A stretch of 62,973 nucleotides of DNA, filler included, from Sphaeroforma arctica JP610 (taxonomy: Eukaryota): the NCBI RefSeq assembly GCF_001186125.1. It is 6 parts of 2 records of this genome, joined end to end, with 100 filler letters (N's around TTAATTAATTAA, not from the genome) between each part and the next. Parts side by side here need not be neighbours in the genome. Positions count along the whole stretch, not along the records: positions 40,671 to 58,861 come from NW_014040547.1; 5 more parts are not named here. The stretch is one strand, 5' to 3'. Made by a program: the position numbers and the translations under genes. This document shows, one piece after another, positions 1-62,973 of this stretch (within the stretch, counting starts at the first letter, position 1; the number at the start of each line of letters is the position of its first letter). The notes under the pieces were generated by a model. The model was not told the DNA's origin, did not search any database, and saw only the letters and a program-made list of their open reading frames with translations.

Positions 1-3000
1 CATGGCGCAGGTGATGCGGACGTGTGCTTACGAAGAGGATACTGCGATCCTGTGGGCGGGTGGAATGTGTTTGGCAGTCTCTTTCCGATGACCAACTCGA
101 CGCCTACGCTTGTAGTAAGGTATGAGCTGCATTGCTTGTATCCTATTGGAAGCATTACGGTGTGGTTCAGTGTGATGGCTAACCTAGCAGTTTCTGTTTA
201 TTGGACAAAATCGACACAATTCCTATAGTTAAATATTATGTGCCCCCCACGTATTTTATTTGAAGCATTGTGGTGCGATTCTGATTTTTTGGTCAGCCTG
301 GCAGCTGTTTGCCAGTTGACAAATGTATCACCTCTGCCTTAAGTTAGGTAAGGTGTGCCTGGCATGTATTGTATCTTACGCATCGTGGTGTGATTGAGGT
401 GGTAGTTAGCCAGGCATATCCTACACATAGGTTGCTTGATGTATCGTTTTCAAAGCTCGTGTGTTTGCGAGTGGATTGTTTTTGCAGTCACATTCCAGTG
501 ACGCACCCGACATCTACGCCTGTACTTATTCATGGTGTACCTTGCGTACGATCTATTCACAGCATTGCTGTGTGTTTGTGATGACAACTAACGGGACATA
601 CCCTATTGATGGTTGTATGGCTGTGAACTGTTCGGTGTAGGCAGATAGTTTTCCTCAATAGTAGTTGCGGCACCTGCGCTTGTAGTGAGTCATGAAATAC
701 CTTGCATGGGTTCTAGTTAAAGCAATAGTGGTGTGGTTTCGGCAAATAGAGAGCCAATCAATTTATTTTCCAATCATATGCGACGCTTGGTTGCAAGTGT
801 GATTTGTGCGTGCGGGTCCAACGAGTCACTCGTGTACATCTTGTGAGGGATGTTTCCACTTTCAGAGTAATAAGTATGTATTGGATCATGTGCTAATGGA
901 GTTGGCGCCCTATTCTTCATAATCATACTCATGAGCCCGGTAAGTATAGGGTTCAAAGCCTGCCATCGTAAAAAGTCGAGATATGGGGTGGGCTGACTAC
1001 GTCTTGATACAAGCTTAAGCTGATTTTCAGAATACTGTAAATTGTACACATTTAATGCAAGTTTATTTATAGTGGGATCTACTGTTGGTTGTTTCGAGAG
1101 TCAGTTTGTTCTGGTGTGTAGTCTGTACAAAACTGAATCAAGTACACTTTGACTTCTAGGTAGCGTCAGACGCAATAGCCAGTCTCGCTCATTTGGCATT
1201 GATATTTATTTACAGTGTACTACCTTCGTAGAGATATAGCTTAACCTTACCCCCATAAAGCCTCGTATCTCCATAGGTTGCTCAGAAGTATGAGCTAGTT
1301 ATGGATAATATGTTTGTTCAAAAAAACGTAGTAAGTGGTAAATTCTTCGCACATGGCGATCTCAGCCATCACGTACACATATGCACTGTGTGTATATGGG
1401 TGGGTGGGTGGGTGTTTATATTTATCAATAGGTTTTGAATCCATATACTCCTGCGTTCACACAGTGCTGCTCTGGATAGCACGTCTCTGTTCAAGGGATC
1501 TGCCATTGGTGCGAGCGCTACTGTTGCTGGCTTAGCAGCGTTATTGATTGCCAGGTACGTTCTAAATTTTAGGCGTTCCTTAGTCTCAGATCTACATTTT
1601 ACATCAATTTCTGGACGTATACGTCTAATTGAAGGTATATGTGTTCTGTTTCATATTCACGAATGAGGCTCTCATTGTCAAGTCGATAGTACATAGTTAG
1701 ACCCTACCTGTGTACTAGAGTCATTTACATTTACAGACCTACTGCTTATCTGCTACTTTAGTAATCTAACTGCACCTTTGAGTATCACGGCACACTTTTG
1801 AAAACATCCACTTTTCTTTAAACCAGATTTGAATATATGTTTTATACATATATATATAAACAGATATATGTCTGTATCACATAAAAAGAATGCTTCTGTA
1901 GTATAACTCCTACCCACTGCCCACACAGTCAGGCTCTGAGCTCACTCTCCACAGACATCAAAGAGACAATGACGAAGAACATACTTTTTTCTCTGTACAA
2001 CGGTGAGTCTTACGGGTACATTGGATCGTCACGCTTCGTGACGGAGTTGCGCGAAGGACGATTGCCGGTCACAATGCAGAACAGTAGCTTATCGTTTGCG
2101 GATGTCGAGGCGGTGTGTAAGCAGTCGATGAAGACGCATACTTATATTATTTTAGGTTTTAAATGTCGAGAGAAAAATAGATTTCGTTATTGACTTTTTT
2201 TGTTATAAGTTGACGTATGCTAGTCACACAGTTGTACTGCAGGATAGCAACTTGTCGTTTACAAATGTCCTGGTTGTATGTCACTATTTTTTGTTTCTGA
2301 TTCTACAATTTTTGGGGTGTTAATGTTTCACGTTCACAAATTAAGGTTCAAATGCCAGAGAGAGGGTTTTAGAATTACTGAGTTAGGTTATACCTATCCT
2401 GCGGTTGCGCAGCAGAATAGCAGCTTATTGTTGCCGATAATAAGGCGGTGTGCTGTGTTGACAAATGCTTATATAGGTTTTACGCGATAGATACTTCTAG
2501 GTTTGACAGCTCTAGAAAGCTATTTGTTTTGCGAATTAGCCTTTGCTTCGTCGGGGTTGAATGGTTTGGTATATAGACTTGGGTTTTAGGGTTATTAGCA
2601 TACGCTTACTCAACTTCTGAATGAGAGCGCCTTCGGGTTTCAAGGTTCAAGCAGCATATTTTAAACTTATCACGCGTGTCGGTCGCAAACACATGTGTAA
2701 GGCTTAGAATATTATGGCCGCAATGATGTACAGCGTGTGTTGTCATTATATTTGTGATTTATGCAATCGTACTCGCGACGATGTGAAGTTAGTCCTGAGC
2801 GTGTGCTCACCCCTCTGATTAGTCTGGTGAAGAATGCTTTGTCTATATCTCTTGTCCCGATATCTAATGCACATATATACCGGGTTATATTTGCACAGGA
2901 TGACTTCACGCACATTACACCACATGAACTTACTATTTCACCGCTTGCACACACTATTACACCGCAGGTGCACATTACGCACAGTTTTTAAGTTGAGTTA

Positions 3001-3486
3001 GAGTGACTCTGAACCACTCATGGTAAATACATGTATGAATATATGTTGACTGTCGCATATTTCGCCTTTCCAGATAAGCCGCATACGTAAATCGTTCTAG
3101 TAAAGTCAGCTTACCATACGATACAGTTTTTCTCAGACATACTTTATTTGTTTTTTTCCTACATTTTTTAGGTGATTGAAGTAGGACATCTGGGTAGTCG
3201 TGGTCGTGATCCAAACGCCCCCACGCCGTTGTATGTGCATCGCGATCCCACGCCCCAAAGCGAGCAGACAACCGATGCTATGATTGAGGTATGTGTTTAG
3301 CCAGTTCTGTGAATTCATCCTTTGATATGGATATACGTGTACACATATGTGTGTATAAACTTATGTTGTATATACGCATGTAAGAAATACGTAGCCTCTT
3401 AAAACCTATCACTTTGATGCTACGATTGGGGTGTGTATGTAAGCCGTTCTGTGCAAGACCATTTATTAAATTATTTTTATATATAC

Positions 3487-3550
<64 letters not shown>

Positions 3551-3892
3551 TTGTCCAGCCTCAACACGTTACACGCATGTATTTATATATGAATACCTGT
3601 GCGGATTGGGGTGGCCTCGATGTGCTTAGCGAACGACAATATCGTCGGGATGTGTACACAGATACACACATACACACACAAACACACACACACACACACA
3701 CACACGTATATATATATATATATGTGTGTGTGTGGTGTGTGTGTGTGTGTATAAGTATGTATGTATGTACGTATGTATTTATATACTATTTATTAATGTT
3801 ATTTATATATGTANNNNNNNNNNNNNNNNNNNNCGTGTCTTACTACGTTATATATTATATATATATATTANATTATTATATTATATTATATA

Positions 3893-3936
<44 letters not shown>

Positions 3937-6900
3937 TGTATGTATGTATGTATGTATGTATGTATGTTTATATATAAATGTGTTTTGTGGTCTTTTTTTG
4001 TTTGTTTTTTTGTTTGTTTGTTTTTTTGTGTGTGTGTATATAAGCTAGTGTATCTAGGGTGTATGTTGTGTCCTAAATTATTCAAGGCATAGTCGCAGAC
4101 TAATTTACTTGTCGCTGGCTAAATGTGATACAAAAATATTTACTTAATTATCATGACTTTTATATCTTTAGTGTACTTTTGATGCTCGATGATATTATGT
4201 ACGGGCTTAGTTTATGTTCATTAATTCGGTTTAGGATAAGTGATTTTTTTGTAACTATAATGTGATTCTACTATATAGTGATTCTGCTTTCGATGGTTAA
4301 AGACTTTGTATGAGTTAAGGATCCGCAATAATAGTCTTGAGACAGTGCAATAATCATTTCAATACGGCTGTTTTAACTACAGTAGTCTTGTCTTTCATAT
4401 AGGTTTTAATATGGCCTATAGCCTTAGTAGCGTTTGTCGCACCCGATGGCTGATACTTTGGTAAGCGTTCCCGATGCTGAACTCACACTCTACATCACAA
4501 GCTTATTTTATTGTCCTCTCGCCCTTCGAATACATACTGAAGTCCCACGATGCAACAATTTTGATGCACTATCATCATTCATACAATCGCATCGCAGCTG
4601 TCAACTGTCATTATTTAGTTGTTTACTATGAATAGCTGCCTCAAAGCATTTCACTGTCCACAGCTTAAGCTTGACTGGTACGAATTAAAGTGCACACATA
4701 AATACGACAATTTGGTTCACACATTTTTGCATAAATTAATGTAGTAATTTGACGATGCAGGTCTTGTTAAAACAAGGGCAGGCACTTGAAGAAAAATCCG
4801 ATGATGGGAGGGAAGGTGAGATTATTTGGGGTGTCTGAATGTTCGTAGATCTGTGAAGATATCTGGAATCGAATACCATTTCTAGGCACACCTGATTGTG
4901 GTATATATTGTGACGTGCATTTTTTTTTATGTCTAGTCAGCCAAGTATCTAGGCGACGGATAGATGTGGTATGTGAGTGAACCGTCCTGGAAGAGATTTC
5001 AAGTAGGCAGATGTATATGTGCTGATGGATGAGTGTTTTTTTTGTACGTATAGGTGTTTACTTATTCATCGGGATACGAGGCAGACTATTATCAACCAAA
5101 AAGATGAAGATAAAAACGGTTGCAATTATTTCATACGAGACTCGATGCCTGCCTGTGCCGGCATAAAATCTTATTGCGTTACGTATTAATATGCATGAAT
5201 ATAAATGTGAATCTGATTTTTAATGTACGAGAGAGCTCGACGGACCAATAAATGCGTGGCTTCCATAGGTTTGCACCAATTCCCCCTACTTGGTGCATGC
5301 ACACTAGAATGCCCATATTTCAGTTAAAAAAATATACACACACGCAAACACACACAGACCCGCTGAATCACATACATCCGCCCCTTAGCACCGAGCTCTC
5401 TCAGTTCATGTGTTTTAACTAGACGTTGAGCTTTGCCTGACAGATCTCGTATGTTATGCTCAATCGTGTTCTATCGCCATAGTTGTGGTTCGCTGTCTCA
5501 TGCAAAACTACATCATGCACTTCAGTACATTACTTATCCCATGCAAGGACGTATTGCAAGCGCTCGTTCGACCCACTCGGGTTTGCTTAATACGGCCCCC
5601 CATACACAACCACTGGGCTCTCCTTCGTAGTTATAACTGCAACAAACGATATCACATGTCCACTGACCCCTAGTCGTACACTTTATGCTGTGTGGGACGA
5701 CCTTACCCACCCATGCACAACAATCTTGCCATTCATACAGTGGAACTAGCGACGGCTGCACATCTGTTGCCACCAGGTTCACTACATTCGTGGTTGCGTT
5801 GGGGTGATAGGCATCTGCCCCATGTGCACATTGCAGACCACAACTCCGATGGATTTACCAACGACTACTACGGAAGCTTTCTGGACGATGCGAAAAATTT
5901 GGGTGTGTACGATCTTCTTGCTATGCAGCATCTCTGTTCTGCGTCGACTGTACTGGCGAGGTATGTTGCGCGATGTGGTAGTAGGCTTTGTTCGTACCTG
6001 TGAAATAAGCACTGGAAATGGTCATACACGGGTATTTGCTTTGGTCTATTGGTTTGGTAATGACTTCCACGAAAGCTTTCTAAACGATGCGATCATGTAG
6101 ATGTGCAAAGCCCACTTGCTATGCAGTGTTCTGTCTGCTGTACTCGCGCGATTGGGCTATGTGGAGCAGTAGAGGGCTTCATATGTGCCGCCTTAGTTGC
6201 CAATCTTGCCTTTGAAAGCTACCGGAACTTAATAAGCGATGCGAATTGTGTTCGAGTTTATGATGTTCTAATCAAGGCTTTGATGTACTATGTCAAGGCC
6301 TTCGCGCATCATATTAAATCAGCTCTGTACCAATTTGGCCGGAAATCGCAAGATGCAAGTGTGTTTAGCAGATATGCATGAGTACGCTCGTATACATTCA
6401 GACATACCTGTAATCACCGTTGTGTATCAACCATCGGTGTGAGTGAAGTCGTATTTGTGATGCACTACATAGATATACATATTTACTGTGGGTTGAAAAC
6501 TTGTATACGAGTACATATATAGATATTTATTCATTGCCTCTTCAACTTTCACTGTCTACAAAGATGTAAATTTGCACGAATTCATAGTGAGCACAAATAT
6601 TCGGTATTCAAAGAGTTTCTGAGCCGCGCTGTTTATGTGCCCCATATACTGGTGCATATCGCAATGCACAATGCCGCAATACCATTCGTTTAACCTAAAT
6701 TATCTCGTTTACACTCACGCGGACCTTTTGTATCCAGTTGCTATTTTTTTGTTTATCGTTGCCATTCGTTCTCATCCGTGCGCTCTGGGCTCCTTTTTCA
6801 ACATCCCATTCACACTTGTTCATCCTGACTCGAATACCTATGTACTCTACCTCGCACACGGCTTTGTGAATACATCCCATCCGATTTAATCATCCTGAAG

Positions 6901-9900
6901 CAAGTACACGTTGATAATAACGGACACAGATATGTACGAACATCCCATTACTAGTCGTCATCCTGACAGGAATCTGTCTTCAATTTCGCACAGATCTTTG
7001 TACCTAATCGCTGGAGGTACTGAACATTTAGCTACCACCATCAATGCGGACTGTACCGCACTCAAAGGCCTAGTGACATCTCTAACCGTGTCTATGGATT
7101 CGGAGTACGTACGTGATATCACGAATGGCACTGAATGCGCCGCAAGGGGGTATCCAGGGTCGGCAGGTATAGCATATCCGTAAAATTACGGATACTGGAT
7201 GTAAAAATTTGTGTCGTGAGGCTTTAGTATGTGTAGGGTGTATGTGTGAGATACACACAAGAAGTTTCCGCCGCGAATCTTGAGAATGTGCATAATGCGG
7301 GTGTAAGATATACGAAACTATCGGATATTCGATGTAACCGTTGTCACCGTTGTGAACTTGTGTACAATGTGGGTGTGGGGTATGCGTCAATTTTTGGGTA
7401 TGATATAGCTATTTGTCGCGAGTCTCTGTAAGTGCAGACGACCGATGTGTGTTTAGCGCAGTGTTTTTTAGTACTGGCTTTAGATAGAACGTACGGAAGC
7501 AATACACATGTCGAGGGCAAATTTTGAGCTATCTTCAAATAGAAGGAAATCAAACACTCCCATATATCTCGCTTCGAGCTTGCATTTCACCGCTAGACAC
7601 AATACGTAGAATGTGACGTACACTGCTAAACCATCATTGCTGTTGCTCTAATATTCAAGGGTATATTACCACCTTATACAATTAGTATTGCTTGCGACAT
7701 GAGCATCCAGTAGATAATCGGAGAATATCGAGCATGTATATGAAGTAGAGGTCGAACCAGATGCTATGCGATTCTGACCATGTCTAGACGAAAGTTCTAG
7801 TTTTAATTGGTGGTATTGTTATATATCTGGCCGTTTTTTGGAACTATAATCTAGCTAGCGCTTTTTATTTGGTGCTTAATCGTATCTTGGCTATGTTGAA
7901 GGTCCTAAAACCTAGATATAGTAATTTTATTACGTGTTTCGGCCCAACTCCCTTCATCTTATTCGAATGGTCATAGCAGCTGTCACCTTGCGCAGGGTTA
8001 TGTAACCGCTTATAAGTAGACTATCATCTCTCGTGCTAGTATTAATATCTACCAAACATCAATCTCGAATGCTACTATCAAATATTGTACCCCTAACGCA
8101 ATCGTACACCCTCTTGCTCCTCACTTTGTCTGCAGATAATCAGCCCTTGTCATTATATGTGGGCGTGGCGAAACAACGCCCGCAGTGTGGATCTGTGGCA
8201 TATGTCGCGTATCTCGTACTCATGAGAGCGCTTACGAAAACTGCCGTTCCCTCCATCGACGATATGGGAAATTGCGGTACTGAGGTGTGTGGTATACTAC
8301 AGTAGAAGTAGTGTTTTTTCGAGATAGTCAAATATATCGTGTATATCGTACCCGTATGCGCGTGTGCGAGGACTGTTGTCCCCGATGTAGACGATACGGG
8401 AAAGTATGGTACTGAGGTTATGTAGTATACTAGTAAATATAATTTGAGTCCGAAGTAGTTCTATATTTCCCGCATCTGGTACTCGAGCGAGCGCTTGCGA
8501 AGTCTGCCGTTGATCCAATGTATGTCTTCTCATATAGATGTTTCTCTGTATATATCGTATTTTGTGCTGGTCTGAGCTGTTTCCGAGCGCCCTGCTCACA
8601 ATACGTGATACGGAAACGTGTGGAATTGAGGACTCAGATGTGTGATTTAGATTCAGTCTTTGTGCACGTAGATCCTAGGCGAGGTCGAAGTGCCCAATTT
8701 GCATAGAAATGTATACTGGTTTTGGCGCTTTTTGGAGCTGTCGGTCTTTTTACTGAAGTGTCTTCGATTTAGTATGTATCTTGAGATCGAATGTCCTTAT
8801 ATTTCGTTCCTCATGCTGCATTGAGCGATGAAAATACGCTCGACCAAGGTGTGAGTCTTGGATTCATTGTAGCTATTTCTATTGTTTGAGATTCTTCGTA
8901 TATCGTAGCGTAGGCTCTTCATATATTGTAACCTAGGCTGATCCGAGCGCTTGCTTAGAATGTTTACTTGACTGAAAATGATATATGAGAATGTACTGTA
9001 TAGAGGTGCTGTATGAAGGAGTACGTCTTTAATTCATTTTGATCGAGTTGTTCGTATAGCTATTCAATCCACTCCTTTTCTTTTGTGTACGACGGCAATA
9101 CAGGGTTATATGTGGCTGGACGGAGCGTGTTATCACAGCACGCAAACTGCCATGGGTAGGGCTATATCTCCGGCCTTTTTGTTCAACACGGATACAGGTA
9201 AGTTAGTACATTGAGAATTTCTTTGCATCCTAAATATTCTTCAAAGTGCTTTACTGTATGGTGCACACTCTTCTGGATTGAGTTGTAACGTACCATAAAC
9301 AAAAAAGGTTACCGAGCGAGAAAAAATACTTGATTCAGATCATTCAATATAGTAGTTGTTAATTTAGCATGTTTGTAAACAGGGGCCCATGAAATTGTCA
9401 ACAAGTCATTCTCCATGTGGACTGAAAGCGAATGGAGTCCTGATACACCATATACCATGGCATTTGTCGCAGAGTCGCCGTCGGAGAGACTGGTTGCTAT
9501 GGTCACGGGGTTGGCGACCAGTTTTCTAAGGTGTGTTAACTGCCTATTACGTACTGCTGTCGGAGTCGACGCAAAGCTTCCTTCGTTCATATTGTTCCTA
9601 TTAGATTGTTCGATGACCATTCATTCCGTACCATTTTGCTTGGTTTGGGTTCAGTTTCACATGAATTCGACTTGCACTGGTATAGCCAGAACTCAATTAT
9701 TGTTTACTTGAAGTGTGGAAAAGAAATATGAGATAGGATTAGATTGGAATATGTGGGTGTTTGTGTGCTGTGAAGCATTGAATACGCGAATGGTCGCTTT
9801 GACGCTGGTTTTTGTGCTCTCATTCACTTGTTATGCAACTAGTTAGCTTTTTTTTCGTGCCTTTTTTATCACAGCATGTTCCCTAAAAGATCATGGATAT

Positions 9901-10206
9901 TTGTGAAGACATGTATATGTATAGGTACATATACGTAGTATAATTTCACTTTATCACTCATATGTACCTTATAGATGCGCACTTGTATACACCTCTTCGT
10001 ATATAATACATGTTTATATTTCTATAAATGAAATATTTATGTAGGTGGTGTAGGAAAATTATGTATCACAGGGAAAACAAGGCTTACACAAACTTATATT
10101 TCTTCGATACAGTATCTGTGTCGTTCTCTGCGTTCAAAGGTATGGCATTTTGTCAACCCGAGGCCGAGATATAAGCACAAGTGACGACCCATCCATAGTC
10201 AGCTAA
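1..10206 (+). CDS. NCSTN: Nicastrin (gamma-secretase subunit), 5'-partial, 11 exons in window
   Basis: Phase-compatible GT/AG exons: <1-119, 1465-1554, 1929-2112, 3172-3288, 4761-4815, 5741-5960, 6994-7166, 8136-8284, 9104-9197, 9383-9530, 10113-10206(TAA). The joined protein has nicastrin blocks in the expected order: CLRRGYCDPVGGWNVFGSL, AALDSTSLFKGSAIGA, NILFSLYNGESYGYIGSSRFV (DYIGS-equivalent), IEVGHLG..LYVHRDP, LPPGSLHSWL..ADHN..FTNDYYGSFLDDAKNL, TVLARSLYLIAGG, RAISPAF, WTESEW, then one TM helix (LVAMVTGLATSFLSICVVLCV) and a short tail. Exon 5 and the last exon were chosen mainly on phase and plausibility. Confidence 0.92.
3489..4040. repeat. Compound microsatellite tract (GT)n/(CA)n/(TA)n/(TATG)n in a nicastrin intron
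   Basis: Directly visible simple repeats flanking a small N gap. Confidence 0.95.
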
Positions 10207-10299
10207 TCACAATTACATCGCAAAGACGCTATGTATGCTGATTCTATCCCGTGAATTTAACCGACATGGAATTGTATTGAGCGAAAGCTGAATAGACTA

Positions 10300-12577
10300 T
10301 CGTCTTCAACTTCACTGTATGTGACCGTGGGCGGCGATCAGCGGCTACTCAAACGCTGATTGACGGTCATGAATATGAGCTTATAGCGTTATAGAGGTGA
10401 GCCGAGCATCGTACAATCCAACGAGCTCGTATGTTTCACATTCTCTTAGACACCGACTAGTGTGCCAATGTGATTTGAGTATGACAATGGTATTCCAATA
10501 TATCTCGTCTCTCACAACATAGAGCATTAATTAGTCCAAAGCTTGACATTGGAAACATGGTGCAACCACCTCACTGGAGGGCTAGATGTAGATCCAGAAT
10601 TTTTAATGTGCAATAGCAATACAGATGCCCACAACCACGAGATACTTTCATAGACGCGATTTTAGCATGCTTTCCCGCATATCATCACTTTACTGGTCTC
10701 CAGGAGAGGCGGGGAGAAAACAACCCACCAATAGTTGAGATGTCTGAAGCAGACTGAGATTTCGAATACATATGTGAGAAGCGGATGCATCGGCAAACAA
10801 ATGAGCTCTTCACTGACTCCTGAATTCGCAAATGGATTGATTGTTCACCTTGCACTCAAGCCAGCTGACAGAAGGGAGTATCTTCGTCGATGAGTAGAAT
10901 ATGAAGTGCTGTGTCAAATTAAAGGCTTCCAATGTTCCTTACAATGATTGGGTCGGCAACTATGTAAATCTTCTATTGGAATAAACACCACGTAAGCTAC
11001 TGAACACTCAGTAGGAAGATAAAGTAAATTTCTCACGTTTTCGCAAAACTGACTACCATTTTCCAGTAGGTGCAGACTATCTATGGCAAGCTGTATTGCG
11101 ATTGTAGTATGATAATGCAGATATTCCATTTATTATATATATTGTCAAATCTCCAAGGTATGCCTCATGTTCGAATTAAAATTAGATTCGCCTTTGATTG
11201 GGCAAGTTTTGATACGCTCCTTCTACGACATCATCCTCATCGCGCTTCTATACCCATAATATAAAATTCATGGACTTGCAAGCCGAAAGCGTCATCGACT
11301 GTCTTGTGGACCAATTCAACGAATATCAACACATCATTGTTTCCATACTGCTTATTCATCTTCATATCATTGATCCAGCTAATTTGTAGGCGCATTTGCA
11401 CCCCACTGTTTGATTTGACGAAATCATCACTCGATAGTCTTCGTCGCCGTCATTATGAAACTGGGCACTCTTGTTGAGAGACTTGGACAACTACAAGAAT
11501 TCTCCACTTTAATCGAAGCGTAACGCCTGGGGTGTGCCGGCCCACTTCAATGATTTATTAGTATGGTTGTAGTTGGACTCGATTGCATAAGTGTTAGGAA
11601 TTGAGCGTGTTGCTGCCACTTGAGGCATCGACATTCGTTACATCTCTCAAGTTAGCAATACCACCTACAAACTTCAGGTTGTTGGAAGCCATAAATATCA
11701 TTTAGTAAGCTGGATCCAGAAAATCAACAGACTGCAGCAAGCAGTGTAGAATCTTTTGATATGGACACATCATTCACCAGTGGAAAAAGAGCGTCTGCCA
11801 ATTCGCTTGCAGCAAAATTCAGCGATTCGTTGTTGAGCAGTTTGAGCGGCACTATGAAGTGGATGTTGTCTGGATTAATTGAAGCGCGATCGGCAACATT
11901 TCCCTTGAGCGGAAATGGGGGAACTGCAAGTGTGTGGTTCCAAGTTTGTTTTATCGTGAGGCTCACCATTGTATATGCGTACCATACCACCTGGTATTGT
12001 ATCACCCACAAAGTAGTCTTCGCAGCCAGAACAGTGCTCTACGCACTTCTAAAGGCACTATGCCAGCACCACCTTGATACACTGAACACAGACGCATATT
12101 TGGCTGCTTTGCATGCTCACCGGCAGTTTAGCATTCGATCGCAATTTTTCGCACATGAATATGATTGCCCTGTGAACAGGTTGAAACCATCGTCATACGA
12201 TGTTATCGGTGCCCAGGCAGTGCTGACGACGGTATTCTGACGATCATTAATCGTAGTCATACGTGTGCTTGGTCGCATCAACAGCGGAAACGTACCATCG
12301 ATCGATACTAAAACAAATTCATCAAGGTCATCGTCAGGTAATGGGTAATGTGCTAAACCTTTGTTCGCAGTATAAACTAATCTGCCCTTGCAGGAATCGT
12401 TCGTACAACCATTGGCCGGATCATCGTCTGCGGAGTCATCAAATATTTCGACTTCGATCTTTAGTTGCATGGAAAATGCGGGTTTATGCGTTAGTGCAAT
12501 GATACGACCTGAGCCACCGAGCTCAGTACCATCCCCGAGTGCCATTACTAAGAAACAGTCACTCACTATCATGGTGC

Positions 12578-12608
<31 letters not shown>

Positions 12609-14250
12609 TAGAGCCGCTGTGACATCCTGCAATTGAACACGCCGTAATGACTAGATATTTGCATACCATGTAGAGAAAAAAGAATCTTGAAGTTTATATA
12701 TAAGTTTGCGTTCACGTTGTCGCCAGCTGTGTACGCCGATCGAATGCTTCACCTGCTGTTTGTCTTCTATCGTCATCGATAGCGTATCACCATCAGATGA
12801 AAGACGAACCAATGAGAATTCCGTGCATCCTCTTATGCCGTCGGGTGGGTCAAAACCGAATAGATCAGGATACTCCAGAAATCTGAGCGGAATGATTTGA
12901 AAGTGAAGAGACAATTTGACCCTTTGTTTCAGGCTTTCAAGCGGCAGTTTGTATATTCGGCATTTTGCAGGGATATTATCGTTTCCCCATCCTATTGTAT
13001 CAATACTCGAATAAGTAGTATCCTGTTCGATAACGTCAAAACGAAATTGATGGTTTGTATATTGGACACAATGTATTGTTTACAATCAGTAGCGATACAT
13101 AGGCCGCATGGAAAAGAATAGTAGTCATATTGCTACGAGCTTGTAGTCATTTTAAGGATAAATGGAATATAGTCCGTATAGACACTTTACTGCCAGCGCT
13201 CTCAGTCTTCATATTCTATATTCGAGACTTGCATAGGTTAAGTATTCTGAAGAAGAAAAAAAAATTATATCTTTGATTCATTTATGTTGGATATCTTTTC
13301 TGGATCCGAACTTAATTCAGGATTATCAAAAACATCAGCCAAACAGGTTGGTACGGCCTTTTTAGGATCATTACACAACACGTACCCCTTACAGCGTACA
13401 AAACACCTACTGTGGATTGAAAATCCTCTTGTTGAAGCAATCGGACCTTCAACCAGAGATTTGACTTCTGGTCGTAAATTCTTACGACAAAGTATTGGCT
13501 TCTCCGATAAACAAATCATCCAAAGGAATTTCAACTTCCAAACGATTGACATTTTTAAAGTCAAAAGTAGTCGTAGGTACCGTCATTGTGGAGTTCAAAT
13601 CTGTCTCGTCTCTATCTCAATTTGTCCCTGTCTTATGATGTTCTGGATCTAAGTCTACTAAAAGTTCTTCAAATATAATTACTTCTTTATCTCTAGTTTG
13701 CTATCGCGCTCAGGTTACATAACCGTACTACTAGCGTCGAATCAAGAACAGAATCGAACTTGTCTTTAGAAGCAAATATTTCTGTTTTTTATCTTCTATT
13801 CCTTTGGTATTTACCTTCCGATATGTTTTGTCTTGATTTAATACTCAAAATATCAATCAGGTTTACTATTTGCTTTTGTTTGAGGATATGTATTCTTTTT
13901 TTTTGTGCAAGAGTGGCATAACATCGCCTTTACGAAAAAAATCAATGTATGTCTGTAGACATACATACTTACGGTTACGAGCGGGTGTGCGCATTCGCTT
14001 TTCATTTAATGAGTTACATCTTCTTTCGCTAAGTGAATCATTTCCACACAATGCAATTCTTGTTCGTGGATTCAGTGTGGTTCCTCATCGTTGCATAATC
14101 TTACTTGATATGATAGTTATGTCCCTCAAGGGCGTTCGATCGACTATTTGTGCAGAAAATCAAGAACTTCACACTCGTCGTCGTCGATATCGTCGTATGA
14201 GTGAGTATCGCCAATGTATGACCTAGATGCATGTTGTTCGACATACACCT
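10300..14250 (-). mobile_element. Heavily decayed coding sequence, possibly a Cys-rich (KDZ/CxC-like) DNA transposon remnant
   Basis: Run of interrupted minus-strand ORFs (12117-12632, 11724-12011, 10914-11129) with no clear splice structure. Cys/His-rich bits (CAKNCDRMLNC, CRPNHCKEHW, FVCRCIRFSHMYSKSQSASD). Family assignment is weak. Confidence 0.25.
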
Positions 14251-15419
14251 CTACTCGCGGATAATCTGTACGATAATTACAAATATTTGTGTAGATTGCT
14301 GGCTTTACATTTAGGTAGTCATTTCTTTGTTAGACCTACAACCAATACCTTGTTATATAGTAGATCTTAAGTCGAAATGTGCTTCAGTATTTCTCAGTGA
14401 AACTCCTGTTGGGCTGCGGTGAGTATATAGTTAATGCAAACATACTACATGATGAGATGATTTCAAATTGCTATGTAGCATTGAATACTAAAATTAAGCT
14501 ACATAATTTATAGTAAAACATTGAAAAGTTAGGCTGTAAAGGCAAGGTTCTGAAGTAAGTATATCTTAGGATATAAGTGCAGTTGCTGTTCACAGAGTAA
14601 TAGTATGAATACCTATAGTGGGGTTATTGATCGTAATAGCAGATAGTTACTCTAAAAGCAGAGGATCAAGGTAGGTGGTCAAGGAGAGGTCAAGTCTACA
14701 TGCAATAGAGAAGATTTTTTTACCTTGCAAACAAGGAGTACACATTTCTTGCATAAAGGAGCTAACGTGGGCTAACTATCTGCCTTTTCTTGTAGCGACA
14801 GCTGAAGAGAATTTAATTGCATGAAATTTAATTTTTTTTGGCATGATCCCAAGACGGTGTTGATAGGCTATAAAGGTCAGCTAAAGTATGAATGAGTCTT
14901 AAAATTTATGTGTATGAGACCTAGAATTTAAGTGTAGTTGTTAATCACTGAAAATTATCGACTCACTTGTATTAGTTTGAGCTCTTATCATGGGAATATT
15001 GACCGTAAAAGAATATATTAAACGTATAAACAAATGATTGAGAAGGTTGGTCAAGAAGATGGTGAAGTCTACATCTTGTCTATTGAACTATATTAGAGAA
15101 GGGTATGCTATCTTGTCAACAAGAATGCACATCTCTTGAACCAGCGCGCACTACATGCAATGGATACCGTACAATTTTTGTGTGTATTGTTAAAAATTAG
15201 AAGCTAACTCTACTACACTAGGCCAATTAATTGAATTTTCCTTTAGCGACAGCAGCTGAAAGGCATTTAATTATACGACTTTTTTTGGCATAATCTCAAG
15301 GCGGTGTTGTCTGTTCTTACTATAAAAGCTATCCACTCCATATAAAGTATACTTCTCCTTTCTGGGGTCCAACAATGGTTGACCCCCTATATCCTCAAAA
15401 ATTGCTTGAGGACAAGATA

Positions 15420-16140
15420 GCCCCTTACCGTTATGCCAATTTAAAAGTTCACGGTATTTTGTTAAAAAAAATAGCCGGGCCTAACTTACATTTCTTATGC
15501 TTAGGCAGGTCCAAAAGTTGCGGCTGTCCAACAACTCCAGCTAAACCATCTAACGCTGGAAAAGAATGAGCAGCGGGTAATAAAGAAGGCTTAGAAGTAC
15601 ACAAGGTAATTTCTCACATTATTCGCCTCATTTAATTATTTATCTAACTTAGCTAGGATCAACATATCCTCACTTATGATTGATGTTTTTAAAAATTGCA
15701 ACTCTGCTTCTCTCTCTTCTGCAGTGAAAGAAAGCCTAGCCTTCTTGGTTGGTGGCTGCACCCAGTTAAGTGGTAATGATATCGGGGTTTCCCCATCCCT
15801 TGGAATTCTAGTAAATAACACCGAACCAACACCTATCTGACTAGCATCTGAGAAGGAATGCAGATGATGATAGGATGTGGTGTACCTTGGTAGATGCTAT
15901 TCGTAATAGCCGTAATCAAGGCACAAAACGTTGCATTGCAAGTAGCTGTCCCATCACCAACAAGGCGACGATTCTTCTGTAACAAGTCCGTAAGCGGTGC
16001 TAACATCATCGCTAGATTTGCTAAGTGTGTCTACCACCAATTTAACGTTGCTACAGAGTTTTGGACTGCTTATTTATCAGCTGGTGCTACTATCCTAGTT
16101 ATGGCCTCCTTTTGTTTAGAAGAAACTGTATTAAACTATC
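15420..16140 (-). mobile_element. Ty3/Gypsy pol fragment (RT connection + RNase H N-terminus)
   Basis: Minus-strand translation: AVQNSVATLNWW*THLANLAMMLAPLTDLLQKN...TFCALITAIT, then HHLHSFSDASQIGVGSVLFTRIP (RNase H DAS motif). Homologous to 56370-57045. Confidence 0.75.
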
Positions 16141-16143
16141 AAT

Positions 16144-18900
16144 TTACGGACGGCCATAATATATAATCGATTCACATTTATAGCGAGCGAATTGGCACTG
16201 AGAAGGCCTTAGCCTAATGTTGCAATCCCATGCTATCATCGCATATGACTTGCAATGCCTTCCAGTTTCTTTGCTCAAAGCTATGTCATATTTTGCATAT
16301 TCCTTCATGTACAAAATGCCGAAATACTTTCTCCATTTCAAGAAATATCTGGTCTAGAAAAGGTTGTAAATAGGTCATCATCTTGGCTCCGAATATACCT
16401 GCAATAGGTTGCCAGACTTTGTCTTCTGAAGTAATCCACGTGAGATAACCTCCACTACGCTTTGTATACTCCAATTGGTTCAGGCTACATGTCATATCAA
16501 AGCATGAACGGATATCTGCCGAATGTAAATGTTCCAGGCACTCGTCCTCAGGCATCGGGAAAGGATCATCATCAAAATTGGGATTGGTAACTACATAATC
16601 TGGACAATAGCGGATATATTTTATCGGCTTAGGCTCAGCTCGCAAATCCTTACACGCCAGTACCGCTGACGATAAAATCTTGCTAAAGAAATATCCAGGC
16701 TCAATTATGCCTTTCTTAAAAACATTATCACATATTTCAGGCTCCCATTCAACCAATTGGGAATCACTCTGCTTGTACATGATACGCCTTGGTACTACAT
16801 CAGACTTTATACGAATATACACTGCACATCCTTTAATAAAATTATGATGTTTTTCATCGCAGCTAGTCTATTATATGCATCCTTCATTTTTTGTATTTGC
16901 AGTGGTGTCTTGTTGTATTTGCAGTGGTGTCTTGTGTATTCTCGAGCCCAAATTTTCTATACCTCTGACGTCAAATTCCTCCACCTCAGATGGAGATGCC
17001 TATTTTTACGCTGATACTCCAGCTCGGCTACCTAGTCCACAATTGTAGACACCAAAGTTCTCACGAATTCTTCATTTGAAGATTGCTGTTGCAGCTTCAA
17101 TTCAACAGCTGGTTGAGTCCTTAAAAGATTCCACCACGTATGAATTAGATGCTTTTCTTGTGCTCTTAACCCAAATAGAATCTGCCAATCCATAGGCACT
17201 TCGTTCGTTATATGAAAAGTAGTTGGTTTAAATCTTTCTCGTTAAAGATCTCAAAAAGTGTTGGCATTGTACGATACTGTGTAGCTGGGTCTAGCATTAC
17301 TCCACCGAAAGAAATCATATGAACTGAGTTCATGTACATTACTTCTTAGCCATTCAAAACTACCAGTCAGGGAGAGCCCCATCAACTTCTCGCTCCTTAC
17401 GCACACAAGCACTGTGATAAGCTTGTGACTTTTTCCCCGAAAAACCTTGGCCATTGACCTCTTCCATAAAGGATGCTGTCTTTGCAAAACCCACATACTT
17501 ATGAAGAGCTAGAAATGCGGATCTCTGAACTCCTGTTGTACATGCATTGAAGAAACACATCTGTTTGATATGCACTTCTTCTGCCTGTGATATCCTTTAT
17601 TAATCTAGGGTTACGTCTCAAGATCTCGAACAACTTCGGGGCATAATAAGCATCCGCCACCAAAGGACAAATAAATGCATACGCTGACGTACAATCAATT
17701 GCAGCAGTGCCTACCAGATGATATTCAAACATATGGTCCGTAACAATTTTACTTGGAAAGGGGTCATTCCATTTTCCAGTCCGGTAGCCTCCATAATATT
17801 AACCAGGCTACTGTGGAACCCACCCTGTTTTATGCAGGTCCCAAACGAATCCATCACCATACCCTTTCTTTTTACCTCGGTGATCAAAAGCATCTTACTA
17901 ATCTCTAATAATTCATTCCGAGATGAAGAGAAACAAAAAGGGCCCATTGGTTTAGGAGCACGCATTTGTTGATTAACGGTAGAAGACTCAAATCTCTGGG
18001 ATAAAACCTCTTGCCGGTCTGGATGTACCTGGAACGAGGTTCAAATTAGGTGAATCCTCACTTTGGAATTCTCTAGAACGCAAAAGACGATCTCTTAAGG
18101 CTGCTTTCACTGATTTCTCTTTCACAGAGAATAAGAACGCCTCAAATCCCAAGGCTACAGTCTTCTTTGGGTTCTGCGCCTGCTTGCAGAGTAATGCCCA
18201 TGCCTGATAAACCAGATGTTCGTGGAGAGTCTGTAACCCGTGGTAGTCATGCCGATGCTGTAGCTATTGTAGTACATCTGGTCTATTTGGCGGTAGATTG
18301 GGGCCCACTGAAAGACGCCTTATTAAGCTACTCAAGCAAGTTGGCTGGAAGTAGTAGCCCTATCTCCGGGGCATACTGAACAGAATTATCCACCAGTATG
18401 ATAGTCAAGCAGTTCGAACAGGAACGTGTCAGTTGCTATCATGGCAATGGGTATAGCTTTTATGAAAGGGTTTGTCTCGGTTCGTGATGGGAAGCTCTTT
18501 CTTTACAAGCCGATATTAGTATTGGTGGCGAGCTTTCCCTGCTATCTCCTTAGTTTTGAGACGTTGTGTGGTATTATGCCAGATCTGTTCGCGGAGCATA
18601 CGAGTTCTTTGTGTTAAGGTGTACCCGCCCCTCGATTCCATAAAAGCGTAAATACTGAACGGGAATTTGTTTGGAGGTCTGTTACGTGTCCAAGCGAGAA
18701 TAATATACGAAAAAGCATACGCTGGTATTTGGGGAGCACTCAGACGACGGAATATTCTTATCCTTTTCGTCATTGAGGTCGGAGGAGACCAGCAATTAGC
18801 TACAGGAGTTGATGACAATATTCCGCCAAGAAGGCTGTTTTGTTGCGAATTACTGAAATATCTGAATTTAATCCCACAATTTTCGCAATACAAAGTCTCA
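16144..18900 (-). mobile_element. Decayed long coding region, possibly a KDZ/CxC-like transposase
   Basis: Successive minus-strand ORFs (18516-18893, 17711-17965, 17499-17732, 16286-16822, 16144-16341) with CENCG, CGFC, KRSGGYLTW and AWDCN motifs. No splice structure seen; identity unconfirmed. Confidence 0.3.
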
Positions 18901-21747
18901 GTTACATATTCGCAGAGGGTTGTTCATCATACCATCGAGCCATTTCATATCGATTCTAAACCAAGCGTATGGGAAGGCACGCCTGGGAGGAACAACAATG
19001 GACGTATAGGTGTATAGTCCGATAGGGAGTGTAAAATAATATAGTGTTATTGGTCGCAGGTCAACGGGAATGTGAATTAATTAGCTATATTAGTCCATAT
19101 TAGCTCGGAATAACCAGTCCATGTCATATGTAGTTAAATGGATGGGGTTGCGATTACAATTTGAGCGAAGAGTATCAGATGGGAAGTACGAAAACGACGC
19201 GAGCGCAAAACAGAGGTTTCTATGACTTTGGGTAGATTGTGATTCAATGAACAGAGAATACTAAAAGTATTATATAGATTCTAGATGCACGCATGCAAAA
19301 ATCGAATATTGTGTGCTTTTCACTTGAATTCGAATTAACGCACAGTATGTCTTCCATCGTCGCATCACTCCAATCTCCACAGAACCTCTACAACGAATAT
19401 GAAGCCTGATGCGCGTGTAGATATATAATAATTTACCCCAAACTGAAATAAATAATATTATCCTTATCGCGTTTCTTATATTGAGATAAATGTATATATA
19501 GTGTAGGAGTTCGCTCTCACAACAATCGTGTAGTTATTATCCCGGACGGAATTTCCGCCGTCGAAAGAGTGGTCTGTACCAGTTTACACACCGCCGCCTC
19601 ATCACCCACAGTGTGTTCTTTTCTAATATTGAACGCATGGAACTCAGGCAGCAATCCCAAATACTGGAGTACCAGCACGTACAATTTTTAGCTCATCTTG
19701 TGTTATCACTTGCACTGGCCGCTGCAGCACCAGCACATTACACTACAGTGCTGCATTACCATATAACACTGCTATTGCAGCGCCATCGCCGATGTTCGCC
19801 ACCCCTGCTGCGCCAAATCAGATTCCTGCAGCTATAAGAAAATAAGAATGTAGGCTACTGCCATCTTGAAATAAAAAGATTACCATCTATACGGAAAATA
19901 ATTCAGTGCAAACAGAGAAAATAACTGACGGAATATAGGCTGTGACCAATCAGGCTGTTCTTGCATAATTTACACTATTTTTAATAATTAAAAGTCCGAG
20001 GTATGTAGGACATTTCATTTAAAAAAAAATAGAACTAAAAGTAGGAGTAGGTGATAACATAGCCTCAGGTAAAATCCTTTTCAGTGCTCCAAAAAAATTT
20101 AATAGGTGTATATATACACCTATTTGGAATGTCATTTACCGATTTGGACAAAATATCCTTTTATTTGTTGTAGGTCGCTAGTTTGATTCATTCCTTCATA
20201 TCTACCCACTATACACATACATTCAAACACTTTTTTTCCCGAAACTATCTTTCGTTTAGCTAGGCCCGAAGTCTTGTCTTCATATGAAGTACAGCAATAT
20301 GATGAGGTCAGGGTCGAAAGTATCATTCAGGAGCCGATTGGGTATCGAAGGAAGTACTGAATGTTCTCCATTTCATGCAGATTTTTGCACCTCTTGCCTC
20401 TTGTAGCCCAACAATATAACTTCTCTTGCCCCGAAGATTTTGTTGGTGCCCGCGTTGACTGATGCTCAAGTTTCATGTAGATACCCATTGGTTGAAGCCT
20501 TGATGGGCCACTTTGCGGTACAATGTGTCTCAATCATCAAGCAAGAAAGTGTGAAGGTTGGCAATGAAGTTGCAAGGCACTAAACCCCCAGAACTATTTT
20601 ACACTTGAAAGAGGACTTAGAATGTGATGTGTAGACTGATGAATATGCCTAACGACCCGCTCCAAAAAGATGATATTTTCTCAAATTTGGCTTTTAGAAT
20701 GATTTGATACATTGTATGTAATGGAAAAGCACCGTCCCTTGATTCGAATAGCTTGTTGGTGTCTGCGTTGACTAATAATGAAGTTACAAAGGGACATTAG
20801 TCCATTAGTGGACTAGTATGTCGTGCACTATATCCCAATCACCAAGCAATGAAGTGCAAAGGCTAGTGATAAACTTGCTGTAGACTAGACCAGTAGAAGC
20901 TCTCATCATTAACTTGTAGACGAGGAAGCCTTAAAAAACACGATGTGTAGACGAACAAGCGAACATAACGACCCACCCTACAAAAATCTAATAATGAAGT
21001 TGCACGGGGACATCTCGGGTTCAAATATTGGTGGACTACAAGTATGCCGATATCCCAATCAACAAGCAACCGAAAGCTAGTAAAAAAATTGCAGTACTCT
21101 AAACAATCAGAAGCTTTCAACTCCGGCTAGATTAAGCAGACTTAAAACGCAATGGACAGACTAGTATGCGTACATAACGACCTGCACCTAACAAAAACAA
21201 AGTCAAGACAAATCTTAATGTCATAGTAGTCTAAATCAGATCAGGCGAGAACAATGAATGCTGGGCAATGGTGGTCTTGTATTATTAAACCCAAGTAGTC
21301 AGAACGCGTACCTTTCACTGCCTAATTTGCCACAACGGCACGACAGTCAGTCGATTCAACAATGACTTTTGCATACTATCACAACTATTGGTAGACACCA
21401 TCGTCCGATTTGATACATCGGATGTGGTAGCAGCGGTCAGGTAAAACAAAGAATCAAATTTATTAAAATCGAGGTTACCAAAGAAGAAGTTGTTTATCAT
21501 ATGAATGGAACTCTTGAAAGAAACTGCAAACAAAGGAAAAGCTTGGAGATCGACAGTCGAAAATTCAAATCACAGAAGTGTTTGGTCAAGTAGGCTCNNN
21601 NNNNNNNNNNNNNNNNNNNNNNNNNNNNNNNNNNNNNNNNNTTAATTAATTAANNNNNNNNNNNNNNNNNNNNNNNNNNNNNNNNNNNNNNNNNNNNTTT
21701 TAAATTGTATAGTTAGTCTCTCTCCCTTACCCTTCTAAATGATGCAG

Positions 21748-24700
21748 GTGTGCTATGAGCTATTGGAGCACTTCTACATCGCAGTGCGGTTGGTGGTTGT
21801 GGCTGCCAAGCTGGGTGGCTTAGAGTTTGCCCTTAGATACCTAGTAATGGAACATATACTGCCTGACCCGCGGCAGAATCCAGGACAAACCACGCCCTAC
21901 TGTGGCTCTGACCAGGTGCAGGCAATATTGGACCCGCTGGTGCAGATGTGGAGGGTGTAGGGCCATCGATTCGTGCGGTTGCAGCAGTTGCAAACTGTGT
22001 TGGGCGAGCAGAAAGTGTGTGCATGTGAGTGTGTGTTGGTGAGTGTTGTCTAGCGTATATATGTTGTTATGAGCATATGTACATGCATGTGTACTGTGGG
22101 ATTGTAGGTGGTGTGTGCATGTGAGTGTGTGTTGGTGAGTGTAGTATAGTGTGCATATGTTGTTGCGTGTATATGTATGTGCATGTGTACTGTGGGATTG
22201 TAAGTGGTGTGTGCATGTGAGTGAGTGTTGATGAGTGTAGTATAGTGTTTATATGTTGTTGTGTGCATATGTAAGTGAATCTGTGGGATTGTAAACGTTG
22301 TGCGTAGCATAGAAGTTTGCAAATCGCTTTTGCTCGTGTTTTCCTATGTAAGGTCTGCGATCATCTGTAGCACTGTATTGTGTGCAGGTATGTACTGTAT
22401 GTATATATATATATATATATAGTGTATATATTCGTATGGTAGTTGTTCAATATATGTTGTATGCCTATATATATGTGGTACATACATTCGTATAGTATTT
22501 GTTAACATGTGTTGTATGTGTGTATATGAGGTGAGTACATTCGTGTCCATGGTATCTGTGCACATATGTGACATACGCAGATGTATACATCTCAACCACC
22601 CTCCACAACACACTAATAATCAACCCATGTACATCCCCGTACAGAGCACGTATGGGCCCCATCTGCGATGCATCGTCTACTTCGAGCAGCGGCTGTGTAC
22701 TCATATCGCACACGACTACCTACGCACAAGCGCAAAGAGAATGCGCACGGCAGTTGTGTATGGCGCAGGAGCTGTCACACGACAAATAGGTCTCACTCCT
22801 AATGCTGTGAGGAGGTAAGCGACGACGTGGCGGTTGGAAAGGGTATACTGCCGAAAGTCATTGANNNNNNNNNNNNNNNNNNNNNNNNNNNNNNNNNNNN
22901 NNNNNNNNNNNNNNNNNNNNNNNNNNNNNNNNNNNNNNNNNNNNNNNNNNNNNNNNNNNNNNNNNNNNNNNNNNNNNNNNNNNNNNNNNNNNNNNNNNNN
23001 NNNNNNNNNNNNNNNNNNNNNNNNNNNNNNNNNNNNNNNNNNNNNNNNNNNNNNNNNNNNNNNNNNNNNNNNNNNNNNNNNNNNNNNNNNNNNNNNNNNN
23101 NNNNNNNNNNNNNNNNNNNNNNNNNNNNNNNNNNNNNNNNNNNNNNNNNNNNNNNNNNNNNNNNNNNNNNNNNNNNNNNNNNNNNNNNNNNNNNNNNNNN
23201 NNNNNNNNNNNNNNNNNNNNNNNNNNNNNNNNNNNNNNNNNNNNNNNNNNNNNNNNNNNNNNNNNNNNNNNNNNNNNNNNNNNNNNNNNNNNNNNNNNNN
23301 NNNNNNNNNNNNNNNNNNNNNNNNNNNNNNNNNNNNNNNNNNNNNNNNNNNNNNNNNNNNNNNNNNNNNNNNNNNNNNNNNNNNNNNNNNNNNNNNNNNN
23401 NNNNNNNNNNNNNNNNNNNNNNNNNNNNNNNNNNNNNNNNNNNNNNNNNNNNNNNNNNNNNNNNNNNNNNNNNNNNNNNNNNNNNNNNNNNNNNNNNNNN
23501 NNNNNNNNNNNNNNNNNNNNNNNNNNNNNNNNNNNNNNNNNNNNNNNNNNNNNNNNNNNNNNNNNNNNNNNNNNNNNNNNNNNNNNNNNNNNNNNNNNNN
23601 NNNNNNNNNNNNNNNNNNNNNNNNNNNNNNNNNNNNNNNNNNNNNNNNNNNNNNNNNNNNNNNNNNNNNNNNNNNNNNNNNNNNNNNNNNNNNNNNNNNN
23701 NNNNNNNNNNNNNNNNNNNNNNNNNNNNNNNNNNNNNNNNNNNNNNNNNNNNNNNNNNNNNNNNNNNNNNNNNNNNNNNNNNNNNNNNNNNNNNNNNNNN
23801 NNNNNNNNNNNNNNNNNNNNNTCAAGTGTACCATCAACATCTCTCCCATCGCTCCCTTGAACTAAATGCTCGCCCCTCCCTACCTACATGTCAGCGTTCT
23901 GGCTGACTTTGCCAGTGGGAGTGTGTGTGTTCTGCTGTCTACTTCCGTGACAGGGGAAGGGCTCGACATCCCCTCCGCCAACACCGTGATCCGCTTTGAC
24001 AGCATTTTGACACCGACATCTCTGGTGCAGAGCAGAGGCCGTGCCCGTGCACACGACAGTCGCTTTGTGGTCATGGGAGACGGGTTAGCACGACGCAAGA
24101 GTGTACGTCACATGCACACAGGTGAACTGGCGCAGATGGCCGCTATACACGCCATTGCTAAGGAGGCTCGCTCTAATGGGGGTGTGGAGAGTGACACCTG
24201 GAGCACCGACGAGGGTGCGGTGGAGCGGGAGAACGCGCGCGCGACGCGTAAGACGCGCGCGGCAAAGCGCGCGAGGGAGCGCGCGGAAGGGCTTGGGCGT
24301 GAGGAGAGGAGAGAAGGGGCGGTGCCGGAGTGGGATGGGACGTTTGTGTATGGGCCGAAGCATCTGAAGGCTGGTGGGGAGTATATAGTTGTCATGGGAA
24401 CGGACACGGGCGATGTGAACGCGTGCACTGTGCGCAACGGGACGGACGGCGCACACGAAAGTGCCAATGCACACGAAAGTACACCAGCACATGAACATGA
24501 ACATGTGCAGGGCTACATCAAGGCAGGAGAGCCTGCGCAAGCAGAGGACAATGGTACCTACAAGCACGTGGAGGGGGGCCTGGCAGAGATAGAGGGCGAG
24601 AGTACGCCTCTACAGTATGGTGAATATGAGCGTGGAGAGACCTCTGGAGACGCGCAGCTGTGTACACAGGGCCAGCTAGAAGCGCGCACGCGTGTGGGTA

Positions 24701-26551
24701 GTCATAACACGCGTGAGGGAGCAAGCAGGAGCCACAGCCCCACGGAACCCACCGTCACCCGTAACCACGCAAAGGAGTTTCTGACGCGCATGGCCCAGTC
24801 GACGAACACGGCGGGTGCACCGGGATCACGCGAAAGAGGTGTATGTGATAGCATGCAACAGACCACCAGGACACACGCACCACCTGTGTCTACGCAGGCT
24901 CAAGGGGTGGGCCTTAACGACGCTACGCCAGTCACTGTGCGCACGGCACGTACTTACGTGTCAGCCGAACAGAGGGCCAGCAGTCACACAGCCTCTTTCA
25001 CACAGGCACACCAACCACGCCCACTGCCAAGAACACCCACACACGAGACACCCACACACAAGACACACACACACAAGACACACACACACTCACACCCACA
25101 CACTCACACACTCCCACGAAGCGAACGGGAGCTTATGCATTCTCCGCCTCTATCACAACGTCACTCGCGTCTACATACACTATGTAATCAGACGCAAGAC
25201 GGCAAAAACCAGGTTTACAGCAGAGAAAACCAGGTTTACAGGGACAGGTCAGAGGATACTGGGGTACAGGCAGACGTCAGTCAGTCTGTATACGCGCTAC
25301 TGTTTTCGAGCGATGAGGACGATGACAAGGCCGCCGTCCCGCTTTCAAAGCGGTATGATGAACCTACCTACCAGCCTTCAGAAGCACCGAGCACACCCAC
25401 ACGAGACCATGGCACAGACGTACACGCAGAGCACCACGTGACACGTACACAGCCCACAGCAACACATGCACAGCACACGACGGCCCATCCACACGAGAGG
25501 CTCGCGCGTGCACAGGACATGCCCACACGTGCGAACATCGCGAATTGTGTCTCAACGCCTCGTCCCACTGCGAGTGCGCGTGCGCGTGTGGACACACACA
25601 GCAATGCCAATTCCTCCACTGCCATGCAGCGACAGACGCACAAGGCACACGAAACGAATGGCCTACGCGTCTGTGTCTGTGTCTGCGGCAGAGACAGAGA
25701 CACAAACACAAGCACAGTGTGTGCGTGAGGCAGGGCATATGCCACCAACGGTTGCTGCTGCAAACGTGGGTGGGGCTAGGGAGGGGCCTGAGACCACTGT
25801 GGTGTATGGGCAGGGTTTGGGTGACACCTCCGCGTGCGAGAGGGTGTGTGGGGACTTTCGTGTGGAGGGGTTGTTGTGCCGTGCGGCTGAGACACAGACG
25901 GTAGGTAAGCGCAAGAGCACACGGGCGAATATAGACACGCGCACAGTCAAGCGGCGGTACGTAACCACAGGCACAGCCGCACACGACCTCGACGGGACTG
26001 GTGGGGACCAGAATGGGCCAACCACGGCTAACAAGGGGCCTAACAATGGGCCTAATAATGGGCCTAACAATAAGCCTAGCCAGACCGAGATACGGGACAG
26101 GGAGTTGTGGTACGATCACATCGGAGACGCAGCCCTGGCTACCCACCCCGTACCCCATCGGCCCTGTGAAGACACACCGCAGCGATGTCAGACACACACG
26201 AGCACATTGGGCAAACAGGCGCAGCCGCAAGACGTTGACTACACACCCCTGTCACGCTCACATGTGTTTCAGGCGTGGGGGGACTTAAGCGCTGAGTCGG
26301 TGCGACGGTTAGCGTGCGAGGAGGCGGAGAAGTGTGCGCGACTGCGGGCACAGCAGAGCGGCAACGGCACACACACCACATCGAGAGACAGGGATGACCA
26401 CGTGGGGGATGTAACTAAACACGTGGACGAAGCAACTAAACACGTGGACGATGGGGATGGACCCACAGACGAGGTCGAGTACAAACGCACGGGCCGGCAT
26501 GAGGGCCAGCGGAGGTACGTATGTGACGGTGCACCAGAAGAGAAAGGATAG
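21748..26551 (+). CDS. Dicer/RIG-I-like SF2 RNA helicase (Hel2i-like segment + HELICc) with long disordered C-terminus; 5' part missing
   Basis: Exons 21748-21954, 22645-22814 and 23895-onward are phase-compatible. They give SDQVQAILDPLVQMWRSTYGPHLRCIVYFEQR (motif IV), LADFASGSVCVLLSTSVTGEGLDIPSANTVIRFD (motif V) and SLVQSRGRARAHDS (motif VI; QSRGRAR is typical of Dicer-family helicases). The tail changes frame near 25650-25730. A further exon may lie at 27369-27722. The N-terminal DExD/H domain is not seen (gap at 21598-21697). Confidence 0.8.
22016..22310. repeat. Degenerate ~97-bp tandem repeat (about 3 copies) in helicase intron
   Basis: GTGTGTGCATGTGAGTGTGTGTTGGTGAGTGT...TGTGGGATTGTA recurs near 22016, 22111 and 22208. 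Confidence 0.8.
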
Positions 26552-38826: not shown

Positions 38827-40670
38827 TAATGATATATTTAAATATATAGATATATACTATCTTTCCCTGTGATCCGGCTCCGAGTTCTCTTTCTCGCGAT
38901 CTCGAGATTATCAGGAGCTTAAACCTACTACAATATACTTGTACGGATAACCTGTCCTCTCGTTCTGCACTATCTAATATATATTTATATAAATCTCTCA
39001 CTACACATACACATGCGGCCGAGTGAGTATGGGTGGGTGGGGATAATTGTTAATATTTACTTCTGTTGAAATGCGTAATCATTGTATGTATCATTTCAGT
39101 GACAGGCTGACAGCACTGACAGGTCACAGGCCTACAGTATCGTTCTCTATTAATTCGATATTTAACTCCTCTCTCTGTCGTGCAGTCTTGCGTGAATACA
39201 AAATTGGACTTTTATTGGTCAAGAGGCGAGCCAGGCTATGGCAACGGATATCAAAAATCGTATTAATTTTATAAAAATGTGATAAATAGCATCATTACGT
39301 TTCACGTTATAGAACGTACAGTAATACGTTCAAGGCACAAATGTATATTAACTAAAAACAAATAATTATCAATATTTCATCTGTTTACGTTCAACGTATA
39401 CATTGAACTACCATAACGTATGAGGTTTTGTAATTATGTTTTCAGTATTTCACACGAAGTTATAAAACAGGGCGAGTCATCCATACACTCATTCCTCAAT
39501 TTGTGATTAAATGTGGTTTAAAAAGGTACATATGTATTCGATATATTTATATATATTGCAGTTACACGTCTTTATGAGGTTGTTGCTTTGTATCAATCGT
39601 CAATACATCGTGCTAGTAGTGTAGTAGCTCATGGTAATTATCTTTAGCTGCTTTTATGGTTCACTGTATACCGCCGTCAGTGTTCCGGCACGTCGCAATC
39701 ATGTTAATTTAATTTGTGTACAGCCAGCGAGTCAAAGAAAGGCGCGATGGTTGCAGTACTCCTTCTTAACCGATCCCTAACACGGCGTGTGGTGGAAAAA
39801 AAAGTTTCTCAGCCGTTAGTTAGATGTGTGTGTTCGTATTTTTCAAACAGCCCCTGTGCATGAGGGTTGTCCTTCCACGAATCTCGATCACTTCGATCGC
39901 TCTCACTTAGAGTGCGCTCTCACAACCCGAGTACCGCACTTTCGACACATGTCGTAATGTAAGAGCTGAAGTGTGTATAGCATTATCCAAAGTTAGGCCT
40001 GATACTTGGAAATGGTAACAGACGCTAACCATTATTTAATTCTCAGGACCATATATGTCCTTTCCAAGGAAAAAGTACAGTATCTTCTGCATGGTCCTGT
40101 CAAAAGTAGTTGAGATCTTCGGTGAGTGCAGGTGGTTCCTGCGAGGCCAGTGACTCCACAGCAGCAGCCTGCAAATGTTAGTTTCAGGAATCGATTAAAC
40201 ATGTGCACATTGTACAGTGACTGTCTCAGCTAACGTGGCGACGTATTTCGCAAATGAGATTCAATGGACGTTTTTCGACAAAATTTATGTTCAGTATGTT
40301 CCCCTGCTCCATGGATTCTTATTGTCAGAGATGCGAAAAGCATACCTCCTTCTTGCGAGAATCAATGAGAAGACCATTGATAGCGGCGAGTTCACGCTCT
40401 ACGTCCTGCCTCAGCGTCATTTCTAACAGGACGAAAGAATTGCAAGAATTTAGATACACTTGCTCGAACAGCACAGCTTGCGATTTGAAGCTATATTTGT
40501 GCATAACTATGTATGCTTGTGCATGTATATACCAGTATTGATATATTCAATTTATATATACATATGCATGNNNNNNNNNNNNNNNNNNNNNNNNNNNNNN
40601 NNNNNNNNNNNNNNTTAATTAATTAANNNNNNNNNNNNNNNNNNNNNNNNNNNNNNNNNNNNNNNNNNNN

Positions 40671-41560
40671 GACCCGTTTTTCCTTTCTCACTTTTTGACC
40701 CATAATCAGCTTGAGTGAGCAACTTGCTTCTCTTGGTTCTCAATGCTGGGTGGAGGCTGTGTACTAAGCCGGGCCTCCACATTAGACCAGCTCCAACCGC
40801 TGCTTCGAGCCTACACCAACCCGGCTCTGTGCTACGATTGTATCGAATACGTACTTGTTCACATTGCTCGACTACCGCACCGTCTGCCCTGTCTGCCTCA
40901 GTGGCCACAAATACACCACCAACCTCTTTGCCTACTTCCAACAATTGGTCCGACGCGTTCTGGTCGGCCCGAAACTGCCTTCCATTGGCCCTGACCTCCT
41001 CGAGCAAATACAGGAGCGCCGTGATTTCCATGGAATCTGGACCCTCCACGACCACCTTCTAAAACTCACATTCCCACACCCGTCTCTGACACATCAACAG
41101 ATGTTCCCCATACCTCGGCGAATCATGCTGTTGTGTAAAAGTCGGTCTCCTCTAGGCTTACTATACGATACCAAGACGTTTACGTTAATAAGACAATACG
41201 CTAATACGTTAAAATGCAAAATGTTAAATAAGTTTAGCTTCAGCCCTTGGTAATGAGCAAAAGATTAGGGGATTTTAGACTGAGACTATTGTCTATATGC
41301 TCCGCTCTAATCACTCACTACTTCGGTCTAGATTTATTTCTATTTTAGTTACTAAGACCAGATATCATTTCATTGGACGCTTAGTTTACATTTCACGTCT
41401 CGAAACAATCACCTAATCAAACTAACCAATAAAATACCTCTAAGTCCAACTTAAGAAAATCAAAATAAAATCAAAACACCAAGCTGGTGCAGTATACATC
41501 TGCACCTAGACCCCATCACTTGGTACCTAGCTCCCCATCCCATTTAAGGCATAGACGGGC
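40671..41560 (-). mobile_element. Copy of a dispersed repeat family (LTR- or retroelement-like)
   Basis: 40800-41090 is similar to 42230-42560. 41180-41560 is the reverse complement homolog of 49930-50220. Confidence 0.7.
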
Positions 41561-41959
41561 ACATCTAGTTGGCTGGCTAGGAGGAATCAAAACCATGTCG
41601 TCCTAAATTCTAACAACTCTGATCCTGTCCTTTTCTCAGAGGATTATCTTGCTCTGAGATCAATATCGAATTATACCATAGGTTTGTACCAACAACCATT
41701 TCATGCCTGAGACTCTCTCTCAAGGTACTCCCATTAATTAGAGATTCCCAAAGTGTCATTTTCAGGTGTCAGATTGGTGTCGTTCCTATATTCGGTACAA
41801 TTCTAATTTCAGTGGAAAACCCAATCCATATTTGGAAAGCCACCTAGTTGTCCACAGTAGAGTCCCATACTCTACTGAGTACTGTCACATGTTCAGAATC
41901 TTGAATTTCTCAGTTTTTGTTCATGTCCAATTCGTTAAACGTATTCCAGTATTATATGT

Positions 41960-42760
41960 ATAAACGCTAATACGTTTATACGTTTTTAATATACGTTAAC
42001 TGTGCAACTACTATTAGGAACCCGCTATTTTTACAGTTGGTACTAGCTCCAAATTTCGGTCCAAACCAAATCATCGCGATCCAGGTCAACCAGTACATAC
42101 TGAGTGCATCCGTGGTCTGGTGCGGCATCGGTTTAAACCCAACCTTGCTCCTCAACCGAATTATGACGGATAACCTGGCCGGGTAAACCGCCAACCTCAA
42201 ACCGAGACAAAGCCAGACACGACAGCTTCAACTGCTGCCTCAATCCTACACCAACCCGGCTCTGTGCTATGATTGTAACGAATACGTACATGTTCACATT
42301 GCTCGACTACCGCACCGACGGCTGTCTCTGCCCTGTCTGCCCCGGTAGCCTCAAGTTCACCACCAGCCACTTATCCTGCATCCAACAACTGATTCGACGC
42401 ATCCTGGTAGGCCCGAAACTGCCGCCCATTGGCCCTGGCCTCCTCCAGCAATTACAGGAGTGTCACGACTTCCACGGTATCTGGACCCTCCACGAACACC
42501 TTGGATCTTTCTCCAGCATGTAGAAGAACCACCGTGCCATCACCCGTCTCTGACACATCCTAAAACCATAGAGGTGGGTGCGCTACTTAGAAGGTCAGCA
42601 AGCAAATACGTGGCACATTCAATGGTGTCAGTTTTTTGTCAGCACCGACCTAAATTTACCCAGCCAAACGGCAATTTACTGACCACTTCTTCCCATCGAT
42701 CTTCCCCAAACCACTACAACGGCTATGAGAGCCATACCATATGTGCACATATTGTAACTT
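41960..42760 (-). mobile_element. Copy of the dispersed repeat family
   Basis: Shares GGTCAGCAAGC(A/G)AATA with 57304 and 58821, and GACCACTTCTTCCCATCGATCTT..CCATACCATATGT with 57420 and (inverted) 60385-60490. Confidence 0.75.
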
Positions 42761-43529
42761 ATCTCCTTTGCAATAAAAATTAATATCCTTATGCCTGTCT
42801 GTGTACAATAAAAATATGAGATACACAACGCTACTTGCATTGCTGTATATGGAAATGGCTAGTCTCAAATCCCGTACAGTTGAGTCCACACAAGTTCCCG
42901 TGTCAGGTTAGCAATCAACACAAGATTATTGATTGTAAAGCCAACACATCTGAGGTAGACAGATAGTATTGGAAAATTGCTATGTAGACAGGCATATTGT
43001 AGGATACATACACTGTCCATACATCTTCAGTGCAGTAGATATAGGCCTGCAAGAATGGCAATGTGAGAATTTTACTAATATTCATATTTAAATGGACAGA
43101 GTTGCGGATAAAAGCTTGATGTGTAAGCACAACACAAACATGCAGCCGGAACCTGTTCCTACAATAGAGGACCTGTAAATTTGAACCAACGCTGTTCTCT
43201 GACAAATATTTAGCCGGGTTACTTCAATCTCTTTAGTATGTGCTGCTTCTTCTGTTGCTTTATTTAAAGTACAACAGTGCACTTTCAATTTCTACAGGCC
43301 ACTGAAATATCGATTTTCACAGACGTAAATTTGCCATTATGTTAATGAGATTTCCCTTCTGACATTCTAAATTATGTACAATGTGTATGCGATATAGAAA
43401 ATACATAGTTGCATGATGCCAACATGGTGATGGAACTGGTTAACATTGGATTAACCAGGCTGACTGTATTAAAAATGAAATACTTAAAAACAATTCAAAG
43501 GGATATTAAGTTTAGCTTCAGTCCTCGGT

Positions 43530-46500
43530 CAGGGAATTTAATACTGGGACTTTTGGCTATCGAGTTTAACCATGCTGTTGTCCCATCCATAAAACGGGTC
43601 TTGTAGTAAGTGTGACCACCTTCGGATGTTTTGTCAATTATACCATTGACTTGTGACTCTATAACTGGGGCATCATAATTAAATGAGCGAGCGAATGAGA
43701 GTTCGGAGGTAGAGATACGGTGAGTGCTTAGATTGGTTGCGCTAGTACCACCTAGGTTATTTATTTCGTAAGTATCACTCTTCTCATCGTGGTAGGGAAT
43801 AACAAAAGGTCCAATTGTCTTAGAAGAGAGTTCGCTAATTTGGCATTGGAATTTGTAATGTTAGCGTAATCGCCAACTTCCTAGTGTTATTTCATTGGTC
43901 GTACGCTTTAAGTAGGACGCAATTCCTGTGCTCGAGTAAACAAGGGTAAACAACGTTCTGCTTATGCTCGATCCTTTTTAGCCACGGGGTAACGTGTTTC
44001 TTGGGCGCAGTTTTGTCAAACGTTGCTTGCAATTCACTATAGCGGCCAAAGAAGTAGTGAAACGGAAGTGTTCCAGTTTGAGGATTCATGCAGTTATTTC
44101 TTTGAGTCTGAACCTATTTCGAATGATAAGGCCACATATCCTCAACGTTATCTAGTGCGGTACGAAAAAGATATTTTTTAGTTCTCTATGACGTGTCTAA
44201 TTTGCACCCTACGTTCGAGGTTTATTAGGAACACCATGCCTATGGGTCATGCCTGATACGAGTATAAGTGCCTTCATTACGTCGGTACAAAACTCACTAC
44301 TGTACTCGGGGGAAACCGAAGTTATCAAACATATCACAACTCTGCCACTGTTTGCGGGCGTTTTTGTTCGGTCGCATAAAGAAAGTTATAGCCCGAAGCC
44401 ACATATAAGAAATGACATATGTATACATCGCCAGTATGCTTGGATCGCGGAAGTTCAACCAAATCGGCTATGACTCGGCCCATTGGTTGGTCTTCGGTCA
44501 CAGTTTTTAGAGGTGCCCAACCGTAGCCTTGATCTGATTCTTTTCACAATCAATACAGCGTCGGTAAATTTCACTTATGGGTTCGTTCAGCGCCGGGTGA
44601 TCAAGCCCTGCGCAAATGGCCGTCTTATGAGTATGCTCATATGCTCGATGGGTTCAATTATGTGTGGTTTTAACTCTACTTTCGAGCTCTTCTAAGTGAG
44701 TCAGATTATGAGTAACGCTGGCTGAATGAACAGTAGTCTCGTTAGACAAGGCAACTTCAGCATCAGGAGGGGTAGAACCCTAAGATACATAATTATCAGC
44801 ACTAAACTGTTGAAGTATCTTCTTCAGTTGTTTCGCAACTCCTGGCTGTTCTTTAAGCAGCGCTTTAAGTAGTTGAGCGCGAGCTTCAGATTCGCTTAGA
44901 GCGTTGAGTCTTTAATCCATGGCCTTAGCTAGTTCCATGCTTTTATGATCGAATGCCGCCTCAATCGGCATTACCTCGACTGTTTGTTCAAACACTTTAG
45001 ACTTCTCTAGTTTAGCTAAGAATTCGGTTGAGACTTCTACTTAGTGGTATCTGCAGGACCGATGTGACAAACAATTATGTGTTTCCAAGGTGTCTTCTTT
45101 ATAGAATAGGATCCCTGATACATGAACGTGTCGGTCTCACGGTCATAGATAGGTTCGTCTTATTAATTTTATCACATATCCATGGGTCGGAGCTACGTAA
45201 GGGACAACACAGTGTAAGGGTAGATTTAGTAATATTAACAAAATTTAACAACTGTGCGATAAGTTGCCAAGCTGGGTTAGCCCACGCATTATGCTTTGTT
45301 AAGTCAAGTTGAAAGGCATCACCTTTAGGATGAGTCAATGACCTATATTCAGAACCCTGCTTGTTATATTCTGCGGCGAATATATCAACAGTAAATGAGC
45401 CCCATCGTCATTGAGCGAGGTTAAATTATTTGTTATTAAGCATCCAATTGGTTGCTAATAACTCTTTGACTGTTTTCTGGTAGTCAGAGACAAGTCGAGA
45501 GAGTATGTCAGGAAGATAGTTATGTATTCCTGGTATGTGTGTAATATTAAAAGCGAACTTCGCAATAATGTCATGCTAGCGGCTCACCAACTGTGAATCA
45601 AGGTTCCTGTCCTTTAAGTATGCTAAAGACTTTTGATCACAGGCGACAGTGAATTAACTTCCCTAAAGGTAGTCTTTAAACTTCCTTGGCGCTGTAACTA
45701 TAACAAGGAGCTCTTTTTTATCGGTAGGGCAATTCCATTGACTCTTATAACTCTTGCTAAAGAATTGTAAGTAGCGCGGTTTACCATTTATCGTTCGGTA
45801 AAGCCCTCCACCTACCGCTCGATCTGAAGCGTCGGTCGCTACTTGGAATGGGACGTCATCTACAGGGTATTTCACGGTGGGTGCGTTCATCACTTTACTT
45901 TTGACTAGTTTAAATGCATCATCACATTCTTCAGTCCATATTTTCCCAAATGCCCTTTGTGTAGCCGCAGGTTACTGAAAGGATTCAAGTAATGAGAAAG
46001 ATAAGGTACCGAATCTGAGAAGAAGTTAACAAACTCACACACAGAGTTCACATCTCTTACAGTAATCGGTGTTAACAAATCCAACATAAATTGTTCCTTC
46101 CAGGATCAATTTCTACCCCTGCTGCAGATACCTTGTAACCAAGTGTATAGTATATTTAGGAAAAAGAACACTTGTTCTCTTTAATCTTAAGTTTAGCGTG
46201 GTTAAGTCGCTTTAAGACTTCCTTAACGAGTTCATCATGTTCATGTACCGTCTTTATAAAGATATCTGTATCATATAAATAGACTGATACGATATCCGAC
46301 AAGTCCGCATATAGTTCCGTAATTACTTGATGAAAAAATGAAGGTAAAATGTGCAAGCCTTCAGGTGTACCTTCAAACTGGTACTTCTTACCTTGCCAAG
46401 TAAAGGAAAAGTATTTCTTATGAGGCTCATATATCTGTAATTGAGGAGATGCAGCTTTTAAGTCTGTCGTAGAAAGACAGTCGCACCTTTCATTTTGCGC

Positions 46501-48600
46501 AGTATCTCGTTTATCTTAGGTAAGGGAAAACTGTGTTGCGGAATTAGCTTGTTGATTTGTGACAGGTCTAGTATAATACTTGTTTTACTAAACGTTCCAT
46601 CAGACTTATATTGATCGACCACTAGAGAACTAAGTTAACTGGGGATGAATCATAATTGATATCAATTTGACCCTGTTTTAACCAATTTTCTATCTGGGTC
46701 TAGACAACGTCTTTGTGTCTCCAGCATACGTGGTTTTATGAAGGACACTTTAACTTAGAGAATTCGACGTTTGTTAAGTCAAGTTCAACTTACCCGTTAG
46801 AGAACTTGAACATACACCAGTCAGTGATTGCAATCTTCCTGTTTTGTAAAATTAAGCCCAAAATTATATCGGTAAAATGCGGAATCATTTGCTTCACCTT
46901 CTGGAAGGTTAGGTATCTTTAACATATTATCACCTGATCTTTATTCGGGTCTAGCCCATTAGGAAGACCAGTGAGTGTTATACCTAAACTGAGAGGATCA
47001 GTCATACCTATAATGAAGTCGTATTTCTGAGACCAGTCAGTAACAATTAGGTGAGCCTATACCTATCTTCTATCTGACAACATTATGTGTGCATAGTCAA
47101 TGGCTTCGTCGCAAGTGGCAACTTCCAATCTGATAAAAGAAAGCAGGCTGGGAAATCAGAGGATGATCAAGTGTCGACGACGTGGTGCCGATGGTTTCTA
47201 AAGAACAAAATGAAGACGATTCGGACTGAGGTAGATAATTTGTTACATTCAGAGTATGTTCTTTGTTTATCTAAACCCCCGGCGCCGGACTGAAGTCCCA
47301 TTATGGGTATTAATGGCTCGATGAATGGTTAGATAACGAGGGCGGATGAATAAGATAGTCTTGCGATATATTTTGTGACTGCCAAAACATGCAGTACACC
47401 AAGGTTCGCTACTCCTTTTTTGCTGATGTATGTAAGACAGTATCGAATTTACACTTTCATGGCGTTACATCATGTATGCAGCTGTCAAGTACTTTGGATA
47501 TGGACAGATTTGTTTTCATCAGTTTCCAATAAGACTACCTTACTTACAGTATTATTGACGAACCCGGATGGCCGCATGTTTTGAGTCTAACATGACTCGG
47601 CATACAGATTATCTTATTGACTTATCAACCATGGTTGTATTCGATCCATTGACATTTCACAATGCGTGGTGACTGATCGAGACGTTACGTCGCTGCCTCG
47701 AACAACGTTCCAAGTCCCCGAGGTTGACAACAATCACCAATGGAGTTATCATCCACGATGGTATCTGACGAGGAGGTCCCTTGGAAGTCACCGGAGGCGA
47801 AAGTCAACTCAGTCTTACCCAGAAAAGAACTTACTCCGACGCCGCCACCAGATCCTCAGCAAAAGCCTACAGCATCACCAATTGTATTTCGTCGGGATCT
47901 GGTGGCGAAGATGATAAGTGACTACATTATCTAGATTTTTACATTCTGAGCTTCGACTGAAGAAGCAAGGATTGCGAACTTTTCAACACGGAAGGAGCAT
48001 GGAGAATCTAATGGTGGTACGGTTTTAGATCCGCGGTGCCACGACTCGTCTTCAGCTACGCGCTGCATAATAACGTACCCATAGCGCTTTATCTGGGTCA
48101 CTTCGCCGTCATTGCATTCATAATACACTTGTATAAACTGTTTTAAGGTTCGGTCGTACACGTACCTGTTGCAATTTTTCTTGACCCTCGCATTATATAT
48201 ATGGTTAAGAGCATGAATCTGCCTTAATCATTTCAGAACAGCTCTCCCCGGTTGATTTGTAACATCGAAATCAGAAGGTGGGGATTCTAAAACTGCAACA
48301 TCACTTGTACTTGAAGACTCGTCTTGTCCTGCATCGAGTGAAAGATCAAACGTATCTATGCGATTGATGTTTGTTTTGTCCATTAGTTGAGTATCATGAT
48401 CCTATAAATCTGGAAAGTCGTTCATCAGTTGTTTAAGTAGCCTTGCCTCAGCTTCGTTAGTAACTGATAAACGACTTCTTTAATCGTTACCCAACTAGTA
48501 GACAAAGAAGCAGTCGTTGTGAAGAATAGATTGCACTTTTGACTCCACGAGAAGCTGTCAAAACAAATGTGCAAGAAACACAACCAACTCTTAATCCAGG
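43530..48600 (-). mobile_element. Decayed Ty3/Gypsy LTR retrotransposon: (gag/PR) - RT - RNase H - N6-adenine MTase - integrase - chromo-like
   Basis: RT ~46690-46100 (LDLSQINKLIP..FPLPKINEIL..FSTTDL..FSFTWQGKKYQF..TPEGL..VSVYLYD..KCSF). RNase H ~45860-45490 (TDASDRAVGGGL..FFSK..KKELLVIV..FTVACDQKSL..HIPGIHNYLPDILSR). Integrase ~44690-43780 (H-x3-H..CIDC; PMGRVIADLVELP; FGFP..SEFC; GMTHRHGVPNKPRT; PFHYFFGR; GPF). Many stops and frameshifts. LTRs not identified and outer bounds are approximate. Confidence 0.9.
45130..45450 (-). pseudogene. DIRS-type (phage Dam-like) N6-adenine methyltransferase domain within the Gypsy pol
   Basis: In the RNase H frame: NWMLNNK*FNLAQ*RWGSFTVDIFAAEYNKQ...GDAFQLDLTKHNAWANPAWQLIAQLLNFV...TLTLCCPLRSSDPW. 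This matches the pattern W.L...F......WG.FTVDLFA...N / DAF / NPPW / P.W..PW. Confidence 0.8.
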
Positions 48601-49077
48601 ATGCTGGTGACTGAGTTCTAAACTTTCACGTCCCTTAACGTTTGCTTACAATATATATAAAATGCTGCAATAGCTTGATTGTAATATTTGTAAGCTAAGA
48701 ATGTGGTAATCATGTAGGCTTCTACTTGTGAACAATAGAAGATGTATAATAAAAATATATGGCTGGGATTGTAGTATAATTGCAGCTATGTTTGCGCAAA
48801 CAATGAAATATAAGTGGCTGTGTTCAAATTATCTAAATTTGCTGACGTGAGTGATGATAACGGGTTAGAAGGTTTTTATAGCCAGGTAGCTTAAAGTACT
48901 GTTCTAGAGTTTAAGAGTGGCTAATAATATACGACCAAAGGAAACTATAGACCTCGTTTCACGTGCGAATCTTAGGTAAAAGTCAAAGGCTGTGTGATTC
49001 ACATTGAGTCTTCGTTTGTGTTCTGTGGTTCTTCACTAGGCTCAACATCTACTTGGATGTTTGTCTCACACGTAGGG

Positions 49078-49134
49078 CCCCGGTATCACTTTAATCCCGG
49101 TATCACTTTAATCCCGGTATCACTTTAATCCCGG
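49078..49134. repeat. 17-bp tandem repeat, ~3.3 copies
   Basis: CCCGGTATCACTTTAAT x3 plus a partial unit. Confidence 0.95.
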
Positions 49135-49929
49135 TTCTACCGCTAAAATTCTGCTGCCAGACTAATATCAGAAAATTTAGATCCGGCCCCAAAGCTCAGG
49201 ATTTGATAATCCTGGGGTTTGGACTCAGGGTTGTTTTTACTCAGAATCTGGTACCTAGATGCTACATTGAAAATCTTTCCCCGAGTTAAATAGATACCGA
49301 CTCGAGCACAGGTCAAGGCTAACTCCGATGAAAGTGGTTGAGAAATAGATATTCAGGGATCTAAATCAGTTAAATAGCATATAAAAATAGATAATGGTGG
49401 GGACAAGGCTTTTCATGAATTAAAACACCAATCCCAAGAAATTATAGTACAATAAGATGCCACTTCTTCCCCCTACACAAGCTCAGAAGTGCAAAGTTGG
49501 GGACCTGATCATCTAAACTGTATTAGCCAATGAGGCGACTTCACCGATAGTGACTACTACTATCTTCACCGATAGCGAAAGGATATGACGATGAAACTCA
49601 CATTGATCGGAGTGCGTATCATTGCCTTCCAACTGTCAATGGAACTCATCGAAGAAGAGGATGCGAGTTCTGGACTGTCAACTTACGAGCCGGGTTATGA
49701 GAACGAACCGTCACTGGTAGCAAAACGGAAGGATAGTACGCCTCAGAAGGAGGTTCGAAGGATAGTGAGTCGGAGCTAAGCGGTTTAGCAACGAAGAATT
49801 GCTGTTGATCGTAGTGCTCGAAAAAGGTGACAGCCGAATCACAGCATATTACGGAGTCCTACAAATTGAGTGCTCAAACTGGGTTGTTGATACACGAGAT
49901 CTACCAGATCATTCAGCACAAGCTTATTC

Positions 49930-50620
49930 CCGTCTATGCCTTAAATGAGATGGAGAGCTAGATACCAAGTGATGGGGTTCTAGGTGCTGTGGATTTACTG
50001 CACCAGCTTGGTGTTTTGTTATAGGACTTTTTCGAAGCATGAACGCGACCAATGACCAATCTTAGTTGTTGACACCAAATAAATCCAGCGAAGTAGTGTG
50101 ATCAGAGCGAAGCCATATCGACAAAAATCTCAATATGAATTCTCCTATGTTTAGCTCACTACCGTAAACTTAATTTATTTTTCCAATTTAACGGATTTTC
50201 ATCAACTTAACGCTTAGTACCATACAGTCAGCCTGGTTATGCCAACTTTTCAAAATAATCTGCTCAACGAGCAGTTGGCGATGGCGCCTGCTGTGAGGAT
50301 AAGCTTTGACCATAAGTCTCTGAGAAATCTGCTCCGGGGAGACCGATACCCCCCGGAAATTTCGAGGACAAAGGCAATGACGGGTGTGGCATGGTGGTCG
50401 AGTACATACCATGATCCTTCCACGTGCTGGGGGACGGTTAGGTTTGAATGTGGTAGACAGGGCGATGAAACGGAGGGTGACGTTCGAGTGGCCATTAGAT
50501 CAGTGCGACTCTGTTGAAGCGCAACCCATGCTCTCGGTACCGTGTGATTTTGAACGAGCAAGACGAGGGCACGGTGTCGGTGGCCAGAGTAGTACAGTTG
50601 ACACGTGAGCGCCGGACGCA
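49930..50620 (+). mobile_element. Inverted-orientation copy of the dispersed repeat family
   Basis: CCCGTCTATGCCTTAAATGAGATGG..CCAAGTGATGGGG..TGCACCAGCTTGGTGTTTT is the reverse-complement homolog of 41470-41560. The region near 50380-50430 resembles the reverse complement of 42500-42560. Confidence 0.7.
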
Positions 50621-51470
50621 ATGTATATACCCTAAATGGGGTGTGGACAAGTTGACCTAGGCGAATATTTAGGACCGAGCCATCACCAGAGGACCGGACC
50701 TATGAGATTATTTTAGAACAGGGCCAGAGGACCGGACCAGAAATGATTCAGAATGTAGCAAAGAAGACGATAACTCATTTTATGTACCAAGAAAAGATTA
50801 TGACTCTCATACGATGCCATCATAATCTAGCATCTAGCAGACCAAAACCATAAATACGAGTATTTTCACGTAACCCATTGTTCGAGTAAACTTATTTAGA
50901 CTTAACACTTTTTACTAAGCACTACTCAGTTTTGACTACCAGATTGCTGATGAACTTGTTCGCCGTACTAGGCCAACACTACCGCCCAGCAAGGTTCAGT
51001 GAAATCCGCCCAGAAGTGGGATCTTAGCCCGGAAACAGGATCAAAGAAATCCGCCCACGAGTAGTGATCCCAGCATAGATGGTTCAGAGAAATCTACATA
51101 AGATGGGATTATGCGGACTATGGTCGAGGCAGTCGCGAGACTTTTCAGTGTTGTAGTAAATTAGATAATGACTGAACCAACCTATTAAGAAGTTGGTTGG
51201 GTCAGTCATTCACCGCTTGCAAGGCACTGCAGAAAAAAAACAGACAGTTACGGCAGACTCAGGCAAACGGTCGCTCACCGACAACTAGGAGTGATACACG
51301 CTATGTGCCGCATATACATAAGACAATCATAAAGGCGGTAAAAGTGTTCTCAGTTGTTATGGCATGTACGGTATCAGACCGGATACAGGATAACAGCTCT
51401 GTGGAGTGAACGATTTAAAGTGAAGGTGCCACGGCAAAAGCGCAGCACCAGGCCACCGCGCTCCTTTCGA

Positions 51471-51735
51471 GGATGTCCTCGATGTCTTGGAAGGACTGGC
51501 GTGACACTGGCTGAAAGGGTAAATAGGGGAATAGCTCTTGAATATATTTGGTCGCTGCATAACATTTCACGCATGTCTTCTAGGATGTCCTCGATGTCTT
51601 GGAAGGACTGGTGTGACACTGGCTGAAAGGGTAAATGTGGGAGTAGCTCTTGTAGATATTTGGTCGCTGCATAACATTTCACGCATGTCTTCCAGGATGT
51701 CCTCGATGTCTTGGAAGGACTGGTGTGGCACTGGC
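51471..51735. repeat. 112-bp tandem repeat, ~2.4 near-identical copies
   Basis: GGATGTCCTCGATGTCTTGGAAGGACTGG starts at 51471, 51583 and 51695. Confidence 0.95.
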
Positions 51736-53599
51736 TAACTTCTATAGGATTATCTTGGATAGAAAATCCCGGATACGTTGCTGGAAGATGTAGAGAATGC
51801 GTGCACTCAGGCACTGACATTGAGCTACGGAAACCACCCAGAGCTCAAGAGTTTGATACGGAGTACAGAAATATTGGATTTTTTGTCTAAAGTCTCAATT
51901 TCCTGGAGGAGGCACCAGCTCTTGTTCACCAAAATACGCGGGTCTATGTAGCCGACATCGCAAACGTGATGAACACGATTGAAAGGGTTGTTGCGGTCAC
52001 AGACTTTACTCTCTTGACTCAAGCCATAAAGTCGGAGACCATGGCCTGGTTTTAAGAAAAACCAAACTCAGTAATGACTCCAAAGAACCATTCTTTCGGG
52101 GAAGTATCGTTCGACAAGCGGGGCTCGATTAAGTGCCATGAACTTTGGTCAACAAAGTCCATCAAGCGGTCCAGATGAGGAGTACTGTCATGGCTTATAA
52201 AAGCTTGGTGACAGTATAGTCAATATTCAAAGTAGGTGGTTCTAGATCTACAAAAGATCGAGTTGAAAGTTATTGAACGAAGCATCTAACACAAAAACAG
52301 CAAACAATGTGAAAGAAAACATTAAAAGTACGATCGCACCTATAAGTGAAGCCACGGACAAAGGTTGCAAGAGGTCTGAACAAAGTATTAGAGAGAATAT
52401 AAAGACTGTTGAAATAACAAGTACTAAACTCAAAAGAAAAACCTTCTACTGCAGCTGACACCGACATCATTATAATAGTAAAATTTGCTTCAAAAGGCAA
52501 GGGGCGAGCACAAGGTGACATAGATATAGCGGCTTTATTCGGACTCTCAGTTCTCGGCGGCCGTACATTAATTGCCCGTAAGTATTACCGTATGTTGCGC
52601 GATATAACCTCTACTATCTCGAAAGTAAATCAACTAGGGGAGAAGGTAGTAACGGTTGGATACTAAATGTTAATGATTATGCAACTGATATAGTATTTTC
52701 TAGAATATTCTACTTCTTTGGAAGTACATCGCCTGCTACACAAACTGTAAACATCGTATACAAGAGTGAAGAAAAGTTTAATTTACCGTATAGAACACCA
52801 CTACCCATCACGAAAAACCAGCACAAAGTTAAAGGTGTACAATCGCAAAACGATGGTCATGCACATGCGTTACAATAAAATATTGACTACATGGCGTGAC
52901 AATGAAAACAAAGACATCAGTATAAATGATACTAGTGTAGTTGCAGCCTTAAATTGGCATTGGAGAAAAATAACTGTTGGATTTAGTGTATTGGATAGGT
53001 GGTTGACTGGCAAAAGAACTTACCAGAAGACGTGGCAATATTGAAGCATATGAAACAAACGCAAGTGTAAACGCACAAGGGCACCAAGCAAGAAGAACCG
53101 ACAAGGAAATGATACAACTGGGCTTGGTATTAAAGCGACTTAGCGGCCAGTAAGTAATCGTATTGCAACTTCGGATGACATCGACTGGTCAGCAAAGAAG
53201 CTCAGAGTTTTAGATTAACATACACTAGTCGTAGAATAAATTTCATTCAGACATTCATGTGTAATATGCGATTTTTTATTTACAACTATATTCTATGTAT
53301 TTTGTAGGATCCTATCCAAACTGTGCACACATCTTATAGCTTGCGATACTTTTGAACACTCGTATTGTACCACACACTTCTACAGTACACTGTTTTTGTT
53401 TATGTGCTGTTTATCGTTTCTACTTAGGCGGCAGTGTATTAGAAGTATCTACATGTTTAGTGTTGGTGTCTGCGTTATCTAAAATAGGTGCAAAGCTACG
53501 CGGTGTTGGTGTGGGCTCGGAAGCACTTCAGGGGCTGTCCAAATTATAGACGGGGTAGAAGGCAGGCGAACTATTGCAGGTTGTCGAATCGTGCAATCA

Positions 53600-54563
53600 G
53601 CCGTTTTGTCCACTGCTGTGTTCACACCGGTCTCTGGCTCGTTTAGTTTGGAAGTAGCTATCGCATCTATTACACTGCTTGCAATTGGTAATGTTACACG
53701 TCTTAGGATCTATCGCAGATTTCCCCTTGCTGCATTCCTTTTTACATTTTCTAAAAGTGTAGCGTAACGAACACCCCAATCATTTCCTACGTCTGCCAAC
53801 AAGCGCGTTAGAGCCTTATTGACTGATACTTTGTCTGCTGTGTTTACACTTTACATGTACCAATCACAACACTGTTGCACCGTGTTCTAACTAAGCCCAT
53901 AAACTATTATCCTTGTTGCGATAATTCCTTTTACAATAACGAGTGACCAATTCAGCATATAATACAGAATCTACCTCTACATGTACTAGTGCAGGATATG
54001 TACATCTTATATGACAGCAGTGCCTGACACAAGCTCTTGTACTGCTTTTACAACAACATCTTGCCGGGTGCCTGCTCGTTATAGGCATGTACTGTAACTT
54101 TACCTGGGGCCGGTTGACTTTCGGCAGTATTTATTAATATTGCCATTTTGATACCCCATATTGAATCTCTGAAGGATATAATCGTTGTGGAAGCTAGCTG
54201 TTTATGGCACCTTGATCGGAAGTATTTTTGTCTGCGTGCAAAATGCCAACCCATCATCATCGAAAACAGCATCCTAGATCTCTGATGTGCCATGCGTTAA
54301 TATTTTCTTCGCCATTGCATCCTGTTGAATATATATATATATATATANNNNNNNNNNNNNNNNNNNNNNNNNNNNNNNNNNNNNNNNNNNNNNNNNNNNN
54401 NNNNNNNNNNNNNNNNNNNNNNNNNNNNNNNNNNNNNNNNNNNNNNNNNNNNNNNNNNNNNNNNNNNNNNNNNNNNNNNNNNNNNNNNNNNNNNNNNNNN
54501 NNNNNNNNNNNNNNNNNNNNNNNNNNNNNNNNNNNNNNNNNNNNNNNNTACATATATATATAT

Positions 54564-54659
<96 letters not shown>

Positions 54660-55900
54660 CTAGGTGATCACTTCTAAATGATGTATATGTAAATTAAAAA
54701 ATTGATATTGAAACTGTAATATAATGGGGGGATTGATATACCTTTCTAGCAGCGCTGTTGTCAAGACAACAATCCCTAGGCACTTTGACGAAGGCCACCG
54801 CGCTATTCTTTATACATTTCGTGCCCTTCTGTGACACGTCGTCCCAACAGCATAGGCGTGACTTTCAATATGTCTAGTGGCCGAGTTATATTTTTTATAA
54901 AAATAATCGAGATGGGGATATATCCCGCGACAAAAGAAACATGAGCATCAAGCACCGATTTTCCGCACTAAGCTTCGGTGAATAGCCAGCAAGAGATACG
55001 TAGATCGTCGTCCATACTCTACAGCTTCCGGTTAATTTTGGAAGCGCTCGAGAAATTATCTACGGCAGAAAATGCCGGTGCATTATTGTCGCTCAATACT
55101 ATAGCTTTCTTTTTTAATTGTATTTCACAAGTCTCGAGCGATTGCAGTGTTGTTTGTACTATCTCGGTGTTTAGGTTGTGGTTTTGCATGACCATATCGA
55201 GATATCTTGTCTGTATTGGATCGCCAGACATATCTGTATATATTATGGCTGCTCCCAGTAGACTGTATCCTCGCTAACCATAATATTTGATTATTTCTTT
55301 TAGGTACCGCTGAGACAGAGTTTTCTGTGTATGATCAATACTGATCAATAGTGATTCCTCATCCAATTCCACCAGTATTCGCTCGATTACGATATGCAAA
55401 TCGGTTTGAAACCTAAAAGATCTGCTTGTCTATGAATTATCTTCAACACCGGCAGAATATGAGTCAGCTCGGAATAGTCCATGTCGTGACCTAGATCAGG
55501 TGCACTATCTAGAAGGGGAAGAGGTGAGCTTTCATTTAGAAAGTCAACGAATTGTTTCTTCTCGCCGCTACTATCCAACCCAGGGATATTGGTCGGGAAA
55601 GCTCCAATTGTACTAGCTTATAGTTGTATAGCTTGTACATCAGAACCCAGTCTATGCGCTTTCCGTTTGAGGTTTTCTCGTACGGACGCTTCTATTTGAG
55701 GCACCATTGTTACAATTCTCACACAAAGCATGGTCTTCGTGGGTACACTTCGAACCCCCCATGGTACACTAGGTACAATAGAAATAATCTCCATCGCATT
55801 CACTAGCATCGTTGTAGTTGCAATATTTAGCATGATCATGTGTATGAAAGCTCTCTAGTTATTTCACCTTGCAAATGTCGAGCAAAATTTCATCTGTTAC
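53600..55900 (-). mobile_element. Decayed Cys-rich element, possibly a KDZ-like transposase
   Basis: Minus-strand fragments in order: YFYCT*CTMGGSKCTH..CENC (~55750), RGG..KCLGIVV (~54790), SFH (~54190), VHAYNEQ (~54085), interrupted by a gap and a (TA)n tract. Weak motif-level evidence only. Confidence 0.25.
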
Positions 55901-56369
55901 ATGAACATGGTATAATGATAGGATAGGCTCGCCTGCTGTTGTGCCGGGTTTGTCAGAGTGAAAAAAAGTACGATCAATTTATTTATACGTACTATCAGAT
56001 TTGCTCATTGTATCGTTTCACTGCCACGAATCCTCACAATATTTGTAGGTGTTCTATTTTTTTTTGGCGGTCAGATAGGAGGTCCAGCTGAGATAGTATA
56101 CGTCCACGACCTGAGGGCGTTATGATCCCTAGGTTATTTCCCCCGTCCACCATCGGACGATGTACATGGTAAATCACTCGACTCGAGTCTTTTACGTTTC
56201 TTTGCTGTACGAAGATGTATATTTGGAATCTGCGAGCCAAAAATTTGATCGGATAGTTCTCAAATCACTCTCTTGTTAAATTTTGTCATCATGTACGGTA
56301 TATCCTGGCTAGCCTACAGTCTGCAAAGGATCTACTTCGAAGACAATCAACTATGAATCCTGCTCGCGA

Positions 56370-57045
56370 AAGGCCGCAAGTTCACTGCAGCCTGCCTCGC
56401 CTCCTTCCATGCAGTTATGAGTGCTATATCGAGTACGGGGTTGCTGGTAACCTCAAAGCCGGAACACCGCCTGCACTACTTCGCCGACGCCTGTCAGATA
56501 GGACTAGGCTCAGCGCTCTTCGAGCGCATCCCCCGACCAGACGACAAGCCCACCGCCTTTCCTCCAAACTGGAAGCAGCCTCACACTCGGAAAACGATTG
56601 ACGCCTACGAAGGACGCCGAACTGCAGTACTTGCGGAATGTCGAAATTAACGAGGACATGCTTCTCTTGGCCCAATCCGACAGACAGCTTACTGAAGCGA
56701 TTGCCCTCAGTAAGGAAATCACGGCGCGTACGCCTCGCCCTAACGACTCCTCCCCCTACCCGTCTCCCCTCCACAGAAGCAAACGCAACCAACAGTAGCC
56801 CAACTCTCACCCCACAAAAAGCGCCATGTCGATTCCTCTGTTTACCTGGCATACCGAGGGATGCTGCTTCGAAAAACGATTGACGCCTACATCCAGGTTG
56901 AGAAGGACGCCGAACTGCAGTACTTGCAGAGTGTCGAAATTAACGAGAACATGCTTCTCTTGTCTCAATCCGACAGACAGCTTACTGAGGCGATTGCCTT
57001 CAGTAAGGAAATCACGGCGCGTACGCCTCACAAACCGTCGTATTA
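56370..57045 (+). mobile_element. Ty3/Gypsy pol fragment (RT connection + RNase H N-terminus) with internal ~160-bp duplication
   Basis: LLAKGRKFTAACLASFHAVMSAISSTGLLVTSKPEHRLHYFADACQIGLGSALFERIP. The segment 56591-56736 is repeated at 56871-57030. Same family as 15420-16140. Confidence 0.75.
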
Positions 57046-57129
57046 AGTTTCATCGAGCCGACCACGCCCAACCTAGCAGTGATCCCCCTCACGATGGCCG
57101 AACTCTCAGCGTACCTCGCCACACATACC

Positions 57130-57500
57130 TCTACAGGTTTCCAATCCAGGCCAACCAGCAAATACCGAGTGCATCACCGAACTATGATGGATAACCAATA
57201 CTATTGTCCCTACTCGGTATTTCGTACCTTGCACTAACCCATTCCACGGCATTGCACGGTGAAGACCCGATCCGAACCACAGAGGTGGACAAGTTACTTA
57301 ATAGGTCAGCAAGCGAATACGTGGCACACTCGATGGTGTCAGGTTTTTCATCAGAACGACCCAGCGCATATCCTCCATCGTCGACTCACGTGGCCCAAGC
57401 TTCAAACGGAAATTTGCTGACCACTTCTTCCCATCGATCTTTCCCGACCCACTACAACGGCCATGAGAACCATACCATATGTACATACATTGTAACCGAC
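57130..57500 (-). mobile_element. Copy of the dispersed repeat family
   Basis: Homologous to 42560-42760 and 58620-58860. Confidence 0.7.
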
Positions 57501-57883
57501 AGAAGTACTCTCATTTGTATAAAATACAATTTTAAAACTTCATTTAAACGATGAAAACAAAACAGTCAAAATCGCTGTTAGTACGTTGTTGGAAAACCGT
57601 TTGTGTAGTATTCCTCATAGTATCTGACATGTATGAACGTAATGGTATACGTTAAACTTCTATATGTATACTCTCCTTTAAAATAAATAACATTATCCCT
57701 ATACAGTCAAAGGAGTGACGCTGGAGACAGAACGTATCTTGCGCTGCCTTTGGACAGTCCGCGAAGGTGCGCCTGCCGGCTTACCATGGCATATCCCTCA
57801 TAACCCACACGTGCCCTCTATTTGGGTGAAATACGACACATAGACGACTATAAGATCTTTAAAAAGACTAGCAGAGGCTCTGC

Positions 57884-58620
57884 CTATGTCGAAATGTCGA
57901 ACCTCCCTCCGCCACAGAGATTCATCCAGTGGTGCTTCGTAGCTCGATGTACAAGCCGAATAATCTCCAAATTTACAGGTCGGTCTCTGAGCTCAGGCAG
58001 CTTGCTGCCATCTCTTGCTCGTAGATGGTAACTATGATTTTCCCTACTATGAATCACGTATGGACCAAGCAATGGTTTCATGGCTTTGGTTGTCGCTCCC
58101 TGTGCGAGTAAAATGACGACGTCCCCCGCCTTAAATTCAATCAAATCAAATTTACGCAACTGATCCGTAGCCTCGGCCATGGCATCAGTATATTTAATTG
58201 TTTTCTGACGAAGTTTTGGTAGGATAGTCTTCTCTAAATCATCTAATCTCTTCAACCAGGCATCGCTCGTGGTAGGAATATGACCAGGTAAGTCATTAGT
58301 CATGTTTGCAAACGGGACATACCGTCGACCAAAATAAACACTGAATGGTGCTGACTTGTGACGTCGTGATATCCGAAGGTTCTGGTATAACATAGTAAAC
58401 GGTAAACGTTCATCCCACAACTCCGAAAAACCAACACATAATGCGCACACACATTTGTGGATTTCTTTATGTCGGCGCTCCGCCGCCCCCAACGTCTTGT
58501 GTATAATGCCCAATGCCCGTGTAATGGATTTGACAATACTGTTGACAAATTCGGTACCCTCGTCACTCTGAATCTTACGAGGAAATCCATGCTCACCAAA
58601 CACTGACACTAACTCTGACT
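57884..58620 (-). mobile_element. Ty3/Gypsy integrase fragment (rve core + GPY/F)
   Basis: Open ORF: VFGEHGFPRKIQSDEGTEFVN..GAAERRHKEI..WDERLPF..N..SRRHKSAPFSVYFGR..FKAGDVV..GPY. 5'-truncated at a copy of the dispersed repeat (58620-58860). Confidence 0.9.
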
Positions 58621-58961
58621 TCCGATCCAGGCCAGCCAACACATACCGAATTCATTCGTGGTCTGGTGCGGCATTGGCTTACCCCCATCCCCGCTTCTCG
58701 ACCGGATTATGACGGATAACCTGGTCCTTCTCGGTATTTTGTACTCTGCACTAACCCATTCCGCGGCACTACACGGCGCAGATCCGATCCGTACCACAGA
58801 GGTGGGTACTCTACTTAGTAGGTCAGCAAGCAAATATATGGAACATTCGATAGTAACAGTGNNNNNNNNNNNNNNNNNNNNNNNNNNNNNNNNNNNNNNN
58901 NNNNNTTAATTAATTAANNNNNNNNNNNNNNNNNNNNNNNNNNNNNNNNNNNNNNNNNNNN

Positions 58962-59450
58962 TGGCTGGATTGGAACCGGTTTGGGAGCTTGGATCTGTGT
59001 GTCGTCGACAAATAAATAAGAGCGGAGGAGCTTGGGCCGCAATTGTGCTAGCGTGACGCTAAGGAATTTATGTAGGTGATAAAGAGCTATGGGCCAACGC
59101 TTGAGCCTTGTAGGATGCTATTCGTTCTATGGAATAAGTGCAAGACCGTGCAGCGGTATGTCACAACTAGGGCAGGGACCCTCTCAAATAGTGCGCGGAG
59201 GCAATTGATCTGAGTTTCGTGCATTCCAGCGTGGCGCAGGAGTACCCACAGACGCGGGAGAGCAACCTTGTAGTATGCCTTGGTAACATGTCTCTGACTA
59301 TTTGCGTTACCGTGATAGGGCGGCGGGGGTGGTGATATTGGCATCGGCCATCTTCGGGTGCGTGTGCTGTAAGGAGGATGTAGCTTCTTCAATATCTCAG
59401 TGAATGCTTCGACAAGGAGTCTAACCAGTGGGCTAATGGCGTCAGACCTG
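58962..59450 (-). mobile_element. Non-LTR (LINE-type) reverse transcriptase fragment
   Basis: KAYYKVALPRLWVLLRHAG (KAYD box), ILQGSSVGP*LFITYIN (QG..LSP box), LFVDD (YADD box at ~59000). Confidence 0.8.
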
Positions 59451-60897
59451 TCCTTATGTACTGATTATCTATATCTTTTAGTCGATATAAATCAGCATTA
59501 TTCTATTAGCACGCATGCCATTCTAAAATAGAAGCAAAACCGCAACATAAAATTGAGACCAGGTAATGGAATCTATTGTTGTTTTGTTTATCAACGCTAA
59601 TTTGAAAAATAGTCGATTATAAACACGACAAACTTGGCCGAACAACTCGGGAACTGAATAATTTTACCTTCATGTCTTAAGTAATGTCCCAGGTCAACTT
59701 TGTCTCGATACTGCACAAATTAGACCTCGCGACGAAGTTATGTGAATAGTTGGCATTTTTATCACGATTTATTCAAAATTGCGGGTATTTTTAGAGTTAA
59801 AACAAGACCACTTCAAATTGAGCATATGTATACATCATTGAATGCTTTAGATTCACCCAGAATGAATACATTTAAGTACGGTTGTTGCACTATTACACAA
59901 TGTTTGTTTAACGTTGTGGAATGGTGCAAAAAACCCCCCCCGACTAACGTAATAGTATAATATCTTTGTGAACATTTAATTGCCGATCTCTAAATACTGC
60001 TGATAAGCTACCATAAAAAATCAGCCGCAACCAGGAGATTGTCAATCTTATGGATGAAAGCATGCTACAAGACAATGTTCTATTGGGAATCAGGCTACCA
60101 AATATGTTTTAGTGAAAACCAATTATGAAACATATCAGTCAATTTCAGGGGTAAACAAAATATTTTCAGATTGGGTTCTAAACTTCTCTCGTCAGGATCT
60201 AGGTATTTGACATCAAATGTAGCTGATAGCAGCTGAATTTTTAGTAGACTTTATGTAAATAGCGAATTCACAATAGACAGTCGTGAGCAATACACAAATC
60301 AGTGATCTTTTTGAATATATCACTCTGTGCACACTGCAGTCTGCACAGGGATAATATTATTTATTTCAAAGGAGATAAGATACAATGTATGTATATATGG
60401 TATGGCTCTCATAACCGTTGTAGTGGTTCGGGGAAGATCGATGGGAAGTAGTGGACAGCAAATTCCCGTTTGAAGCTTGGGCCAAGTGAACTTTGAAGTG
60501 TTGATTTTTTTCGTAGCATTCTCAAACCTCTGCTGAAAAAAAACCCAGGACAATTCTTTGTCTTTTTGGTGGAATATTTTTGGAATTTGTTAAACACTGT
60601 CCCAAAAAGGAAATCATCGTGAGTCTGGGGAAATCACGGACTCACGGCTCGTGACGAGTCACTGACGACGGTGACGATCTGTAATTTTTTGGGGGAAATA
60701 AACTAATGCTTTATTAATGATCCGGGTTTACGAGACACGACCCGAACCGTGTGATAAATATAATTTACTAGTATATACACAAGAATCTGTGATATCCTTC
60801 AGCTTATCACAACGAGGTAGCCTGCGCGATTAGCACGCTTCAATCACCAGGTACACTAACCATGAACTCCAGTATCTAATCTGGACAACTTTCGCAG

Positions 60898-62650
60898 ATG
60901 CAGGTACGTGGTGCGTCAAACTTAATTAGTAGCTGTACAACAATTTATGTGTATTTATCTGAACTTACTCAAGAAATATGTACTATACGATCTCAAAGAG
61001 ACTTACGTTTAGTACAATGGTTGCCTGTACCCCCCCTCAAAATATGATAAGTCACGGAGTGTATATGATATGTTGTATATGTGGAATCGTGTACGCATAT
61101 GTGATATGTTACCTTTCGTTTCTGTAGTGTACATGAATTTAATGGCATCGGCGCACTCCTCCGTGTTCGTCTACCGAATGGGTTTTACTAAGAACAGTTT
61201 GACAAACAATCGAGAATTCATGTGCGTGATAAAAGTCCCGAAAGTACATTCGCGTGCACCTTTGTGTTAACAATATAAACAACGATCACTGCTATATATT
61301 TACCTTCATAAGCAGATCTTCATACGATTCTATACTTACATTTCGGACACACATGGAATATATAACCAATAGGGGCCAGGCAATGGGGCAGGGATGGGGC
61401 AACCGCCCCTGGGAATGCCTGGGGGCATGCGAGTACCTTTGCCTCCCGGTGGTGTAATGAGCGCGATTCCCATGGGCAACATTCGAGCTGGAATGCCTGG
61501 CTTAGATGCTGATAATGTACGCCAGGGCGTTATCTTTGTCGGTGGTCTTCCTTCCAAGGTGATTCTAGATATTATTTATCTGTTGTATCGATCTCAGGTG
61601 TCTGTTGTAGCTCTTGTTAATGTGTAGATTTTCATAGGCACCAACAGTGATGGATCGCCAGAGTGCAAAATATGGTTATCAAGTTTGAAGTAATAATATT
61701 CCATATTTCTAAACAAATGCATCGTATGCCAGACAGATTTGAGAACTTATTTTCGTCGTTGGGTCTTTTTATTGAGTATACAACATTATAATCTAGCTTC
61801 GTGCCAATAGTCTTACATATTTACTATTATCTGAAATAGGTCTAGACTTATTCATAGTTGGCTATTGTAGTCGCACAATCTGAGATAGTGGGGTCTATAT
61901 TCGTTTTCATACAACTCATACTGATCATCTCTAGATGACAACATACAAAGGATGAAATCGAGAACTCATCAACCCTGCTAGCTAACTATCAATGAAGTGT
62001 GAATTATTACTTTCCAAGATTGTTTTGGTTTAACTCAAATATATCACTGTTTTTGCGGAATGCAACATTCCAGATCACGGAAGGGGACCTAGCAACCTTC
62101 TTCAGCAACTGGGGCCATGTAGTCGAAACGAAAATTATTGCCGATCGCGAGACTGGGAAACCAAAAGGGTGAGTTCAGCCATTTCTGTATATCTGCAATC
62201 AATCGCTGTACAATGGTGGGTACCTGTTGATTGCGAATAATTGTCGAGTGCATGAATTATGCTAGACAGTGATATACAGTAGTACCAATTGAGGCAAGAC
62301 TCAACACCGAATTGCATACAAATCCCGGTGTTAAATCGTCTCCATGTGAAATATCCTGGAGGTGTGGTCTTCAGTACGTGAGTATAGTCGTACTTCTAAT
62401 GTACGACCTCACGTTTTCCTCCTCAGATATGGTTTTGTGACCTTTGCGGACCATTCCGTGGCTGTGAGTCTCAAGCAACAAGGTTCCGTCACGTACCAGG
62501 GAAGGCCCATGAACATAGGCAATGCTGTGCGCAAGCACCAGCCGTTCCATGGGCAGTCAGGGGGTGCGTCTGGCAGGGGAAGGGGCCGAGGCGGCTATGC
62601 GTATGGACGCCGCAATAGCCAAAGAGAGAGCATTCCAGCCTTTTATGGAG
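60898..62650 (+). CDS. Single-RRM RNA-binding protein, Boule/DAZ-like; continues beyond the last identified exon
   Basis: Exons 60898-60903 (ATG CAG, tentative), 61373-61558, 62074-62168, 62427-62650. RRM: IFVGGLPSKITEGDLATFFSNWGHVVETKIIADRETGKPKGYGFVTFADHSVAVSLKQQGSVTYQGRPMNIGNAVRKHQ, followed by an RG-rich stretch. Confidence 0.88.
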
Positions 62651-62973
62651 GTATGTGTGTGGAATCGTACGGCCGTTGGCATTGTTTAATAGACGACTTT
62701 ATATCTTCTTACACTCGCATATCTGCATATGTGTTGCATGTGTGGCCAGATTGTATTCGAGACGAATATACGATTAGTACGCTTCATATGAAATTTTAGT
62801 ACTCTTCAAATTTGTAATTGAAATACGATACGAGTTTGTATATATGTAAGGATTACACGTATTTTATATATATCTAGACAGTCTTTTGTTGCCGAATGTG
62901 TGCAAGTCTATTTTTCGTTATGTGATAGATATTGCAATTTAAATTCAAAACCTCATGAGCGAAAACCATCTAC

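What the first reader, a model, noticed from the sequence alone, without database searches (positions are those of the whole stretch)
43780..46690. Ty3/Gypsy retrotransposon carrying an N6-adenine DNA methyltransferase between RNase H and a DDE integrase
Seen: the RNase H reading frame continues past PDILSR into NWMLNNK*F..RWGSFTVDIFAAEYNK (WGSFTVDIFA at 45375-45404), GDAF and NAWANPAWQLI (NPAW at 45267-45278). After a linker comes an integrase with HHCC finger, IADLVELP, FGFP..SEF and PFHYFFGR. Established: this Dam-like MTase placed after RNase H is characteristic of DIRS1-type tyrosine-recombinase retrotransposons, which lack DDE integrase. Here the RT and RNase H (DAS..FFSK..KELL..FTV.CD.KSL) are Gypsy-type and the integrase is DDE. 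Inference: this is a chimeric LTR lineage that captured a 6mA writer. It might methylate its own cDNA or insertion sites, for example to mimic active-chromatin 6mA or evade host defence. I do not know of this architecture as a described family. NPAW rather than NPPW may reflect decay of this copy.
Basis: partly seen in the sequence, partly recalled or inferred. Interest (0 to 1): 0.88.

Follow-up and report, generated by a model that had tools for sequence, protein, structure and literature searches.

The report
Dead methylase-carrying Gypsy retrotransposon copy
This is a broken copy of a repeated Gypsy-type jumping gene in a single-celled relative of animals that carries an adenine-methylase-like domain between RNase H and integrase; the arrangement is real, but it was described for this same species in a 2026 preprint, and what the domain methylates, if anything, is untested.

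Summary
Observation confirmed, novelty not. Window 47125-43534 (minus strand) is a decayed pol remnant: protease half, RT, RNase H, Dam-like methyltransferase, linker, HHCC/DDE integrase, SH3-like and chromo-like tail. It is colinear with uninterrupted 1368-1400 aa relatives holding all domains in one frame, so it is not a nested DIRS fragment. Other copies in public runs read NPPW; NPAW and the stops belong to this copy. A host gene 4.6 kb away is identical to a Sphaeroforma arctica protein, and an Abeoforma relative shares the architecture. The scan found this architecture before in other genomes. Two additions: the lineage, said there to lack chromodomains, ends in a divergent chromodomain-like segment (more degenerate and only indirectly linked in this family), and a relative's predicted methyltransferase fold is nearest the RNA cap methylase PCIF1/CAPAM, not E. 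coli or T4 Dam. Activity is unshown.

The parts
47000..47125 (-). Second half of an aspartic protease; the catalytic DPG stretch, gag and 5' LTR are absent from this copy
   Evidence: Homology to P0006 starts at its residue 72; P0006 Asp_protease_2 27-112, DPGA at 39; family coverage stops near 47085-47180
46130..46640 (-). Reverse transcriptase, Ty3/Gypsy type, frameshifted; YLYD in place of YLDD
   Evidence: RVT_1 E 7.8e-15 in one frame; YLYD 46281-46270; 76% identical to P0006 RT; P0006 best solved match Ty3 Gag-Pol E 6.3e-63
45495..45899 (-). RNase H (TDASD, KKELL, CDQKSL, PDILSR), three stops
   Evidence: RT_RNaseH E 3.3e-17; Ty3 Gag-Pol E 4.1e-11
45055..45452 (-). Dam-like (PF05869) / PCIF1-like N6-adenine methyltransferase domain: VDIFAA, DAF, NPAW (NPPW in other copies); two stops and one frameshift
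   Evidence: Pfam Dam E 2.1e-4; alignment; other copies; fold of relative P0022
44670..45030 (-). Poorly conserved linker
   Evidence: 30% identity P0006 vs P0007 against 67% in the methyltransferase; only a weak unrelated Pfam hit
44537..44662 (-). HHCC zinc finger of integrase
   Evidence: Motifs; Integrase_H2C2 in Abeoforma relative P0011
44040..44480 (-). DDE integrase core, broken; the stretch of the second Asp is disrupted and the Glu position is a stop
   Evidence: P0006 rve E 5.9e-9, PFV and HIV integrase matches; window segments 76-81% identical to P0006; GAN*TRHRE against NETRH
43680..43880 (-). GPY/F, SH3-like integrase C-terminal segment (label inferred from position)
   Evidence: GPFVI 43812-43798; positional alignment; SH3_Tf2-1 at the same place in P0032, P0033, P0097
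43560..43674 (-). Degenerate chromodomain-like segment, cut before its last helix
   Evidence: 9.4 bits against a profile of 8 relatives' tails, 0 of 500 shuffles as high; profile of 8 relatives' tails plus this segment matches solved chromodomains, best E 2.6e-11; no direct match to canonical chromodomains

Best explanation
The stretch is a dead, end-truncated copy of a repeated Ty3/Gypsy family whose pol frame reads protease, RT, RNase H, adenine-methyltransferase-like domain, integrase and a likely chromodomain remnant, very likely the published Ichthyosporean DAM-LTR lineage; in intact copies the domain would most likely methylate adenines in the element's own reverse-transcription product. 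Shown: domain order in one frame, decay of this copy, NPPW in other copies, conservation of the domain, host species of the neighbouring gene. Inferred: the domain travels in Pol into the particle and binds SAM at VDxFAA. Having no target-recognition lobe of its own, it would act on nucleic acid held by RT/RNase H or integrase (single-stranded or RNA:DNA intermediate). The marked cDNA would then be kept methylated at ApT by host AMT1 after integration, giving new copies transcription-friendly chromatin (the preprint's model). Membership about 0.95; this mechanism about 0.45.
For: Single-frame relatives with RT-RH-Dam-INT: 3 of 3 hits; 20 of 152 collected proteins carry integrase. RT and methyltransferase trees both place the window with P0006 and P0007 among integrase-bearing proteins that include Abeoforma P0011, apart from 48 RT-RH-Dam-only frames (SH-aLRT 94-95) and 119 DIRS-like rows (support 98). 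The domain is as conserved as RT and RNase H (67% vs 61% and 71%; linker 30%). NPP[FWY] in 103 of 151 domains. At the NPAW position, 50 contigs holding 505,246 of 505,568 summed depth in run X1, and all depth in X2, X9 and X5, read proline. Host gene 100% identical to SARC_00378. Preprint: DAM-LTR insertions in S. arctica and A. whisleri are more often 6mA-marked and more expressed than other LTRs.
Against: No catalytic activity has been shown: such domains gave no 6mA in dam-minus E. coli. The 6mA enrichment is a correlation that transcription alone could produce. The nearest solved folds are RNA methyltransferases (CAPAM Z 9.9, DIMT1 9.8; M.TaqI 8.1, T4 Dam 7.8, E. coli Dam 7.3). The closest uninterrupted relative, P0006, has CPPW. 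An AU test did not reject forcing the window's RT onto the DIRS-like side (p 0.27, 178 columns), and my trees held no named Ty3 or DIRS reference. LTRs, target-site duplication and gag could not be seen in this copy.
Confidence: 0.5

Rival explanations
1. Same element, but the domain is an RNA methyltransferase of PCIF1/CAPAM kind that would modify the element's own transcript (cap-adjacent A or the template inside the particle); 6mA on insertions would come from host AMT1 following transcription.
For: Foldseek ranks 1-3 are CAPAM (E 1e-4 to 4.6e-4); VIA rank 1 is CAPAM, Z 9.9, rmsd 3.2, 132 aligned, and 14 or more of the first 16 rows are RNA enzymes by title. Weak PCIF1_WW hits in 3 of 33 scanned relatives. 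Iyer et al. put DIRS1 methyltransferases in the PCIF1 clade. Negative assay on E. coli DNA.
Against: Z values within 1 are tied, and the DNA enzymes M.TaqI (8.1) and T4 Dam (7.8) are not far below; identity is 13-15%; the model is of relative P0022 (41% identical over 86 residues), not of this family. The sequence family is phage Dam PF05869, and the preprint traces these domains to prokaryotes. A shared fold shows no substrate.
Confidence: 0.22
2. The domain is catalytically dead or dispensable and is kept as a nucleic-acid- or SAM-binding or structural module of Pol.
For: Iyer et al. call all DIRS1 copies likely inactive. At least 41 of 151 domains have another motif (FPPF 26, HPPx 8, FPPV 3, CPPx 3, APPL 1) and 7 had none found. 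P0006 is uninterrupted yet has CPPW. Earlier scan notes report versions without the motif (unchecked).
Against: NPPW or NPPF is kept in P0007, P0008, P0011, P0012, P0013, P0014, P0016, P0017 and P0019 across 30-67% identity, and in the other copies in public runs.
Confidence: 0.25
3. Chance nesting: a DIRS RT-RH-MT fragment lies beside the integrase of another element.
For: This copy is badly broken; the AU test on its RT was not significant.
Against: Colinear over residues 72-1304 with one uninterrupted protein; protease and DDE integrase lie in that same frame; no tyrosine recombinase or other Pfam family in 12 frames covering 40600-43600 and 47000-50600; congruent trees; repeat coverage across all domains.
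Confidence: 0.02

Closest known systems
Ichthyosporean DAM-LTR lineage (Fernandez-Moreno et al., bioRxiv 10.64898/2026.05.21.726589; whole main text read, supplements not seen)
   Same: Ty3/Gypsy-like pol with a DIRS-derived Dam domain; reported in Sphaeroforma arctica, Abeoforma whisleri and Pirum gemmata; same model of cDNA methylation and AMT1 upkeep.
   Different: The preprint says the lineage lacks chromodomains; here its members, Abeoforma P0011 included, end in a sub-threshold chromodomain-like segment. The preprint compares the domain with T4 and E. coli Dam; the fold search here puts PCIF1/CAPAM first. This copy is dead.
DIRS1-type tyrosine-recombinase retrotransposons with a methyltransferase after RNase H (Iyer et al. 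PMC4738411, passages read)
   Same: Homologous methyltransferase directly after RNase H in the RT frame.
   Different: This family has an aspartic protease, Ty3-type RNase H and HHCC/DDE integrase in the same frame, and no tyrosine recombinase nearby.
Chromoviruses, including the preprint's Chlorophyta DAM-chromovirus-like clade and plant group II chromodomains (PMC3350952, passages read)
   Same: Integrase ending in GPY/F, SH3-like and chromodomain-like segments; P0032, P0033, P0064 and P0097 have Dam between RNase H and integrase plus a Pfam chromodomain.
   Different: Here the segment is below Pfam's cut-off; in the window and P0006 the first and third cage aromatics are absent and the central W is F (my reading of the alignment). 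Membership of a chromovirus clade was not tested.
PCIF1/CAPAM cap-specific adenosine methyltransferase
   Same: Nearest solved fold for the predicted model of a relative.
   Different: 13-15% identity; the retroelement domain is only about 140 residues against 470-490 for CAPAM chains; substrate unknown.

Membership tests
Ichthyosporean DAM-LTR | Host is an ichthyosporean (Sphaeroforma, Abeoforma, Pirum) | tested here: met
   Neighbouring gene 100% identical over 99% of 301 aa to S. arctica SARC_00378; an assembly gap lies between it and the element, but element and its own flanks occur in the same runs
Ichthyosporean DAM-LTR | Dam domain in the pol frame with RT, RNase H and DDE integrase | tested here: met
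Ichthyosporean DAM-LTR | RT and Dam group with the Abeoforma element | tested here: met
Ichthyosporean DAM-LTR | Asn-Pro-Pro catalytic triplet | tested here: met
   Met for the family (other copies; P0007, P0011); this copy reads NPAW
Ichthyosporean DAM-LTR | No chromodomain, as the preprint describes it | tested here: inconclusive
   No Pfam Chromo at E 0.01 in whole P0006, P0007, P0008, P0011, which fits the preprint's method; but profile searches find a divergent chromodomain in the lineage, P0011 included
Ichthyosporean DAM-LTR | Raised 6mA and transcription of insertions | not testable with these tools
   Taken from the preprint
Ty3/Gypsy LTR retrotransposon | Order PR-RT-RH-INT with Ty3-type RT/RNase H | tested here: met
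   AU test on the decayed RT alone not significant
Ty3/Gypsy LTR retrotransposon | gag, paired LTRs, target-site duplication | tested here: inconclusive
   None found around this truncated copy; no genome or full-length copy was held
DIRS1 retrotransposon | Tyrosine recombinase, with no DDE integrase and no protease | tested here: not met
   Protease and rve in the same frame of P0006; no recombinase in flanking frames
Chromovirus | Chromodomain at the integrase C-terminus | tested here: inconclusive
   Clear for the lineage profile (E 2.6e-11; hhalign 98%); for window/P0006/P0007 only through that profile (94.7%), not directly (1.3%)
Chromovirus | RT inside the chromovirus clade | not tested
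   No Dam-less Gypsy references were in the tree
N6-adenine methyltransferase | Rossmann methyltransferase fold with SAM motif and NPP[FWY] | tested here: met
   Model of relative P0022, pLDDT 93.4; methyltransferase matches
N6-adenine methyltransferase | Methyl transfer to adenine in DNA | not testable with these tools
   The one published heterologous test seen was negative

The most novel reading that the evidence does not exclude
The ichthyosporean DAM-LTRs are overlooked chromoviruses, sharing one Dam capture with other chromodomain-bearing DAM-LTRs, and their 'Dam' is a PCIF1/CAPAM-like enzyme acting on the element's RNA or RNA:DNA intermediate, so one Pol carries both a chromatin reader and an RNA-side adenine writer.
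Probability: 0.12. Interest if true: 0.65.

Novelty: already known. Interest (0 to 1): 0.24.

Why it matters
As a discovery it matters little: the element type, host species and proposed mechanism are in a 2026 preprint, and this copy is dead. Two points are useful to that field. A hidden chromodomain would change the description of the ichthyosporean lineage and might lower the count of independent Dam captures. The PCIF1-like fold without a DNA-recognition lobe suggests why a test on E. coli chromosomal DNA failed and points to RNA, single-stranded DNA and hybrids as substrates to try. The family is abundant in a culturable host with a published 6mA map, so the question is testable there.

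Tried and rejected
No genome was held, so copies could not be counted or full-length elements inspected. One search translated a wrong frame and was not used. A first fold from a 4-row alignment failed (pLDDT 37.5); the second fold used relative P0022 with 70 rows. A sequence search of solved structures with a 34-row methyltransferase profile found nothing meaningful (5 matches, best E 0.28). The protein atlas gave no answer twice. No RNA holder was listed for the stretch, so expression was not assessed. Summed contig depth shows a repeat but is no copy number. A search with the Abeoforma C-terminal region returned only itself. The careful RT tree did not finish; the quick tree was used, with 9 of 74 RT hits dropped as too short. 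The AU test has little power because the constraint can be met by re-rooting the LTR side. No LTR pair or gag was found: self-comparison of 40000-51000 gave only unrelated repeats. No earlier notes exist for this genome. Literature searches listed no paper, other than the preprint, on ichthyosporean Dam-bearing LTRs or their chromodomain; the preprint's supplementary figures were not seen and could show domain maps bearing on the chromodomain claim.
Full report
Observation. RNase H and the first 100 residues of the following domain share one frame with five stops. Pfam gives RT_RNaseH E 3.3e-17 and Dam PF05869 E 2.1e-4 (21.4 bits, cut-off 28.1). The RNase H matches Ty3 Gag-Pol at E 4.1e-11.

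One element, not two. A search with the domain found 3 proteins among 428 candidates, all 1368-1400 aa, each with RT, RNase H, Dam and integrase in one frame; P0006 also has a protease hit. The window is colinear with P0006 from residue 72 to 1304 (47125 to 43534) in 18 segments of 58-84% identity, with about 20 stops and at least 13 frame changes. RT reads YLYD and the integrase Glu position is a stop. The copy lacks the first half of the protease, gag and the end of the tail; no LTR pair, recombinase or gag was found in the flanks. In four public runs, summed contig depth is mostly 10^4-10^5 over 43670-47179 against roughly 50-250 on the flanks, which are covered by single contigs with at most one differing letter: a repeat family, copy number not measured. 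Contigs identical to this copy span its two methyltransferase stops and its frameshift. At the third position of NPAW, other copies read proline: 50 contigs with 505,246 of 505,568 summed depth in X1 and all depth in X2, X9 and X5; other copies also lack the two stops. The window's own letter at that position is seen only as the small remainder in X1.

Host and relatives. A gene at 37924-38829 is 100% identical to Sphaeroforma arctica SARC_00378; an N gap lies between it and the element. A profile search of 1.84 billion representatives gave 6201 hits at E 0.001, of which the best 150 were listed. Of 152 proteins collected, 74 have RT and 20 have integrase; one, P0011, is from Abeoforma whisleri with protease, RT, RNase H, Dam and an H2C2 finger (which scanned 33 of the 150). 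In the RT tree (66 rows, quick method) the window joins P0006 and P0007 (95) in a 12-row clade with P0011 (95), apart from 48 RT-RH-Dam-only frames (94). In the methyltransferase tree (153 rows, FastTree) it joins the same two (100), and all 20 integrase-bearing rows lie outside a 119-row group (98). I call the integrase-less frames DIRS-like from their architecture; no named DIRS or Ty3 reference was in either tree, and the sample is the top of one search. Against a strong reading of the RT tree: an AU test did not reject holding the window's RT with the DIRS-like rows (p 0.27). The Gypsy assignment therefore rests mainly on the protease, Ty3-type RNase H and DDE integrase in one frame, and on Ty3 Gag-Pol as best solved match of P0006 (E 6.3e-63).

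What the domain is. Between P0006 and P0007 it is 67% identical, against RT 61%, RNase H 71% and linker 30%, which suggests purifying selection. NPP[FWY] occurs in 103 of 151 domains; 26 have FPPF, and P0006 is one of 2 with CPPW. A model of relative P0022 (same side of the tree, 41% identical to the window over 86 residues) has pLDDT 93.4. Foldseek ranks CAPAM/PCIF1 first to third; VIA gives CAPAM Z 9.9 (rmsd 3.2, 132 aligned), tied with DIMT1 and KsgA/Erm, then M.TaqI 8.1, T4 Dam 7.8 and E. coli Dam 7.3. Iyer et al. (PMC4738411, passages) place DIRS1 methyltransferases in the PCIF1 clade and think them likely inactive. The 144-residue model is a bare catalytic core; that it lacks a target-recognition lobe and must be handed its substrate is my inference.

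An overlooked tail. After the GPY/F segment, relatives end in a block like F-K-[KR]-I-[IL]-D-H...Y-x-[VI]-x-W...T-W-E. A profile of 9 such segments (8 relatives plus the window) matches 77 solved sequences at E up to 1; nearly all of the 60 shown are chromodomain proteins, best MPP8 E 2.6e-11 and HP1 E 3.3e-10. Pfam Chromo appears for 7 of 9 members at E up to 10, best 3.8e-6; the Abeoforma segment scores 15 bits, under the 25.1 cut-off. Caveat: these segments were first delimited with a chromodomain profile, although an alignment anchored only on the GP[YF] motif gives the same block. For this family the link is indirect: P0006 11.9 bits and the window 9.4 bits against the relatives' profile (0 of 500 shuffles each), P0007 4.9 bits (3 of 500); hhalign 94.7% to that profile but 1.3% to four canonical chromodomains. 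By the Y24/W45/Y48 numbering in PMC3350952 (passages), the window and P0006 lack the first and third cage aromatics, as plant group II chromodomains do; histone binding is untested.

Comparison with what is known. bioRxiv 10.64898/2026.05.21.726589 (whole main text; supplements not seen) reports Dam domains in non-DIRS LTR elements, defines five lineages, and names an Ichthyosporean DAM-LTR lineage in Pirum, Abeoforma and S. arctica with Ty3/Gypsy organisation and no chromodomain. It finds such insertions more often 6mA-marked and more expressed in S. arctica and A. whisleri, proposes methylation of reverse-transcription intermediates kept up by AMT1, and reports no activity in dam-minus E. 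coli. The scan's earlier notes on other genomes reached the same preprint; I had found it before.

Verdict. Real feature, already known; this copy is a dead member. Most likely mechanism in live copies: self-methylation of the reverse-transcription product (about 0.45-0.5), against an inactive module (0.25) or an RNA substrate (0.22). The hidden chromodomain and the PCIF1-like fold are modest additions. Interest 0.24.

Noticed in passing
window 48033-48476 (-): A more diverged fragment of the same family's linker and HHCC finger (about 24% identity to P0006, E 2.6e-5), about 900 bases upstream of the main copy, on single-copy contigs.
   Followed up: partly
window 57884-58651 (-): Open 255-aa integrase C-terminal half of another Gypsy-type element (25-32% identity to the Dam-bearing relatives; rve E 0.025), lying between two 81% identical 134-base repeats at 57209 and 58726.
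   Followed up: partly
window 42077-42794, with copies at 40788-41058, 57275-57496, 58623-58860 and, inverted, 60343-60472: A separate high-copy repeat without a Pfam match, 830 unique bases downstream of the element; not shown to be its LTR.
   Followed up: partly
P0006 residue 694: The closest uninterrupted relative has CPPW in place of NPPW (2 of 151 domains): a possible inactive or altered-substrate subfamily.
   Followed up: no
P0057, P0136: 2100-2400 aa proteins with an Exo_endo_phos domain, then Dam, then RT, RNase H and an H2C2 integrase finger: Dam before RT, on a long separate RT branch; recalls the preprint's odd Euglena elements, not checked.
   Followed up: no
window 37924-38856 (-): Host SPRY-domain gene identical to SARC_00378; used only to name the host.
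   Followed up: yes
window 30564-31331 (-) and 23866-24150 (+): Frames with motifs that look like a HemN-type radical SAM enzyme (CSYCNF, FFGGGTP) followed by a 27-base tandem repeat, and like a Dicer/RIG-I-type helicase C-terminus (GEGLDIP, QSRGRAR); labels recalled, not tested.
   Followed up: no
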